From Thermoplasmata archaeon (GTDB taxonomy: Archaea > Thermoplasmatota > Thermoplasmata > Lutacidiplasmatales > UBA184): 64,000 nt of DNA. The notes under the pieces were generated by a model. That model saw nothing but the letters and a program-made list of their open reading frames with translations. It was not told where the DNA came from and did no database searches. Positions 1-64,000 of the stretch are shown here, piece by piece (the stretch's first letter is position 1; each line of letters begins with the position of its first letter). A program made the translations under genes and the position numbers. The stretch is taken from NCBI GenBank assembly GCA_046704665.1, contig JBJKRJ010000001.1:57255-121254 (forward strand). The letters are read 5' to 3'.

Positions 1-330
1 ACGAGCGCCCAGGCCCCGGACCTCTATTCCGCCCGCGGGGTCCCCGAGCTCGCCGAGCGACTCGCGCCCCGCTTTCCCTCGGTGGCCGAGGGCGATGCCG
101 AGTATGCGGACGGGGAGAGCCTTGCCGCCTACGAGGTCGCGCTCCAGCGCGATCGGGCGGTCTCGGAGCTCAAGCGGATGCGAACGTATCCCCTGTCGCT
201 GGCCGTGATCTTCACCTACGTCTTCCTCGCCGAGCTCGAGCGCGCGGACCTGCGACGGATCATGTTCGGACGGCTCTACGACTTCCCGCCCGAACGGATC
301 ACGCCGCTCCTCGTGACCCCGCGCCTGTAG
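1..330 (+). CDS. atpC: A/V-type ATP synthase subunit C (V0 d-like), C-terminal fragment; the ORF is open to the window edge, so the gene continues upstream
   Basis: Frame 1 is open from position 1 to the stop at 330. The C-terminus 'YPLSLAVIFTYVFLAELERADLRRIMFG' resembles the conserved C-terminal helix of the AC39/d-subunit family (compare yeast Vma6 'FYAYVKLKEQEIRNITWIAE'). It is convergent with atpI. Confidence 0.45.
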   Translation, partial: TSAQAPDLYSARGVPELAERLAPRFPSVAEGDAEYADGESLAAYEVALQRDRAVSELKRMRTYPLSLAVIFTYVFLAELERADLRRIMFGRLYDFPPERITPLLVTPRL

Positions 331-370
331 GCGCGCGCTCGGTGCGCCCGCCCGACGGACCTCTCCGTCC

Positions 371-2386
371 TCACCGCTCGGGTGTGCGGACGATCGGACC
401 GGTGACCGACGGGCCCTTGTCGAACGCGCCGATCGGGCTCACCGTGTGCGTGCGGGCCCCGCCGAACGGGTGGAAGGGCCGACCGTTCCCGGTGTAGAAC
501 TTCGAGAAGTACTCCACGAAGATGAGCCGCGCCCCTTGGATCCCGGGTTCGAAGACCCCGAGGATCACGTTGAACGACTGCCCGATCACGATGATCACGG
601 CCCCGGCGATGATGCCCGAGATCGCCCCGCCCAGGATGAGCCCGGCCCCGATCTGGTTGATCACGAGCGCGAGGATCACGCTGGCCAGAAGGATGCCGAC
701 GAGCCGGGTGTAGGAAAGGATGTGGCTCACGACCTCGATGAGCCCCATCATCCCCATCTGGATCCCTTCCCCGACGAGGAGCAGCAGGAGACCGGCAATG
801 ACCAGGCCGAGATAGACGTCGAAGAGCGGGTTCCCCGTGAGGGAGTCCTGCTTGTGGATGACCGCGAGCCCCAGGAAGGCGATCCCGAAGGCGAGGAGGA
901 CCCCTCCGACCTTCCCGACGACCCCCCGTGGGTGGTGATGGAAGTGGTCCTTCAGCGCTCCCATGAGGAAGCCCAGGACGACCATCCCGAGACCGATGTA
1001 GCCGGCCAGGAGGAGCAGGGTGGAGACCGTCGTGGAATGCAACGGGTCGACCGGTGCGGCGTAGCCGAACCAGGCGTTGAAGAGGTGGTAGCCGAAGAAC
1101 TCGTCCCAGAAGATCCCCAGGCCCATCGCCAGGGCGCATCCGGGCAGGATCGCCCAGGCCAGCTGCTGCATCCCTTTCGGACCCATGATCATCTTCACGA
1201 AGTTCCGTCCGAACTTCGGGAGGTAGCGCGCCGCCGGGAAGCCGGCGAGCATCCAGAGCGAGATCAGGAGGATCGTGAGCCCGTAGCCCCAGTCGCCCAG
1301 CATGAGCCCGAAGAAGAGCGGGAAGGCGATCGAAAAGACGAGGGTCGGGTCCCACTCGGTCGCCTGCGGGAGCGAATAGAACCGGATGAAGAACTCGAAG
1401 CGGCGGACCCCCTTCGGGTTGCTCATCATCGTCGGCGGTTCCTCGTGCGTCGGGACCTCGTAGAAGTAGACCCGCCCACCGGCCGTCTGGGAGACCAGGC
1501 GCTGGAGACGCTCCACGTCGCGCGCCGGGACCCAGGACTCGAGCGCGAACGCCGTGTGGCTCGCCCCGAGCTTCTGGAGGACCTCCGCCTTGCGGTTCTC
1601 GATCTCGAGCGCCTCGTCGATCGCGGCCACGGTGGGGTACCAGTCGCGGGAGATGGCGCCGAGCCGGTCCACGATCTCCTTCCGCCGGGCCGTGATCGCT
1701 CCCAGGCGGACCTCGAGGTCCGTGATCTCCTCGCGGGGGGTGCGGTCGAGGGCGGGCATCGCGGTCAGGTGCGCCCCGTTCTCCTGGGCGGCCCGGCTGA
1801 GGACGTCCGCGCCCGCGAGCCGGCTCACCACGATGAACCGCGCCTTCTCCTTCTCTCTCACGGGTCCGACGATGAAGCGGGCGTCCGCCGTTGGCGGAAG
1901 CGCGGCGCGGAGGGGAGCAAGCCGTTCGGGCGCGACCTCTCCAAAGAACGCGAGAAAGCTCGCGGACCGCAGGTACTCCAGACGCTCGGGATAGAAGTCG
2001 AGCCGTCGGAGGAGGTGGAGGGTGTCGTTGGTCGCCTTCAGTTCGGTCTGGAGCCGATCGTCCTCCCGCGCGAGCTCCCCGACCTCGGCGTCGATCGGGA
2101 TCCGCTCGGCCGCGGCGAGGATGTCGGCGACGGACTCGAACCGCTGCGGGTGGGGGACCGGGACCTTCGGAAGGACGCTCATGAGGCCGCGGAAGCGCAG
2201 CGTCTCGTCGGCCACGTGCCGGAGCGTCTCGGGTCCCCGTTCGGGCGTCAGCTCCGCCATCGCCTCGGGCCGGAGCGGCTCGATCTGCGCCACGTGGAGA
2301 TCGTGGAGGGTCGTGAGGACCCGCTCCTCGTCCTCGCGTAGGCCGAGGAAGCCGATCTTGACCATCCGGACCGGTCGCAGCACCAT
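371..2386 (-). CDS. atpI: A1AO ATP synthase subunit I (membrane a-subunit)
   Basis: 671 aa. Soluble N-terminal half, then a C-terminal half with multiple TM helices ('LFFGLMLGDWGYG', 'VLGFLMGALKDH'). Sits immediately downstream of atpH in the operon. Confidence 0.85.
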   Translation of the reverse strand: MVLRPVRMVKIGFLGLREDEERVLTTLHDLHVAQIEPLRPEAMAELTPERGPETLRHVADETLRFRGLMSVLPKVPVPHPQRFESVADILAAAERIPIDAEVGELAREDDRLQTELKATNDTLHLLRRLDFYPERLEYLRSASFLAFFGEVAPERLAPLRAALPPTADARFIVGPVREKEKARFIVVSRLAGADVLSRAAQENGAHLTAMPALDRTPREEITDLEVRLGAITARRKEIVDRLGAISRDWYPTVAAIDEALEIENRKAEVLQKLGASHTAFALESWVPARDVERLQRLVSQTAGGRVYFYEVPTHEEPPTMMSNPKGVRRFEFFIRFYSLPQATEWDPTLVFSIAFPLFFGLMLGDWGYGLTILLISLWMLAGFPAARYLPKFGRNFVKMIMGPKGMQQLAWAILPGCALAMGLGIFWDEFFGYHLFNAWFGYAAPVDPLHSTTVSTLLLLAGYIGLGMVVLGFLMGALKDHFHHHPRGVVGKVGGVLLAFGIAFLGLAVIHKQDSLTGNPLFDVYLGLVIAGLLLLLVGEGIQMGMMGLIEVVSHILSYTRLVGILLASVILALVINQIGAGLILGGAISGIIAGAVIIVIGQSFNVILGVFEPGIQGARLIFVEYFSKFYTGNGRPFHPFGGARTHTVSPIGAFDKGPSVTGPIVRTPER

Positions 2387-2396
2387 CCGCCGTCTC

Positions 2397-2777
2397 CTAG
2401 TCGCCCTGGAAGCCGCCGAGGAGGACGGCCAGCACGTCGTTCTTCCGAGCCGCGACGCCTTTGCCGGCCCCTTCGGTCGCGGCCTTCGCGGCCCGCTCGC
2501 CCTCCGCGACGATCTGGGCCGCCTCGGCGTCGGCCGCGGTGCGCGCCCTCTCGATCGTGCGGGAGCGCTCCGCCTCGGCCTCGGTCCGGGCCTGCGCGAG
2601 CAGGGTCTCCGTCTCCTCCTTGAGCCGTTTACCGGATGCTTCGGCGTCGCGGCGGGCCGCGGCGACCTTCTCCTCCCACTCGGTCTCGGCGAGCTTGATC
2701 CGTTTCAGTGCGTCGATGGTGGCCGTGTCCGCTGGACCGACGGCCGCCGCTCCCGGGGCAGCTTCCGATGCGTTCAT
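2397..2777 (-). CDS. atpH: A1AO ATP synthase subunit H (peripheral stalk; coiled-coil, Glu/Ala/Arg-rich)
   Basis: 126 aa, all-helical and charged ('IKLAETEWEEKVAAARRDAEASGKRLKEETE'). Lies between atpD and atpI. Confidence 0.55.
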   Translation of the reverse strand: MNASEAAPGAAAVGPADTATIDALKRIKLAETEWEEKVAAARRDAEASGKRLKEETETLLAQARTEAEAERSRTIERARTAADAEAAQIVAEGERAAKAATEGAGKGVAARKNDVLAVLLGGFQGD

Positions 2778-2899
2778 GGGTGGACTCCAAGGACATAAAG
2801 GACGAGATAGGCGAAGACGCCGAGCGCCACGACCTTGACCGCGATCGAGACCGCATAGACGACGGTGAACTTCCGGACGAGGTCAGGCCGTGGCGCCAC
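2774..2899 (-). CDS. Candidate 42-codon (41-aa) hydrophobic micro-protein (GTG start at 2899), single predicted TM helix 'VAPRPDLVRKFTVVYAVSIAVKVVALGVFAYLVLYVLGVHP'
   Basis: SD-like 'CAGGAGG' sits 6 nt upstream of the GTG. Its TGA stop overlaps the atpH ATG as ATGA (plus strand 2774-2777). It overlaps the atpD 3' end by 17 nt. Confidence 0.3.
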   Translation of the reverse strand: MAPRPDLVRKFTVVYAVSIAVKVVALGVFAYLVLYVLGVHP

Positions 2900-3527
2900 T
2901 TTCGGCCTCCTGCTCCATCTTGCGCTTGACGGTCTTGAGCATGCTGAACGAGTCCCGCTCGAGCTCGTCGAACCGGAACTTGATGTACCGCACGGTCCCC
3001 TCGAGGCGCGGGATCAGGACGTTCTCGATCGCGTTCGCGCGCCGCTTCGTCTTCTCGATCTCCTTGAGGAGGCGGCGCAGCGCGTTCTCCTTCTCGGCGA
3101 TGTCGAGGACGACCTCGTAGATCCCCTGGAACCGGTGGATCGCTTCCTGGACCGAGGTCGGAAGGTCCAGGAGGACGGCCGCCTCGGTCGGGGTGAACCC
3201 GCGACGGTCGAGCCGGGGGGTGCGGACGCCCATGACGTTCTTCGTCGTGACCCGGACCGGGCGGATGTCGGGCAGGAGCATCGAGATGTTCTCGAGCCGT
3301 ACCGCGCCTTCGAACATCTCGGCCTTGCGGATCGAGTCGTACCCCTGGACGATCTTCTCCCGGAGGTTCCCCCGCAGGCGGAGCGCCTCCCGCGAGATCG
3401 CGAAGAACTCGTTGATCAGGGCGGTCCGCTTCAGCTTCAGGAGGTTGAGCCCGCGCTTGGCGACGGCGATCCGACGACGCGTGCGGAGGAGCTCCAGCCG
3501 CGTCGGACGGATCTCTTCACCGGGCAC
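2883..3527 (-). CDS. atpD: A1AO ATP synthase subunit D (central stalk)
   Basis: GTG start preceded by 'AGGAGGTG'. The N-terminus 'PGEEIRPTRLELLRTRRRIAVAKRGLNLLKLKR' is typical of AtpD. The long ORF call 2883..3809 is an upstream read-through. Confidence 0.85.
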   Translation of the reverse strand: MPGEEIRPTRLELLRTRRRIAVAKRGLNLLKLKRTALINEFFAISREALRLRGNLREKIVQGYDSIRKAEMFEGAVRLENISMLLPDIRPVRVTTKNVMGVRTPRLDRRGFTPTEAAVLLDLPTSVQEAIHRFQGIYEVVLDIAEKENALRRLLKEIEKTKRRANAIENVLIPRLEGTVRYIKFRFDELERDSFSMLKTVKRKMEQEAESGATA

Positions 3528-3546
3528 GACCCACCTCCTCGGACGA

Positions 3547-4987
3547 TCACACGCCAGCGGCCGGTGGATGCGCCCGGAACTGGGCGATGAACTCGGGGCG
3601 GATCCGCTTGAGCTCGGAGTCGGGAAGGTCGGAGAGGATGTCCCAGGCGATCCCGAGGCTCTGGTCGATCGTCCGGTCCTCGTCCGGCCGCTGGTTGACG
3701 AACTCCTTCTCGAACCGGTCGGCGATCTTGAGGTAGAGCCGGTCGACGGCGCTGAGCGCCTCCTCGCCGACGATCGCGGAGAGGGCCCGCTGGTCCTTCC
3801 CGGTCGCATACGCCGCGAAGAGCTGGTCGGAGACGCCCCGGTGGTCCTCCCGCGTGCGGTCCTTGCCGATCCCGAGGCTCATCAGGCGCGACAGGCTCGG
3901 AAGGACATCGATCGGGGGGTAGATCCCCTTGCGCTGGAGCTCCCGGCTGACGTAGACCTGGCCCTCCGTGATGTAGCCGGTGAGGTCGGGGATCGGGTGC
4001 GTGACGTCGTCGGCGGGCATCGTGAGGATCGGGAGCTGCGTGATCGATCCCTTCCTCCCGTGGATCTTCCCCGCCCGCTCGTACATCGTCGCGAGGTCGG
4101 TGTAGAGGTACCCCGGATACCCCCGACGGCCCGGGACCTCGTCCCGCGCGGCCGAGACCTCCCGGAGCGCTTCGCAGTAGCTCGTCATGTCGGTGAGCAC
4201 GACCAGCACGTGGAGGTCCTTCTCGTAGGCGAGGTACTCCGCGGCGGTGAGCGCCATCCGCGGGGTGACGACCCGCTCCATCGACGGGTCGGAGGAGAGG
4301 TTCAGGAAGACGACCGCCCGTTCGAGGGCGCCGGTCGACTCGAACTCCCGGAGGAAGTAGTTCGCCTCCTCGCTCGTGATCCCCATCGCGGCGAAGACGA
4401 CGGCGAACCCCTCGCTCGAGTTGCGCAGCTTCGCCTGCCGGACGATCTGCGCGGCGACCATGTTGTGGGGGAGCCCCGACGCCGAGAAGATCGGGAGCTT
4501 CTGACCGCGGACGAGCGTGTTGTTGACGTCGATCGTCGAGATGCCGGTCTGGATGAACTCGCTCGGCTCCTGGCGCGAGTACGGGTTCATGGCGTTCCCG
4601 ACGATCTCGAGCCGTGTCTCGCTCACGATCTTCGGGCCGCCGTCGCGCGGCTCGCCGAGGCCGTTGAAGACGCGCCCCAGGAGCTCGTCGGAGACCGCGA
4701 GGGTCGCGACCTCGCCGAGGAACTTCACGCTCGTCTTCTCGACGTTGATCCCCATCGTGGGGCCGAAGACCTGGACGATCGCGAGGCCCTTCCTCGAATC
4801 GAGGACCTGGCCCTGCCGGCGCTCGCCGTTCGGGAGCGCGATCTCGACGATCTCTCCGTAGGCGGCGTTCGCGACGTCGCGGACGAAGATGAGCGGACCC
4901 GCGACCCGGTCGATCGTCCGGTAGTCGATGGGGACCTCGGGCACGGCCTTCGCCGCGCGGACGCCCTCGACGGCCATCAGGGACCTC
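3547..4987 (-). CDS. atpB: A1AO ATP synthase subunit B (regulatory)
   Basis: '[10 protein letters not shown]...[19 protein letters not shown]...[13 protein letters not shown]...[22 protein letters not shown]'. The ATG at 4987 was located by hand; the 946-aa ORF call is an upstream extension through atpA. Confidence 0.95.
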
Positions 4988-6731
4988 CCGTCGCGGCGAC
5001 GGCCTGGGTCATATCGTGCTCGAGCTGATCGAACTGGGTCTTCATCTCCTTCTCCGGGATCCACTTCATCCGCGAGATCGTCGTCCGGACCGGGAGCTTC
5101 TGCAGCTGCGCGACGGTCGCCCCGCGGGCGACCGCTTCCTGCTCCCGCTCGCCGAACTGGAGGATCGTCCGCAGCATCCGCATCTGCTTCTGGATCGACG
5201 TGTAGGTGTCGACCTCGTCGTACGCGCTCTGCTGGAGGAAGTCCTCCCGCAGCATCCGCGCGACGTCGAGCGTCGCCTTCTCGCGTTCGGGGAGCGCATC
5301 GACCCCGACCAGCTGGACGATCTCCTGGAGCTCGGCCTCCTTCTGGAGCGTCTCGAGCGCCTTCTGACGGAGCTGGACGAACTCCGAGGAGAGCTCCTTC
5401 GTATACCACGGACCGAGGTCCCCGCCGTACAGGGAATAGCTCTGGAGCCAGTTGATCGACGGGAAGTGACGGCGCGAGGCGAGCGACGCGTCGAGCGCCC
5501 AGAACACCCGGGTCACGCGCAGCGTGTTCTGGCTCACCGGCTCCGAGGTATCCCCGCCGGGTGGCGAGACCGCACCGATCACCGAGACCGAACCCGTCCG
5601 GCCCTCGGGCGAGACGGTGATGACGCGGCCGGAGCGCTCGTAGAACTCCGCGACCCGCCGTCCGAGGTAGGCCGGGTACCCTTCCTCGCCCGGCATCTCT
5701 TCGAGCCGTCCGGAGATCTCCCGCATCGCCTCGGCCCATCGGCTCGTCGAATCGGCCATCAGCGCGACGTCGTAGCCCATGTCGCGGTAGTACTCGGCGA
5801 TCGTGATCCCGGTGTAGACGCTCGCTTCCCGAGCGGCGACCGGCATGTTCGAGGTGTTCGCGATCAGGATCGTCCGTTCCATCAGCGGCCGCTTCGACTT
5901 CGGGTCCTGGAGGTGCGGGAACTCGGTGAGCACTTCGCACATCTCGTTCCCCCGTTCGCCGCAGCCGACGTAGACGACGATGTCGGAGTCGGCCCACTTC
6001 GCGAGCTGCTGCTGGGTGACGGTCTTGCCGGACCCGAAAGGTCCCGGGATGCAGGCGGTGCCGCCCTTCGCCACCGGGAAGAACGTGTCGATGACCCGTT
6101 GGCCCGTCACGAGCGGGATATCGGGAGGCAGCTTCTGCGCGACCGGGCGTGGGACCCGGACGACCCACTTCTGCGAGAGCAGGAGCGGCACGGATCCGGA
6201 GGAGGTCGCGACCGATCCGATCGGGTCGTGCACCGTGTAGGTCCCGCTCTTGAGCTCCTTGAGCGTCCCGCGGACCCCCGGCGGGACCATGATCTTGTGG
6301 AGGACGATGGGGGTCTCCTGGACTGTCCCGAGGATCGCTCCCGGGGTGACCTCGCTCCCGACCTTCGCGGTCGCGGCGAACTCCCACTTCGCGTTCGGGT
6401 CGAGCGGCGCGGCGACCGAACCGCGCGTGATGAAATCCCCGGAACCCTTCTGGATCACGTCGAGCGGACGCTGGACGCCATCGTAGATCGATTTGACGAG
6501 GCCGGGGCCGAGCTCGACGCTGAGCGCCTGACCGGTGTTCTCAACGGGGTCCCCGGGACGGATCCCGGTCGTGTCCTCGTAGACCTGCACGGTCGCGGCC
6601 CCCCCCACGAGACGAATGATCTCCCCCACGAGACCGAGCGCGCCGACGCGGACGACATCGTACATCTTCGCTTCTTGAAGGCCCTCGGCGATGACGACCG
6701 GACCGGTCACGCGTGCGACGACTCCTTCCAT
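4977..6731 (-). CDS. atpA: A1AO ATP synthase subunit A (catalytic)
   Basis: Walker A 'GPFGSGKTV' and '[18 protein letters not shown]'. 584 aa. Overlaps the atpB start by 11 nt. Confidence 0.95.
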
Positions 6732-6740
6732 GTTCTTCTC

Positions 6741-7079
6741 CTACGATGGAACTTCCAGGGTGACCCCGAGAACGCGTTTGGCGAGCGCGTTGATGCTCTC
6801 GACCTCGTACTCGCCGGTCGGGGTCGGAACGAAGACCGCGAGGGGGTGGAGCGACGCATCCGCGCTGGTCCGCTGGGCCTCCGTGAGCTGCGCGCGGATC
6901 GACTGGCTCGCGATGACGAGGCTGTACCGTCCCTCCGCCATCACCCGCTCGAACTCCGGGACCGCGTTCTCCGGGGTCACTTCGATGACGTCCTTGAGGC
7001 CGATCAGACGGAACCCGATCGCGAGCTCACGCTCTCCTAGGACGACGGTCGGACCCGGTTCTTTGGACGTCTCGGGCAC
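6741..7079 (-). CDS. atpF: A1AO ATP synthase subunit F
   Basis: 112 aa, 'VVLGERELAIGFRLIGL...SLVIASQSI'. The true start may be an internal GTG near 7046. Confidence 0.8.
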   Translation of the reverse strand: MPETSKEPGPTVVLGERELAIGFRLIGLKDVIEVTPENAVPEFERVMAEGRYSLVIASQSIRAQLTEAQRTSADASLHPLAVFVPTPTGEYEVESINALAKRVLGVTLEVPS

Positions 7080-7099
7080 GGCGCCTTCGGCGGGGCTTG

Positions 7100-7125
7100 A
7101 GCGTATTTATCCTCTCCTCCGAAAT
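7100..7125 (-). promoter_or_regulatory. Putative archaeal promoter (TATA-like 'ATAAATA' plus purine-rich BRE) for the atpFABDHI operon
   Basis: AT-rich 'GGAGGAGAGGATAAATACGC' on the minus strand, about 25-45 nt upstream of the atpF GTG. Inferred from position and composition only. Confidence 0.3.
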
Positions 7126-7172
7126 GCCTTTTCGGCGGCGGTGAAATGCGCTTCACCCTCGGTCGCGCGAGG

Positions 7173-7451
7173 CTACTTGTACACCGAGTTGTGGACGTTC
7201 CCTTCGTCGTCCGTGATGAGGATGCACTCCCCTTCGCACTCGAAGAGGCACGCCTCGCAGACGATGCAGTCCGGTCCGTGGATCGCGACCGACTTCTCTC
7301 CCCGGAACTGGAACTTGGCGCCGACCGTGGGGTCGTCGACGACCTCGGGGAACTGATCGCGGGGTTTCAGCTCGAAGACATTCACCGGACAGACATCGCG
7401 GCAGTGGGCGCATCCGGTACATTTCGCCATCTCGATGTCGACCGTGACCAT
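7173..7451 (-). CDS. 2x[4Fe-4S] ferredoxin
   Basis: 92 aa with two cluster-binding motifs: 'CTGCAHCRDVCP' and 'CIVCEACLFEC'. Confidence 0.8.
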   Translation of the reverse strand: MVTVDIEMAKCTGCAHCRDVCPVNVFELKPRDQFPEVVDDPTVGAKFQFRGEKSVAIHGPDCIVCEACLFECEGECILITDDEGNVHNSVYK

Positions 7452-7664
7452 GAGTGAACCCCCGCTCCGAATTCAACACCGTCCCATATTTAGGATGTGT
7501 CGTCAAATGAACGACATCTCGGCTCCCCCCGGTCCCCCCTGCCCTGCGGCCCGGGGGCGCGATGGGGCCAAAAGTCTTGGCGACCTTCAGAACGTTGTGC
7601 CACGATTCGACACTCCTTCTTGGTTCGCCCCTCCCGGGGGAAGCGTACCGGGTCTCCGTTTCCC

Positions 7665-9092
7665 ATGAGTCGCCCGTCGCTGCCTTCCCGGGAGATCCCC
7701 TCGCTCCTCGACGGGCTCGCCGACCCTCGGCCGGCGGAGCGACGTCGGGCCGCCCAGCGGCTCGGCCGTCTCGCCCCCGCCTCCGCCCGGGGGTCGCTCG
7801 AGTCCGCCCTGGAGGATGCCGACGTGGGAGTTCGTCTCGCCGCCGCCGCCGGTCTGGGGGCGATCGGGAGGCCGGCCAGCCGTCGGCCTCTCGAGCGCCT
7901 CCTCGAAGACCCCCACTGGGTGGTCCGGGCCCAGGCGGCCTACGCCCTCTCCCGGCTTGCGCGGAGCTCCTCGGCCTCCCGGCTCGAACGCCGGCTCGCC
8001 GAGGACTCGAGCGCGCTCGTGCGCAACGCGTCGGCGCTCGCCCTCGGTCGCATCGGCCTCCTCCGTTCCGCCCCGGTCCTCGAACGCGCCCTCGACGACC
8101 CCTCGGACCGGGTGCGCCGGGAGGCGATCATCGCGCTCGAACGGATGGGGGAACCCTCCGTTCCCGAGAAGGTCCGGCGGTTCCTGGACGACCCCGTCCG
8201 TCGCGTACGGATCGCCGCGGCGGTGGTGCTGGGGGCCCGACGCGATCGGGCGTCCGTCCCGAGGCTGCTTGCCCGGCTCGCCGACTCGGATCTCTGGGAG
8301 CGGCCGGCGCTCCTCGTCGCGCTCGGCCGGATCGGCGCCCCCGAGGCCGACTCGGCGCTCGCGCACGCGGCCGAGGATCCGATGCGGTCGATCCGCGTCT
8401 GTGCGGTGCACGCCCTCGCCGAGATGCGCTCGCCGCGGACCGTGAAGGTGGCACGGGCCCGGCTCTCCGACGGCGCCTGGGCGGTACGGGGGGCCGCCGC
8501 GCTCGCCCTGGGGAAGGTCGGCGACCGGGGGAGCGCCCGGCTTCTTGGACCCCTGTTACGCGACCCCCACCCGTGGCCGCGTCGGGGTGCGATCTACGCG
8601 CTCGGCCAGTTGGGGGACCGAACCGCCCGCCGGGAGATCCGTCGCGCCATGGAGGACGACGACCCCGAGGTCCGACTGGCGGCGATCTGGGCGCTCGGCC
8701 GGCTTTCGGACCCGGAAGCCCGCGACGCCCTCACCCGGGCCCTCGAGGAGAACCTCCGGGGACCCGCGACACGGCGCGGGCGGACCGTCGCCCGAGGGGA
8801 AGGCGCGATCCGGCTGATCTCGGACGCCGACAGCCGGCTCTTCGACACCCTGGTCGATGCCCTCGGCGCGCTCCAGCGCCGATCCCGACGCCCCGAGACC
8901 GACGTCGCGCTCCGGGCGGCCGCAGCGTCCGTTCCGGCCCCGGAGCTCGACCGCCCGGCGCGCCTTCCGTCCCCCCTCGGCCGGGGGGAGGACCCGACGA
9001 TCACCCGTCGCGAACTCTTCGCGCGCGCGGGGGTACGTCCGATCGGTCCGCCCCCGTTTTCAAAAGGTACCCCATGGGACGAAACGATATGA
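7665..9092 (+). CDS. HEAT-repeat (PBS-lyase-like) protein, paralog 1
   Basis: Tandem ~31-aa repeats of the form 'LxDxDxxVRxxAAxALGxIG' (>10 copies). Start taken as ATG 7665 ('MSRPSLPSREIPSLLDGL'); the 7497 extension is low-complexity. Confidence 0.7.
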   Translation: MSRPSLPSREIPSLLDGLADPRPAERRRAAQRLGRLAPASARGSLESALEDADVGVRLAAAAGLGAIGRPASRRPLERLLEDPHWVVRAQAAYALSRLARSSSASRLERRLAEDSSALVRNASALALGRIGLLRSAPVLERALDDPSDRVRREAIIALERMGEPSVPEKVRRFLDDPVRRVRIAAAVVLGARRDRASVPRLLARLADSDLWERPALLVALGRIGAPEADSALAHAAEDPMRSIRVCAVHALAEMRSPRTVKVARARLSDGAWAVRGAAALALGKVGDRGSARLLGPLLRDPHPWPRRGAIYALGQLGDRTARREIRRAMEDDDPEVRLAAIWALGRLSDPEARDALTRALEENLRGPATRRGRTVARGEGAIRLISDADSRLFDTLVDALGALQRRSRRPETDVALRAAAASVPAPELDRPARLPSPLGRGEDPTITRRELFARAGVRPIGPPPFSKGTPWDETI

Positions 9093-9143
9093 GCTTCGAA
9101 GCTCGCGGACCGGGGGCGCCCGGGCCCCGGGAGTAGCTAGCGG

Positions 9144-10430
9144 ATGTGGGAGTGGATCGTCCCGGCCCTCGTCTTCGCGGTCGGTCTCGTGCCGGTCTCC
9201 TACTTCCTCGTGAACGCCCGGCTCTCCCGCCGACGTAGCCGCAGTCGGCGCGTCCTTCCGGCCCCCCCCTCCGACGTCACGATCGTCGTCCCGGTCCACG
9301 CCGAACCGGTCGATTCGTTCCGGGACACGATCCGCTCGCTGGCCCGGCAAGGCTGCCGAGTGGTCGTGGTCGGGGACGGGTGCGACGCGCCGTACCGCTC
9401 CCTGGCCGCACGTGAGGGAGCGGAGTTCGTCGCGCTCGCGATGCGGGGAGGAAAGAAGCGCGCGCTCGCCGCGGGCGTTCGCGAGGTCCGCACCCCCTAC
9501 GTGGTGTTCGTCGACAGCGACACGATCCTGCCGGACGGTGCGGTGGAGACCCTCTCGACCTACTTCGAAGAAAGGGTGGGGGGCGTCGGCGCGAACCTCT
9601 ACGTGCAACGGACGGGAACGATCGCCGCGGGCTCGGCGGAGTTCTTCGAGCGCTCGCGGGAGGTCGTCCTGCGCGCGATGTCCTCGCGGGGGAACGTCCT
9701 CTACCTGGACGGGGCCTGCATGATGTTCCGCACCGAGCTGATCCGGTCGTTCGTCGCCTCCGACGAGTTCCTCGACCTCCGGGTCCTGGGGCGACCGACC
9801 CGGCTGGGCGACGACTGGCTGCTCACCGACCACGTGCTCGACCAGGGGTACCGCACGGTGAAGGCCTACGATGTCGGAGCGATCACTCAGGCTCCGGCGA
9901 GCCTCGCCGATCTCGCCCAGAAGAACGCCCGATGGGCGCGATCGAGCTGGATCCGGTTCGGTCGGTACGTCCGCGGACAAGGACCGAAGCACGCGGGCCT
10001 CTTCTACCGCTGGGAGCTCCTCGCGACCTACGCCCTTCCAATCATCTCGCTCGCCCTGCTCCTCGCGCGCCTACCCGAGCTGATCCACGGGGTCAGCGTC
10101 GGCTTCGACCACGCGGTGCACCTGATCTCCCGCGGCGCCGCTCGGTGGGACCTCTGGGCCCGGTTCGGTTCGCCGGACCGGCTCTTCTTCGCCACCCAGA
10201 CCGTGACCGGTCTGGTCGGCACCGGCTCGTTCGTGGAGGCGGTGGCCGGTCGGCTCCCCCGACACACGCGGCTCCGGACGCTCATGTGCGGGGCCATCAG
10301 TTCCGGCGTGCTCTTCGTGATGATGATCTACGGGCTCCTGACGTTCTGGCAATCGCCTTCGTGGAGGGAGGACGAGAGTCCGTTGGCGGAGATCGGACGC
10401 TCCTCCCCCGGCGTCTTCGACCACGTCTGA
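9144..10430 (+). CDS. Processive family-2 glycosyltransferase (CesA/NodC/HAS-like synthase) with C-terminal TM segments
   Basis: N-terminal TM helix, 'VVVGDGCD', DxD 'FVDSDTILP', 'GACMMFRTE' and the QxxRW motif 'QKNARW'. Further TM helices follow the catalytic domain. Confidence 0.75.
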   Translation: MWEWIVPALVFAVGLVPVSYFLVNARLSRRRSRSRRVLPAPPSDVTIVVPVHAEPVDSFRDTIRSLARQGCRVVVVGDGCDAPYRSLAAREGAEFVALAMRGGKKRALAAGVREVRTPYVVFVDSDTILPDGAVETLSTYFEERVGGVGANLYVQRTGTIAAGSAEFFERSREVVLRAMSSRGNVLYLDGACMMFRTELIRSFVASDEFLDLRVLGRPTRLGDDWLLTDHVLDQGYRTVKAYDVGAITQAPASLADLAQKNARWARSSWIRFGRYVRGQGPKHAGLFYRWELLATYALPIISLALLLARLPELIHGVSVGFDHAVHLISRGAARWDLWARFGSPDRLFFATQTVTGLVGTGSFVEAVAGRLPRHTRLRTLMCGAISSGVLFVMMIYGLLTFWQSPSWREDESPLAEIGRSSPGVFDHV

Positions 10431-10544
10431 GGCGCCACCGGACCGCCGGGGCCCCGCGCGACCCCCTCGCCCCGGGACCGGAGGGGGCTGGCGCCTCCTC
10501 CGCAGGGATTAACCGGAGGAAGTACCTCCCGGTGGTCGCGGTCC

Positions 10545-11333
10545 GTGAGCGACGTCCTCCTCGGCACGAGCGGCTGGGACTATCCCGAGTGGGTCGGCCG
10601 CGTCTATCCGCCCCGCGGCATCAAGGACCGGCTGCCGTACTACGCGAAGATGTTCTCGATCGTCGAGGTCAACTCGACGTTCTATCGATTGCCGCCGCCC
10701 GGCGTGGCGGCATCCTGGGTGCGCCGCACCCCGGCGAAGTTCCGTTTCGCGGCGAAGTTCCCCCAGACGATCACGCACGACCTCCGTCTGGTCGGGACCG
10801 ATGAGGAGCTCGCCCGGTTCCTGACCGTGCTGAAACCGATCCGGGAGGCAGGCAAGTTCGCCGCGGCCCTGCTCCAGCTGCCGCCGTCGCTCCCGTTCGA
10901 GGCCGCGACGGTCCGGCGCTTCTACGAGACGCTGCCCCAGGACCTCCCGGTCGCGGTCGAGTTCCGCGAGCGTTCCTGGCTCGTTCCCGAGTCGTACGCG
11001 CTCCTCCGGGAGTTCGGCCTCGCCCATGCGATCGTGGACGGTCCCCACCTCCCGATCGCGCTCGAGGTGACGGCCCCGTTCGCCTACGTGCGATGGCACG
11101 GGCACGGCAGCCCGCTCTGGTACGACTACGCCTACTCCGCGCCCGAGCTCCTCGCCTGGGTCCCCCGGGTCCGCACGCTCACGGAGAACGTGGCGACCGT
11201 CTACGGGTTCTTCAACAACCACTTCCGCGGGGACGCGGCCGTGAACTGTCGCACGCTCTCCGAGGAGCTCGGGCTCCCTCCGCCCTCCGGGAGCGGTCGT
11301 CTCGACGCCTCGTCGCTCGCCCGGGACGACTAG
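10545..11333 (+). CDS. DUF72 family protein (YecE-like)
   Basis: 'LLGTSGWDYPEWVGRVYPP...LPYYAKMFSIVEVNSTFYRLP' is the canonical DUF72 N-terminus. Confidence 0.8.
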   Translation: MSDVLLGTSGWDYPEWVGRVYPPRGIKDRLPYYAKMFSIVEVNSTFYRLPPPGVAASWVRRTPAKFRFAAKFPQTITHDLRLVGTDEELARFLTVLKPIREAGKFAAALLQLPPSLPFEAATVRRFYETLPQDLPVAVEFRERSWLVPESYALLREFGLAHAIVDGPHLPIALEVTAPFAYVRWHGHGSPLWYDYAYSAPELLAWVPRVRTLTENVATVYGFFNNHFRGDAAVNCRTLSEELGLPPPSGSGRLDASSLARDD

Positions 11334-11433
11334 GAACGCCCCGTTCCCGGCCCGTTTCACTCTCCCCCGAACCGCCGCTTTAGAGCGCCCCGGCCGCTCG
11401 AGGTACGGAGGCCGGGAGCTACCGGGACCTTTC

Positions 11434-12318
11434 ATGTTGGACGACGAACCGCTGGCGCCGGCATGGCCGGTCGAGGGATCGGAGGAGTCCGAGCCCCTCC
11501 TACCGTTTCCCCGGGAGCTCCCGACCCCGTCCGCCCGTTCGGTCCGCCCCTCCTTCGGGCTCCGGCGCGTGGCGCGGCCCCCGCGGGTCCGTGCCGCGCC
11601 GCTCCTTCCCTCCGAACCGGCGTTCTTCCCCTGGCTGGCGCGCCGCTTCGCGCCGGGCGAGGTGACGCTCTGGGTCGGTCCCGGCGTGGCGGTGGAGCCG
11701 GTCCTCGAGCTCCTCTACGCGGGGAACGCCGTGGTCCGGGGTCGGCTCTCGCTCCTCGAAGGGGCGAACCGGTTCCACCCGTACCGGATCGGGGAGCTCG
11801 GCCGTGCGTTCGGGGTGGACGCGACCCGCACGCTGCAAGGGATCCGTCTCGCCCGTGCGTTCACCGCCTACCAGATGGTCGCCCTCGTCGACGGGTGGGC
11901 GAGCGAGGCGCGCCGGCATTCCCCGACCCTCCTCGTCGGCCACGACCTCCCGGCGCTCTTCACCGCCGACGAGGTCCCCCCCGAGGAGCGGACGGCGCTC
12001 CTTCGCCACGTCGCCCGCGGGCTCGCCCTCCTCCTTCGCGCGACCCGCCTTCCGCTCCTCCTCACGCTCGGACCCGGCGGGGCGGAGGGGTTCCCCGGCC
12101 TCGCCGACGAAGGCCCTCGCTGGTCGGACCTCATCACGTTCACCCGCGGTCCGTCGACCCTGCGCCTCCGCTCGTTCCGGGACGATGCGCGCATGACGCT
12201 CGTCCCGCGCCCCACGGGCCAGAAAGGCCTCCACGAGTTCGGCGACGTTTCCGCCGAGGAGGTGATCGCGTGGGCCGTACCGCCCCGACGTACCGCCAGG
12301 CGCTCGAGGAGCGGATGA
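11434..12318 (+). CDS. Hypothetical protein with RecA/RadB-like layout but degenerate Walker A ('GPGVAVEP', no Lys)
   Basis: 'TLWVGPGVAVEPVLELLYAG' aligns by eye with 'IxExxGxxGxGKTQ'. Walker-B-like 'YQMVALVDGWAS'. Codon usage is coding-like. The stop overlaps the downstream ATG as ATGA. Confidence 0.3.
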   Translation: MLDDEPLAPAWPVEGSEESEPLLPFPRELPTPSARSVRPSFGLRRVARPPRVRAAPLLPSEPAFFPWLARRFAPGEVTLWVGPGVAVEPVLELLYAGNAVVRGRLSLLEGANRFHPYRIGELGRAFGVDATRTLQGIRLARAFTAYQMVALVDGWASEARRHSPTLLVGHDLPALFTADEVPPEERTALLRHVARGLALLLRATRLPLLLTLGPGGAEGFPGLADEGPRWSDLITFTRGPSTLRLRSFRDDARMTLVPRPTGQKGLHEFGDVSAEEVIAWAVPPRRTARRSRSG

Positions 12319-12533
12319 AGCGCTGGGACGAGTTCGCGCGCCTCCTCACGACACCGGAGGAACGCGCCGCGTTCGACCTCGTCCGCACCGGGGCCCGACG
12401 CTACGCCGCCCAGGCGACGTACGTCGGAAGCCCCGACCTCCTCGAATCGATCCTCCTCTCGGTCCTCACCGACCTCGCCGCGCGGATCCGGGCGGAACCG
12501 CTCGAGCGGGCCGAACGGGCGGCCCGACGCTAG
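12270..12533 (+). CDS. Small helical protein (87 aa from GTG, or 72 aa from the ATG at 12315), unknown function
   Basis: 'GGAGGTGA' SD 5 nt before the GTG at 12270. Ends 4 nt before the PolB start. The N-terminal part of ORF call 11463..12533 is low-complexity and was discounted. Confidence 0.3.
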   Translation: MGRTAPTYRQALEERMKRWDEFARLLTTPEERAAFDLVRTGARRYAAQATYVGSPDLLESILLSVLTDLAARIRAEPLERAERAARR

Positions 12534-12537
12534 GACC

Positions 12538-14874
12538 GTGGACGGATCGGCCCGGACGCCCGACGGCTGGCTCCTCGACGTCACCGAGAGCGCGGACGGC
12601 CGCTCGGTCGTCCTCTGGGTGAAGTCGCGACGGACCGGGCGCGTCCGGAGGACCGCCGTGGAGTACCGCCCTCCGTTCCTCGTCGGAGGATCGCGCGCGG
12701 CGCTCACCGACCTCGCGCATCATCTCCGAACGCTCCCGACGGTCGCGGAGGTCACGCTCGCGTCGGGAGCTCCGTCGCTCTTCGACCGGCGGGTCCGCCC
12801 GGTCCTCACGGTCACTCCCGAGCGCAACCCGGTCCGCCGCACGCTCGCCCGGACCGTCGATGCGTTCGGCCGCTACGAGTCGTTCACGCTGTACGACGTC
12901 GACCTCGGCCCGCCGCAGCTCTACCACCTTTCCCACGCGCTCTATCCGTTCGCCCCGGTCGTCGGCACGGGCGCGTCGCTCGTCGCGACCGAGCCCGCCG
13001 AAACGATCGACTACGTCCCGCCGCCCCTCCGTTCGGCCCCGTTCGAGGTCCGCATCGCCGGCGAGCGACGGGGCCGCATCCCGCCGCCGTCCGGCCGCAT
13101 CGGTTCGGTGCGGCTCGGCGAGGCGACGCTCGAGGGGTCGGACGAGGGGGAGCTCCTGCGTGCGCTCGGGAGCGAGCTCGCGCGAAGCGACCCGGATCTC
13201 CTCCTGACGCAGGGCGGGGACTCGTTCGACCTTCCGTGGCTGTACCGGCGGGCGGCCGCGTGCGGGCTCGGGCCGGAGGAGTTCGCGCTCGGGCGGGAGC
13301 GGGTCGGCTTCGCGCCGGCCCGGCCCGGCCGCTCGTTCGAGTCGTACGGTCGGGTCCTCCATCGCTCGGCGCTGTATCCCGTTCCCGGTCGGTTCCACAT
13401 CGACCGGGAGAACTCCTTCCTCTACCGGGACGCGGAGATCGCCGGCCTGGTCGACGCGTCACGTCTCTCCCGGCTCTCTCTCCAGACCGTGGTACGCCAG
13501 TCCCCGGGGACCTGCTTCACGGCGATGGAGATGGCCCACGCCCTCGCGCTCGGGGCGCACGTCCCGTGGAAGAAGAACCGCCCCGAGGAGTTCCGGCGCG
13601 GCGACCGCCTGGTCGTCGCCGACCGGGGCGGGGTGATCTTCCTTCCCCCGGTCGGGCTCCACGACGCGGTCGAGGAGTTCGACTTCGCGAGCCTCTACCC
13701 GCACATCATGGTGCGGAAGAACCTCTCCGCCGAGACCCTCGAGTGCCGGTGCTGTCCCCGGAGCCCGATCCGTGCCCCCGGCCTCGGCTACCGCTCCTGC
13801 ACGCGACGGGTCGGTCTCATCCCCCGCACGCTCGCCCCTCTCCTCGCCCGGCGGCTCGCCTACAAGGCGGCGCTGAAGCGGCCGGGGATCCCCGCCGAGG
13901 AGGCAACCGAGCTCCGCCGGCGGGTCCGGATGCTCAAGTGGATCCTCGTCACCGCGTTCGGCTACCAGGGCTACCGGAACGCCCGCTTCGGGCGGATCGA
14001 GTGCCACGAGGCGATCAATGCCTACGCGCGCGCGCTCCTCGCCGCGCTCCTTCCCGAGGCCGAGCGCGCCGGCTACTCGGTCCTCCACGGGATCGTCGAT
14101 TCGCTCTGGCTGCGCCCTCTCGACCCTGCGCACCCGCCGGACGCCGAGTCGTTCGCCGAGAGGATGAGCGAGCGGTTCGACCTCCCGCTCGGCTACGAGG
14201 GCCGCTACCGCTGGATCGTCTTTCTGCCGGCGGTGACGCACGGCCTCGGGGTCCCGAACCGGTACTACGGTCTCTACGAGAACGGGGAGTACAAGCTCCG
14301 CGGGATCGGGGGCCGACGGCACGACACGACCGGTCTCGTCCGCCGGTTCGAGAGCGAGGTCCTCGCGCTCTTCCGGCGCGCGCGGAACGCCGAGCAGCTG
14401 CGCGCGCTCCTCCCGCGGGCCCTCGCGCGCGCCGACCTCCTCGCCGCGCGCCTCCGGGCCGGGGACTGGCCCGTCGAGGAGCTCCTCGTGAGCCACCGGA
14501 TCGGCCAGGCACCGCAGGCGTTCGTGACGTTCACCGACTCGGTCGCCGCCCTCCGCCAGCTCGCCGAGGCCGGGGCGCCGCGCGAGGCGGGCGAACTGGT
14601 CCGGTTCGTCCTCCTCGACCGGCGGAACCGCTCGTTCCGCCACCGTGTCCGGGTCGCCGAGCTCCTCACCGGCTCCGAACGGTACGACGTCGACGCCTAC
14701 CTCGAGCTCCTCGCCCGGGACGCCGAGACCCTCCTCGCCCCGTTCGGGATCGACCGGGCGACCCTCCTCGCACGGTGGGGCGCCGGAGCGCCTCCCGAGC
14801 GGGCCGCGTACCGTTCGCCCGAAGGGGCGTCCCAATCGGAGCTGCCGTTTGTGGCCGGGACCACCGGTACCTGA
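12538..14874 (+). CDS. Family-B DNA polymerase homologue with disrupted catalytic motifs (predicted polymerase-inactive; PolB2-like)
   Basis: Motif A 'DFASLYPHIM' is intact. Motif B 'KWILVTAFGYQGY' has lost the N and Y of KxxxNSxYG. Motif C 'HGIVDS' has Ile in place of the first Asp of YGDTDS. Exo II 'GGDSFDLPWL' is present. Exo I 'FEVRIA' has lost the Glu of FDIET. The Cys cluster 'ECRCCPRS...YRSC' after motif A is as in archaeal PolBs. Confidence 0.8.
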   Translation: MDGSARTPDGWLLDVTESADGRSVVLWVKSRRTGRVRRTAVEYRPPFLVGGSRAALTDLAHHLRTLPTVAEVTLASGAPSLFDRRVRPVLTVTPERNPVRRTLARTVDAFGRYESFTLYDVDLGPPQLYHLSHALYPFAPVVGTGASLVATEPAETIDYVPPPLRSAPFEVRIAGERRGRIPPPSGRIGSVRLGEATLEGSDEGELLRALGSELARSDPDLLLTQGGDSFDLPWLYRRAAACGLGPEEFALGRERVGFAPARPGRSFESYGRVLHRSALYPVPGRFHIDRENSFLYRDAEIAGLVDASRLSRLSLQTVVRQSPGTCFTAMEMAHALALGAHVPWKKNRPEEFRRGDRLVVADRGGVIFLPPVGLHDAVEEFDFASLYPHIMVRKNLSAETLECRCCPRSPIRAPGLGYRSCTRRVGLIPRTLAPLLARRLAYKAALKRPGIPAEEATELRRRVRMLKWILVTAFGYQGYRNARFGRIECHEAINAYARALLAALLPEAERAGYSVLHGIVDSLWLRPLDPAHPPDAESFAERMSERFDLPLGYEGRYRWIVFLPAVTHGLGVPNRYYGLYENGEYKLRGIGGRRHDTTGLVRRFESEVLALFRRARNAEQLRALLPRALARADLLAARLRAGDWPVEELLVSHRIGQAPQAFVTFTDSVAALRQLAEAGAPREAGELVRFVLLDRRNRSFRHRVRVAELLTGSERYDVDAYLELLARDAETLLAPFGIDRATLLARWGAGAPPERAAYRSPEGASQSELPFVAGTTGT

Positions 14875-15015
14875 TACGCCCCCGCTCGGTCGACCCGGCG
14901 TGCGCCGCCGCTCCGACCGGACCGGACGCCCCCGTCGCCTTCCCCCGCCGAGCCTGCGGGCTCCTCGGGACTCCTCCCGTTCCGCGTCCGAGCGCGCGGC
15001 CGCGATCCGGGAGAG

Positions 15016-16390
15016 CGTGACCGTAGGGTACCCGACCGACCTGGGCCCGCTCCTCGTCGCGCTGTCGGACCCGGTCGCCGGGGTCCGTCAGACCGCCGCG
15101 ATCGCGCTCGGCATGCTCCGCGACCCCCGCGCCCGGACGACCCTCGAGACCGTGCTCACCGATCCGGACGTGTCGGTCCGTGCGTCGGCGGCGGAGGCGC
15201 TCGGGGCGATCGGGCACGTCGGGAGCTGCGCGGCCCTGGAGACGGCCCTTGCCGACCGGGAACCGGCCGTACGGGCCGGGGCCGCCCGCGCCCTGGCGAG
15301 CATCGCGCGCCCCGGCTCGGTCGCGAGCCTCAAGCGGCATGTGCACGACCCGTCGCCCGAGGTCCGTCGCGCGGTCGCCGGGGCGCTCGGACGGATCGCC
15401 TCCGACGAAGCGCTCGACGTCCTCCACGGGATGCTGCGGGACCGTTACGACCGGGTGCGCCGGGAGACGGTCTTCGCCCTCGGGCGTCGTGGCACGCCGG
15501 AGGAGCTCGCGACCCTCCGGGCGCTCCTCGACGACCCGTCCCGCCGCGTCCGGGTGGCGGCGGCGATCGTGCTGGGCCGCCACCGCGACCGTCCGAGCGT
15601 GCCGGCGCTGCTCGGGCGCCTCGAGGAACCCGCGACCTGGGAGAAGCCGGCGGTCCTCGTGGCGCTCGGCCGGATCGGGGCGCCCGAGGCGGTCCCGGCG
15701 CTCGTGACGTTCAGCGACCACTCCGCCCACTGGATCCGCGTCTGCGCGATCCACGCGCTCGGCGAGATGCGGGCCGCCGAGGCCCGCACGGTCGCCCGCG
15801 CCCATCTGAAGGACCCGGCGTGGGCGGTGCGCGGCGCGGCCGCGACGGCGCTCGGCGAGGTCGGAAGGTCCGACGACCTCACCGCGCTCCTCGGGCGGTT
15901 GCGCGACGAGCATCCGTGGCCCCGGCGGGGGGCGATCTACGCGCTCGGCCGTCTCGGCCTGAGCGAGGCCGCCCCCCAGATCCGGGAGGAGCTCCAGGAC
16001 CCGGCCGCCGAGGTCCGGCTGGCGGCGGTCTGGGCGCTCGGCCGCCTCGAGGACGACGGGGCCCGGGACGAGCTCGCGAGGATGCTCCACGAGTTCCGCC
16101 CCGGGGGGCCGCTCGACCCCGCGTCGAACGGTGACGACGCCCTCGTCTCGGACACCACAGGCCGGGTCTTCGATGCCCTGGTGCAGGCGCTCGGCCGTCT
16201 CGCGCACGGGACCCCGGACCCGCTCGTGCGCCGGGCGCTCCTGGACGCCCGCCGCCGCCTGAGCGACGACGAGCTCGATCGCGCGGCCCGTCTCCCGATG
16301 CCCGAGGTCGAGGTCGACCGCGCCCCGCCGACCGTCCGTCATCTCTTTGAGGTTGCGCTCCCCGGCCCCGCCGAGGACGAGGAGCCGTGA
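15016..16390 (+). CDS. HEAT-repeat (PBS-lyase-like) protein, paralog 2
   Basis: Same repeat architecture as 7665..9092 ('DPDVSVRASAAEALGAIG', 'DPSPEVRRAVAGALGRIA', and others). Start uncertain: GTG 15016 proposed; the 14645 ORF start overlaps the PolB 3' end and is low-complexity. Confidence 0.6.
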
Positions 16391-17328
16391 ACGTACGTGA
16401 CCTCCGCGCGCATGACGCTCCCGATCTGCTCCGGTTCCTCCAGAACTACTTCCCGGAAGAGGAGGCGCTCCTCGGGACCCGTCCCGAGGGATTCCAGAAG
16501 GTCGTTCAGCGGATCTTTCGCTGGGACAGCCGGCTCATTCTCGGTGTGCTGCGGCTCTTCGGACGACCGTTGTTCCGATTCTTCGTCGTCGACGACGGAG
16601 GCCGCGTCGTCGCGACCACCCTGCTGACGTTTCCGAAGGAGGCGGGCTACCTCAGCATGGTCGTCGTCGATGCGAGCTACCGTCGGCGCGGGATCGCCCG
16701 GGAGCTCCTCGAACGAGCGCGGAAGGCGACCCGGAAACGCGGGAAGCGGTTCCTCGCGCTCGACGTCCTCGCCGCCAACGCCCCCGCGCGGACCCTCTAC
16801 GAGCGGGAGGGGTACCGACTACTGCGCACCACGGGCTACTTCGTCCACGACCACCCCGACGCCCTCCGCCCCGCCCCGGCGGTGGTCCCGGGATTGCGCC
16901 CGTTCGAGCGTCGGGATGCCCGGGCGCTCGCCGCGATCGCCCGACGCGGACGGCCGGCCGCCCTGAACGAGGTCCTGCCGATGACCGAGCGGGAGCTCAC
17001 GGGCTCTTCCTGGGAGGGACAGTTGCTGGCGAGCTCGATGGCGGCGTGGGTCCTCGACGACGGCTCCGGTGCCGTCGCCTGGATCTCGGCCGCCGTGAGC
17101 AGCGCCACCGCAGCCGGTCACATCGCGAGCCCGATCATCGACCCGAGCGTAGCACCCGCGAGGGCGGAGGGCCTGGTGCGGACCGCCGGCGCCTGGTGCG
17201 CGGAGCGAGGGGTCGCCCGGCTCCTCACGATGACGCCCGAGGAGAACGCTCGCGGCCGGGCCGCCCTCGAGGCGACGGGGTTCCGTCATGCGATACCGGT
17301 CCTCACCCTCTCCCGACCCGTCGACTGA
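16387..17328 (+). CDS. GNAT family N-acetyltransferase (two-lobed)
   Basis: Acetyl-CoA-binding motif 'VVVDASYRRRGIARELLERA'. The GTGA start overlaps the HEAT paralog 2 stop. Confidence 0.7.
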   Translation: MNVRDLRAHDAPDLLRFLQNYFPEEEALLGTRPEGFQKVVQRIFRWDSRLILGVLRLFGRPLFRFFVVDDGGRVVATTLLTFPKEAGYLSMVVVDASYRRRGIARELLERARKATRKRGKRFLALDVLAANAPARTLYEREGYRLLRTTGYFVHDHPDALRPAPAVVPGLRPFERRDARALAAIARRGRPAALNEVLPMTERELTGSSWEGQLLASSMAAWVLDDGSGAVAWISAAVSSATAAGHIASPIIDPSVAPARAEGLVRTAGAWCAERGVARLLTMTPEENARGRAALEATGFRHAIPVLTLSRPVD

Positions 17329-18691
17329 CCCCGGCCGTCGCGGCCGGGGGCTCGACGTCTACCTCTTCCCGGCGGTCGTCGGCGGGGGCCTCGGCGACAT
17401 CGAGGAAGTGCTCGCCGCCGGCCGACGGCTCGCGCGCGCCGGCTTTGAGGTGTGGCTGTTCCGCGCGCCCGGTCGATCTCTACCGAGATCGGTCGACGGC
17501 CCGTGGGATTGGCCGCGCCTCACGCGGACCGACCGGCTCCGTCCCCACGGGTCCGGGGCGCTCACGATCACCCCCTCCTGGGGAGTGAGCGCCGCGCCGG
17601 ACCGACCCGGCCGGTACGGCCGGGGAGGTCCCTGGAGCGAGGAGGCGGAGGCGATCGAACGGACGTACGGGCCGGCCCGCACCCTGCACGTGAGCCTCGA
17701 GGAGTTCGCCCGGACCCTCTCCAGCCCCCGGGAGAACCGTGAGCGTCTTCGAGAAGGCGGAGTACGCGCGCGCGACGTCGTCGCCCGCCTGCGGCAGTCC
17801 CGGAGGCGGGGCGAGGTCGCAACGTTCCGGCGCGCCTTCGTGCGGTTCCGTGCGTTCGATCGGCCGAACGTCCTCCACCTGTTCGCGACGTTCCGCCCCG
17901 ACCGCGGGTTCGCGCGCGAGTTCCCTTGGGCGGTCCAGGTCGGCCCTCTCTGGCCCGGCCGTCGTCCTCGCTGCCGATCCCGGCGGTCGCGGGACCGGCC
18001 CAGGGAGTGGGTGTGGTACGCCAGCCCCTCGACCGCGGAGCGGCTCCTGCCCGAGGTGACGCGGGGCCTCCACGGCCTCCGTCCTCCGGTCCACCTCTAC
18101 GTGCGCGCGCCCCGACCCTGGCCCGGGACCGTACCGTCCGGGCCGGTGACCCTGCGAACCCGGCCGATCCGATCCCGTACCTGGGAGGAACGGTTCCGGT
18201 CGGCGGAGGTACGGATCGTCACCGGGAGCCGCTCTCTGCTCGAGGCGATCGAGCTCGGGGGAAGGTTCCTCTACTTCAACGGGGTGCTCGGCCCGGGGAC
18301 CCGCGCCCGGCGTCACCGACCCGAGAAGCTGCTCGCGCTCCTCGAGTTCGGACGGGCCGCCGGGCTTCCCGAGGATGTGCGACGGGATCTCGCGGACTTC
18401 TCGCGTGGCCGACGCGTCGCCGAGATCGTCCGGCGGGCCGCGACGTGTGCCGGCGGATGGGACCGGTTCGAACTGCCCCGCCGTGCGGTCGCCTTCCGTC
18501 CCCCGTACGACGATGCGGGCGAGCTGATCCGCTCGCTGGCGCGGACGATGGCGCGACCCGAGGTCGACGCCCGAGCGCTCGTGGGAGAGCTGCGTCGGGT
18601 CTCGAATGACTTATCGGCCGGGGCCGCTCCGGGCGCCGATGCCGGGCGACGTCGCCAGCCCTCCCGCGGTGGCCCGCGCGATCGTCGGTAG
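17288..18691 (+). CDS. Hypothetical Arg-rich protein with weak GT-B glycosyltransferase-like termini
   Basis: N-terminus 'VYLFPAVVGGGLGDIEEVLAAGRRLARAGFEV' resembles a GT1 N-terminus; C-terminus 'IVTGSRSLLEAIELGGRFLYF' resembles a GT-B C-terminus. The middle is low-complexity. Weak call. Confidence 0.3.
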   Translation: MRYRSSPSPDPSTDPGRRGRGLDVYLFPAVVGGGLGDIEEVLAAGRRLARAGFEVWLFRAPGRSLPRSVDGPWDWPRLTRTDRLRPHGSGALTITPSWGVSAAPDRPGRYGRGGPWSEEAEAIERTYGPARTLHVSLEEFARTLSSPRENRERLREGGVRARDVVARLRQSRRRGEVATFRRAFVRFRAFDRPNVLHLFATFRPDRGFAREFPWAVQVGPLWPGRRPRCRSRRSRDRPREWVWYASPSTAERLLPEVTRGLHGLRPPVHLYVRAPRPWPGTVPSGPVTLRTRPIRSRTWEERFRSAEVRIVTGSRSLLEAIELGGRFLYFNGVLGPGTRARRHRPEKLLALLEFGRAAGLPEDVRRDLADFSRGRRVAEIVRRAATCAGGWDRFELPRRAVAFRPPYDDAGELIRSLARTMARPEVDARALVGELRRVSNDLSAGAAPGADAGRRRQPSRGGPRDRR

Positions 18692-19748
18692 CGGTCTCGG
18701 GCTGAAGCGCGGCGAGCACGTCGCGATCGTCACCTGGAACCACACGCTCGCGTGGGCCGCGGCGTGCGTCGCCGAGGCCCGGCGGGTCGGGGCCCGGCCG
18801 TTCCTGCTTCTCGAGGACGAGACGGCGTTCTGGCGGAGCCTCGACCTGGCCCCGTCGGTGCGCTCCTGGTCGGGGCTCACGTTCCCGGTCCGGGCCGCGA
18901 TCTCCCGCACCGACGCCGTCGTCTACTTTCCCGGTCCGGCGGACCGACCGCGCCTGCACGCCCTGCCCCCGTCACTCCTGACGCCGTTCCTGGGTGGGGA
19001 CGACGAGTGGCTCCGGCGGGCCCGCAGCGCACGGGTGCGCGGGGTCCGGTGTCTGCTCGGCTACGCCTCCGATGCCCAAGCCGAACATTGGGGTCTCCCC
19101 GGGGCGACGTGGCGCAGCCAATTGATCCGGGGGATCACGGATGTCGACTACGCGCAGCAGCGGAAGCTCGCGACGCGGGCGGCGCGCCTTCTCTCGCGCG
19201 GTCGCGAGCTCCGCGTCATGGCATCGAACGGGACCGACCTCCGCCTTCGCCTCACCGGTCGACGCCCCTGGGTCGACGATGGTCAGGTCGACCCGGAGGA
19301 CGTTCGGCTCGGCCGGAACCTCACGACCTCGCCCGCCGGTTCGGTCGTGGTCGCCGTGGACGAGCAGAGCGCGGAGGGGACGGTGGTCGCGAACCGGCCG
19401 AGCTTCCTTCACGGCGGCCGTGTCGAGGGCGGCCAGTGGGAGGTCGAGCACGGCCGGCTCCGCAACTACTGGTACACGGACGGGGGGGAGGCGTTCGAGT
19501 CCGAGTTCGTGAACGCCCCCCGGGGCCGGGAGACCGTGAGCCTGTTCGCCCTGGGGGTGAACCGTGCCCTCCCGCCCGGCGTCCCTCAGGCCGAGGACCA
19601 GGAGGAGGGCGCGGTGACGATCGCGATCGGAGGGAACCGCCTTTACGGAGGTCGGAACCGTTGCCGCTTCCTCTCTTGGCTCGCGGTCGGGGAGGCGACG
19701 GTCGCGGTCGATGGTCAGCCGCTCTGTGACCGCGGACGGATCCTCTGA
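18606..19748 (+). CDS. M29-family aminopeptidase (AmpS/PepS-like), tentative
   Basis: 'SNGTDLRL' and 'GRNLTTSPAGSV' match the GTDL and NLPxGEV motifs of aminopeptidase T. Size about 380 aa. Confidence 0.45.
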   Translation: MTYRPGPLRAPMPGDVASPPAVARAIVGSGLGLKRGEHVAIVTWNHTLAWAAACVAEARRVGARPFLLLEDETAFWRSLDLAPSVRSWSGLTFPVRAAISRTDAVVYFPGPADRPRLHALPPSLLTPFLGGDDEWLRRARSARVRGVRCLLGYASDAQAEHWGLPGATWRSQLIRGITDVDYAQQRKLATRAARLLSRGRELRVMASNGTDLRLRLTGRRPWVDDGQVDPEDVRLGRNLTTSPAGSVVVAVDEQSAEGTVVANRPSFLHGGRVEGGQWEVEHGRLRNYWYTDGGEAFESEFVNAPRGRETVSLFALGVNRALPPGVPQAEDQEEGAVTIAIGGNRLYGGRNRCRFLSWLAVGEATVAVDGQPLCDRGRIL

Positions 19749-20292
19749 GAGCGCCCCGGCCCCGGGGGTCGATCGCGCGTTCTTCGACCGACCGACGACG
19801 GTCGTGGCCCGGGACCTCCTCGGGCGGTTGTTCCTGGTGCGGGAGGGCGGGCCGGCCCGTTCGGTCCGGATCGTGGAGACCGAGGCCTACGTGGCCCGGG
19901 ACCCGGCGAACCATGCCTACCGCGGACCCACCCCGCGCAACCGGTCGATGTTCTTGCGTCCCGGGACGCTCTACGTCTACCGGATCCACCAGGTCGTCTG
20001 TGCGAACCTCGTGACCCGGCCCGGTGAGGCGGTCCTCCTGCGTGCCGGTGAGCCGCTCGCGCCCGGGATGGGCTCTCCCTCCGGCCCGGGACGCTTCTGC
20101 CGTTCGCTCGGGATCGACCGGTCGGATGACGGGTCCGACGTCGTGGCGAGCGCTCGCTTCCTCGTCTCTTCGGAACGAAGCGGCCGCCGCCGGGTCCGGG
20201 TCGGGCCTCGCGTCGGGATTCGGCGGGCCGTCGACCGGCCCCTCCGCTTCGCGCTCGCCGGCAGTCCGTGGGTCTCCCGTCCCCGGCTCTAG
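19711..20292 (+). CDS. mpg: DNA-3-methyladenine glycosylase (AAG/Mpg family)
   Basis: 'IVETEAYVARDPANHAYRGPTPRNRSMF...GTLYVYRIHQVVCANLV' is the AAG signature. Confidence 0.8.
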   Translation: MVSRSVTADGSSESAPAPGVDRAFFDRPTTVVARDLLGRLFLVREGGPARSVRIVETEAYVARDPANHAYRGPTPRNRSMFLRPGTLYVYRIHQVVCANLVTRPGEAVLLRAGEPLAPGMGSPSGPGRFCRSLGIDRSDDGSDVVASARFLVSSERSGRRRVRVGPRVGIRRAVDRPLRFALAGSPWVSRPRL

Positions 20293-20316
20293 GGCGAGCG
20301 CGCGAGCGTCGGGCCC

Positions 20317-20478
20317 TCAGCGAAGCTTCGCCCAGCTGTACCCGCGGCGTCGGGGGGAGGCGCCGAATCCGCACGAGGCGCAGACCCCCTTCTGACGGTG
20401 GAAGGAGTGACGCCCACACCGACGGCAGATGATGTGGACGATCTTCCCTCCGCTCCGGGACGGTGTTCCTTTTCCCAT
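20317..20478 (-). CDS. rpl37e: Ribosomal protein L37e
   Basis: '[38 protein letters not shown]' contains a C4 zinc ribbon. 'AGGAGGT' SD 7 nt upstream. The 158-aa ORF call is an upstream extension. Confidence 0.9.
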
Positions 20479-20489
20479 CGAGAGACCTC

Positions 20490-20702
20490 CTAAGGTGAAA
20501 TGTAGACGATCGAGTCGCCGCGGACGAGCGTCAGGCCCGAGCGCGGTGTGACCTGTCCCTGCACGACCTCCTCGGCGGCCGAAAGGACAAGGTTCAGGTG
20601 CTGGTCGTAGGCATCGAGGACCCCGCGGTAGGAGCGCCCGCCCTTCATCTCCACGAGGACGCGCTTGTGGAGGCTCTGCTGGAGGACATCGAGGGGTTTC
20701 AT
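20490..20702 (-). CDS. Sm-like archaeal protein (LSm/SmAP1)
   Basis: '[45 protein letters not shown]' carries Sm1 and Sm2 motifs. The LSm–L37e pair is conserved across archaea. Confidence 0.9.
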
Positions 20703-21463
20703 CGCCGGGGGGCCCGGGGAGGCGAGGTTCCGCTCTTAAGAGTGGCGGGGGCGCGCGCGGCCCGGACCCGGGACTCCCGTGTCCCGGCTCCAAGGAGATC
20801 GACCAAGTCCATCCGCTCCGCGATCGGCGGCGCGGTCCGGGGAAAACCTCCGGCGAGGGCGCTCACCCGCTCGACCACGGCCGCGGGTGGCGCGTCCGCG
20901 GGCACGCGGACGCTACGGTCAGGCCATCGCTTCGAGAGCACGCGGAGATAGAACCGCCGCTCGAAGCGCGCGACAGAGCGATGGCGTGTGGCGAGCGGCT
21001 CCGGGTGCCCGATCGGGTCGCGCGCGGCGCGGTGCCGCAGCTCCGAGAACGGGAGGTCGAGATAGACGATCCCGTCCGGCCAGCCCAGCTCTCCGCGGAG
21101 CAGCCGCCGCCGCACGGCCCGGTGGACCGCCCCGAGGACGGAGGGAGGAGCCCGGCCCAGCGCGACCAGTCCCGCGGTGTACGTCAACGGCCCGAGGAAG
21201 TTGGTGTCGGCGATCACGTCCTCCCCTCGGCGGCACCATCGTCTGGCCTCGCGGTACCGACGGCCTTCCTCGTCCAGGAGCACCGATTCGATCCGGAGGA
21301 GCTCCGCGGGGGATCGGAAGTCGAGCGGCGGCGGTGACTCCAGGCGCGAAAACGCCTCGGGCATCGCGCTCCAGCCTTCGCGGTCGGCCAGGAGACGGAC
21401 AATCGTGCTCTTCCCGGCTCCGGACGGGCCCTCGAGGGCGACCAGTCGTCCGCGCACCGTCAT
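20699..21463 (-). CDS. P-loop nucleoside/nucleotide kinase-like protein
   Basis: Walker A '[12 protein letters not shown]'. Start taken at the '[12 protein letters not shown]' ATG (21463). The C-terminal ~80 aa are low-complexity. Confidence 0.45.
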
Positions 21464-21638
21464 GGGCTCGACGTCGCGCGACGGGAACGTCGGCCAAAAA
21501 GGCTGCCTCGCCCTCGGACCCCTCCGATCCACCGGTCGGGGTCCCCGTACCGGCGGGGTCGATACCGACAGGGTCGATCGAGAGGGATCAAGAAGGAGGG
21601 TCTAAGGGGAGTACGACCTGTATCCCTCGGAGAGTGCC

Positions 21639-21839
21639 ATGACGCAGAAGACCAGCGAAGTGGTGGGTGTATCGACCGAGGGGTTCGCGAAGGCCGCACA
21701 GAACGCGGTCACGACGGCGGCGAAGACGGTGCGGAACCTCAAGTGGTTCCGGGTGACCGAGCTGGAGGGTCGCGTGGAGGATCAGAAGATCGCGGAGTAC
21801 CACACGACGGTCCGCATCTACTTCGACCTCGAAGACTAG
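21639..21839 (+). CDS. Dodecin (flavin-binding)
   Basis: 66 aa. 'VGVSTEGFAKAAQNAVTTAAKTVRNLKWFRVTELEGRVEDQKIAEYHTTVRIYF' is highly similar to known dodecins. Confidence 0.85.
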   Translation: MTQKTSEVVGVSTEGFAKAAQNAVTTAAKTVRNLKWFRVTELEGRVEDQKIAEYHTTVRIYFDLED

Positions 21840-21938
21840 GTCGCGGGCTCCGGAGCGTTCCCGGTCGGTGCCGCCGGCAAGGTCCCGCGGCGCACCGGGC
21901 GGCCCGGGCCCCGGCGTTCCGGCGGGTCGGCTCGTCCC

Positions 21939-22520
21939 TCACGCATGCGCCGGTCGGTCGGCCCCGGGCGCGAGGTAGACCGCGAGATCGCGGCGCCAGG
22001 TTGCCCGCAGGAACTGCCGGGCGAATCCCAACTCTTCGAGCGTCGCCCGGATCTCCTCCCGCCGGAACATGTCGGAGTAGACGAACCGACCGCCGGGACG
22101 GAGCACGCGCCGGATCTCCTTCAGTGCCTGGGGGCGACGAACGTACTCGCGGTGATGGTCCTCGACGTGATGGAGCATCAGCATCGCGAACACGGCATCG
22201 AACGCGGCGTCCGGGAAGGGGAGCGAGAGCGCGTCCGCGTGCCGGATCTCGACCGTCGGGGGAAGGAGCCCCCAGCGGCCGGTGAGGAACTCCCGGGCGG
22301 CCCGCACCTGTTCCGGGTCGAAATCGGTACCGATCAGGTGCGCCGGATGAAAGCGTTCGTGGAGCAACGCCACGAGCCCGCCTCCGCCGGAGCCGAGCTC
22401 GAGGACCGTGGCGGTGGGGGGGAGCGCGAGGTCCGGACCGAGCCCGTCGAGCACCCGCCGGGCCCGCGACGTCGTGCGCCGGTTGACCATCCAGCGCTCG
22501 AAGCGGTTCATCTCGCCCAT
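21939..22520 (-). CDS. Class I SAM-dependent methyltransferase
   Basis: Motif I 'VLELGSGGGGLV', followed by 'RVLRPGGRFVYSD'. Confidence 0.8.
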   Translation of the reverse strand: MGEMNRFERWMVNRRTTSRARRVLDGLGPDLALPPTATVLELGSGGGGLVALLHERFHPAHLIGTDFDPEQVRAAREFLTGRWGLLPPTVEIRHADALSLPFPDAAFDAVFAMLMLHHVEDHHREYVRRPQALKEIRRVLRPGGRFVYSDMFRREEIRATLEELGFARQFLRATWRRDLAVYLAPGADRPAHA

Positions 22521-22633
22521 CGTGATCCTCCGGGACCGCTACCCCCCGCCGAGCCCCGCGAGCCGCTCGCTCCTCCGCGCTTCGCAGAGGGCGTCGGCCC
22601 GGCCTCTCGCGGCGTTTTCCCCCGTTCGCCGCC

Positions 22634-22648
22634 CGCTGTAAATAGGTT
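22634..22648 (+). promoter_or_regulatory. TATA-like box 'TGTAAATAGG' about 25 nt upstream of the 22666 ATG (leaderless-type promoter)
   Basis: An isolated AT-rich octamer in a GC-rich intergenic region, at the right spacing. Inferred from position and composition only. Confidence 0.3.
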
Positions 22649-22665
22649 CGTCCCTTCCGGCCCGT

Positions 22666-23187
22666 GTGTACGGAGCCCCCCCGGTGCCGAAGGCAGCCGG
22701 CACGGCGAAGATCCTCATCCTGATCGGCCTCATTCTCCAGGGGATCGAAGTGGCGGTCCTCGTGCTCCTCGGACTGGTCGCCCTCGTCGCCCCGTTCGCG
22801 GCCCTCATCTTCCTTCCTCTCGCGATCGTCGGCATTGTCTGGGTCGTGCTGGTCTACGTCTTCTCGTACCGGCGGGTATACGATGGCGACTACGAGGGGG
22901 CGCGCACCCCCACGCTCGTCTTCGGGATCCTCAGTCTGATCACGGTCAACATCGTCTCGGGAGTGCTCTACCTCGTGGCCTACTCCGAGATCGGTTCCGC
23001 CCAGATGGAACAGGCAGCGTTGATGCGGGGCGGATACCCCGGAGCTCCCCCGGTGTGGGGCGCACCGCCCGCTTCGGCGGCCCCCCCGGGAGGCGCTGGG
23101 GCCCCGACCCGGTTCTGCCCGTTCTGCGGCCGCCCGAACCGAGCGGTGGGCCGGTTCTGCCCAGATTGCGGGGCGGCGTTCCCGTAA
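22666..23187 (+). CDS. Membrane protein (4 TM) with C-terminal zinc ribbon
   Basis: Hydrophobic helices, then a Pro/Gly-rich linker, then 'CPFCGRPNRAVGRFCPDCG'. Confidence 0.55.
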   Translation: MYGAPPVPKAAGTAKILILIGLILQGIEVAVLVLLGLVALVAPFAALIFLPLAIVGIVWVVLVYVFSYRRVYDGDYEGARTPTLVFGILSLITVNIVSGVLYLVAYSEIGSAQMEQAALMRGGYPGAPPVWGAPPASAAPPGGAGAPTRFCPFCGRPNRAVGRFCPDCGAAFP

Positions 23188-23191
23188 GGGG

Positions 23192-24511
23192 TTGGGCGGA
23201 CCCAGCGGCGCGTCCATGAGCGAAGGCCCCTCCCCGGAGTCGGTCGCCCGCCGGTTCGGGGCCCGGGTCCTCGAGGTGACGACCCTCGCCGAGATCGCCC
23301 GGGAGATCGAACGCACCGAGAGCGATCCGGAGGGGGTCGGGATCATGACGCGGAAGGGACGGATCTATCCCATCGTGCTCTCGGGGGTCTCGCTGAAGGC
23401 CGCTCCGCTGCTCAAGCAGGAGCTCCTGTCGGTCGGCGGTGACGCCGCGCACGCGCGCGGGGTCGCCGACCACTCGGTGGCAGCGACCTCCACGGTCGTG
23501 CTCGCGACGTGGGGCCAGTACCACCGGCTCCTGCCGAAGCTGCGTCGCCAGCCGTTCCGCCTGAAACAGCTCGCCGACGAGATCGACCGGGCGCTCCGCG
23601 CCTATGTGGCCCACGGTCCCCGGACGATCCGGGGCGCCCATCGCTCGTTCCCGCTGGGCGACCATCCGCGCGTGATGGGCGTGGTGAACGTCACGCCCGA
23701 CTCGTTCTCGGACGGGGGCCGCTTCCTCGATCCCAGCGCTGCGGCCGCCGAGGTCGAGCGTCAGGCGGCGGAGGGAGCGAGCGTGATCGATCTCGGGGGA
23801 GAGTCGACGCGACCGAATGCGACCCCGACCACCCCCGAGACCGAGTGGAACCGTGTCGCCCCCGTCATTTCGGCGGTGCGGGACCGGGTCGACCTCCCGA
23901 TCTCGATCGACACGCGGCATCCGGAGGTGGCCGCGAAGGCGATCGATGCGGGCGCGGACATAATCAATGACATCGAGGGGCTCCGCTCGGAGGAGATGCG
24001 ACGGGTCGTCGCGCGCTCCGGCGCGGCGGCCGTCGTAATGCACATGCGCGGGACCCCCGCGACGATGCAGGACGACCTGAGCTACGCCGACCTGCGGGGC
24101 GAGATCTACGCCGCGCTCGCCGAGGCCGCCGACCGGGCGGTGCGGGACGGGATCGCCCCCGACCGGATCCTGATCGACCCGGGCCTGGGGTTCGGCAAGT
24201 CCCCGGAACAGTCCCTCGAACTTCTGCTGCACGTCGGCGAGTTCCGCTGCCTAGGGTTCCCGATCGTCATCGGCGCCTCTCGGAAGTCGTTCCTCGGATG
24301 GGCGCTCGGGGGTCACGCCGGACCGCTCGACCGCGCCGAGGCAGGTCTTGCCGCGGCCGTCCTTGCCGCCGAGCGGGGAGTCGCGCTCGTGCGAACGCAC
24401 GACGTCGGCCCGACCGTCCGCGCGCTCAAGCTGGTCGAAGCCGGTCGGAGGTTCGCGGAAAGCCCCCCGACGACCCCCGAAGCACTGGCGGCGACCGAAC
24501 CGGACCCGTAG
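23192..24511 (+). CDS. folP: Dihydropteroate synthase with ~150-aa N-terminal extension domain
   Basis: 'VMGVVNVTPDSFSDGG...IDLGGESTRP...ISIDTRHPEVA...IINDI...LIDPGLGFGKS' is the pterin-binding DHPS fold. The N-terminal domain is unassigned. Confidence 0.8.
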   Translation: MGGPSGASMSEGPSPESVARRFGARVLEVTTLAEIAREIERTESDPEGVGIMTRKGRIYPIVLSGVSLKAAPLLKQELLSVGGDAAHARGVADHSVAATSTVVLATWGQYHRLLPKLRRQPFRLKQLADEIDRALRAYVAHGPRTIRGAHRSFPLGDHPRVMGVVNVTPDSFSDGGRFLDPSAAAAEVERQAAEGASVIDLGGESTRPNATPTTPETEWNRVAPVISAVRDRVDLPISIDTRHPEVAAKAIDAGADIINDIEGLRSEEMRRVVARSGAAAVVMHMRGTPATMQDDLSYADLRGEIYAALAEAADRAVRDGIAPDRILIDPGLGFGKSPEQSLELLLHVGEFRCLGFPIVIGASRKSFLGWALGGHAGPLDRAEAGLAAAVLAAERGVALVRTHDVGPTVRALKLVEAGRRFAESPPTTPEALAATEPDP

Positions 24512-24595
24512 TCCGAGCCTCGGTCCCCCCGGCCCGCCGGGAGTGTGGACCCCTCCGTCCGTTCGCCCGTGCGATCCGGTCCGCTCTCGGGCGAC

Positions 24596-24781
24596 CTAGC
24601 CCGGATCGCTCGAGCCCGCGTCCTCCGCGACGTCCGTTTCGAACACGAGCGAACCGACGTAGTCGCACTTCGTGCAGTGGTAGACCTGTCCGATGATGGA
24701 CCCGGCGACGAGGGTGATCCGGGAGGAACCGCAGTGTGGGCAGAGGAGGACCGTCCTACCCTTGCGGGGGCGACGACGCAT
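24596..24781 (-). CDS. Small zinc-ribbon protein (61 aa)
   Basis: 'LLCPHCGSS...[10 protein letters not shown]' carries two CxxC pairs. The ATG was located by hand. It overlaps the last 26 nt of gyrA in another frame. The rest of ORF call 24596..25018 is low-complexity. Confidence 0.45.
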
Positions 24782-27449
24782 CGTCCTCCTCTTCCTCGTC
24801 GGGCTCGTCGTCCGCCGTCCCGTCGCCCTCGTCCTCTTCCTCCGGTTCTTCCGGCGGCGTGGGCTCCTTTTCGTCGGGTTCTTCCGGTGACGTGGGCTCC
24901 TCTTCCTCCGGTTCGCCCTGGGCGTCCGGAGATTCGGCCGACGGTGCCGAGCTCCCGGAGGGGGTCTCGGTCGTCTCGGCGTCGATCGATGGTTCGAGGA
25001 TGACGGCGTCGCGCACAACGTCGCCTTCGTCCAGGCGGATGATCCGGACGCCGAGCGTGTTCCGTGCCTGCGATCGGATCCCCTTCACGGCCATGCGGAT
25101 CGTGATCCCCCCCTGCGTGGTGACCAGGATCTCCGAGGCGTCGGTCGTGGGGAGCACCGCGACGACCTCGCCGTTCCGGCCACCGGTCTTGATCGTGCGG
25201 ACGCCCTTCGCCCCCCGCCGTGTGCGTCGGTAGTCGTCGGTCGGGCTGCGTTTGCCGAACCCGGTCGACGTGAGGGAGAGCAGGGTCGGAAACCGCAGGC
25301 TCACCGGCGCCATCGCGACCACCCGGTCGCCCTTCTCCGACGAGAGCCGGACCCCAATGACGCCGTGCGTCGCGCGGCCCATCGGTCGGATCTCCGAGAC
25401 GGGGAACCGGACGAGCTGGCCCGAGCGCGTGGCCAGCGTGATCTCCGTCGCGGTGTCGGTGACGAGCGCGACATCGACGAGCTCGTCGTCCTCCTCGAGG
25501 AGGATCGCCTGGATCCCGCTCGTGCGGATGTTCTGGAACTGGTCGAGCGTCGTCCGCTTCACCGTCCCCTTCCGGGTCGCGAAGCAGAGCGAGCCGTCGG
25601 TCGCGAGATCGCGCAGCGGGAGGAGCGTGCCGACCTTCTCTCCGTCCTTCAGGCGAGGGAGGAGGTTGATGACCGCCTTCCCCTTCGAGTGGCGGCTGCC
25701 CTCGGGCAGCTCGTAGGCGCGGAGACGGTAGACGCGCCCGAGGTTCGTGAAGAACAGGATGTTGTCGTGGGTGCGCGTGACGAACGTGCGGGTGACGTAG
25801 TCCTCCTCCTTCGTCTCCATCTGCACGAGGCCCCGCCCGCCCCGCCGCTGGCGTCGGTACTGGTCGAGCGGGAGTCGTTTCACGTAGCCGTCGCGGGTCA
25901 CGAGCACCACGACCTCCATGTCGGGGATCAGGTCCTCGAGAGTCCGCTCGGTGAACGCCGGCACGATCCGGGTCCGACGGGCGTCGCCGAACCGCTTCTT
26001 GAGGTCGGTGAGCTCCTCGGCGATCAGATCGTCGAGCAGCTTCGGGGAGGCGAGGATCTCGCGCAGGTGCTGGACGATGAGCTCCTTCTCGCCCTTCTCC
26101 TTCTCGACCGACTCGCGCTCGAGGGCGGTCAGCCGGGCGAGGCGCATATCGAGGATCGCCTTCGCCTGTTCGCTCGAGAGCAGGAACTTCCCCATCAGGC
26201 TGGTCTCCGCGACCTGGGCGTCCTTCGATCGCCGGATGATCCGGATCACCTCGTCGATGTGGTCGATCGCGGTGAGGAACCCCTCGAGGAGGTGGAGACG
26301 CTCCTCGGCCTTCCGGAGCTCGAACTTCGTGCGTCGTGTGAGCGTCGTCCGGCGGTGGTCGAGGTGAAGCCTCAAGAGGTCGCGGAGCGGCAGGACCCGG
26401 GGCTGGTCGTCCACGAGGCAGAGGTTGATCACGCCGAAGCTCGTCTCGAGCGGGGTGTGCTCGTAAAGCCGGTTGAGCACGATCTCGTCCGGCACGTTCT
26501 TCCGGAGCTCGAGGACGACGCTCGTGCCCTCCCGGTCCGACTCGTCCCGCAGGTCCGTGACCCCGTCGATCCGCTTGGTCTTGACGAGGTCGGCGATGAG
26601 CGTCAGCAGGACCGTCTTGTTGACCTCGTAGGGGACCTCGGTGATGACGATCTCGTCCTTCCCTCCCCGCTCGCGGATCTCGGCCGACCCCCGGAGGTGC
26701 ACCATCCCCCGACCGGTCTCGTAGGCCTCCCGGATCCCCTCGTTCGAGAGGTACCCACCGGTCGGGAAGTCCGGCCCGGGCAGGACCTTCATGATCTCGT
26801 CCAGGGTCGTTTCGGGGCTACGGAGGAGGAGAAGGAGAGCGTCCACCACCTCGCCGAGGTTGTGGGGCGGCATGTTGGTCGCCATGCCCACCGCGATGCC
26901 GGCCGACCCGTTGATGAGCAGGTTGGGGACCTTGGACGGAAGGAAGAGGGGCTGCTGCAGCGTCCCGTCGAAGTTGTCGGTCCAGTCGACCGTCTCCTTC
27001 TCGATGTCGAGGAGGATCTCCTCGGCGAGGGCCGAGAGACGTGCCTCGGTGTACCGCATCGCGGCCGGAGCGTCGCCGTCGATCGATCCGAAGTTTCCCT
27101 GTCCGTCGATCAGCGGATAGCGCAGGCTGAACGTCTGCGCCATTCGGACGAGCGCATCGTAGACCGCGATGTCCCCGTGGGGATGGTACTTGCCGAGGAC
27201 GTCGCCGACCGTGCGCGCGCTCTTGCGGTAGGGTCGGTCGTGGGTCGCCCCCGACTCCCACATCGACCACAGGATGCGTCGCTGCACCGGTTTCAGGCCG
27301 TCGCGCGCGACCGGCAGGGCCCGGCCGACGATGACGCTCATCGCGTAATCGATGTACGACCGTTCCATCTCGCCCTCGAGCGGATGGTCCCGGATCCGAT
27401 CGGCGGGAGGAGCCGGCGCCACCGGGGCCGCCGGGGGCGTCGCGCTCAC
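24756..27449 (-). CDS. gyrA: DNA gyrase subunit A
   Basis: '[30 protein letters not shown]' and the active-site region. GyrA-box 'QRRGGRG' in the CTD. Long acidic Pro/Glu-repeat C-tail. GTG start overlaps the recJ-like stop as GTGA. Confidence 0.95.
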
Positions 27450-28837
27450 GCGAACCCTCCGGGCGAGCCGTGGGCCTGCTCCCCCAGGAGCCGGTCGGCG
27501 GTCTCGAGGAACGCATCGCGCCGTCCGGCCGGGATCGTCGCCCCGCTCGCCACGCGGTGGCCGCCGCCCTCTCCGCCGACCGCCTGCGCGGCGTCCCGGC
27601 AGATGCTCGCCAGGTCGAGCCCGTGCGCGACCTGGTGCAGAGTACCTCGAGCGCTCAGCCGGATCGGTTCGTCCCCGTGCTCGGAGAAGGCGAACACCGG
27701 GCGATCCGGCGGAAGTAGGTAGATCATCGCCAGGCCTGCCTGTGTGCCCGCAAGGTTCGTCTCGGGGCTATCGAACCACCGCAGGAATCGCATCGAATTA
27801 ACTCCCTCCTCCTCGAGCCGGAGAATGCCCCGGAGGATCCCCGTCCGCCAGGTCTCCTCGGCGGCCCGTGCCTGCTCCACGGCTCGCGGGTCTCCCAGGG
27901 CGATCGCGACGCCGATCCCTGGCGTGCCGGCGCGACCGCAGGCGCTCTGAAGGTTCGAAAGCTCCTCGGCGTCCGCGCCGAGCGCCGGGACCCACCACCG
28001 TTCCTGGTCGAGCAGCGCCGAGAACTCGGGAAGGACCTGCGCCTCGTCCAGCCGAGCGCGGAGCCGCACGGCGAGGCGACGCGAATCCTCCGGGCCGAGA
28101 TCGGTGAGTCGGCCGGCCGGGTCGAGTCCGAGCTCCCGCAGGAATGCTTCCGCGGCCGCGGGCCGTCCTGCCAGGCCCCGGAAGTACGGATCGATGCTGT
28201 TCGCGAGCGCCCGGGCGAGCGTGGGTCCGAACAGCGCGAGCCCCGGTCGTTTCACGAGGACCGATCGGCGCAGCGCCTCCTCGACGAGGCGGCCGTTGAG
28301 CCCGCGGAATCCGCCGACATGCTGTCGGTCCCCGATCGCCCCCGAGAGTCCCCAGGGGGCGTTGTCCCAGTTCACGGGGTCGAGAAACACCGTGAAGAGC
28401 CACGTCAGCGTCGACGCGCTCAGCTCGCTCATCCCGTTGACGCCCCAGTCGAGCGGGTTCACGAGCGCCAGCGAGTCGGGGAGCGCGGGCGCGCCGGTGT
28501 ACTTGTGGTGGTCGAGCACGATGACCGGCGCTCGGTGCCGGGCGAAGAGGTCGAGCCAGCTCGATCCCGTGTCGACGACGAGCATCGGTCCGAGGCTCTG
28601 GGCGATCAGGGCGGCGACCTTCTCCCGCTCCACGCCGACGAGCGCGGTCGCCTGCACGGGATAGCCGAGCCGGGCCAGCGCGCGGAGAGCGCACGAGGCG
28701 CTCGCGATGCCGTCCGCGTCGTAATGGTAGACGACCCGCCAGCGTCCGGGGTGGCCCAGGAGGAGGCGCCGGGCGTGTTCGAACTCTTGGGCGTACCGTG
28801 GATCCGAAACGAACCCGTCCGGACCCGAGGGCATCAC
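27446..28837 (-). CDS. Archaeal RecJ-like DHH phosphoesterase (GAN/Cdc45-like)
   Basis: DHH motifs '[10 protein letters not shown]' and 'VLDHH', and DHHA1 'GGGH'. The start overlaps the rps15 stop. Confidence 0.85.
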
Positions 28838-29289
28838 TCCACCTGGAGGGCCGCACCCGCCGAGGAGTACCGCCAGTTCTCGGGGATCCGCCGGCGCTGT
28901 CGGTAGTAGCGCGCGAGCCGGCGGATCCTCGACTCCATCAGCGAGAGACCCCGCCGGTTCGCGAGGTCCTTCGGGTGGGTCTCGAGGTGGCGCTGAAGGT
29001 GCACGACGCGCCTCAGGAGGGCCTGAAGGTCGTCGGGGATATCGGGGCGGACACCGTTCTCGGACAGGAGGGGCACGAGGCGCTGACCGGTCATCGCACG
29101 GACCGAGGGTACGCCGAGCGAATCGCGGAGGTTCTGGCCGACCTGTGCGGCCGGGGTCCCGGTCTTCGCCAGCTGCACCGCGCGCGCCACGATCTCCTCA
29201 TGGGAGACGGTGACCCACTCGGGCTTCGTCAGGGGGTAGGGTCGGTGGGAACCGGCCTTCCCTTTGCGCCGGGAGTGGATGCGCGACAT
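28834..29289 (-). CDS. rps15: Ribosomal protein uS15 (S13e)
   Basis: 'MSRIHSRRKGKAGSHRP...PEWV...HLQRHLETHPKDLANRRGL...RIRRLARYYR'. Confidence 0.9.
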   Translation of the reverse strand: MSRIHSRRKGKAGSHRPYPLTKPEWVTVSHEEIVARAVQLAKTGTPAAQVGQNLRDSLGVPSVRAMTGQRLVPLLSENGVRPDIPDDLQALLRRVVHLQRHLETHPKDLANRRGLSLMESRIRRLARYYRQRRRIPENWRYSSAGAALQVE

Positions 29290-29311
29290 GGGGGAGGGGG
29301 GACCCTCGTGC

Positions 29312-29321
29312 CTTACTTAAG
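29312..29321 (-). promoter_or_regulatory. TATA-like 'CTTAAGTAAG', 23-32 nt upstream of the rps15 ATG
   Basis: The same 'TTAAGTA' core recurs 25-35 nt upstream of the 29716 ATG (29741-29751). Confidence 0.3.
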
Positions 29322-29374
29322 CCTTCATTCGAGGAGGCGCTCCCTCCCCGCCGGCCGGCGCCGGTCGGCGGGCG

Positions 29375-29716
29375 TCAGCCGATCCGGTCGGAGTCCTGGA
29401 CGGATTCCACCAGGAACTTCTTGCCCTCGGACGTGATGTGGTAGCGCACGCGCGCCGGCGCGCGGTCCTTCGAAAGGTATCCGACACCGCCCTGTGCCTC
29501 GACCAGGCCGTTCCGCAGGAGGAGGCCGAGGACGAGCGGGATCTTGACGTGGTCGTTCTCGACGGCCCAGAACCGATGCAGGAGTCGCTCGATGTCGGGG
29601 AGCTCGAGCGTCTGGTCGGGCTGCCGATCCTCGTGCATCGACTCGACCCGGTTGAGCTGTTGGAGAACCGCGACCAGCGTCGCCCGTACCGGGTCGGGCC
29701 GCCCCCGCATCGACAT
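29375..29716 (-). CDS. Small predicted winged-helix protein, paralog A (113 aa)
   Basis: Shares with 29775..30113 the pattern 'LxQLNRxE...LELxxLxRLL...NGLxxxxxxxxYxxxxxxxYxITxEGKxFL'. H-H-H plus a beta-wing layout by eye. Confidence 0.5.
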   Translation of the reverse strand: MSMRGRPDPVRATLVAVLQQLNRVESMHEDRQPDQTLELPDIERLLHRFWAVENDHVKIPLVLGLLLRNGLVEAQGGVGYLSKDRAPARVRYHITSEGKKFLVESVQDSDRIG

Positions 29717-29774
29717 GGCGATATTCTACGTCGGCTTCCTCTACTTAAAAGGGAACGGTGGGGTCGCCGAAGCG

Positions 29775-30113
29775 TCAGTCGACACGGTTGGGGCGGCCGA
29801 GCCGCTCGAGGAGGAACGCCTTCCCTTCCGTGGTGATGGTGCAGCGCGCTCCGATCACGCGTCCCCGGTCCCAGGCGTACTCCGGATCGTTCCGCAGGCG
29901 CGCGAGGCCGTTGGCGACGAGCACGCGGACGGCGCGGGCGACGTCCTCCGGGGTGAGCCGCGGGTACTTCTGCCGCACGAGGAGGCGGTGGAGCTCGCCG
30001 AGCTCGAGACCCTGGGCGTCCGTGTCCTCCATCTCGGCCCGGTTGAGCTGCCGGAGGATCTCGAGGATCTCGTCCCGGAGCTCCGCCGCCGCCTCGTCCG
30101 GGGTCTCGTTCAT
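29775..30113 (-). CDS. Small predicted winged-helix protein, paralog B (112 aa)
   Basis: Tandem paralog of 29375..29716, about 30% identity by eye, same length. Confidence 0.5.
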   Translation of the reverse strand: MNETPDEAAAELRDEILEILRQLNRAEMEDTDAQGLELGELHRLLVRQKYPRLTPEDVARAVRVLVANGLARLRNDPEYAWDRGRVIGARCTITTEGKAFLLERLGRPNRVD

Positions 30114-30205
30114 GGGAGAAAGGCCGGCCGTCGGGAAGATGAAGATAGCGTCGCACAGGGCGGCAGGCTTTTTTTCGACCCGCGGTTACCGGCTCGTTCC
30201 CGGCC

Positions 30206-30514
30206 ATGGTCTGTACCTGCCGTACCCCGGCCCGCTGCCCCGTCTGCAACACCCCCGTCCGGGTCCCCCTGACGAACCTCGAGAGTGCCGCGGGCGGCTC
30301 GATCCTGGTCGACCGCTTCGCCCGGCGGGACTCGGCGACCTCCCGAGAGGGCCTCCGTCAGCTCATCCAGGGGTGGGCGAACTGCCCGTCCTGCGGGCAC
30401 ACGATCTCCTTCGAGCACTCTCGCGTCTGCGTCGCCGCGGCGCTCAGCACCGCCGGGGTCCCGCTCGCGGAGCGGGAATCGATCCTCTCGAAGATCACCT
30501 TCCCGGAAGGTTAG
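30206..30514 (+). CDS. Small zinc-ribbon protein (102 aa)
   Basis: 'CTCRTPARCPVC' and 'CPSCGH'. Third-codon positions are strongly GC-biased, as in true genes. No clear SD. Confidence 0.4.
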   Translation: MVCTCRTPARCPVCNTPVRVPLTNLESAAGGSILVDRFARRDSATSREGLRQLIQGWANCPSCGHTISFEHSRVCVAAALSTAGVPLAERESILSKITFPEG

Positions 30515-30529
30515 CGGAGAGGTACGACG

Positions 30530-31681
30530 GTGCCCGGGGACGAGGAGTTCGTCGTTACTCCGTACGAGGTCCGCGGCAAGATTGACTACGACCGGCTCCG
30601 CGAGCAGTTCGGGACCCAGCCCATCACCTCCGAGCTTCTCGCGAAGATCCAGCACCTCGCGGGGGGCGATCTTCCACCGGCGCTGTCGCGCGGGATCTAC
30701 TACTCCCACCGGGACCTCGCGATGCTCCTGGACGGCTTCGCCCACGGCAAGCCGTTCTTCCTCTACTCGGGGCGGGGGCCCTCGGGGCCGCTCCACACGT
30801 CCCATCTCCTGCAGTTCCAGCTCTGCCAGTGGTTCCAGCGGCGGTTCGGCGTCGCCATGTACATCCAGATCACGGACGACGAGAAGTTCTGGTCGAGCAA
30901 GACCGGGGTCACCCGCGAGGAGACCGCGCACTGGGGGCTCGAGAACCTGGTCGACATCCTGGCCCTCGGCTTCGATCCGAAGCGGACGTTCACGTTCTTC
31001 GACTCCCGGTCGATCTCCGCGATGTACCCCCTCGCGATCCGGATCGCGCGCAAGATCCCGTACTCCACCGTCAAGGCCGTCTTCGGTTTCGATCCGAGCG
31101 CGAACATCGGTCTCGTCTTCTACACCGCGCTCCAGACGGTGCCGGCGTTCTGGCCCTCCTGGGCCGAGGGCCGCCCGATCCCCTGTCTGATTCCGTGCGG
31201 CATCGACCAGGATCCGCACTTCCGCGTCTCGCGCGACATCGCCGAGACCTTGGGGTACCCGAAGCCGGCGCTCCTTCACAGCCAGATGGTCCCGGGACTC
31301 CTCGGCGAGTCGGTGATGTCGACGACCGGGGACCGAAGCGACAACGCGCTCTTCCTGAACGATCCGCCGAAGGTCGTCGCGCGGAAGGTCCACAACGCGT
31401 TCACCGGCGGCCGGACGACGGTCGAGGAGCAGCGCCGCCTCGGCGCGGTCCCCGAGATCTGCTCGGTCTGGGCGCTGTGGCGAACCCAGTTCGCGGAGAC
31501 CAGCGCGAAGTTCTCCGAGATCACCGAGGGGTGTCGGTCGGGCCGGCTCCTCTGCGGCGAGTGTAAGTCGCAGATCCTCGAACGGATCCACGCCTTCTAC
31601 CGGACGCACGAAGCGGCACGGGCCCGGGCTCGGGAGTGGGCCGAGTCGACGATCCTCACCGCGGCGCCCCGGCCCCTGTAG
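30530..31681 (+). CDS. trpS: Tryptophanyl-tRNA synthetase (archaeal/eukaryal type)
   Basis: 'YSGRGPSGPLHTSHL' (HIGH-type), and a KMSKS-like 'VMSTTGD' region. 383 aa. Confidence 0.9.
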   Translation: MPGDEEFVVTPYEVRGKIDYDRLREQFGTQPITSELLAKIQHLAGGDLPPALSRGIYYSHRDLAMLLDGFAHGKPFFLYSGRGPSGPLHTSHLLQFQLCQWFQRRFGVAMYIQITDDEKFWSSKTGVTREETAHWGLENLVDILALGFDPKRTFTFFDSRSISAMYPLAIRIARKIPYSTVKAVFGFDPSANIGLVFYTALQTVPAFWPSWAEGRPIPCLIPCGIDQDPHFRVSRDIAETLGYPKPALLHSQMVPGLLGESVMSTTGDRSDNALFLNDPPKVVARKVHNAFTGGRTTVEEQRRLGAVPEICSVWALWRTQFAETSAKFSEITEGCRSGRLLCGECKSQILERIHAFYRTHEAARARAREWAESTILTAAPRPL

Positions 31682-31699
31682 TGCGGGCTCGGTCCGGCG

Positions 31700-32440
31700 T
31701 CAGATGAGCTCGGGGCCCCGCGGCGGCCGTCTCGGTGCGCCGTCCTCGGGCCGCGACGGGGGCGACGGCCGCTCGGGGACCTCGGGTCCCTCCTGCACCG
31801 TCGTGAGCAGGTTCAGCATCGGTCGGAAGAGCGAGCGCTGCGCCCGATCGGGGTCGAGCGTGTAGGCCCGTTCGTAGGCGGCGACCGCCTCCTCCTCATC
31901 GCCGAGGCTTAGGAGGGAGAGCGCGAGATCGAGCCAGCTCTTGGCCTCCCGAGCGCTCTCTCGCTCGCCCCGCTCGTCGACATGATCGTCCCGGAGCGGA
32001 GGGCCGGCCGAGGCCTGGAGGCGGGTCGAAGGGGTCTCCTCCGAAAGGACGAGCGAACGCTCAAGGGCGGCCTCGGCGGCGGTCTCCTCCCCGGACTCGG
32101 CGAGCGCCACCCCGAGGCGGTGCCAGGCCACGAGGTCATTGGGCGCGAGCGCGACCGCCCGGCGGTACGCGCTCGCCGCATCGTCCCACTCCTCCCGGAG
32201 CGACCGGGCCACCCCCATGTGGAACCAGGCCTCCGGGTTGTCGGGAGAGAGCGCGACCGCGCGCGAGAGCGCAGCCTCGGCCTCCGTGGCCTGCCCAACG
32301 TGGGCGAGGCAGACCCCATAGTACGACCAGGCGTGGGCGTTCGTCGGGTCCTCCCGAACGACCTCCCGGAACGACCGGACGGCGTCGGCGTAGCTGCGGC
32401 GCAGGAAGTAGTAGACCCCGAGGTCGAAGTGCTGGCTCAC
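31700..32440 (-). CDS. TPR-repeat protein
   Basis: Repeated 34-aa units 'AxAWxxxGxxLxxxGxxxxAxxAxxRAVALxP'. Confidence 0.8.
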   Translation of the reverse strand: MSQHFDLGVYYFLRRSYADAVRSFREVVREDPTNAHAWSYYGVCLAHVGQATEAEAALSRAVALSPDNPEAWFHMGVARSLREEWDDAASAYRRAVALAPNDLVAWHRLGVALAESGEETAAEAALERSLVLSEETPSTRLQASAGPPLRDDHVDERGERESAREAKSWLDLALSLLSLGDEEEAVAAYERAYTLDPDRAQRSLFRPMLNLLTTVQEGPEVPERPSPPSRPEDGAPRRPPRGPELI

Positions 32441-32552
32441 GCCCGGTCCCCCCGCGGGAAGGGAGCCCCCCCGAAAAAGACTCTCCTTCTCTCCCCGGTC
32501 CCCCTACCCCCCTCGGAAGGGGGACCCGGGGCACCGGTCGGTCCGCGCCATC

Positions 32553-32584
32553 GCGCTTATATCCCGGTGAATATCCTAGCGCGA
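32553..32584. promoter_or_regulatory. AT-rich element: direct repeat ATATCC x2 (6-nt spacer) flanked by inverted CGCGCT/AGCGCG, in the divergent TPR / ssb intergenic region
   Basis: 'CGCGCTTATATCCCGGTGAATATCCTAGCGCG'. Candidate TATA or operator. Lies 135 nt upstream of the ssb ATG. Confidence 0.3.
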
Positions 32585-32719
32585 CAAGGAATCCCGGAGC
32601 CCAGCCCGAATCGAGCGTCCTGACCGTCCTATTTCTGCGACGAGGGTTCGCACGAGGAGTCTCGCTCTCGGATCTCCCCCGAAAGCGAACGCGAAACGCG
32701 AACCCAAGAGGCGAACGAA

Positions 32720-33214
32720 ATGGCAGACAAGCCCCTGACGAAAGTGCGAGACCTGACGCCGAACTCGAAGCAAGTGAACGTGCTGGCCAAGGTGGTCAGT
32801 ATCGGAGAGCCGAAGGAAGTCATGGGAAAGTTCGGCGACCCAAGGAAGGTCTGTGAGGCGATCGTCGGTGACGACACCGCCACGATCATTCTCTCTCTTT
32901 GGAACGAGCAGATCGGCTCGATCCAGAAGGACGAGGTCATCCTGGTCGACAACGGCTACGTCTCTCTGGTGCGCGGCCACATGCGGCTCAACGTCGGGAG
33001 GTACGGCAACCTCTCGAAGTCGACGGACGCGATCGCCGAGGTCAACTCCTCGCTCGACATGAGCCAGCAGGAGTTCGAGAGCGAACGCCGCTCCTTTGGC
33101 GGCGGCGGGTACCGTGACCGCGGCTCGGGCGGAGGCTACGGCGGCGGGCGGTACGGTGGCGGAGGCGGTGGCTCCGGCGGCCGCGAGCGCTCCGACTCGT
33201 ACAAGCGCTACTAG
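32720..33214 (+). CDS. ssb: Single-stranded DNA-binding protein (single OB fold plus Gly/Arg-rich flexible tail)
   Basis: OB-fold core 'VNVLAKVVSIGEPKEV...ILSLWNEQ'. C-terminal 'GGGGYRDRGSGGGYGGGRYGGGGGGSGG' tail as in short crenarchaeal-type SSBs. Confidence 0.8.
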   Translation: MADKPLTKVRDLTPNSKQVNVLAKVVSIGEPKEVMGKFGDPRKVCEAIVGDDTATIILSLWNEQIGSIQKDEVILVDNGYVSLVRGHMRLNVGRYGNLSKSTDAIAEVNSSLDMSQQEFESERRSFGGGGYRDRGSGGGYGGGRYGGGGGGSGGRERSDSYKRY

Positions 33215-33252
33215 GACCCTTCCAACGGTCCCTGGGCCGAACCCGTTCTCAA

Positions 33253-33277
33253 CCCCCTGCCCCGAGGGGCAGGGGGG
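33253..33277 (+). terminator. Perfect 11-bp stem / 3-nt loop hairpin 'CCCCCTGCCCCgagGGGGCAGGGGG', 39 nt after the ssb stop
   Basis: Inverted repeat read directly from the sequence. No T-tract follows, so a terminator function is only inferred. Confidence 0.3.
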
Positions 33278-33302
33278 TCCTTGCCGGGACGCCGATGGCA
33301 TC

Positions 33303-33312
33303 GGTATATAGG
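33303..33312 (+). promoter_or_regulatory. TATA box 'GGTATATAGG', about 28 nt upstream of the 33336 ATG
   Basis: Canonical archaeal TATA at leaderless spacing. Confidence 0.4.
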
Positions 33313-33335
33313 GCCCTCCACTCTCGCGACCGCCC

Positions 33336-34013
33336 ATGCCGGAAGAGTCCCGCGACCTGATGCTCTATGTCCAGTCGAAGAAGGCCGTCACGACGTTCTA
33401 CCGAACGCCGCCTTCCGCCGCTCGGGGATTTGCGAATCCGGGCGCGGAGGCCGTCCGCGGGGCTCCCGAGGAAGGCGCTCCGGTCGGAGAGCCCGTCTAC
33501 TTCCTCTCCGATGACCAGTCCCGCTGCGTCGCACAGGTCGAAGAGATGGCGGCCCGCCGCGGCTACCACGTCCGGGTGGTAGACGTCGAGAAGGTCGGAC
33601 GCATCGAGCGGCTGATCGCCGAGCATCTCCGTGGGGTCCAGAAGTTCCCGGTCCTGATCGCCCCGAACGGCCGCCGGCTCGAAGGCGTCGAGCAGTTCAC
33701 GATCCAGGAGCTCGCCGCCCTGATGCCGACCGAGCTCAAGAGCCAGCGCGCGTTCTCCTACCTCAAGGTCCGCGGCGGGGACCTCGACCGCATCCGCCGC
33801 CTGCTCGAGAGCCTTCCCGAGGTCAAGGAGCTCCACTTCCTCACCGGTGACTGGGACATGATGGTCGTCCTCGACTTCGAGAGCGGGGCCGGCGGAAAGC
33901 GTCGGGTCCTCGACTTCGTCACCGACCGGATTCGGGGGATCCCCGAGATCCTCGACACCTCGACGGTCGTCCCGGAGTACTCGATCACCAAGTTCGCGCT
34001 GCGCCTCACCTAG
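33336..34013 (+). CDS. Fusion protein: N-terminal thioredoxin/glutaredoxin-like fold (single Cys) plus C-terminal Lrp/AsnC-type RAM (ACT-like) domain
   Basis: C-terminus 'AFSYLKVRGGDLDRIRRLLESLPEVKELHFLTGDWDMMVVLDFES...IRGIPEILDTSTVV' is a RAM domain. N-terminus shows beta-alpha-beta 'PVYFLS..QSRCVAQVEEMAARRGYHVRVVDV...KFPVLIAPNGRRL'. Confidence 0.5.
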   Translation: MPEESRDLMLYVQSKKAVTTFYRTPPSAARGFANPGAEAVRGAPEEGAPVGEPVYFLSDDQSRCVAQVEEMAARRGYHVRVVDVEKVGRIERLIAEHLRGVQKFPVLIAPNGRRLEGVEQFTIQELAALMPTELKSQRAFSYLKVRGGDLDRIRRLLESLPEVKELHFLTGDWDMMVVLDFESGAGGKRRVLDFVTDRIRGIPEILDTSTVVPEYSITKFALRLT

Positions 34014-37000
34014 CGCGCGCACCGTTCGTGCGGCGCGCGCGCCCGGAGTGTCCCCGATAGACGACCGGGATCCCCACCGGGGGTCGCGCGGGTTCGCTCA
34101 CGGGGAGTCCCTCGGGCGTCCCATACAGCGCGTCGACCGTCAGCGGATGCTCCTCCAGCCAGCCGACCCCCTCGACGTAGGCGGCGAACGACTCGAGGCT
34201 CGTGAAGAGCGGGATCCCGAGCTCGACCGCACGCCGGCGGAGGACGTACTCGTCCTCGAGCATCCGTTCGAACTTCTCCTGGGTGAGCGAGAGCGGGACG
34301 TTGAGCAGGAGATCGATCTCCCCCCGGTCGAGCGCCTCGAGAACGTTCGGGTGACGGTCGGGCTCGGAGACCTTGTGGAGAACTCGCACCGGACGGACGC
34401 CCTGGGCGGCGAGGAACGCCCCGGTGTCCTCGGTCGCGGCGACGCCGAGGCCAAGGGAGCGCAGGCGCCGGGCGATCGGCAGCAGTTGCTCCTTGAGCTC
34501 CACCCCGCCGACCGAGAGGAACGCGAACCCGCGACGCGGGATCAGCCGCACCCCGGTCGCGACGAGCGCCTTCACGAGAGCATCCGAGAACGTCGGACCG
34601 AAGCAGGCGACCTCGCCGGTCGATTGCATCTCGACCCCGAGCAGCGGGTCGGAGCCGGAGAGCTGGAGGAACGAGAACTGCGGCACCTTGACGCCCCAGC
34701 GGTCGGGCGGCAGGGGGGCGACGCCGTCCCGCGAGATCGGCCGGCCGAGCATCGCGCGGGCGGCCTCCCGGAGCAGCGGGAGCCCCGTCGCCTTCGTGAG
34801 GAACGGAAGGGAGCGGCTGGCGCGCAGGTTGAGCTCGATGATCTGGTAGGCCCGGTCCTTCACGAGGAACTGGACGTTGAACGGACCGCGGATCGCGAGC
34901 GTGCGCGCGAGGCGGCCGGCCGCGTCGAGGAGGTCCGCCTGGACCTCGGGCGGCGTGTGACGCGGTGGCAGGCAGAAGATCGCATCGCCCGAGTGGACCC
35001 CGGCCCGCTCGACGTGCTCGAGGATCCCCGCGACCAGGACCCGTTCCCCGTCCGAGATCGCGTCGAGCTCGATCTCGTCCGCGCCCTCGATGAACTTCGT
35101 GATCACGACCGGATGCTCCGGTGAGACCCGGGCCGCTTCAGACAGGAACCGTCCGAGGTCGTTCCGGCCCGAGATCACCCGCATCGCCTGGCCGGAGAGG
35201 ACGTAGGAGGGGCGGACGAGGACCGGGTAGCCGACCTCGTCGGCGAACGTGGAGGCCTCCTCGACCGTGCGGAAGGCGCGCCACGCCGGTTGCGGGATCT
35301 TCAGGCGCTCGAGCAGCCCGGCGAACCGCGCCCGGTCCTCCGCCGTGTCGATCGACTCGGAGGAGGTGCCGAGGATCGGGATCCCGCACATGTGGAGGAG
35401 CGGAGTGAGGTTCTGGGCGAGCTGGCTTCCGACACAGGTGACGATCCCCGAGAACCCCTCGAAATCGAAGATATCGCGCACCCGCTCGAGCGTGATCTCC
35501 TCGAAGTAGAGGCGATCGGACCGATCGTAATCGGTCGAGACGGTCTCGGGGTTCGAGTTCAACAGCGCGACGCCCGAGATCCCCTCCGCCTTGAGGCCGT
35601 CCACGAGGTTCATCGTCGACCAGTCGAACTCGACGCTCGAGCCGATCCGGTAGGGGCCGGCCCCGATCACGAGGGCGGAGCCGCGAGGCATCGGCGCCAC
35701 GTCGTCCGCGTCGGCGCGGTAGGTGAGATAGAGGTAGTTCGTCCGGGCCGGCCACTCTCCCGCGAGCGTGTCGATCATCCGCACCCGGGGCCGGATCCCC
35801 GCCGCGAGACGCCGCCGACGCACCTCCTCCTCGTCCCGGCGCGCGGCCCGTCCGATCGCCCGGTCGGAGAGCCCCGCCTCCTTCGCCGACCGGAGCAGCG
35901 TATCGGGGATCTCCCCGGCGGACGCGGCGGTGAGCGCCCGATCGACCGACTCGATCTCTCCGAGGGCGTCCACGAACCAGCGGTCGATGTAGGAGAGGCG
36001 GCTCACGCTCTCGGGATCGATCCCGGCGCGGAGCGCCTCGAGGACGTGGAAGAGGATCCCGGGGGTCGGCGTCCCGAGGTCCGTGAGGATCTCCTCCGGC
36101 GCGCGGACCTCGGCCGGCGGCACCAGGTCCGAGCGGGGGTCGCCCATCCGCACGGCCTTCGCGACCGCCTCGGGGAACGACGCCCCGACGCCCATCACCT
36201 CACCGACCGACTTCATGGACGGGCCGAGACGTCGGTCCGCCCGCGAGAACTTGTCGAGGTCCCAGCGGGGAAGCTTCACGACCACGTAGTCGAGCGCCGG
36301 CTCGAACGCGGCCGACGTGACCCCCGTGATGCGGTTCTTGAGCTCGGGGAGCGTGTAGCCGAGCGCCAGCTTCGCGGCGATGTACGCGAGCGGATAGCCC
36401 GTCGCCTTGCTCGCGAGGGCACTCGATCGGGAGAGCCGTGCATTGATCTCGATCGCATAGTACTCCTCGCTCGTGGGGTCGAGACAGAACTGGATGTTGC
36501 ACTCCCCGACCACCCCGACCTCTTCGACCGCCCGGAGGGCGGCCTGGCGGAGCATCTGGTACTCGAAGTCGGTGAGCGTCTGGCTCGGCGCGACCACGAT
36601 GTTGTCGCCGGTGTGGACCCGCATCCCGAGGACGTTCTCCATGTTGCAGACGGTGAGCGCGTTCCCCTTCGCATCGCGGACGACCTCGTACTCGAGCTGC
36701 TTGAACTCCCCGACGTACCGCTCGAGCAGCACCTGGCCGACCGGGCTCGCGCGGAGCCCCCGGGCGACGACGTCCTTCAGTTCCTCGGCGGTGCGGGCGA
36801 TCCCCCCGCCCCGGCCTCCGAGCGTGAACGCGACCCGGACCATCACCGGGAATCCGAGCTCCTTCGCGGCGGCGAGCGCCTCCTCGTAGGAGTAGACCGC
36901 GCGGCTCGGGAGCGTCGGGACGCGCGCGCGGGCCATGGCCCGGACGAACTTCGCCCGGTCCTCCGTCCCCCGGATCCCGCGGAGCGGCGTGCCGAGCACC

Positions 37001-37338
37001 TCCGTCCCCGTGCGACGGAGCGCTCCGGAGTCGGCGAGGCGCACCCCGCAGTTGAGCGCGGTCTGTCCGCCAAAGGAGAGGAGGATCCCGTCCGGCCGCT
37101 CCGCCTCTAGGATCGGAGCGACGAACTCGGGCACGATCGGCTGGAAGTAGACGCGCCCGAGCTTCGGAGGATCGGTCTGCAGGGTCGCGATGTTCGGATT
37201 GACGACCACCGCGTAGACGCCCTCCTCCTCGAGGGCCTTCAGGCACTGGCTCCCGGAGTAGTCGAACTCGCCGGCCTCCCCGATCTTGAGGGCGCCGCTC
37301 CCGAGGAGGAGCACCTTCTTCGGCATCGGTCGGCTCAT
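34006..37338 (-). CDS. carB: Carbamoyl-phosphate synthase large subunit
   Basis: 'MSRPMPKKVLLLGSGALKIGEAGEFDYSGSQ'. Two ATP-grasp halves and the MGS-like C-terminus. The ATGA start overlaps the carA stop. ORF call 34006..38136 is an upstream read-through. Confidence 0.95.
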   Translation of the reverse strand: MSRPMPKKVLLLGSGALKIGEAGEFDYSGSQCLKALEEEGVYAVVVNPNIATLQTDPPKLGRVYFQPIVPEFVAPILEAERPDGILLSFGGQTALNCGVRLADSGALRRTGTEVLGTPLRGIRGTEDRAKFVRAMARARVPTLPSRAVYSYEEALAAAKELGFPVMVRVAFTLGGRGGGIARTAEELKDVVARGLRASPVGQVLLERYVGEFKQLEYEVVRDAKGNALTVCNMENVLGMRVHTGDNIVVAPSQTLTDFEYQMLRQAALRAVEEVGVVGECNIQFCLDPTSEEYYAIEINARLSRSSALASKATGYPLAYIAAKLALGYTLPELKNRITGVTSAAFEPALDYVVVKLPRWDLDKFSRADRRLGPSMKSVGEVMGVGASFPEAVAKAVRMGDPRSDLVPPAEVRAPEEILTDLGTPTPGILFHVLEALRAGIDPESVSRLSYIDRWFVDALGEIESVDRALTAASAGEIPDTLLRSAKEAGLSDRAIGRAARRDEEEVRRRRLAAGIRPRVRMIDTLAGEWPARTNYLYLTYRADADDVAPMPRGSALVIGAGPYRIGSSVEFDWSTMNLVDGLKAEGISGVALLNSNPETVSTDYDRSDRLYFEEITLERVRDIFDFEGFSGIVTCVGSQLAQNLTPLLHMCGIPILGTSSESIDTAEDRARFAGLLERLKIPQPAWRAFRTVEEASTFADEVGYPVLVRPSYVLSGQAMRVISGRNDLGRFLSEAARVSPEHPVVITKFIEGADEIELDAISDGERVLVAGILEHVERAGVHSGDAIFCLPPRHTPPEVQADLLDAAGRLARTLAIRGPFNVQFLVKDRAYQIIELNLRASRSLPFLTKATGLPLLREAARAMLGRPISRDGVAPLPPDRWGVKVPQFSFLQLSGSDPLLGVEMQSTGEVACFGPTFSDALVKALVATGVRLIPRRGFAFLSVGGVELKEQLLPIARRLRSLGLGVAATEDTGAFLAAQGVRPVRVLHKVSEPDRHPNVLEALDRGEIDLLLNVPLSLTQEKFERMLEDEYVLRRRAVELGIPLFTSLESFAAYVEGVGWLEEHPLTVDALYGTPEGLPVSEPARPPVGIPVVYRGHSGRARRTNGARAR

Positions 37339-38489
37339 GAACGGCGGCGCACCCCTCCCACGAATCGGTCGAACACGAACCCGGCCTCCTGCGGACCGGG
37401 ATGGCCCTCCGGGTGACCCTGAAGGGCCAGCACCCGTCCTCTCGCATCGCGGAACCCCTCGAGCGTCCCGTCGTCCGGGTTGGTCGCCCAGGGCGTGAGG
37501 CCCGAGCCGTCGAGCGATCCCGCCTCGACCGCGTAGCCGTGGTTCTCGCTCATGATGAGGGCCCGGCCGTCGGGGAAGCAGATCGTCTTGTTCTGTCCGC
37601 GGTGGCCGTACTTGAGCTTGAACGTCGTGGCGCCGCGCGAGAGCGCGAGCAGCTGGTGGCCGAGGCAGATCCCGAGCGTGGGCAGCTCCCGCGTCGACGG
37701 TCGGCGCAGCTCTTCGACCGTCGCGGCGAGCTGTTCGGGATCGCCGGGACCGTTCCCGATCAGGAGGCCCCGCACGCGGCGGCCCTCCCACCGCGCGGGG
37801 ACCTCGTGGTCGTGCGGGAGCCGAAGGACGGCGACCCGCCGGGCCAGGAGCGCCCGAAGGATGCTCGCCTTCACGCCGCAGTCGAGCACGGCGACGAGCG
37901 GGTCCGAGGCCCGTCCGATCACGCTCGGGCGCGCGGGGGAGACCGCCGCCATGTAATCCTCCTCCGAGTACGCCGGCGCTCGGGCGATCGTGCGCGCGAG
38001 CTCCTCGTCGCTCGCCACGGAGTCGCCGGGCCGGACGTCGATCACCCCGCGCACGACCCCCCGGGTCCGAAGGTGCTGCGTGAGCCGTCGTGTGTCGATG
38101 CCCCGCAGTCCCGGGACGCCTTCGTCGGCGAGCCATCGTTCCAGGGAGCGGGAGCTCGCCCAGTGGTTCGGCCGGGTCGTACCCCGGACGACGACCCCCC
38201 GTACCTGGACCTCACCGCTCTCGAGCTGGGGGAGGCCCACCGCGTCGCGTGCCTCGGGTGGTGGCACGCCGTAGTTCCCGAGGAGCGGGTAGGTGAAGGT
38301 GAGGATCTGGCCGCGATACGACGGGTCGGTGAGCGACTCCGGGTAGCCGACCATGCCCGTCGTGAAGACGACCTCGCCGACGCGCTGGCCGCTCGCCCCG
38401 AACCCGGTGCCATCGAACCGGGTCCCGTCCTCGAGAAATAGAGTCCCCCGTAGCGCCGCGTCGTCGGGCCGTGCCGGCTCGGGCGTCAA
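37335..38489 (-). CDS. carA: Carbamoyl-phosphate synthase small subunit (glutamine amidotransferase)
   Basis: 'GEVVFTTGMVGYPESLTDPSYRGQIL', GATase 'LGICLGHQLL', and catalytic His near 'ALQGHPE'. Confidence 0.9.
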   Translation of the reverse strand: MTPEPARPDDAALRGTLFLEDGTRFDGTGFGASGQRVGEVVFTTGMVGYPESLTDPSYRGQILTFTYPLLGNYGVPPPEARDAVGLPQLESGEVQVRGVVVRGTTRPNHWASSRSLERWLADEGVPGLRGIDTRRLTQHLRTRGVVRGVIDVRPGDSVASDEELARTIARAPAYSEEDYMAAVSPARPSVIGRASDPLVAVLDCGVKASILRALLARRVAVLRLPHDHEVPARWEGRRVRGLLIGNGPGDPEQLAATVEELRRPSTRELPTLGICLGHQLLALSRGATTFKLKYGHRGQNKTICFPDGRALIMSENHGYAVEAGSLDGSGLTPWATNPDDGTLEGFRDARGRVLALQGHPEGHPGPQEAGFVFDRFVGGVRRRS

Positions 38490-38617
38490 GAACCCGGCCG
38501 GAACGAGGAAAGGTGCGAGCCTTAACTTTTACCGTTCGGTCCCGCGGCCACCCCCGCTCGGCGGGGCGAGCGCATGAGCGGCGAGGCGTCAAATGCCCTT
38601 CTCCGCTGCTCGCACCG

Positions 38618-39613
38618 ATGCCCGGACCACCGCGCGTGAAGGAGTCCTACGACTTCGTCATCGTCGGGGCCGGACACGCCGGTCTCCACGCCGCGGTCAA
38701 GGCCGCGCTCCTCGGTCACACGGCGGTCCTCCTAGGTCGCGGGCCGAAGTATTCCCGGTCGTACTACGCCCCGCGGATGGACAACATTCCGGGGTTCCCC
38801 GACGGCGTCACGGGCCACGAGCTTCTCGACCGGCAGATCGCGGCGGTCCGCCGGTTCGCCTCCTCGGTCGACTACTTCTCCCCCGCCCGCGTGGTGGCGG
38901 TCGACCGCAGCGCTTCCGGCTTCTCGGCGACGTTCGACTGGCTCAAGCAGACCCACGTCGTGCGGGGGAAAGTGCTCGTCCTCGCGATGGGGGTGGTCGA
39001 CCGGATCCCCGAGGTCGAGGGGAAGATCGACCCGATCTTCCCGTGGGCGAACCTCGGGATCGTCGATTTCTGTGTCCTGTGCGACGGGCACAAGCTCCCG
39101 CAGAAGTCGGTCGCCGTGATCGGGCACGGCGCCTTCGCGGCGCGCACCGCCCTCGACCTCCTCCACTTCGGTCCCCGCTCGGTCGAGATCCTGACCCACG
39201 GGCGTCCTCTCCTCGAGGACACCCCCGAGGAGGAGCAGCGGGCGCTCACCGCGGCGCTCGAGAAGCACCGGATCGGGATCGTCGAGTCGACCATCGTCGG
39301 TTTCGATGAGATCCGGGAGAAACGGCTCGGCGTGAAGTTCGCCGACGGGAGCCACCGGAGCTACGACAAGGGGTTCGGCGCGCTCGGATGGTACGACATG
39401 CACTACTCGATCCCGAAATCCCTCGGCTGTCGGTTCGACCCGGACGGGTACGTGGTGACGGACGACGACTCCCGCGCGATCTCGGCCGAGTCCAAGGAGC
39501 CGATCCCGGGCCTCTACTGCGTGGGCGACCTGCGCAACGGTTGGAACCAGATCCCCGAGGCGTGGGCGAGCGCCGAACGCGCGGTCATCCACGCGTACGC
39601 CGAGTACCTGTAG
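38618..39613 (+). CDS. FAD-dependent pyridine nucleotide-disulfide oxidoreductase (thioredoxin-reductase-like)
   Basis: 'YDFVIVGAGHAGLHAA' FAD-binding GxGxxG, a second Rossmann 'VAVIGHGAFA', and 'CDGH'. Start taken at ATG 38618. Confidence 0.8.
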   Translation: MPGPPRVKESYDFVIVGAGHAGLHAAVKAALLGHTAVLLGRGPKYSRSYYAPRMDNIPGFPDGVTGHELLDRQIAAVRRFASSVDYFSPARVVAVDRSASGFSATFDWLKQTHVVRGKVLVLAMGVVDRIPEVEGKIDPIFPWANLGIVDFCVLCDGHKLPQKSVAVIGHGAFAARTALDLLHFGPRSVEILTHGRPLLEDTPEEEQRALTAALEKHRIGIVESTIVGFDEIREKRLGVKFADGSHRSYDKGFGALGWYDMHYSIPKSLGCRFDPDGYVVTDDDSRAISAESKEPIPGLYCVGDLRNGWNQIPEAWASAERAVIHAYAEYL

Positions 39614-39638
39614 AGCTCGTCCCCGGCCGACGAGCGGT

Positions 39639-40379
39639 TCACGCGAACCGCGGCGCCGCGACGTCCAGCTGCCGACCGAGCTCGGGGAGGTCGTGGGCGA
39701 TCGCCGAGGCGCCGGCGGCCAGGAACCGGTCCTCGGTCATCGCGGTGGCGGTCGGTTCGGAGGGGTCCGGCAGGATCGCGTAGAATCGTACCCGGGCCCG
39801 GGTGGCCGTTTCCGCATCGATCAGGTGGTCCCCGACGAACAGGGCCCGGTCGATCGGGACGCCCATGTCGTGGAGCAGCAGGAGCAGGGCGTCGGGGGAG
39901 GGTTTCGCCGGACCCGGGGTGCTCCGGCTGCGAAGATAGGAGAAGTACGGCTCGAGACCGGTCTGGCGCAGCGCCTCGCGCGCGAACCTCTCCGAACTGC
40001 GGGTCAGGAGGCCGAGTCGGAACCCGCGGGAGCTCAGCGCCCTGAGCAGCTCGGCCGCGCCGGCCCGTGCCGTGGTCCGGGGGAGTGCCTCGAGCTCGAT
40101 CGCATCGATCCGCTGGGGATACTCTGCCTCGAACCGATAGGTCGCCCCGTCCGGGGCGTTGCTCGTCCGGAGCTCCTCCCGCGCCGCCTCCACGATGCGG
40201 TGGATCGGGTCCTGGACCGAGAGGTGACCCGGTGCGACCCCGAAATGCTCGGCGAGCCGGATGACCTCGGCGCGCATCCGTCCGAAATCGTGGTGGGAGA
40301 GAACGAGCGTTCCGTCGAGGTCGAAAACGACCCCGAGGAGCGGCTCCAGGAAGTGCGGCTGACCGTCGCGGGCGGGCAT
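39639..40379 (-). CDS. HAD-superfamily hydrolase
   Basis: Motif I 'VVFDLDGTL', motif III/IV 'FVGDHLIDAE'. The ATG was located by hand. Confidence 0.8.
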   Translation of the reverse strand: MPARDGQPHFLEPLLGVVFDLDGTLVLSHHDFGRMRAEVIRLAEHFGVAPGHLSVQDPIHRIVEAAREELRTSNAPDGATYRFEAEYPQRIDAIELEALPRTTARAGAAELLRALSSRGFRLGLLTRSSERFAREALRQTGLEPYFSYLRSRSTPGPAKPSPDALLLLLHDMGVPIDRALFVGDHLIDAETATRARVRFYAILPDPSEPTATAMTEDRFLAAGASAIAHDLPELGRQLDVAAPRFA

Positions 40380-40516
40380 GTCTGCGGTCGACCCGGCCGA
40401 ACGACGCCGCGGGGTCCCCGTTAAGTGTTTGCCTCCAGGGGAACCCACCCCTCCTCTCTCCGCGCCGGAGGGGGAGGATGCGACACCGGCCCTCCCGGCC
40501 GGGCGTCTCCGGTAGG

Positions 40517-40828
40517 CTAGCGCACCGGCGCGTGATGATAGGCGAGCCCGTACCATGTCGATCGCCCCCGGTCGAACGTCGTGCCGCACTGGTAGCAGAA
40601 GAAGATCCGGTGCGGGGGAGCCTTCGGTTCCTTCTCCATCACCCCGCCGCAGACCGGGCAGACCAGTTTTCCCTCGATCTCGGGGAGGCCGTGCCAGGAG
40701 TCCCGGGTCCGGTCGTAGACCACCCCGTCGAGCGGGCAGACGAACATCGGGTACGGTACGTTCGGCGCGGTCGGTCCCGCCATCGCGCGGCCGCAGACCG
40801 GGCAGAACATCGCGCGCCCGAGACCCAC
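40517..40828 (-). CDS. Internally duplicated zinc-ribbon protein (103 aa)
   Basis: Two copies of the unit [CPxCG...F(V/F)C...G...DR(T/G)R(D/S)(S/T)W(H/Y)GL]: 'FCPVCGRAM...FVCPLDGVVYDRTRDSWHGL' and 'LVCPVCGGVM...FFCYQCGTTFDRGRSTWYGL'. Confidence 0.5.
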   Translation of the reverse strand: MGLGRAMFCPVCGRAMAGPTAPNVPYPMFVCPLDGVVYDRTRDSWHGLPEIEGKLVCPVCGGVMEKEPKAPPHRIFFCYQCGTTFDRGRSTWYGLAYHHAPVR

Positions 40829-40850
40829 GGCCCCCGATGAACGTGCCGGT

Positions 40851-42359
40851 TCACGGAGCGGAACGGGGCCGTTCGAGCGTCACGACGGACTCCCGCAGCT
40901 CGAAACTGCGTCGCTGACCACTGCGCCGGGTCCGGGCCGTCTCCACCGAGACGATGGAAAACCCGAGCGAGGCTCCGATGCGGGCGAAGAGAAGGTCGCC
41001 CGGAACGTAGGTGCCGGCGAGCAGGGAGTCGCCGACCACCACGACGAAGCGGCCGCCGGGCACGAGGGCGCGGCGGACCCCGACGAGCACGGGTACGAGG
41101 TCCGCGAAGTATCGGTGCACGACGGCATGCATGTCGTCCCGGCGGTACGTTCCCTTGCGGAGGACGTTCTCTCGGATCTGGGAAAGGATCTCCCGGAGCC
41201 AGGGGTCGGGTGGCTCGGAGGGAACGAGGAAGCGCGCCGTCTCGCTCCGCGGGAGATTGTCGCACGCGACCTCGGCCCGGCGCAACGCGGCGAGATCGGA
41301 GTACGATCGTGCGTACCCGAGCCACGCGAGATCGACCTTGTAGTTCATCACGTAGTCCATCCCGTTGACGTACGGAGGGCTCGTCACGGCGAGATCGACC
41401 GACCCCTCCGCCCATCCCGCGGTCCGTGCATCCTCGCGCGTGACGACCGCGGGAGGTCCGAGCCGGCTCCGATCGGGGGCGAACCTCCTCAGGTCCTCCG
41501 CCATGTCCTCGACGGCCGCCCGGAAGCGCTCGAACGGGGTGGGGCCGCCTTCGTGGGACCGGCGGGCATATCCGAGACAGGGCGAACGATGGAGCCGGCT
41601 CGAAGGGATCAGCGCGCGTCCGAAGGCGAGCCTGAGGGCGTTCGCGATCGGAGCCCCCTCGCGCGGGAGCGAGTCCCGCAGACGGGTGAGGTCGTGCAGC
41701 GCCTCGCCGGAGAACTGCCGTTCGGTTTCCCGAAGGAACGGGAGGGCCCCCGGCCGTCGTCCCTCCGCCCGACGCAGGACCCGGTCCGCGGCTCGCTCGA
41801 GGCGATCCGGGCCGAGTTCGAGGTGGGTCTTGACCCGCGCGGCGAGGACCGCCGGGGCGAGGAGCTCCGTGCCCCAGGCGGTGGCCCCGTCCCGCCGCGC
41901 CTCGACGAGCGTGGTACCGCTACCGGCGAACGGGTCGAGAACGGTTCTCCCGGGGCCGATCTGCTCCTTCGCGAGGATCTGCGCGACGAACTCGGCGGAG
42001 AAGCCCTGTACGTATGGCCACCACCGGTGGACGGGGAGGGTCTCGTTGGAACGGAACGTGATCGGGCCATGGTACCGCCCGAGCCCGATCCCGTTCTCGC
42101 GCTCGAAACGCTCGACGAAGTCGCGCGGTTCGACGAAGTCCTCGCGTTCGTGGAGCCGCTCGTAGTCCCGGAGGACCCAGAGGCCCCGGCCCATGCGAAG
42201 CACGACGCCCCCCTCCCGGAGCCGGTCGAGCGCGGCCGCGACGCGGTCCGGGTCGTCGTCGAGGCGGCGGGCCAGCTGGCGCACCGTGGCCCCGATCGCC
42301 CCGGTCTCCGTCAGGGCGGCGCGTAGGGCCCCCGCGACCTCGCCGGACGGCCCTGCCAC
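40851..42359 (-). CDS. Amino-methyltransferase (N6-A/N4-C type; motif I 'VLDPFAGSGTT', motif IV 'SPPY') with N-terminal winged-helix domain
   Basis: wHTH in the first ~80 aa. 'HRWWPYVQGFSAEFVAQIL...VLDPFAGSGTTLVEA', then about 130 aa, then 'LAVTSPPYVNGMDY' and 'LVPGGRFVVVVGD'. The alpha-class motif order is inferred by eye. Confidence 0.7.
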   Translation of the reverse strand: MAGPSGEVAGALRAALTETGAIGATVRQLARRLDDDPDRVAAALDRLREGGVVLRMGRGLWVLRDYERLHEREDFVEPRDFVERFERENGIGLGRYHGPITFRSNETLPVHRWWPYVQGFSAEFVAQILAKEQIGPGRTVLDPFAGSGTTLVEARRDGATAWGTELLAPAVLAARVKTHLELGPDRLERAADRVLRRAEGRRPGALPFLRETERQFSGEALHDLTRLRDSLPREGAPIANALRLAFGRALIPSSRLHRSPCLGYARRSHEGGPTPFERFRAAVEDMAEDLRRFAPDRSRLGPPAVVTREDARTAGWAEGSVDLAVTSPPYVNGMDYVMNYKVDLAWLGYARSYSDLAALRRAEVACDNLPRSETARFLVPSEPPDPWLREILSQIRENVLRKGTYRRDDMHAVVHRYFADLVPVLVGVRRALVPGGRFVVVVGDSLLAGTYVPGDLLFARIGASLGFSIVSVETARTRRSGQRRSFELRESVVTLERPRSAP

Positions 42360-42407
42360 GGCACCGCCACCGGGCCCGGGATTAAAGAGCTCGCCGAGGG
42401 AGCGCGG

Positions 42408-43283
42408 CTACCGGTCGGCCGCGGGAGTCCGGCGCTCCGCACGCGGCGGCCGGATCGAGTCGAGGGCGGTCACCATGGTCCGTCGCTGTCGTCGGCGCTC
42501 CTTGCGGAGGGTCCGCGCCCACCGCGTCTCGCGGAACGTGGGATCGAGCCGATCCAGGAGGACGTCCAGATCGTGCAGCCTTCCGAGGCCCTGCTGAAGG
42601 CTCCGCAGGGAACCGGCCACCGGCTCGGCCGTGGTCGGGTCGACCGCGCCGGCGAGATCGGTGATCTGCCGCAACCGGCGGACGCGGATCCGCAGCCGGT
42701 GCAGGCGGTTCATCGAGGGACGCTTGCGTGCCTTCCGGTGCGCGAGCGCGAGTCTTTCGCCCCCCCTCGACCGGTGCTCGGAGATCAGGCGGGGAACCAT
42801 CCGCGGCGCGCCGGCGCGGACCGGGGCCGCGAGAAAGCGGCCCACCTCCTCGAAGAGCTGTCCATCGCTCTCCGAACGAAGGAGCGCTCTCAGTAGCTCG
42901 CGTCCCGTCCGTGCATCGTCCCGGAGCCGCCCCCGATATCTCTCGAGGCGCTCCCGGTCCCGGCGCCGCCGGGCGGAGGTTTCGACGTTCCCCAGAAGGT
43001 CGACCGCGACGTCGCGGTCGCGGACCTCTCCCACCAACTGGGCGAGCCGTCGTAGCCGTCGATCGAGTGTCGCGAGAAAAGGGCGCTGCGAGGACGGGAC
43101 AAGCTTCCCCCAGACGACGAGACCCGTGCGCAACCGCCGGAGGTCGCGGTGAAGGCGGTGGAGGCTGCCGGGGGTCGGGAGGGGGTGACGGACCACCTCT
43201 TCGGCGCCGTGGGCCACCGCCCGGACCAGGCGTTCGAGCTCCTCGCGGAGCCGCTCCAATCGTCCGGTCTCCGCGTCGGGCAT
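42408..43283 (-). CDS. CHAD domain protein
   Basis: Arg/His-rich helical protein with 'HRLRIRVRRLRQ' and 'LHRLHRDLRRLR' CHAD-type motifs. Divergent from the PPX gene. Confidence 0.7.
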   Translation of the reverse strand: MPDAETGRLERLREELERLVRAVAHGAEEVVRHPLPTPGSLHRLHRDLRRLRTGLVVWGKLVPSSQRPFLATLDRRLRRLAQLVGEVRDRDVAVDLLGNVETSARRRRDRERLERYRGRLRDDARTGRELLRALLRSESDGQLFEEVGRFLAAPVRAGAPRMVPRLISEHRSRGGERLALAHRKARKRPSMNRLHRLRIRVRRLRQITDLAGAVDPTTAEPVAGSLRSLQQGLGRLHDLDVLLDRLDPTFRETRWARTLRKERRRQRRTMVTALDSIRPPRAERRTPAADR

Positions 43284-43333
43284 CGGTGGGAGCGTCCCCT
43301 CGCGAGCCCCAGCCCCCTGCCGCTAGTTGAACG

Positions 43334-44959
43334 GTGCGGTCCGGCGGGAGCGATGGGACCCAACCGAGAGCGTTTAGAGACGCGGTCACTTCGCCGGGCG
43401 TGGAGCGGGCGCATCCGTCCCACCGGTCCACCGAGCACGATCGTTCGGCGCCGAACGGGGTCTCCACGCTCGCGGTGATCGACCTCGGTTCGAACACCGC
43501 ACGGTTCGTGGTCTTCGAGGCGGGGATCGAGTCGATCCGGGCGATCTACGAGATGAAGGACGCCCCCCGTCTCGGTTCCCGCCCGGGACCCCGCGGAGAG
43601 CTCTCGCCGGGGGCGGTCGAGCGCGGCCTCGCGACCGTGCGGCGGTTCTCGCGACTCCTCGAGCTCCTCGAGGTCCCGAAGGCCCTGTCGGTGGCGACGA
43701 GCGCGGTCCGCGACGCGCCGAACGGTCCCGAGTTCGTCCACGAGGTCGAACGGACTTCGGGAGTGAAACTGAGGGTCCTCTCGGGGACCGAGGAGGCGCG
43801 GTACGGCTACCTCGGGGCGGCGAGCGCCTGGGCGCTGAAGGACGACCTCGTCCTCGATCTGGGCGGGGGGTCGCTCCAGCTCGCCGAGGTCCGGGGAGGG
43901 GAGCTGAGAAATTCGGTCAGCCTGCCCCTCGGAGTCCTCCGCCTCACGCAGCGATACTTCGAGCATGACCCTCCGAAACGACGGGAGTGGGAGGAGCTCC
44001 GTGACAGCGTCCGGGGGACCGTCACCTCGGCCGTCGAGGCGTTCGGGGGGGCCGGCTACCGGCTCATCGGGATCGGCGGGACCGTACGCTCGCTCGCCCG
44101 CGCGGCGATCGAGCTGCGCGAGTACCCGATCCGCCGTGTGCACGGCTATCCGCTCTACGATCACGATCTCGAGGCGCTCGGCGAGCTCCTGGGCGAGATG
44201 CCTGCGGCGAAGCGGCGGGCGATCCCGGGCATCGGCGGGGACCGTGCGGACGTGGTGCTCGCCGGGATCGTCGTGCTCGAGGAGATCCTGCGGGCGAGCG
44301 GGGCCGAGCGCGTGCTCGTCTGTGGGACCGGCATCCGCGAAGGGATCGCCCTCGAAGCGGTCGGAGCGCATCTCCCGGCGAGCGCCGAGACGCTCGCCGA
44401 GCGCTCCGTGGAGTCGGCCGCGCGTTCGTTCGCCTTCCGGCTCGATCACGGCCGGGAGGTCGCCGAGGCGGCCCTCGCGCTCTTCCATGTCCTGGCCGCG
44501 AAGTTCGGCGCCGGCGAGAGCGAAGGTCTCGCGCTCCGGGTCGCCGCGTGGATGCACGACGCCGGGACGGCGGTCGATCTCTGGAACCACGCCCGTCACT
44601 CGGCCTACCTCATCCAGAACTGCCCGATCTGGGGACTCGACCAGCGGGAAGTGCTCCTCGCGGCGATGACGACGTACCTCCACGAGGGGGACGCACCCCC
44701 CTCCGAGTGGAAGCGGGCGTTCCTACCGATCATCCGCTCGCCGGATCTCGAGATCGCCGTCCGGCTCGGGGCGATCCTGGAGGTCGCCGAGCTCCTCGCC
44801 CCGGCCCACCCCCGCTTCGCGGTCTCCGCCGGCGGGAAGACCCTCTCGGTGAGCTTTTCTGCTCCTGCCGATACCACGCTCCCCCCCCGATGGGCGGAGA
44901 AGATCCGTAAACCGATGGAACGGACGTTCGGGCTCGAGGTCAGGCCGCACGATGGCTGA
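43334..44959 (+). CDS. ppx: Exopolyphosphatase / guanosine pentaphosphate phosphohydrolase (Ppx/GppA) with C-terminal HD domain
   Basis: 'VIDLGSNTARFVVFEAG' and 'LDLGGGSLQLAEV' actin-fold motifs. HD region 'WMHDAG'. The true start is possibly a GTG near 43430. Confidence 0.85.
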   Translation: MRSGGSDGTQPRAFRDAVTSPGVERAHPSHRSTEHDRSAPNGVSTLAVIDLGSNTARFVVFEAGIESIRAIYEMKDAPRLGSRPGPRGELSPGAVERGLATVRRFSRLLELLEVPKALSVATSAVRDAPNGPEFVHEVERTSGVKLRVLSGTEEARYGYLGAASAWALKDDLVLDLGGGSLQLAEVRGGELRNSVSLPLGVLRLTQRYFEHDPPKRREWEELRDSVRGTVTSAVEAFGGAGYRLIGIGGTVRSLARAAIELREYPIRRVHGYPLYDHDLEALGELLGEMPAAKRRAIPGIGGDRADVVLAGIVVLEEILRASGAERVLVCGTGIREGIALEAVGAHLPASAETLAERSVESAARSFAFRLDHGREVAEAALALFHVLAAKFGAGESEGLALRVAAWMHDAGTAVDLWNHARHSAYLIQNCPIWGLDQREVLLAAMTTYLHEGDAPPSEWKRAFLPIIRSPDLEIAVRLGAILEVAELLAPAHPRFAVSAGGKTLSVSFSAPADTTLPPRWAEKIRKPMERTFGLEVRPHDG

Positions 44960-45650
44960 GAACCTCTCCTCCACTCACGGGTACCCCGGGCGTCTCATCG
45001 TGTTCGAGGGCCTCGACGGAAGCGGTAAATCGACCCAGGCCGCGCTTCTCGGAAAGTGGCTGATCGCGCGGGGCCACCGGGTCTTCTTCACCGAGTGGAA
45101 CTCCTCGCAGCTGGTCTCGAGCACGATCCGTCGCGGGAAGAAGAAGGGCCTGCTCACCCCGACAACCTTCTCCCTCCTGCACGCGACCGACTTCGCCGAT
45201 CGCTTCGAGCGTCAGATCCTCCCCCCGCTCCGGGCCGGATATCTGGTCGTCTGCGATCGCTACTCCTACACGGCCTTCGCCCGGGATGCGGCGCGGGGAT
45301 GCGACCCGGACTGGGTACGCACGATCTACTCGTTCGCCCCGCGCCCGGACCGGGTCTTCTACTTCCGCGTCCCGGTCGAGGTGACATTGAAGCGGAAGCT
45401 CGCCTCCCGCCTCAAGATCAACTACTACGAGGCCGGTATGGACCTCGGGCTCTCCGACGACCTCGAGGAAAGCTACCAGAAGTTCCAGTCGCGCCTCAAG
45501 CAGGAGTACGAGCGCCTGGCGGAGATCGACCGGTTCACCGTCATCGACTCGACGCGGCCGGTCGAGGCGATCCAGGCGGAGGTCCGGGGTCACCTGATGC
45601 CGACCGTCGAGAACTTCCCCACGGGGGCGAGCCGTCTCCATGACGGCTAG
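44952..45650 (+). CDS. tmk: Thymidylate kinase-like protein 1
   Basis: P-loop 'IVFEGLDGSGKSTQ', 'DRYSYT' and a LID region. 232 aa. Confidence 0.8.
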   Translation: MAENLSSTHGYPGRLIVFEGLDGSGKSTQAALLGKWLIARGHRVFFTEWNSSQLVSSTIRRGKKKGLLTPTTFSLLHATDFADRFERQILPPLRAGYLVVCDRYSYTAFARDAARGCDPDWVRTIYSFAPRPDRVFYFRVPVEVTLKRKLASRLKINYYEAGMDLGLSDDLEESYQKFQSRLKQEYERLAEIDRFTVIDSTRPVEAIQAEVRGHLMPTVENFPTGASRLHDG

Positions 45651-46395
45651 GACGTACGGGACCCGGCTTCCCGGGATGCCCACCGAACCGCTCGCGGGCA
45701 AGTTCATCGTCATCGAGGGCGCGGACGGCTCGGGGCGCACGACCGAGGTCGCCCTCCTCAAGGCGTATCTCGAGGTCGAAGGGCACGCGGTCGTCGACAC
45801 CGGCCTACGGCGGTCGGACCTGGTCAGCGCCGAGATCGACCGGGCGAAGCAGGGCCACACGCTGGGCGCGACCACGCTCGCGCTGCTCTACGCGGTCGAC
45901 TTTGCCGACCAGCTCGAGAACAAGATCGTTCCCGCCCTCGCGGCGGGCTCGACGGTGCTCGCCGACCGGTACATCTACACGCTGATGGCCCGCGCGACGG
46001 TGCGGGGGGCGTCGCGGGACTGGGCCCGCGAGCTCTACGGGTTCGCCCTGCGTCCGGACCTCGTGATCTTCCTCAACGCCCGTCCCGAGATGCTCCTCCA
46101 CCGCGCGATCGCGAAGTACGGGAGCCTCGACTACTGGGAGAGCGGCATGGACCTCTCCCTCTCCCGCGACCTGTTCGAGAGCTTCTTCCTCTACCAGGAC
46201 CGGCTCTCCCGCGAGTTCGAGTGGATGACCGGGGAGTACGGGTTCGTGTCCGTCGATGCGAACCGGGGCCCGGAGCAGGTGCACGCGGACGTCCTGCGCC
46301 GGGTCACGCCGCTCTACCGATCGCCGCCGTCGCGGACGCGGCCGAAGCGCCGGTCCCCGATCAACCCCGCACGGCGGAGAGCTGCTTCCGCGTAA
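45640..46395 (+). CDS. Thymidylate kinase-like protein 2 (tandem paralog)
   Basis: P-loop 'IVIEGADGSGRTTE' and 'DRYIYT'. Overlaps tmk1 by 11 nt. The C-terminal ~25 aa are low-complexity and convergently overlap sixA. Confidence 0.75.
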   Translation: MTARTYGTRLPGMPTEPLAGKFIVIEGADGSGRTTEVALLKAYLEVEGHAVVDTGLRRSDLVSAEIDRAKQGHTLGATTLALLYAVDFADQLENKIVPALAAGSTVLADRYIYTLMARATVRGASRDWARELYGFALRPDLVIFLNARPEMLLHRAIAKYGSLDYWESGMDLSLSRDLFESFFLYQDRLSREFEWMTGEYGFVSVDANRGPEQVHADVLRRVTPLYRSPPSRTRPKRRSPINPARRRAASA

Positions 46396-46897
46396 GGAGC
46401 CAGAGGAGCCGGGCGCCGGCCGGTCGGAGCGTGGCCGGGAACTCGATGCAGGCGGCTCCCCCCTTCGCGAAGTGGACGAGCGACTGGCCGTCCCCCGAGA
46501 GGGCGAGACCGACGAACTCGGCCAACGTCGGCTCGTGACCGACGAGGACCACCTCCTGGCCCGTACGGATGCTCAGCCGGAGGCGATCGAGGATCGGCGC
46601 GGCGAGTCGACCCGAACCGAGCTCCTTCCAGGTCTCGACGCGCACCGGGTGGTCGAGGGACCCCTGCACGAGCCTGGCGGTGGCGATCGCCCGATCCGCC
46701 GCGCTGGTCACGATGCGGTCCACCGGACCCGCAAGCCGGGCCACTCCCCGGCTCGCCTGCCGCGTCTCGCGACGACCCTTCTCGGTCAGCGGCCGACGAT
46801 CGTCATCCGGCCACCGCCGAGGGTCCCGGTCCTCGGCCGGGCCATGGCGGACCACGACCACTCGCACTCGTCGGGGTCCCGGGGGGCGACGCTGCAT
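46361..46897 (-). CDS. sixA: Phosphohistidine phosphatase SixA-like (histidine phosphatase superfamily)
   Basis: 'VVVVRHGPAED...LTEKGRRE...VVLVGHEPTL'. Confidence 0.75.
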   Translation of the reverse strand: MQRRPPGPRRVRVVVVRHGPAEDRDPRRWPDDDRRPLTEKGRRETRQASRGVARLAGPVDRIVTSAADRAIATARLVQGSLDHPVRVETWKELGSGRLAAPILDRLRLSIRTGQEVVLVGHEPTLAEFVGLALSGDGQSLVHFAKGGAACIEFPATLRPAGARLLWLLTRKQLSAVRG

Positions 46898-46971
46898 GGC
46901 CCAAAGGGGAGGGTAGCGAGCCTTTCCCCCTCAAAAGTCCTTCCGATGGGCCGCGGGGGACCCGAGCGGGC

Positions 46972-47958
46972 TCAGGAGGCCGGGGGGACGCGGACCGCAC
47001 CGCGGTCGGGCGACGGCTCCGTGGGCAACGAACGGTCGAGGACGACCTGCGCGATGTCCTGGGTGTAGGCGATCGTGCGTCCGATCGATTCGAGGATCCG
47101 CGCGATCGCCGCCGACGTCGCCGGCGGCATCGTGCTGCCGTTCACGGTGGGGAGGAGCCGATCGGCAAGGGATCGGCCCGAGACAGTGAGCGCCTCCCCC
47201 ATGTCGAGGAGGTCGTTCGCCTGCGCCTCGTCGGGGGCGGCGAGGACCCCCTCGAGGTGCACCATCGCCTGGCGGTGGAACTGTTGGAGCGAGATCAACG
47301 GAGCGTTCCCCTGCGGCAGGTCGACCAGGCGGCGGCCCTCGTCCCCGAGGATCACCGCGTGATCGGCGATCCGCTCGAGGCTGCGGGCGATGGTCCACGG
47401 TCCGAGCACCAGCCCTCCATCGGTCCCCTCGTCGATGCGGATCGCGGCCAGGCGCTGGATGTACCAGGCCTCCCGGTCGATCTCGTCGTCCCGGCGCTCC
47501 CAGGCACCGTCCGCGTCGAGCGGGAGATCGGACCAGCCGTCGACCGCCTCCCGGTGGAACTCGACGACGATCCTCCCCATGCGAGCGAGCCGCTGGTCCA
47601 GAGGGATCGGACTCTCGTAGGCGAGGTCCCGCAGGCGGAGGGCCCCGGGCTCGTCGGAGACGATCTCGGGCTGGCGGGTGCGCCGGCAGAAGCTGCGCAC
47701 CACCTCTCGGGTGGCCGGGCTCACGCTCGGCCGTTCCCGGAGGACGAACTCTCGGGCGCCTCCGAGGTACGCTCCGAGGAGCCGTCGGAACAGGTGTTCG
47801 GCCGGCTCCGCACGGCGTACGGGTAGGATCACGCTGCGGGCGGAGGGCGGGGATCGGGAAGGAGGATCGCTCGCGCGGGGCGTCCTCAGGACGACCCCGG
47901 CGCGAACGGGCCCGGCGGAGGGCCGGACCGGCTCGCTCGTGGCTCGGATCTGTCTCAT
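46972..47958 (-). CDS. PhoU-domain phosphate uptake regulator-like protein
   Basis: Two PhoU-like helical repeats ('ERIADHAVILGDE', 'GRTIAYTQDIAQVVL'). Start taken at ATG 47958 ('MRQIRATS'); the 47997 extension runs into the AT-rich promoter and is rejected. Confidence 0.7.
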   Translation of the reverse strand: MRQIRATSEPVRPSAGPVRAGVVLRTPRASDPPSRSPPSARSVILPVRRAEPAEHLFRRLLGAYLGGAREFVLRERPSVSPATREVVRSFCRRTRQPEIVSDEPGALRLRDLAYESPIPLDQRLARMGRIVVEFHREAVDGWSDLPLDADGAWERRDDEIDREAWYIQRLAAIRIDEGTDGGLVLGPWTIARSLERIADHAVILGDEGRRLVDLPQGNAPLISLQQFHRQAMVHLEGVLAAPDEAQANDLLDMGEALTVSGRSLADRLLPTVNGSTMPPATSAAIARILESIGRTIAYTQDIAQVVLDRSLPTEPSPDRGAVRVPPAS

Positions 47959-47977
47959 CGACCGAAGGAGGGAACGG

Positions 47978-48042
47978 GGGGATATATAGAATATCAATTT
48001 AGACTATAGGTAATACCATAGGTATAGTACATCGTCGCCCGC
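47978..48042 (-). promoter_or_regulatory. About 60-nt AT-rich island (~25% GC): TATA box about 28 nt upstream of the PhoU-like ATG, plus direct repeats TATAGGTA x2 (5-nt spacer)
   Basis: 'GATATATAGAATATCAATTTAGACTATAGGTAATACCATAGGTATAGTACAT'. The proximal 'TATATA' sits at leaderless spacing. The distal repeat contains GGTA-N-TACC mini-palindromes. Confidence 0.4.
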
Positions 48043-48074
48043 TCCGTCCCTCCGCGGGGCGGAGGGGTGCCCGC

Positions 48075-49370
48075 TCACGGCGCGCAGCCGCTCACCGCGT
48101 AGTCGTCCCCGTTGAACTCCGCGAACCCGTAGTCCTCGTAGAGATCGTACTCCGTGACCGTGACGTGGTTCGCCGGATCGTAGAAGACCACGACGCCGGT
48201 CGATGCGTCGTACGAAAGGATGACCGACGGTCCGAGGACCTTGTGGAGGCTCGAGAGCTCGGAGGACGGGATCGACGGGTTGTCCGACTGGCACGAGGTC
48301 GCCACCACGCCGCCACCGGATGGGGCGCCGGGGCTCGTGATCTTGATGATCGGCGCGGCCGAGGGGGAGAGCGGAGCGGCGCTCACGACCGCGACGAGGA
48401 CCACCACGACCGCGATCCCTGCACCGAGCCGGTAGGCCACCGGCCAGCGGGCCGGGGCCGCCTTCCTTCGGCGGCCGGACGCGCGGCCGGTCCGGCGGGA
48501 GGAGGCGCCGGAGGTCCGGGTCGATCCCGGGGCCGGCGCCGCGAGCGCGCCGTGGCGGAGGGCGACCGCCAGAAGGTTCCCGCCGAGGAGGCTCACGAGG
48601 ATGCCGAGCGAGGGAAGGAAGGTCGGGAGGAAGGCGGCGAGCGTTCCGATCGTCCCCGCATACAGCACCTTCTGGTGCGGGGCGGCCGGTGCGGTCCGGG
48701 GCTCGGTGACCATGAAGAGGGCGAAGAAGACGGTCGCCGGGTCGACCGCCTGGAGGAGGAGCACGCGCGCGTCGGTGCTGGCGCCGAGCACGAGGTGCTG
48801 GACGATCGAAAGGAAGCCGTAGACGAGCAGGAACGTCGCGGGGAGCCGCCAGGAGGCGGTCGACCGGGCGATCAGGAGAAGGCCGAAGGCGACCACCAGG
48901 TACTCCCCCCAGGGGCCGATGCCGACCCACCAGGCGGGAGCCATCCCGAGCACGAGCGTGCCGAGCAGGATGCCGAGGGCGGCAGGGTTGAACCAGGGAT
49001 GGCCGCGACTTCGGAGCGCGTGGCGGATCGCGATCGCGGCGAACGCGAGGGTTCCGCCGAGAAGGAGCGGGGCCGTGGGCGGGAGGATCAGCGCCACGAA
49101 GAGACCCGTGACGAGCGCCGCGTCGGGGAACCTCCAGCGCTCGAAACGGATCCCCTGCAGGGCGAGGTCGACGATGACGGCGACGAACGGCACGACCACG
49201 AGCGAGGTCGCGCCCAGCCCATTCAGGTAGAACGAGCTATAGCCCCCGAGCGCGGCGAGGAGGATCCACGCGAGACGGGCCGGGGGCAGCCAGCGCAACC
49301 ACGACCGACCCAGATCCGCCAGCGACGGGCTCGCTTGACGGTCGGTGGCCTCCGCCGGGAGCTCGGACAT
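48075..49370 (-). CDS. RnfD/NqrB-family membrane protein (stand-alone) with Cys-containing C-terminal extracytoplasmic domain
   Basis: 'ALVTGLFVALILPPTAPLLLGGTLAFAAIAIRH...GHPWFNPAALGILLG' closely matches the RnfD/NqrB core ('LLTGLLLAVSIPPLAP...NPFNPAMIG'). No other rnf/nqr genes are nearby. Confidence 0.5.
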   Translation of the reverse strand: MSELPAEATDRQASPSLADLGRSWLRWLPPARLAWILLAALGGYSSFYLNGLGATSLVVVPFVAVIVDLALQGIRFERWRFPDAALVTGLFVALILPPTAPLLLGGTLAFAAIAIRHALRSRGHPWFNPAALGILLGTLVLGMAPAWWVGIGPWGEYLVVAFGLLLIARSTASWRLPATFLLVYGFLSIVQHLVLGASTDARVLLLQAVDPATVFFALFMVTEPRTAPAAPHQKVLYAGTIGTLAAFLPTFLPSLGILVSLLGGNLLAVALRHGALAAPAPGSTRTSGASSRRTGRASGRRRKAAPARWPVAYRLGAGIAVVVVLVAVVSAAPLSPSAAPIIKITSPGAPSGGGVVATSCQSDNPSIPSSELSSLHKVLGPSVILSYDASTGVVVFYDPANHVTVTEYDLYEDYGFAEFNGDDYAVSGCAP

Positions 49371-49406
49371 GGGTAGTTCTTGATAGGGAACCCGCGATAA
49401 CCATTG

Positions 49407-50336
49407 CTACGGAGGGATCGGGGGTCCCGAGGGGCGGCCCGAGAGGGGGCCGCGGACCCGACGGAAGCCGAGCAGCCCCACGGCCAGGAGAATGAGCCCT
49501 CCTCCCACGTACTGCAATCCGGTGAGGGCGACGCCCAGGAAGAGATAGGTCGCCGCCCCCGCCGAGATCGGCTCGACGGACGCCGCCACCCCGACCTCGG
49601 TGGCCGGTAGATGCCGTAGCGCGAGGAGGTAGAGTCCGTAGCCGAGCAGCGTGCCGAAGAGGACGATGAACGCGACGAGGCCGAATACGCCGAGCGCGGC
49701 CGGGAAGGTCGCCGGAAACGGATAGGTGAGAAGCGTCGCCGCACCGAACGGCACGGTGACGATCCCTCCGATCAGGAATCCCCATCCCGTGATCGCCCAG
49801 GATCCGTGGCGTTGCACCAGGTCGCGGCCGGCGAGCGAGTAGTACGCGCCCGCGACCGCGGACAGGACCCCGAACAGGAGCCCGAACGGGGTCACGAGGA
49901 TCCCGAACGAATGGCCCGTCGGGTTCGCGACGAGCAGGAGGGTTCCGACTCCGGCAAGGCCCAGGGTCGCGCTCCAGCCCCACGACCAGGCGATCTGTCC
50001 GCGGGCGGCCTCGTAGGCGGCCACCATCGGAAGGAACAGGAACTGCAGCAGGGTCGCGGTGACCGCGTTCGAGTACTCGATCGCCTCGAGGTAGGTGAGC
50101 TGGGAGGCGGCGATGCCGAGGACGGCGAGCGCCAGGAACGACGCAGTGAACGGCGGTCGGCGTTCCGTGCGGAGGACGAGCACCAGGATCGCCCCCGCCG
50201 AGAGCATCCGGAGGCTGACGAGCCCGAGCACCGGGAACCCGTACTGCACGAAGAGCGCCTGCGCGGCGGTCCCGCTGAGCCCCCAGAAACCGGCGGCCAC
50301 CATCGCGGAGGCGAGAGCGAGCCGAGTCTCGCGCAC
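49407..50336 (-). CDS. EamA/DMT-family transporter
   Basis: Ten TM helices and two EamA repeats. Start at GTG 50336 (or ATG 50303). The rest of the 482-aa ORF call is upstream read-through. Confidence 0.8.
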   Translation of the reverse strand: MRETRLALASAMVAAGFWGLSGTAAQALFVQYGFPVLGLVSLRMLSAGAILVLVLRTERRPPFTASFLALAVLGIAASQLTYLEAIEYSNAVTATLLQFLFLPMVAAYEAARGQIAWSWGWSATLGLAGVGTLLLVANPTGHSFGILVTPFGLLFGVLSAVAGAYYSLAGRDLVQRHGSWAITGWGFLIGGIVTVPFGAATLLTYPFPATFPAALGVFGLVAFIVLFGTLLGYGLYLLALRHLPATEVGVAASVEPISAGAATYLFLGVALTGLQYVGGGLILLAVGLLGFRRVRGPLSGRPSGPPIPP

Positions 50337-50559
50337 GGGGTCCGGGACCTTCCGCCGCGGATGAAGTCGACCGGTCGGTGTCGAACGTCGGGCCGTGACG
50401 AGACGCAGGCCTATCTGCGTGCGGCTCGACCACGCGGGACCGACCGGGCGACGACTCGCGCGTGCGAGACCGTCACTCGCCCGGCGAACGGGCCTTGCAC
50501 CAATCGTTCGCACGCCCGCACCAAAATCGATAGACCCCCCGGGACCGGAAGCTCCCCCG

Positions 50560-51795
50560 ATGCAAGACCAGGTCCCCAGGGTCGACATCTTGTCGCCCGC
50601 GCTCGGAGCCCAGAGTCGCCAACTGCCCGCCACGATCCCGACGAACACGCCCGGGCCCCCGCCGACGGTCGTCCGCCCGAGCTCCCCCGTCCCCGAGACG
50701 GCCAAGTGGTGTTGGGGACTCCGTCGCCTCACGCCCTCCGAGGTCCGGGTCGACCCGCACCGCAGCGCCCAGGAGCCGTGCGCGGGCGATGTCGTCGTGG
50801 TACGGATCGAGAAGATGGGATACCACTCGTCCGTGGTCGGACGCGACAACCGCAAGCTGCGGATCTACCCGGGAGACCGGATCGTCGGGGTCTTTGGTCA
50901 TCGGTACGCCACGGATGCCTACGAGGCCGTCGTGGAAGGAACCGAGGAGCTGAGCCTCCTCACCGCGGGAGGCATGATCGGGACCGTCCGTTCCGCCCAC
51001 CGGGACATGAGCCGGCCCACTTCGGTCTCGTTCGTCGGCTACGCGACCGACCGGGACGGGCAGCGCATCAACCTCAAGGAGCAGCTCTTCCGCTCCGAGT
51101 TCCGCCCTCCCGGGCCGAAGAGCCCGCTCATCGTCGTCGTCGGGACCGGGATGAATTCGGGAAAGACGACCGTGCTCTCCCAGACCCTCCACGGCTTGAG
51201 CCGCCAAGGTCTCCGCGTCGCCGCGGGCAAGCTCACGGGCAGCGTCTCCAACCGGGACGTCGACGAGATGCGAGCGGCGGACGCCGTGTCGGTCCTTGAC
51301 TTCAGCGACCTTGGTTTCCCCTCGACCTACCTCACGGATCCGGTCGAGCTCGCGGCGCTCTGGCACGAGATCCTCGAGCGAAGCGCCGAGAGCCGACCCG
51401 ATGTGATGCTGATGGAGATCGCGGACGGACTGCTGCAGCGGGAAACCTCACTGATCCTCCGGGACCCCGAGTTCCGTCGACAGGTCTCGGGAGTGCTCCT
51501 CGCGGCCGACAGCTCCCTCGCCGCTCTCGCCGGGCTTGACGAGCTCTCTCGTCTCGGCTATCCGGTCCTCGGCGTCTCGGGCGCATTCACGTCGGCGCCG
51601 CTCTTCGTCCGGGAGTTCGAGTCCCGCAGTAGCGTGCCCGTCCTCCCCTCCATCGGGGAGGGTGCCGAGCTCGCCCGTAGGGTCCTCGAGCGGCTCCCCG
51701 CACCCGCCTGGAGCGCGCCGGAGGGCCCGTTCGCCGCCCTCCTCGCACCGGAGCTCGCGCCGGTCGTCAGCGACGTTCGGATGCCCGGCCCGTGA
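50560..51795 (+). CDS. P-loop protein of the CbiA/DTBS-like (DUF1611-like) type; alternative hypothesis: cyclic-2,3-diphosphoglycerate-synthetase-like
   Basis: Walker A 'IVVVGTGMNSGKTTV' preceded by a Rossmann-like N-domain. Start uncertain (ATG 50560 chosen). The stop overlaps the ABC exporter GTG as GTGA. Confidence 0.35.
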   Translation: MQDQVPRVDILSPALGAQSRQLPATIPTNTPGPPPTVVRPSSPVPETAKWCWGLRRLTPSEVRVDPHRSAQEPCAGDVVVVRIEKMGYHSSVVGRDNRKLRIYPGDRIVGVFGHRYATDAYEAVVEGTEELSLLTAGGMIGTVRSAHRDMSRPTSVSFVGYATDRDGQRINLKEQLFRSEFRPPGPKSPLIVVVGTGMNSGKTTVLSQTLHGLSRQGLRVAAGKLTGSVSNRDVDEMRAADAVSVLDFSDLGFPSTYLTDPVELAALWHEILERSAESRPDVMLMEIADGLLQRETSLILRDPEFRRQVSGVLLAADSSLAALAGLDELSRLGYPVLGVSGAFTSAPLFVREFESRSSVPVLPSIGEGAELARRVLERLPAPAWSAPEGPFAALLAPELAPVVSDVRMPGP

Positions 51796-53651
51796 GCGAA
51801 GCGCTCTCCGGACCCTCCTCCCTCGCCGGGGCGCCCCGGTCCGTGGCGCCCGGAGAGCCGGAGGAGATCGGGGACGCGACGGGCCAGCCGCCGGGGACGA
51901 TGCGCTTCGTCTTTCGGCAGCTCGCTCGGTTCCGAGGCCCGTTCGTGGCGGCGATGGTCTGGTCGGTCCTCTTTGTGATCGTACCGATGCAGGTTCCCCT
52001 GCTCGCCGGGATGCTCATCAATGGGCTCACCGGTCAGCCGGCCTCCTTCTATGGCGCGTGGACGTTGACGTCCGCGACCCAGATCTTCTGGTTCGCGGTC
52101 CTCGGGCTCGTGGTCGTCGCGGGGGCGTACGGCGCGACCGCCTATCTGACCGCCTCGTCGACCGCCGAGCTCGGCCGCACGTTCGTCCGGGAGCAGCAGA
52201 AGGAGCTCATCCGCAAGCTCGACACCAGCCCGATCTCCCTCCATCAACGGTACGGGTCGGGCGAGCTCCTCAGCCGGGTCGTGACCGACACCGCCTCGAC
52301 GCGGAACTTCGTCACGCAGGTCTTCTTCAACACCGTGCAGAACGCGGTACGGGTCGCCTACCCGGTCGTCGTGCTCTTCCTGCTGGACCCCTGGGTGGCG
52401 CTCGTGGCGGTCGCGATCCTCCCCGTCGAGTGGGGGGTCTCCCGCAAGCTCCAGGCCGGGCTCCGCACCGCGACGCGTACCGCGCGCTCGACCAAGGGAC
52501 GCCTCACCGCCGCGGTTCAGGAGAACCTCGACGGGATCGAGGCGATCCAGACGTCCCAGGCCGAAGCGGCCGCGACCGATCGCGTCGGACGGGAGGCCGA
52601 CCAGCTCGCGCACGACCAGATCCGGGCCCGGACGTACTTCGGCCTCATCAACGGGGTCACCTGGACCCTCACCTCGGTCGGGATCGCCGCCGCGTGGGCG
52701 GTGGGGGGCTGGCAGGTCCTCCACGGTGCCCTTTCGGTCGGAGTCCTGGTCGCGGTCGCGGGCTACGTCGCGCTTCTCTACCTGCCGATGCGGCGGTTCA
52801 CCTCGGTCGCGAACACCTACCAGAGCGGGCTCGTCGCCTTCGAGCGGATCCGCGAGGTGCTGGACGCGCCCTCCCCGATCGAGGACGACGAAGGGGCCCC
52901 GCCCCTCCGCGCAGGGTACGGTCGGATCGAGTTCCGCGACGTCTCGTTCGGCTACGGGACGACCCGCTCGCTTCACCATGTCAATCTGGCCATCCGACCC
53001 GGTCGTCTCACCGTGCTCGTCGGACGGAACGGATCCGGCAAGAGCACCGTCCTCAAGCTCATCGCTCGGCTCTACGATCCGGAGGAAGGCACGGTCCTCT
53101 TCGACGGCCAGGACGTGAAGCAGGTCCGCCTGCGTTCGCTGCGCTCCGAGGTCGCGGTGGTCCCCCAGTCCGCGACGATCTTTTCCGGCACCGTCGCCGA
53201 GAACCTCCGCCTCGGAAAACCCGACGCCTCGGAGAGGTTCGTGCGGTGGGCGGCCTCGGCGGCGGGCGCGGACCGGTTCATCGAGCGGCTCCCCCAGGGC
53301 TACGCGACGTATCTCGGCCCCGGCGGGGTCCGACTCTCCGGGGGAGAGGCGCAACGTCTCGCGATCGCGCGCGCCCTCGTTCGGCGCCCCCGGGTTCTTC
53401 TCCTGGACGAGCCGAATTCGGCGCTCGACCCGGAGTCGGAGCACCGGCTCTGGGAGGTGCTGACCCGGCTCAAGGGAACGATCACCGTGGTCGTGGTCGC
53501 GCACCATCTCGGGGCCGTGATGGGTTCGGCGGACGACGTCATCGTGATGGACGCCGGCCGCGTGGTCGAGCCTCGGAAGCTCCTCACCCCCGTCGCTCCC
53601 GCGGGGCCCGCCACCGATCCGCTCCGGTCGCTGCGGGGGTACCGCGCATGA
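51792..53651 (+). CDS. ABC exporter, fused permease + ATPase (type I exporter, MsbA/bacteriocin-exporter-like)
   Basis: Six N-terminal TM helices. NBD with Walker A 'GRNGSGKST', signature 'LSGGEAQR', Walker B 'LLLDEP'. Confidence 0.85.
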   Translation: MSEALSGPSSLAGAPRSVAPGEPEEIGDATGQPPGTMRFVFRQLARFRGPFVAAMVWSVLFVIVPMQVPLLAGMLINGLTGQPASFYGAWTLTSATQIFWFAVLGLVVVAGAYGATAYLTASSTAELGRTFVREQQKELIRKLDTSPISLHQRYGSGELLSRVVTDTASTRNFVTQVFFNTVQNAVRVAYPVVVLFLLDPWVALVAVAILPVEWGVSRKLQAGLRTATRTARSTKGRLTAAVQENLDGIEAIQTSQAEAAATDRVGREADQLAHDQIRARTYFGLINGVTWTLTSVGIAAAWAVGGWQVLHGALSVGVLVAVAGYVALLYLPMRRFTSVANTYQSGLVAFERIREVLDAPSPIEDDEGAPPLRAGYGRIEFRDVSFGYGTTRSLHHVNLAIRPGRLTVLVGRNGSGKSTVLKLIARLYDPEEGTVLFDGQDVKQVRLRSLRSEVAVVPQSATIFSGTVAENLRLGKPDASERFVRWAASAAGADRFIERLPQGYATYLGPGGVRLSGGEAQRLAIARALVRRPRVLLLDEPNSALDPESEHRLWEVLTRLKGTITVVVVAHHLGAVMGSADDVIVMDAGRVVEPRKLLTPVAPAGPATDPLRSLRGYRA

Positions 53652-55264
53652 TCTCCACCGAGCTACTGAGGAGCGTGGACGCCGGCACCGCACTCGTGGG
53701 ACGTGACGCACCCTCCTCCGCCCGTGAGGTTCCCCCAGAGCGAGGGATCCGGACCCGCGCGGTCGGCCGCTCGGTGGAGGGCCGCCGGATCGAGCTCGCG
53801 CACCGGGGGCCCGAGCCGGGCGAAGTCCGCATCCTCGTCCTCGCGGGTCAGCACGGGGACGAACCGTGGGGAAGGATCGCCGTACGACGGTGGATCGCAC
53901 AGGCCGACGATCGTGCGGTCGCCGCCGCCGCATCGTGTCCGGTCACGTGTCTCGCCGTGCTCGACGCGAACCCGGACGGTTCCCGGCGGAACCGCCGGCG
54001 GAACGCTCACGACATCGACCTCAACCGCGACCATCTCCTCCTTGAGGCTCCCGAGACGTGCACGATCCACGAGACGGTCCGTCGCTACCGCCCGCATCTC
54101 ATCGTCGATGTGCACAACTTCCCTTCCCGGCGTCGGCACCTCCTCGCCCGGGGTTGGACGATCGGGGCGGACGTCCAGCTCGCCGGCGCGACGCATCCCG
54201 CGATCCGCACCTCGATGACGGCGGCGGAGGAGGACGGATTGATCCTCCGGATCCGGAGCGACCTCGCCGCTCGCGGCTTTACGGCCGTTCCCTACACGCT
54301 CTTCCGTCGGTCGGGGAAGGCCCGGCCGAGCACCCTCCGCGTTCGCGACGCGCGGAACTCGCTCTCGCTTCGTTACGGCATCCCGACCGTCCTCGTCGAG
54401 GGACGCGACCCGGGTCGGAAAGGCTCGTCCCAGGGGGGGCTCCGCACCGCCGAGGCCCAGTTCGAGGCCCTGCGATCGATCGAGGCCTGGGCGTCCGAGC
54501 ACCGGGAGGGACTGTTGCGGGGGCCGCCGATCCCCGAAGCCGGCGAGTCGGTGCCGCTCGAAGCGCACTGGACAGAGAACGGAGAGCTCGGGAGCGTCCC
54601 GTTCGAGCGCACGGACTCCGGCGAGGCGGTCCGGGTCCCGTGGCCCCGCTTCGCGGGGGAACTTCGCGTTCGATCTCGCGCGTCGCTTCCGAGGGCCTAC
54701 GCCGTTCGGAACGATCTCACCGAGCTCCACGCGCTCCTTGCGCGGCACGGCATCACCGGCGATGCGATCGAGCGGTCGCGTTCGGCGTTGGTCGAGCCGG
54801 TACGGTCCTGGGAGGGCCCCCGAGAGACGGGCGCGAGCGGGGCGGTGGTTCACTCGTTACCGCCGCCGGCCCCCTTCGACCTCGCGGGCTACACCTCCTA
54901 CAGCGTTCACCAGCGCGCCGGTCGCGCGCTGGCCGTCTGGCTCGAAGCCGGTCCCCGCAGCGGTCTCGCGGCGCTCCGATCGGAGCGTGAACCGGTGCGG
55001 GCCGGCACCGGCTCCCCGATCCTTCGGGTGGTCCTCTGGGATTACCCCGCGGCCGGTCTCGGGTCGACCGGTCCGGCACGGGACCACCGGTCGGACCGGC
55101 GCCGCCTCGAACCGCTCCCCAACCCGTTTCGATGGGCGTTCGGCCCGTCCCCGTCGTGCTGGGGGGAACAGGGAAAGCCCGGCGCGCCGGCCGCCCGCGA
55201 TGGGTCGTCGGAGGGGAGCGCGCTCGGTCCGTCCGCGGTCCGGACGGACGACCCCCTCGGTTAA
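53648..55264 (+). CDS. M14-like zinc hydrolase of the succinylglutamate-desuccinylase/aspartoacylase (AstE/AspA) type, with long C-terminal extension
   Basis: 'ILVLAGQHGDEPWG' (HxxE zinc site) and 'NPDG...DLNRDH' M14 core motifs. The ATGA start overlaps the ABC stop. 538 aa. Confidence 0.55.
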   Translation: MISTELLRSVDAGTALVGRDAPSSAREVPPERGIRTRAVGRSVEGRRIELAHRGPEPGEVRILVLAGQHGDEPWGRIAVRRWIAQADDRAVAAAASCPVTCLAVLDANPDGSRRNRRRNAHDIDLNRDHLLLEAPETCTIHETVRRYRPHLIVDVHNFPSRRRHLLARGWTIGADVQLAGATHPAIRTSMTAAEEDGLILRIRSDLAARGFTAVPYTLFRRSGKARPSTLRVRDARNSLSLRYGIPTVLVEGRDPGRKGSSQGGLRTAEAQFEALRSIEAWASEHREGLLRGPPIPEAGESVPLEAHWTENGELGSVPFERTDSGEAVRVPWPRFAGELRVRSRASLPRAYAVRNDLTELHALLARHGITGDAIERSRSALVEPVRSWEGPRETGASGAVVHSLPPPAPFDLAGYTSYSVHQRAGRALAVWLEAGPRSGLAALRSEREPVRAGTGSPILRVVLWDYPAAGLGSTGPARDHRSDRRRLEPLPNPFRWAFGPSPSCWGEQGKPGAPAARDGSSEGSALGPSAVRTDDPLG

Positions 55265-55309
55265 CTATGCCGGGCATCGTCCCGGGACGCGAGATGCGGC
55301 GGAGGTAAC

Positions 55310-55609
55310 ATGGAATGGTTTGAAGTGGTCCTTTCGGCGACCCTGTTGGTGCTCGCGGGGACGATGTCGGCCATCGCCTTCAGCGCTCAGCGAAACTTCC
55401 GCGACCCAAGGTTCCTGTCGGTCGGCGTCGCGCTTCTGCTGCTCCTGGTCGTCGGGGTCACTTCGCTCTACTCGAACGTGGACCCCACCGCCGAGCCCTC
55501 GTTCGACGTCGGTCTTGTCCCGCTCGTCCTCCTGGTCCTCACGGCCGTCCTGTTGAACCTGCCGATCCTCCTGCGTCTCCCTCGGTCGCGCGCGCCCGGT
55601 CATGGCTGA
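55310..55609 (+). CDS. Small membrane protein (3 TM, 99 aa)
   Basis: Three hydrophobic helices. The stop overlaps the downstream regulator start (ATGGCTGA). Confidence 0.45.
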   Translation: MEWFEVVLSATLLVLAGTMSAIAFSAQRNFRDPRFLSVGVALLLLLVVGVTSLYSNVDPTAEPSFDVGLVPLVLLVLTAVLLNLPILLRLPRSRAPGHG

Positions 55610-56129
55610 GGTCCTCCAACTGGAGAGTCGCCAGCGCATCTTCGCCCTCGTCCAGAAGAACCCGGGGCTGAGCGCGCGGGACATCCAGCGGATGCTCTCC
55701 CTCGGGTGGGGAGAGACCGCCTACCACCTCGACCGGATGTCGGATGCGGGTATCCTGCGACGCGAACGCGCGCCGAACCGCGACTTCTACTTCGCGTCCG
55801 AGGTGACCTGGGACGATCGCAAGTATCTCGTCTTCCTCCGAGGAGAGAATACTCGGAGCATCCTCCTCACCCTGCTGGCGGACCCGGGACTCTCGCCGAC
55901 CGAGCTCTCCGAGCGCCTCGGCCTCGGGAAATCGGTCGTCTACTTCCATCTGACACGGCTCGTCCAGGGAGGGCTCCTCGAAGGGAAGCTCGAGAACGTC
56001 ACCCGGCACTACCGCGTGATCCACCCGGAACAGGCGGTCCGTCTTCTTCGGACGTACCGCGAGAACTTCCGTGAGGAGCTCGCGAGCCGTTTCGCGGAAG
56101 TGTGGGGGACCCTCCTCTCGGAGGAGTAG
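55602..56129 (+). CDS. Transcriptional regulator with two tandem winged-helix (ArsR/MarR-like) domains
   Basis: 'IFALVQKNPGLSARDIQRMLSLGWGETAYHLDRMSDAGIL' and 'ILLTLLADPGLSPTELSERLGLGKSVVYFHLTRLVQGGLL'. Confidence 0.65.
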   Translation: MAEVLQLESRQRIFALVQKNPGLSARDIQRMLSLGWGETAYHLDRMSDAGILRRERAPNRDFYFASEVTWDDRKYLVFLRGENTRSILLTLLADPGLSPTELSERLGLGKSVVYFHLTRLVQGGLLEGKLENVTRHYRVIHPEQAVRLLRTYRENFREELASRFAEVWGTLLSEE

Positions 56130-56523
56130 TCCGTCCCCTCGCATGCCTGGCCCGGTCGGCACGGGATGCGATCGGCCGACTCCACGGAGTCTCGATGGAC
56201 AGTCCGTGGAGGTACGGGTCTCACCGGGAGGGCGGACGATTACCGGAGCCCGTGAGATCCTCTTCCCGATCGTACCGCCCCGGGGGCGGGCTTGCCGTTC
56301 CGTGGCCCGGGCGGGGGACCGTACCGACGGACGGTCCCGGGGGTGCTCGCCCCGGTCGGCCTTCGGCATCGCCGCCTCCCGCGGGCGCAGCCATGAGGTG
56401 GCACTCGAAGGGTTCAAGGCGGGTGGGACGTTTCTCTGTAGGGGGGGCTCTTCGCTGTCGGATCGGCTCGCAGGAAGTTCCGGCGCCCGCACCGCGCCTC
56501 CGTCCGACCCGGAGGATAATCCC

Positions 56524-56937
56524 GTGGTCTCCCGTGTGCGGGAGCTCTGCGACGCGGGAAAGCCGGACGCCGCGATCCGGTTCGCGTTCGACCGGGTGTG
56601 CTCGGACACCGTGCGGCACTACGGGCTCGACATTCCGCCGGGCTGCACGTCGCTCGAGTTCGTTTCGGAGCGGATCCGCCCCGACATGGGAAAGCTCGGC
56701 GACCTCCTCCCCGAGCTCTATCGCCTGTACGAGCCGGTACGATTTGGAGCGGTACCGCCGACCGATGCCCCGCCGATCCGCGGCCTGGTCGAACGGATCT
56801 ACTCCGAGACGTCCCTTGCCTGGGCCTACGATCCCCATTCCCAGTCCAAGGGACCCATGGCGCATCCGATCCCCGAGTCGCACCCCGCCCCCTCCGCACC
56901 GCATCCCAGCCCCCGAGACGCTCGGGACCGGAGATGA
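56524..56937 (+). CDS. Hypothetical protein, DUF4129-like (MoxR-operon associated), 137 aa from GTG
   Basis: 'GGAGGA' SD 7 nt before GTG 56524. 'AAIRFAFDRVCSDTVRHYGLDIPPGCTSLEFVSERI' resembles the DUF4129 C-terminal motif. Upstream parts of ORF calls 56071 and 56102 are low-complexity. Confidence 0.35.
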   Translation: MVSRVRELCDAGKPDAAIRFAFDRVCSDTVRHYGLDIPPGCTSLEFVSERIRPDMGKLGDLLPELYRLYEPVRFGAVPPTDAPPIRGLVERIYSETSLAWAYDPHSQSKGPMAHPIPESHPAPSAPHPSPRDARDRR

Positions 56938-56949
56938 GATCCCGCTCGA

Positions 56950-57441
56950 ATGATCACCGCTCTGCCCCTCACGCTCCCGCTCGGGGTCGCCGCGGGGGTG
57001 GCGTTGGCCTGGTGGAGCTGGAGACGCTTCGCCGATCCTCCCCGGTTCTCCGGGTACCCCGCTCGCATCCGGTGGATGGTCGACCCGGTGGCGTGGCTGG
57101 ATCGCGATCTCCGCAACGGCCGGCTCGCCCCGGGGATCAGCGCCACCAGCGGTCGGCTCGTGCAGGAGCTCATCCGGTATCACTCCGTATCGACCGAGGA
57201 GATCTACACCTGGTTCCGGCCGTACCGCATCGGCCACAATCCGCTCCTCCTCCGGGCGGTCCGGCTCGTTCGCCTGCTGGACGGCGCTTATCGGCTCGCC
57301 GACATGGCGGAGGATCCCCGGCTCACGGATCCCTGGTCCCGCTGGAGGCGGCCGGTCCGGAAGGCCCAGGCTCGGCAGCTCTTCGAGGAAGGGCTCCGTG
57401 AGTTTCAGGTGATCTGGCCGCAACTGGAGGCGGGCCGATGA
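56950..57441 (+). CDS. Membrane-anchored protein (N-terminal TM plus soluble domain), MoxR-operon associated
   Basis: N-terminal TM 'LPLTLPLGVAAGVALAWW'. The stop overlaps the MoxR start. Confidence 0.4.
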   Translation: MITALPLTLPLGVAAGVALAWWSWRRFADPPRFSGYPARIRWMVDPVAWLDRDLRNGRLAPGISATSGRLVQELIRYHSVSTEEIYTWFRPYRIGHNPLLLRAVRLVRLLDGAYRLADMAEDPRLTDPWSRWRRPVRKAQARQLFEEGLREFQVIWPQLEAGR

Positions 57442-58514
57442 CGGCGGATCCCCTCCCGGAGAACTCCGACGCCGCCACCGACGCCGCACTGTCCCCCGTC
57501 GTAGCGGGACCCCGCTCCGCCGAAGGCTCGCCCGCCGAGCTCATGCCGCCGACCCGTGCGCGGGCCCTGCTCGAGCGCCTGCAGGCCAGCGTGGGGTCCC
57601 AGGTGATCGGCTCGGAGCCGGTCGTACGGGCGCTGACGGTCGCGCTGGCGATCGAGGGCCATGTGCTCGTGGAAGGAGTCCCGGGGATCGCGAAGACGAT
57701 GCTCGCGCGGGCGTACGCCCGCGCGATCGGGCTGACCTTCCAGCGGATCCAGTTCACGCCGGACATGCTTCCTTCCGACATCCTGGGCAGCCTCATCCTG
57801 GACCCCCGCGATCGGTCGTTCGTCTATCGGCCGGGCCCGATCTTCGCGAACGTGGTCCTGGCCGACGAGATCAACCGGGCGCCACCGAAGGTCCAGTCGG
57901 CGTTGCTCGAAGCGATGCAGGAGCGCCAGGTGACGATCGACCGGGAGTCGCATCCGTTGCCGTGGCCGTTCCTCGTGATCGCCACCGAGAACCCGATCGA
58001 GCAGGAGGGCACGTATCCCCTTCCCGAGGCCGAGCTCGACCGGTTCGTCTTTCGATGGATCATGTCGTACCCCAGTGAGGACGAGGAGCGAACGATCGTC
58101 CGCTCGCAGCTCAATCCTCGGGCCGAGGTGCGCGCCGGCCCGGTCCTTTCGGCGGGGGAGATCGCACGGTTCCCTTCGTCGCTCGCCTCCGTGCATGTCG
58201 AGGATGCGGTGGTACGGTACGCGACGGACATCGTCCGGGCGACGCGGGCCGACAGCCGCATCGCGGTGGGGGCCTCGCCACGGGCCGCCGTCCTGTTCAT
58301 GCGGGCCGCCCGCGCGAGCGCCTTTCTCTCCGGGAGGGGATACGCCATTCCCGACGACGTGAGGGAGCTCGCGTTCGCCACCCTCAATCATCGCGTGCGG
58401 GTCCGCGCGGAGTTCCGGAACCGCCGTCTCGGGGGAACCGCCGTGACCGGTCCCTACGAGGCGGTCCGCACCATCCTCCAGGATTGCACCGACCAGGTCC
58501 CCGCCCCCCGCTGA
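57438..58514 (+). CDS. MoxR-family AAA+ ATPase
   Basis: 'LVEGVPGIAKTMLARAYA...FQRIQFTPDMLPSDILG...VLADEINRAPPKVQSALLEAMQE'. Confidence 0.9.
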   Translation: MTADPLPENSDAATDAALSPVVAGPRSAEGSPAELMPPTRARALLERLQASVGSQVIGSEPVVRALTVALAIEGHVLVEGVPGIAKTMLARAYARAIGLTFQRIQFTPDMLPSDILGSLILDPRDRSFVYRPGPIFANVVLADEINRAPPKVQSALLEAMQERQVTIDRESHPLPWPFLVIATENPIEQEGTYPLPEAELDRFVFRWIMSYPSEDEERTIVRSQLNPRAEVRAGPVLSAGEIARFPSSLASVHVEDAVVRYATDIVRATRADSRIAVGASPRAAVLFMRAARASAFLSGRGYAIPDDVRELAFATLNHRVRVRAEFRNRRLGGTAVTGPYEAVRTILQDCTDQVPAPR

Positions 58515-58523
58515 CCCGCTCGC

Positions 58524-59852
58524 ATGCCGAGCTCGCGTGTCGTGCTGAGCCCGTGGGGCTGGTCGTGGATCGCGGGCAGCGCCGGCGGTCTCCTCATCGG
58601 TCTCCTCACCCTCAACCTCCTGCTCCTCGTGATCCCCACCGCGGCCTTCGTGTTCGTCGTGGCGGAGGTCCTCGCGTTCGATCGGGCGACCCGCGACTTC
58701 GGTACCGGTTGGTTCCGCTGGCAGCGGTTCGAGAACAGCTCGCAGGTGCCCATCGACGGGATCGGATCGATGGCGCTCGACCTCGAGCTGGTCACTCCCC
58801 GCGCGTTCTACGCGGAGATCTTCGATCCCCAGCCCGACACGTTCCAGATCGTGGGCGGTTCGCCGAAGCTCCTGACCTGGTGGCCCCGGGCCGGGCCGCT
58901 CCGGCTGACCTACCTGTATCGTCCTCGGGAGCGGGGAGAGTTCCGCCTCGGCCCCACCTTCATCGTCGCGCACCAGCCCCTCGGGCTCGCGAGCCGGTCC
59001 GCCGCCCTCGAGAACCGCTGGGCGGTCCTCGTGACGCCGTCCCTGACGGTCGAGGAGGCGCGGGCGACGATCGCGAGCGCCCGGCTGGGGCCGGGGGAGT
59101 CCTTCCAGCGTCGGAGCGGTCCCGGCACGGAGTTTCGGGGGCTGCACGAGTACCACCCGATGGATGACGTGCGACGGATCGTCTGGCGCCGGTCGGCCGT
59201 AGATCGGATGTACGTCGCCGAACACGAGGAGGAGGTCCACCCGGACGTGCTGATCATCGTGGACTGCGGGCGCGACATGCGCCTCGGCCCCCCGGGCTCC
59301 GAGAGCCTCGAGCTGAGCATCGACGCCGCGACGGTCCTGGCCGGCGCGGCGCTCGCCCGATCGGACCGGGTCGGCCTCATGGTCTTCTCGAACGTGCTCG
59401 AGGACTACCTTCCGGTGCACGGGGGATCCGGTACCGGTCCCGAGTTCACCGAGGCCCTGGCCCGGATCCATCTGTCGCAACACCCGTTCCGCCTGGACGC
59501 CGCGATGCAGGCCGCGGCGGAGCGACTCTCGGCCCCGACGACGGTCGTGCTGTTCTCCAATCTCGCCGAGCTTCCTCACGGAACCGAGTCCTCGGTCGCG
59601 ATCCTCCGGGACCCGGGCCATCGGCTCTTGGTCCTGAGCCCCGACTTTGCCCGACTCTACCCCCCGCATTCCGACCCGCTCGCCCGGGAGGCGTTCTCCC
59701 TCGTGCGGGAGCCGGCGCGGCGGGAGATCGACACCCACCTGGATCGCGTCCGGGACGCGGGGGCCCCGGTGGGCGTCTATCCGGCCTCCGAAGTACGGGA
59801 CGCCGTGGTGGAGATGTACGGCGAGATCCGCGCGGGAGGGATCCTGCGGTGA
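58524..59852 (+). CDS. DUF58 protein (vWA-like, MoxR partner) with N-terminal TM
   Basis: 'EFRGLHEYHPMDDVRRIVWRRSAVDRMYVAEHEEE...LIIVDCGRDM' is the DUF58 signature. Confidence 0.8.
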   Translation: MPSSRVVLSPWGWSWIAGSAGGLLIGLLTLNLLLLVIPTAAFVFVVAEVLAFDRATRDFGTGWFRWQRFENSSQVPIDGIGSMALDLELVTPRAFYAEIFDPQPDTFQIVGGSPKLLTWWPRAGPLRLTYLYRPRERGEFRLGPTFIVAHQPLGLASRSAALENRWAVLVTPSLTVEEARATIASARLGPGESFQRRSGPGTEFRGLHEYHPMDDVRRIVWRRSAVDRMYVAEHEEEVHPDVLIIVDCGRDMRLGPPGSESLELSIDAATVLAGAALARSDRVGLMVFSNVLEDYLPVHGGSGTGPEFTEALARIHLSQHPFRLDAAMQAAAERLSAPTTVVLFSNLAELPHGTESSVAILRDPGHRLLVLSPDFARLYPPHSDPLAREAFSLVREPARREIDTHLDRVRDAGAPVGVYPASEVRDAVVEMYGEIRAGGILR

Positions 59853-60841
59853 CCGACCGAACGTGGCTCCTCCTGCTCCTCGTCCCCGCCCCGCTCTACG
59901 TCGCGGGGCGCTTTTTGTCGGCACTCCCGCTCGACTCGGCGGCGATCCCGCTCGGTTTTGGTCTGACGTTCTTCTTCGGGCTCGCCACCGCCGTCGGTCT
60001 GTTGCGATTCCGCTGGCTCATCTGGGCCGGAGAGACGGCCCTGCTGCTCGCGGTTCTCGTCCCGGTACTCCCCGGCTTCCCGGCCGGGATGGCGGGGCTC
60101 GACCTGGCCGCGGGCGTGATGCTGGGCGCGCCGTTCATCGGACTCGAGGGGGCGTGGCGGAGCAACCACTCTCCCGCGAGCCGGCTCGGCACGCTCGAGC
60201 TCACGCTCGCCCTCGGGATCTGGTACCTCGCCGCCCTTCCCGCGATCGCGGCGGGCGGTGGCACCCTCTCGGGGCTCGAGTTCTTCAACGGGCTCGCGGA
60301 GGTCCTGGCGACGCAGGCCCATGGGCTCCTCGCCACCTTCACCGGTGGGGTCTCGGCCGCCATCCTGCCGCTCGGCAACAGCCTCGACCCCGTCTTTGTC
60401 GGTCTCGCCGCCTTCGCGCTTCTCGGGGTGATGATCACCACCCTCCAACCTCGTACGGCGCTCGACGAACCTCTGCCGTGGGGATGGGTCACGCCCCGCC
60501 GACCCGGGGTGGACCCCGGTCGGACCGTCGCCCTGGAGGAACTACGCGAGGGACAGAGGGCCGCCCTCGCGAGCCGAAGCCAACCGATCGCCCCGGAAGC
60601 GTCGATGTCTCCCGGGGTCGCGTCCCTGGTCCTCGCCGGGTTCGCCATCGTACTGCTCGTGCTGGCCGCGATCTATCTCCCGATGTACTTCCTCTCCGCA
60701 CTGACGCTCGCGGTGACGGCGCTGGTCGTGGTGATGATCGCCCTGTTCTCCCGACGGAGAGAATCGCCGGGAGGCACGCCGTCTCCCGGGAGTGCCGGGA
60801 CGCCGTCGAAACCCGAGCTGCCGCCGGCCCGACCGGCCTAG
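59849..60841 (+). CDS. Polytopic membrane protein (about 8 TM), MoxR-operon associated
   Basis: Hydrophobic throughout. Overlaps the DUF58 stop by 4 nt. Confidence 0.5.
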   Translation: MTDRTWLLLLLVPAPLYVAGRFLSALPLDSAAIPLGFGLTFFFGLATAVGLLRFRWLIWAGETALLLAVLVPVLPGFPAGMAGLDLAAGVMLGAPFIGLEGAWRSNHSPASRLGTLELTLALGIWYLAALPAIAAGGGTLSGLEFFNGLAEVLATQAHGLLATFTGGVSAAILPLGNSLDPVFVGLAAFALLGVMITTLQPRTALDEPLPWGWVTPRRPGVDPGRTVALEELREGQRAALASRSQPIAPEASMSPGVASLVLAGFAIVLLVLAAIYLPMYFLSALTLAVTALVVVMIALFSRRRESPGGTPSPGSAGTPSKPELPPARPA

Positions 60842-60875
60842 ACCGGACCCCCGACGGGCGCCTCTGGGGCTCGGG

Positions 60876-63551
60876 TCACTCCTCGGCGAACAGGCTCCGA
60901 CCGCTCTCTTCGGCTCGGCCGCCACGCGTCACGGCGGCGTACAGGACCCCGCCGACGGTGAGCACCGCCGGGAGGAACAATAGGAGGACCCATAGAGTAC
61001 CGACCGGCAGGAGCGAGAACGGGTTCCCGGCGGGGGACGTTGCGGTGAGCACCGGAGTGAGGTTGATCGGCAGCGTTGCCTTCTCGAGGAGAGAGAACGT
61101 GAACAGCGTCGTGTTCGCGATGTACCCCTTCGCGGAGGCCGTCACCACGTAGGTTCCCGGGGAGACCTCGGTCATGCTGAAGTGGCCGAAGAGGTCGGTC
61201 TGTCCGCTGGCGTAGCCCGAGACCGTGATGTTGGCCCCGACGATCGGGTCCAGGGTCGCCCGGGACTGCACCAGGAACGTGATGTTCGCTCCCGGGGTCG
61301 GGACCAGCGCGACATACAGCGTGCTGTTCTCGCTCGGCAGCACGTGGACCAGGAGCGGGGTCGACGCGTAGTAGCCGGCGGCACCCACGGTGACCTCGTA
61401 GTAGCCTTCGAGGACCGCCGGTTCGGTCGCCCACCCTGCGACGTTCGTGTAGAACGTCTCATTGGACCAGCCCGAGGGGAGCGGGCCGGCCGAGTCCGCG
61501 TCGACCTCGGCTCGGAGGAGCGGCTGGGCGTCCGTTTCGTCAACGACATGGACGGCGATCCCGCCCGCCGGCAAGGAGACGAGGTGGAGCGAGACGTTCA
61601 CGGTGCCCGTCCAAGGCACTGGTACCGGGACAGAGCCGGCGGTGTAGCCGGGCACGTACGCCGTCACATTGGACGGACCGAAGACCGTCGTGGGCCGGGT
61701 GAGGTTCCCTCCCGTGTCGGTCACCCCGATCGGGGCACCGTCGAGGGAGACCGTCACTCCCTCGAGCGGTTTGGAGGCGCCAGAGGGGAGCAGGCCCGCG
61801 ACGGCCACGGAGAGGACCGGGTCGGCGGCCAGCGGGACCGTGACGGAGACCTCGGCCCCCGCCGTGAGGTTCCCTTCGGTGGAGTTGGCTCGCCAGCCCG
61901 AGGCCACGACGGAGACGTTGAACTCTCCCGGCGGCACCTTCGTGAACGTCACCACCCCCGTAGGACCCGTGATCCCCGGGACGGAGTTGACCCGGGTTCC
62001 GTTGACGGTGAGATTGACCTCCGCCCCCACGACCGGGATCTGGCCCGCCGCGTCCACACGGACCTGGACCGTTCCGAGGTCGTACGGCGGGATCACGGTC
62101 AGGAGGACGGTGCGCTCGGCCGATGAGCCTGGAGGTAGCCACAGCGTGCTCGTGTTCGCGAAGTACCCGGCCGTGGAGACGCGGAGCTGGGAATCCATGC
62201 CATTGATCTGAGTCAGGTTCAGGTACCCCTCGGCGTCGGTCGACCCGAGGGTCTGGCCGTCCAACGACACATCGGCCCCGGCGATCGGGAGACCGGGCGC
62301 CGTGGCGTTCTCCACCCGCAGGCCGAGATCCGACGTCGCGGAGAGGCGCCAAAGGTCGGAGGTCGGACCCGCCATCGTCGCTCCACCGGCGACGAGCCAG
62401 GTCGCGTTGCCGCTCACGTTAAGGTAGGCGGAAGCGGCGGACCAACGAGGCGCCGGACCGGGAAGGGTCTGGGGGACCCAGGTGTCGTTTCCCGGGTAGA
62501 AGATCGAGGTCCCGTTGCCGGCGGCCGTGCCGTCCGTGCCGCCGAAGAGAAGGTCCGCCCCGAGCGATGGGTCGTACGTCCAGCTCGACCCGGAAACCGG
62601 CAAGGGTGCGTTCGAGGGGGCCACCAGCTCCGACCAGTTCGCGGAAAGCGGATCGAACTGCCACACCGCCGAGGAGCAGGGAGCGCAGCCGCCGAACATC
62701 TCGAACACCCCGCTCGAGGGGTCCCAGGTCAGGGCGGCCCCTTCGAGCGGTGCGGGACGGGGACCGCTGGTCACGTTGATCTCCGTCCAGACGAAGGTCG
62801 TGAGATTGAGCTCCCAGAGATCGGAGAAGAGCAACGTACCGGCCGACGCGTAGTTCGGGTCCTCTCCGCCGTAGAGCAGTCCGATCCCGAGGGCCGGATC
62901 GACGGCGAACGCCGGGTTCTCGCGGGGACGGGGACCGGCATGGGAGACGTTGGTCCAGGTCGCCCCGGCCGCATGGTAGGTCCAGGTCGCAGCGGAGACG
63001 GATTCGGTCGTCAGATTCACGAGACCACCGAACAGAATCGCGTTCCCGGTCGTGGGATCGAAACCGAAGGCGAAGCCCGCGCGCGGGCTGGGCGCGTTCG
63101 TCGTGGACACGATCGCCCACACGTTCGTCGCTTCGGAGTAGGAGAGCGTGGTGTTCGAGAGACCCTGTGAGCTCGCCCCGCCGAAGGCGATCGCCGAGCC
63201 CCCACCAGAGTTGGCGACCATGCCGGCTCCGGCGCCGAGGGTACCTGGCGCCGACGCGGAGATCAGCTCGGACCACGCGAGCATCCGATCCGCAGCGAAG
63301 GTCCCCGGAACCGGTGCGGGACGGGTGGGTAGAGCGCCCGTCCCGGACGGGCAGGATCCCGAAAGGTGGCAGGTCGCCGGCGACGAGGACGAACCTCCGA
63401 CGGGGGAAGTAGCGGCTCGCGCGCCAAGCGACAACGCTCCCGCACCCAACGGGATCGCCAGGACCGCTACGAGGACCGCCTCGAGGACGACTCTCGGGTT
63501 CGTCCTTGGGGCGGCTCTGCGTGGTCGCCTACCCGTCCTCCGCAGAATCAT
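60876..63551 (-). CDS. Large secreted/cell-surface protein: signal peptide, Kelch-type beta-propeller repeats, repeated carboxypeptidase-regulatory-like (PEGA-type) beta-sandwich domains, C-terminal TM anchor
   Basis: Start at 'MILRRTGRRP...AVLVAVLAIPLGAGA'. Kelch motifs 'LFGG', 'LYGGEDP', 'MFGG', 'LFGGTDG'. Repeated 'GxYxVxVxAxGYxxxTxxV' units. C-terminal 'LWVLLLFLPAVLTVGGVLYAAV' followed by charged tail. Confidence 0.7.
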   Translation of the reverse strand: MILRRTGRRPRRAAPRTNPRVVLEAVLVAVLAIPLGAGALSLGARAATSPVGGSSSSPATCHLSGSCPSGTGALPTRPAPVPGTFAADRMLAWSELISASAPGTLGAGAGMVANSGGGSAIAFGGASSQGLSNTTLSYSEATNVWAIVSTTNAPSPRAGFAFGFDPTTGNAILFGGLVNLTTESVSAATWTYHAAGATWTNVSHAGPRPRENPAFAVDPALGIGLLYGGEDPNYASAGTLLFSDLWELNLTTFVWTEINVTSGPRPAPLEGAALTWDPSSGVFEMFGGCAPCSSAVWQFDPLSANWSELVAPSNAPLPVSGSSWTYDPSLGADLLFGGTDGTAAGNGTSIFYPGNDTWVPQTLPGPAPRWSAASAYLNVSGNATWLVAGGATMAGPTSDLWRLSATSDLGLRVENATAPGLPIAGADVSLDGQTLGSTDAEGYLNLTQINGMDSQLRVSTAGYFANTSTLWLPPGSSAERTVLLTVIPPYDLGTVQVRVDAAGQIPVVGAEVNLTVNGTRVNSVPGITGPTGVVTFTKVPPGEFNVSVVASGWRANSTEGNLTAGAEVSVTVPLAADPVLSVAVAGLLPSGASKPLEGVTVSLDGAPIGVTDTGGNLTRPTTVFGPSNVTAYVPGYTAGSVPVPVPWTGTVNVSLHLVSLPAGGIAVHVVDETDAQPLLRAEVDADSAGPLPSGWSNETFYTNVAGWATEPAVLEGYYEVTVGAAGYYASTPLLVHVLPSENSTLYVALVPTPGANITFLVQSRATLDPIVGANITVSGYASGQTDLFGHFSMTEVSPGTYVVTASAKGYIANTTLFTFSLLEKATLPINLTPVLTATSPAGNPFSLLPVGTLWVLLLFLPAVLTVGGVLYAAVTRGGRAEESGRSLFAEE

Positions 63552-64000
63552 GCAGGGCCCTACTCCATAGAGCCCGCGCTCCGCTTGAGGCTGATGTCCC
63601 CCTCCTCGGCGGCCATCCCGCGCGCCGGGAACTCCCGGTCCCGGAGAGATCGTTCCATCAAGGCTGGCGGCCCCCTCCGGATGCGGCGGGCGTGTCGTGA
63701 GTATCCGATCGGCCCTCGATCCGTCCCAGACTGAGCGGTGCACCGAGAAGCGACGCGACGGCGGATCGACTCCGCCGGTGACCGACGTCGTACCGAATGC
63801 GGGCGGCAGAGATCGATTCCTCGCACGGGACCCCTCCGTCCCCGTAGTCGCTCTGTGCTCGTCCCCGGATCCCTAGAGGTCTCCGACACCGATGGCCGTT
63901 CAGCGGCCCGGGAGATTCCTGGACGCCGCGCCTTCGCACTCGTCACGTGCGGCATGTATCGAGGGCGGGGAGATTCCCTCCGACCTCTATGCCCACTGGG

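Follow-up and report, generated by a model that had tools for sequence, protein, structure and literature searches.

Hyaluronan synthases (HAS), NodC and chitin synthases (CHS) have the motifs GDDRxLT and QQxRWxRS in common, and NodC has one N-terminal and three C-terminal transmembrane (TM) helices. A (Q/R)xxRW variant is carried by GT21. Several Thermoplasmata are without cell walls and depend on glycolipids, and we know of no description of a chitin- or hyaluronan-like beta-glycan in this largely wall-less class. Elsewhere in the archaea, the membrane family 2 mannosyltransferase PcManGT of Pyrobaculum calidifontis (PDB 6yv7) uses GDP-mannose (PMC12595478). Our literature searches on archaeal NodC, HAS and chitin synthase, on Thermoplasma and archaeal glycolipid glycosyltransferases and on archaeal HEAT proteins with glycosyltransferases returned nothing relevant, and no biochemical data on members of the glycosyltransferase family described here were found.

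Here we analyze a stretch of 64,000 nt (the window) from Thermoplasmata archaeon (GCA_046704665.1, contig JBJKRJ010000001.1, positions 57,255 to 121,254 of the forward strand; GTDB lineage Thermoplasmatota; Thermoplasmata; Lutacidiplasmatales; UBA184) together with about 150 related loci. The original prediction was that a HEAT-repeat gene (HEAT1) and the membrane glycosyltransferase gene that follows it (GT2) form one copy of a duplicated module in which HEAT1 is the dedicated partner of the synthase. The proposed module is not supported by our results, which point to two neighbors rather than a functional pair.

Results

The features of the locus are listed in Table 1. The ferredoxin gene, divergent from HEAT1, and the DUF72 gene flank a variable junction. 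The A-type ATPase operon is situated past the ferredoxin gene, and the ferredoxin retains 70-96% identity across the syntenic loci. On the other side, DUF72 opens the block DUF72-g294-DUF8156-PolB-HEAT2-GNAT-g467-M29-MPG, which is kept in the many related loci with long enough contigs. The 51-nt gap between HEAT1 and GT2 (9093..9143) and the DUF72 gene after them are as originally described. The host genome is high-GC, and the junction is prone to rearrangement.

Table 1. Features of the locus, with positions counted from the first nucleotide of the window
Feature	Position	Strand	Basis
Ferredoxin, 92 aa, 4Fe-4S	7173..7451	-	Gene call, Fer4 Pfam families
HEAT1, 475 aa, 11 PBS-type HEAT repeats	7665..9092	+	Pfam HEAT_2, HEAT, HEAT_PBS
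Conserved 19-nt element GGGACGAAACGATATGAGC	9076..9094	+	Conservation upstream of GT2
GT2, 428-aa membrane family 2 glycosyltransferase	9144..10430	+	Pfam, PDB and NCBIfam searches
DUF72 gene	10545..11333	+	PF01904, identical gene call
HEAT2, 457 aa, 11 repeats	15017..16390	+	Pfam; paralog of HEAT1
GNAT acetyltransferase, 313 aa	16387..17328	+	Pfam Acetyltransf_1, E 1e-16
g467, 467 aa, GT-B fold orphan	17288..18691	+	Predicted fold

All four combinations of HEAT1 and GT2 occur at the junction between the ferredoxin and DUF72 genes. Both genes are present in the window and four further genomes (L002, L070/L071, L072/L073 and L074/L075), GT2 without HEAT1 in seven syntenic genomes (L003-L008 and L011), and HEAT1 without GT2 in L078, L080 and L096, and likewise, in another context, in L079. 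Neither gene is found in 18 loci, and in seven of these SerRS is at the junction; the 1.5-kb gaps between ferredoxin and DUF72 that gave no HEAT or GT2 match contain this seryl-tRNA synthetase, encoded on the minus strand. The presence states are intermixed on the PolB tree, and Fisher's exact test for an association of HEAT1 with GT2 gave p 0.07, and a nonsignificant 0.22 when the window clade was counted once. Among about 57 more distant loci, compared over 8 kb around GT2, none had a HEAT gene adjoining it, the one weak match, in L068, lying about 1.4 kb off on the opposite strand. In 34 Thermoplasmatales-type loci the genes downstream of GT2 are those for FtsZ, transketolase and transaldolase, in L161 GT2 comes after RpoE'/Spt4/S24e/S27e, and no accessory gene was common to all of the GT2 contexts compared. 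Since HEAT1 and GT2 occur independently of each other, we regard them as neighbors and not as a working pair; the comparison of other archaeal loci that had been proposed as a check thus went against the predicted adjacency.

This distribution has to be set against what the five genomes with both genes have in common. In all of them HEAT1 and GT2 are on the same strand, never overlap and are separated by a spacer of 51-82 nt, and this order is kept although the GT2 proteins concerned are only 63-79% identical; in L074/L075, HEAT1-GT2-DUF72 is unbroken despite a rearranged downstream region. Such features are what would be seen if HEAT1 were dedicated to GT2 as its cytoplasmic partner, scaffold or regulator, were co-transcribed with it, had arisen in this lineage by duplication of HEAT2 and played a part analogous to that of the accessory subunits of bacterial synthases. 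The very basic HEAT1 would also suit docking on an acidic membrane or on the synthase, and the clade bearing HEAT1 has replaced the Q of the QxxRW motif of GT2. We nevertheless consider a partnership of this kind very improbable. HEAT1 and GT2 each occur without the other, their association is not significant once the clade is collapsed, translational coupling is absent, unlike in HEAT2-GNAT-g467, and the conserved element upstream of GT2 stays at a fixed distance from it with or without HEAT1. The change from Q to K, R or H, seen in all five HEAT1 genomes, was rejected as a signal of coupling because L014, L018, L037 and L065 share a Q-to-R/K change without an adjacent HEAT1. A gene missing from the junction is not necessarily missing from the genome, as GT2 is located elsewhere in L161, so a partnership in trans is possible.

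The conserved element (GGGACGAAACGATATGAGC) occurs once within the window, overlaps the HEAT1 stop codon (9090..9092) and ends 49 nt before the GT2 start. In 10 of the 11 close loci, whether HEAT1 is there or not, it is found at 0-5 mismatches, 33-52 nt 5' of GT2, while in random 200-nt stretches the best match had at least six mismatches in almost all cases. It was not found between HEAT1 and DUF72 in the loci without GT2. The element probably belongs to GT2, as a promoter of the BRE/TATA-like kind or a regulatory site, and GT2 would then be transcribed from its own signal.

More than 10 PBS-lyase-type HEAT repeats had been predicted for HEAT1, and this was borne out. Eleven repeats of about 31 aa each, beginning at residues 20, 51, 82, 113, 145, 176, 207, 238, 269, 300 and 331, were read from the translation (a pattern search recovered eight), followed by a C-terminal tail of about 110 aa. 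The Pfam match to HEAT_2 had an E value of 1e-80 (266.6 bits; cutoff, 27.7) and that to HEAT_PBS one of 6e-24 (82.3 bits; cutoff, 20.9), so that the gathering thresholds of the PBS-lyase-type HEAT families (PF03130/PF13646) were exceeded. The protein is soluble, with a computed pI of 11.3 versus 6.2 for HEAT2. A check for a signal peptide or TM segment had been suggested; neither was found by hydropathy, with a maximum over 19 residues of 1.05 and none at 1.6. HEAT1 is therefore no extracytoplasmic subunit like BcsB and PgaB, the accessory subunits with which the original prediction had drawn an analogy. Its orthologs are 56-75% identical and form a clade distinct from the paralog HEAT2, to which HEAT1 is 50% identical. 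Sequence matches in the PDB were to alphaRep designs, DOHH, CpcE and YibA. A deoxyhypusine hydroxylase-like function of HEAT1 and HEAT2 (PDB 4d4z, E 1e-8) was rejected because VR sits in the repeats where DOHH has its metal-binding HE pairs. A 14-nt palindrome, GAGCTTCGAAGCTC, 3' of the HEAT1 stop codon was considered as a terminator and discarded; it has no T-run and is not kept in L070, L072 and L074. HEAT1 is a basic alpha-solenoid that probably serves as a protein-binding scaffold without relation to GT2.

GT2 matches the Pfam families Glyco_tranf_2_3, Glycos_transf_2, Glyco_transf_21 and Glyco_trans_2_3, in agreement with its original description as a membrane family 2 enzyme. Hydropathy showed one N-terminal and more C-terminal hydrophobic segments, and four long helices of membrane type are seen in the AF2 model, TM1 (residues 2-28) and three after the GT-A domain (about 40-250) at 286-330, 344-368 and 373-400. 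Together with two interface helices (160-180 and 254-276), this bundle is packed onto the GT domain in the model, as in the synthase fold. The predicted DxD (D124-S-D126) and GACMMFRTE (residues 190-198) are present, and the motifs D78, D124xD126, G190ACMMFR, G222DD224 and K260NARW264 could be placed. D78, D124, D126, G222, D224, R263 and W264 are invariant in 32 aligned sequences, at least 90% of which also share D223.

The catalytic motifs expected from the original prediction were found in altered form. There is no TED; instead, LG222-D223-D224-W aligns to LGDDR of HAS, giving a base motif of the GDD type as in HAS and NodC. The string QKNARW (residues 259-264) exists and its R and W are invariant, but aligned to the hyaluronan synthases and 31 homologs it reads QxxxRW, with Q259 one residue early and K260 filling the Q column; the canonical Q of the processive QxxRW signature is thus missing. 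The family consensus in this region is RQNVRW, and most members have QxxRW; the loss of Q in the window clade could mean that acceptor handling is altered. The family is also less rare in archaea than had been stated, being present in 68 loci from species-representative genomes, nearly all of them Thermoplasmata, with homologs in Sulfolobales.

In phmmer searches of the PDB, hyaluronan synthases were the significant full-length relatives of GT2, pairing LGDDWLLT with LGDDRHLT, KNARWARS with QQTRWTKS and DSDT with DSDT. Among the NCBIfam models, NodC ranked first for each of the 32 family members (best E value, 4e-27). The window GT2 matches NodC TIGR04242 with 61.3 bits (E 8e-17), and as the curated equivalog cutoff is 550 bits, it is not a NodC ortholog. 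By sequence and predicted fold GT2 is closest to the hyaluronan synthases, and by sequence to NodC, for which there is no PDB structure; the family sits in the hyaluronan synthase/NodC/chitin synthase branch of family 2.

A different role for GT2 would be the non-processive transfer of a single sugar onto a membrane lipid (glycosyl-archaeol or a GDGT glycolipid) or a dolichol-linked glycan, similar to that proposed for PcManGT, a minimal cellulose synthase-like archaeal enzyme. GT2 resembles GT21 and the MGlcDAG synthases, which likewise have (Q/R)xxRW, in the K/R at the Q position of the window clade; it matches Glyco_transf_21 (ceramide glucosyltransferase) at E 1e-10, has only four TM helices and in many Thermoplasmata is a solitary, housekeeping-like gene amid core genes, and the Sulfolobales that have homologs are also rich in tetraether glycolipids. 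What makes this role doubtful in our view is the acceptor-side half of the protein, with GDD, xxRW and the interface and TM helices. Positions 99-330 of the family profile match XlHAS1 (E 7e-21) and positions 97-357 match CvHAS (E 1e-14), whereas PcManGT, DPMS, ArnC and GtrB align over the nucleotide-binding half alone. Of the curated families, NodC fits each member best, and the GDDRxLT and QQxRWxRS of the deeper members are the motifs of NodC, HAS and CHS.

The second HEAT gene was confirmed as a paralog of HEAT1, with a corrected start: 15016 is out of frame, and the GTG start codon is at 15017 or possibly, in frame, at 14900. HEAT2 scored 247.8 bits with HEAT_2 and 103.2 bits with HEAT_PBS. 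As predicted, it is followed by a GNAT and a GT-B-like protein. HEAT2 ends and GNAT begins within the same four letters (GTGA, with overlapping stop and start codons), and GNAT overlaps g467 by 41 nt; no such translational coupling is seen between HEAT1 and GT2. HEAT2 precedes GNAT-g467 in 55 of 56 metagenome loci, and GNAT adjoins g467 in 71 of 71 loci. GNAT has a RimI-like N-terminal domain (NCBIfam rimI, E 1e-12, below the model cutoff) and a C-terminal region of about 160 aa. The g467 protein is conserved across Thermoplasmata, and its predicted fold is GT-B, structurally nearest to EarP, the EF-P arginine rhamnosyltransferase. No sequence link to EarP was detected: there was no Pfam match in 32 members at E values up to 1 and no PDB match by phmmer, family profile or N-terminal fragment. 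What is duplicated is thus the HEAT gene alone and not a module, GT2 being a GT-A membrane protein and g467 a soluble GT-B protein of unrelated fold. The idea that HEAT proteins are partners of glycan enzymes fails for HEAT1 and GT2; of the two HEAT genes, it is HEAT2 that is linked to a glycosyltransferase, the GT-B protein.

Discussion

Had the pairing of HEAT1 with GT2 held, a novel class of accessory subunit for synthases would have been defined; as it fails, annotation of the locus as a module is not warranted. HEAT1, the extra paralog, could have been recruited to GT2 in the window clade, although the evidence is against its being general. On balance we favor the reading that HEAT1 and GT2 are unrelated genes adjoining each other at a junction prone to rearrangement and that GT2 is a self-sufficient HAS/NodC-type enzyme. 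In GT2, D78 and D124xD126 would bind a UDP-sugar together with a divalent metal. Judging from the motifs DSDT, GxCxx(F/Y)R, GDD(R/W)xLT and xxxRW(A/S)RS, which are of the HAS/NodC type, UDP-GlcNAc or something closely analogous is the most likely donor. The GDD aspartate would deprotonate the acceptor hydroxyl while W264 would hold the terminal acceptor sugar, and a beta-linked oligosaccharide or short polymer would be built, presumably processively, at the cytoplasmic face of the membrane. As in NodC, the product may lie within or cross a minimal bundle, here made up of four TM and two interface helices; with no more than four TM helices, it is uncertain that there is a channel for a polymer.

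Two modest leads come out of this work. One is the class-wide archaeal clade of HAS/NodC-type enzymes, whose product could be a missing component of the Thermoplasmata envelope or glycolipids. The other is the tightly coupled HEAT-GNAT-GT-B trio, which is found in nearly all of the related loci examined and is a better candidate for a HEAT-glycosyltransferase partnership than HEAT1-GT2; a plausible role for it is modification in the cytoplasm, with the HEAT solenoid presenting a substrate. It is possible, if unlikely, that the Thermoplasmata GT2 (beside ftsZ in Thermoplasmatales) makes a chitin-oligosaccharide- or hyaluronan-like beta-glycan and that HEAT2-GNAT with the EarP-like GT-B protein is a new archaeal cytoplasmic protein modification system, the solenoid presenting a target for both glycosylation and acetylation.

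Of the known systems, EarP (GT104) has no detectable sequence relationship to g467, and archaea have aIF5A with (deoxy)hypusine and not EF-P rhamnosylation. BcsA-BcsB and PgaC-PgaB resemble HEAT1-GT2 in that a membrane GT2 lies beside a same-strand gene for a noncatalytic repeat or scaffold protein; however, BcsB and PgaB lie outside the cytoplasm and cannot be separated genetically from their synthases, whereas HEAT1 is cytoplasmic and independently distributed. PcManGT is similar to GT2 in the nucleotide-binding half alone (E 3e-5, profile positions 11-149); on the acceptor side the window protein instead has motifs of the HAS/NodC type. NodC is close in length (the TIGR04242 model has 395 aa), has the same TM arrangement as GT2 (one helix N-terminal, three C-terminal) and has RWARS in identical register, but no nod gene and no NodI/J-type exporter lies near GT2, whose host is archaeal. 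Class I HAS (CvHAS and Xenopus HAS1) are the best sequence and structure matches. They are larger (about 570-600 aa, with six TM and three interface helices, against 428 aa and four TM helices), the identity is merely 14-17%, GT2 has K in place of the Q of QxxRW, and the gating-loop motif WGTR of HAS was not identified in it. GT2 and HAS nevertheless share DSDT, GxxxxYR-type, GDD(R) and xxRWxxS motifs and an architecture in which interface helices and a bundle of TM helices are joined to the GT-A domain, and both are single polypeptides with no obligatory partner genes.

Results and discussion

The window has a G+C content of about 70%, and the locus proteins have their identical or close relatives in Thermoplasmata metagenome-assembled genomes, the majority of them of soil and peat origin. 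The original prediction was that HEAT1, one of two paralogous HEAT-repeat genes, is the dedicated partner of the membrane family 2 glycosyltransferase GT2 within a duplicated HEAT-glycosyltransferase module. HEAT1 encodes 475 amino acids with very strong matches to the Pfam families HEAT_2, HEAT and HEAT_PBS, and the eleven 31-residue repeats that we counted, ahead of a tail of about 110 residues, bear out the claim of more than 10 PBS-type repeats. No hydrophobic segment was found in its hydropathy profile. The start proposed for HEAT2, 15016, is out of frame; the gene starts at a GTG one base later, behind a GGGAGAG box, with GTG 14900 as a possible alternative. The two proteins are 49 to 50% identical over nearly their full length, the nonrepeat tail included, with isoelectric points of 11.3 for HEAT1 versus 6.2 for HEAT2. 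HEAT1 orthologs form their own clade apart from all HEAT2 sequences, distant ones included, indicating that the duplication predates the clade of the window and that HEAT1 was repeatedly lost or moved. Both are ordinary PBS-type solenoids, and HEAT1 is probably a soluble scaffold unrelated to GT2.

Features of the window and of related loci (L handles)
Feature	Position	Strand
A-type ATPase operon	before plus-strand gene series	minus
A-ATPase subunit A, 584 aa	4977..6731	minus
Ferredoxin, 92 aa	7173..7451	minus
Ferredoxin-DUF72 junction	7452..10544	
HEAT1	7665..9092	plus
GGGACRAAACGMTWTGAGC	9076..9094	
GT2	9144..10430	plus
DUF72	10545..11333	plus
g294, 294 aa	11434..12318	plus
DUF8156	12270..12533	plus
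Family B DNA polymerase (PolB)	12538..14874	plus
HEAT2	15017..16390	plus
GNAT	16387..17328	plus
g467, 467-aa orphan	17288..18691	plus
M29-like gene, then methylpurine glycosylase (MPG)	after g467	plus
GT2 homolog next to ftsZ, L053	9215..10369	
GT2 homolog next to ftsZ, L045	4446..5429	
GT2 homolog next to ftsZ, L030	11293..12315	
GT2 homolog next to ftsZ, L050	12170..13033	
Ferredoxin copies, 92 aa, L078	5372..5650; 7374..7652	
Subunit A with intein, L074/L075	2444..5572	
Subunit A with intein, L076	14293..17184	

Projection of the window proteins by tblastn onto all fetched loci showed that close relatives keep an ATPase-ferredoxin block and a DUF72-g294-DUF8156-PolB-HEAT2-GNAT-g467 block, while the content of the junction between them varies. 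HEAT1 and GT2 are both present in the window and four more genomes (L002, L070/L071, L072/L073 and L074/L075), GT2 stands alone in seven loci with the ferredoxin gene 150 to 220 nt upstream (L003 to L008 and L011), and HEAT1 stands alone in three (L078, L080 and L096), whose HEAT proteins are 57 to 61% identical to HEAT1 versus 49% to HEAT2 and which also carry HEAT2. Neither gene is found in 18 loci, and in 7 of these the junction is occupied by a seryl-tRNA synthetase gene on the minus strand; in L079 HEAT1 lies beside ferredoxin in an unrelated context. On a neighbor-joining tree of PolB, which stands in for the species phylogeny, the four states intermingle, with L006 (GT2) and L090 (neither), L002 (both) and L004 (GT2), and L003 (GT2) and L093 (neither) as sisters. 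The raw Fisher P value for the association is 0.07, and it rises to 0.22 when the window clade is counted once. We consider a partnership restricted to the lineage of the window improbable.

The GT2 family, described as rare, is in fact not so: it comprises 85 protein clusters, with 68 loci among species-representative genomes, nearly all in Thermoplasmata and a few in Sulfolobaceae and Desulfurococcales. In 34 Thermoplasmatales-type loci (within L017 to L069), ftsZ lies immediately 3' of the GT2 homolog, followed by split transketolase and transaldolase genes, and in 14 of these a NAD-dependent sugar epimerase/dehydratase gene lies just 5'; in L161, RpoE', Spt4, DUF359, S24e and S27e genes precede GT2. 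Within 8 kb of GT2 in these loci, no HEAT gene was found save one weak match in L068, about 1.4 kb away on the opposite strand. The mixed junction states and the HEAT-less contexts thus show that HEAT1 and GT2 lack the consistent co-occurrence on which the original prediction depended, and what was taken for a duplicated HEAT-glycosyltransferase module does not exist as a unit. The adjacency of GT2 and ftsZ in Thermoplasmatales deserves follow-up.

In 10 of 11 close loci, with or without HEAT1, GT2 is preceded by a 19-nt element, GGGACRAAACGMTWTGAGC, that ends 33 to 52 nt 5' of the start of the gene and has 0 to 5 mismatches. The best matches in 2,000 random 200-nt windows drawn from the window sequence had at least 6 mismatches, except for three containing the element itself, which occurs once in the window. 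There it overlaps the HEAT1 stop codon, which in L070 and L072 falls a few bases ahead, and it was not found between HEAT1 and DUF72 in loci lacking GT2. Its CGAAA and A/T-rich core resemble an archaeal BRE/TATA pair, and judged by sequence it may serve as a promoter. The element follows GT2 from locus to locus, which favors transcription of GT2 as a separate unit.

The junction, also seen in L104, L136 and L148, is a rearrangement hotspot, holding nothing, seryl-tRNA synthetase, GT2, HEAT1 or HEAT1 plus GT2 in relatives. L076, L077 and L151 have the ferredoxin-ATPase block 3' of the MPG gene instead, and in L078 HEAT1 is flanked by two ferredoxin copies, with one of which it may have moved. 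Subunit A of the ATPase contains a LAGLIDADG-domain intein in some relatives and none in the window. PolB, highly conserved at 72 to 91% identity and constant in its place from DUF72 to HEAT2, reads DFASLYPHIM at motif A and HGIVDS versus the usual YGDTDS at motif C, and may be a noncanonical or inactivated paralog. The conserved g294, which overlaps DUF8156 by 49 nt, gave a single weak NCBIfam match, RadA/Dmc1-like (E = 5e-5).

Unlike HEAT1 and GT2, HEAT2 and GNAT overlap (GTGA), as do GNAT and g467 (41 nt). Among 80 metagenome loci with the g467 family, counted where the contig allows, GNAT adjoins g467 in 71/71 and a HEAT2-type gene lies upstream in 55/56. The g467 sequence had no match in Pfam, NCBIfam or PDB; it has 507 homolog clusters, with 58 to 78% identity among the 120 listed, where the few named ones are Thermoplasmata. 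The conserved trio of HEAT2, GNAT and g467, the last a protein with a GT-B fold, also merits follow-up.

GT2 itself (428 amino acids) matches four GT2-type Pfam families. The 51-nt gap to HEAT1, GACMMFRTE and a DxD motif, here DSD, were found as described. The string QKNARW is likewise present, but as a QxxRW motif it is out of register: HMMER aligns K260-N-A-R-W with the QQTRW of the hyaluronan synthases (HAS) from Xenopus (HAS1) and Chlorella virus. Across 32 aligned family members, the position of this Q is occupied by K in the window protein, by R or H in its nearest relatives and by Q in the majority of the rest (consensus RQNVRW). TED is absent, and the catalytic motif LG222DD224W aligns to LGDDR of HAS. 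D78, D124, D126, G222, D224, R263 and W264 are invariant, and deeper members carry GDDRQLT and QQVRW(A/S)R, the NodC/HAS/chitin synthase versions of these motifs.

The significant full-length relatives of GT2 in PDB are hyaluronan synthases, and with the family profile the matches to XlHAS1 (E = 7e-21, profile positions 99 to 330) and CvHAS (E = 1e-14, profile positions 97 to 357) become stronger. An AlphaFold2 model (pLDDT 90.3, pTM 0.87) has one transmembrane helix at the N terminus and three membrane helices at the C terminus, besides a GT-A domain and interface helices, and hyaluronan synthases rank first in Foldseek. All 32 members tested have NodC (TIGR04242) as their top NCBIfam match, with the window protein scoring 61 bits, far under the 550-bit equivalog cutoff. 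Together with the motifs, these matches place GT2 in the HAS/NodC branch of membrane-integrated synthases.

GT2 would act as an autonomous inverting enzyme of the NodC/HAS type, in which D78 and the DxD motif with a metal ion would hold a UDP-sugar, most likely UDP-GlcNAc-like, D224 would be the base and W264 the acceptor platform. The predicted product is a β-linked oligosaccharide or short polymer, made on the inner side of the membrane in a minimal transmembrane bundle, and we lean slightly toward such oligomer or polymer formation. A single-addition lipid- or dolichol-linked enzyme, like PcManGT or GT21, is a rather doubtful alternative: the family profile does match PcManGT, ArnC, DPMS and GtrB, but only in the nucleotide-binding half. 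GT2 resembles NodC in its minimal architecture of four transmembrane helices but is an ortholog of neither NodC nor HAS, and it represents a new, uncharacterized archaeal clade inside a well-known superfamily.
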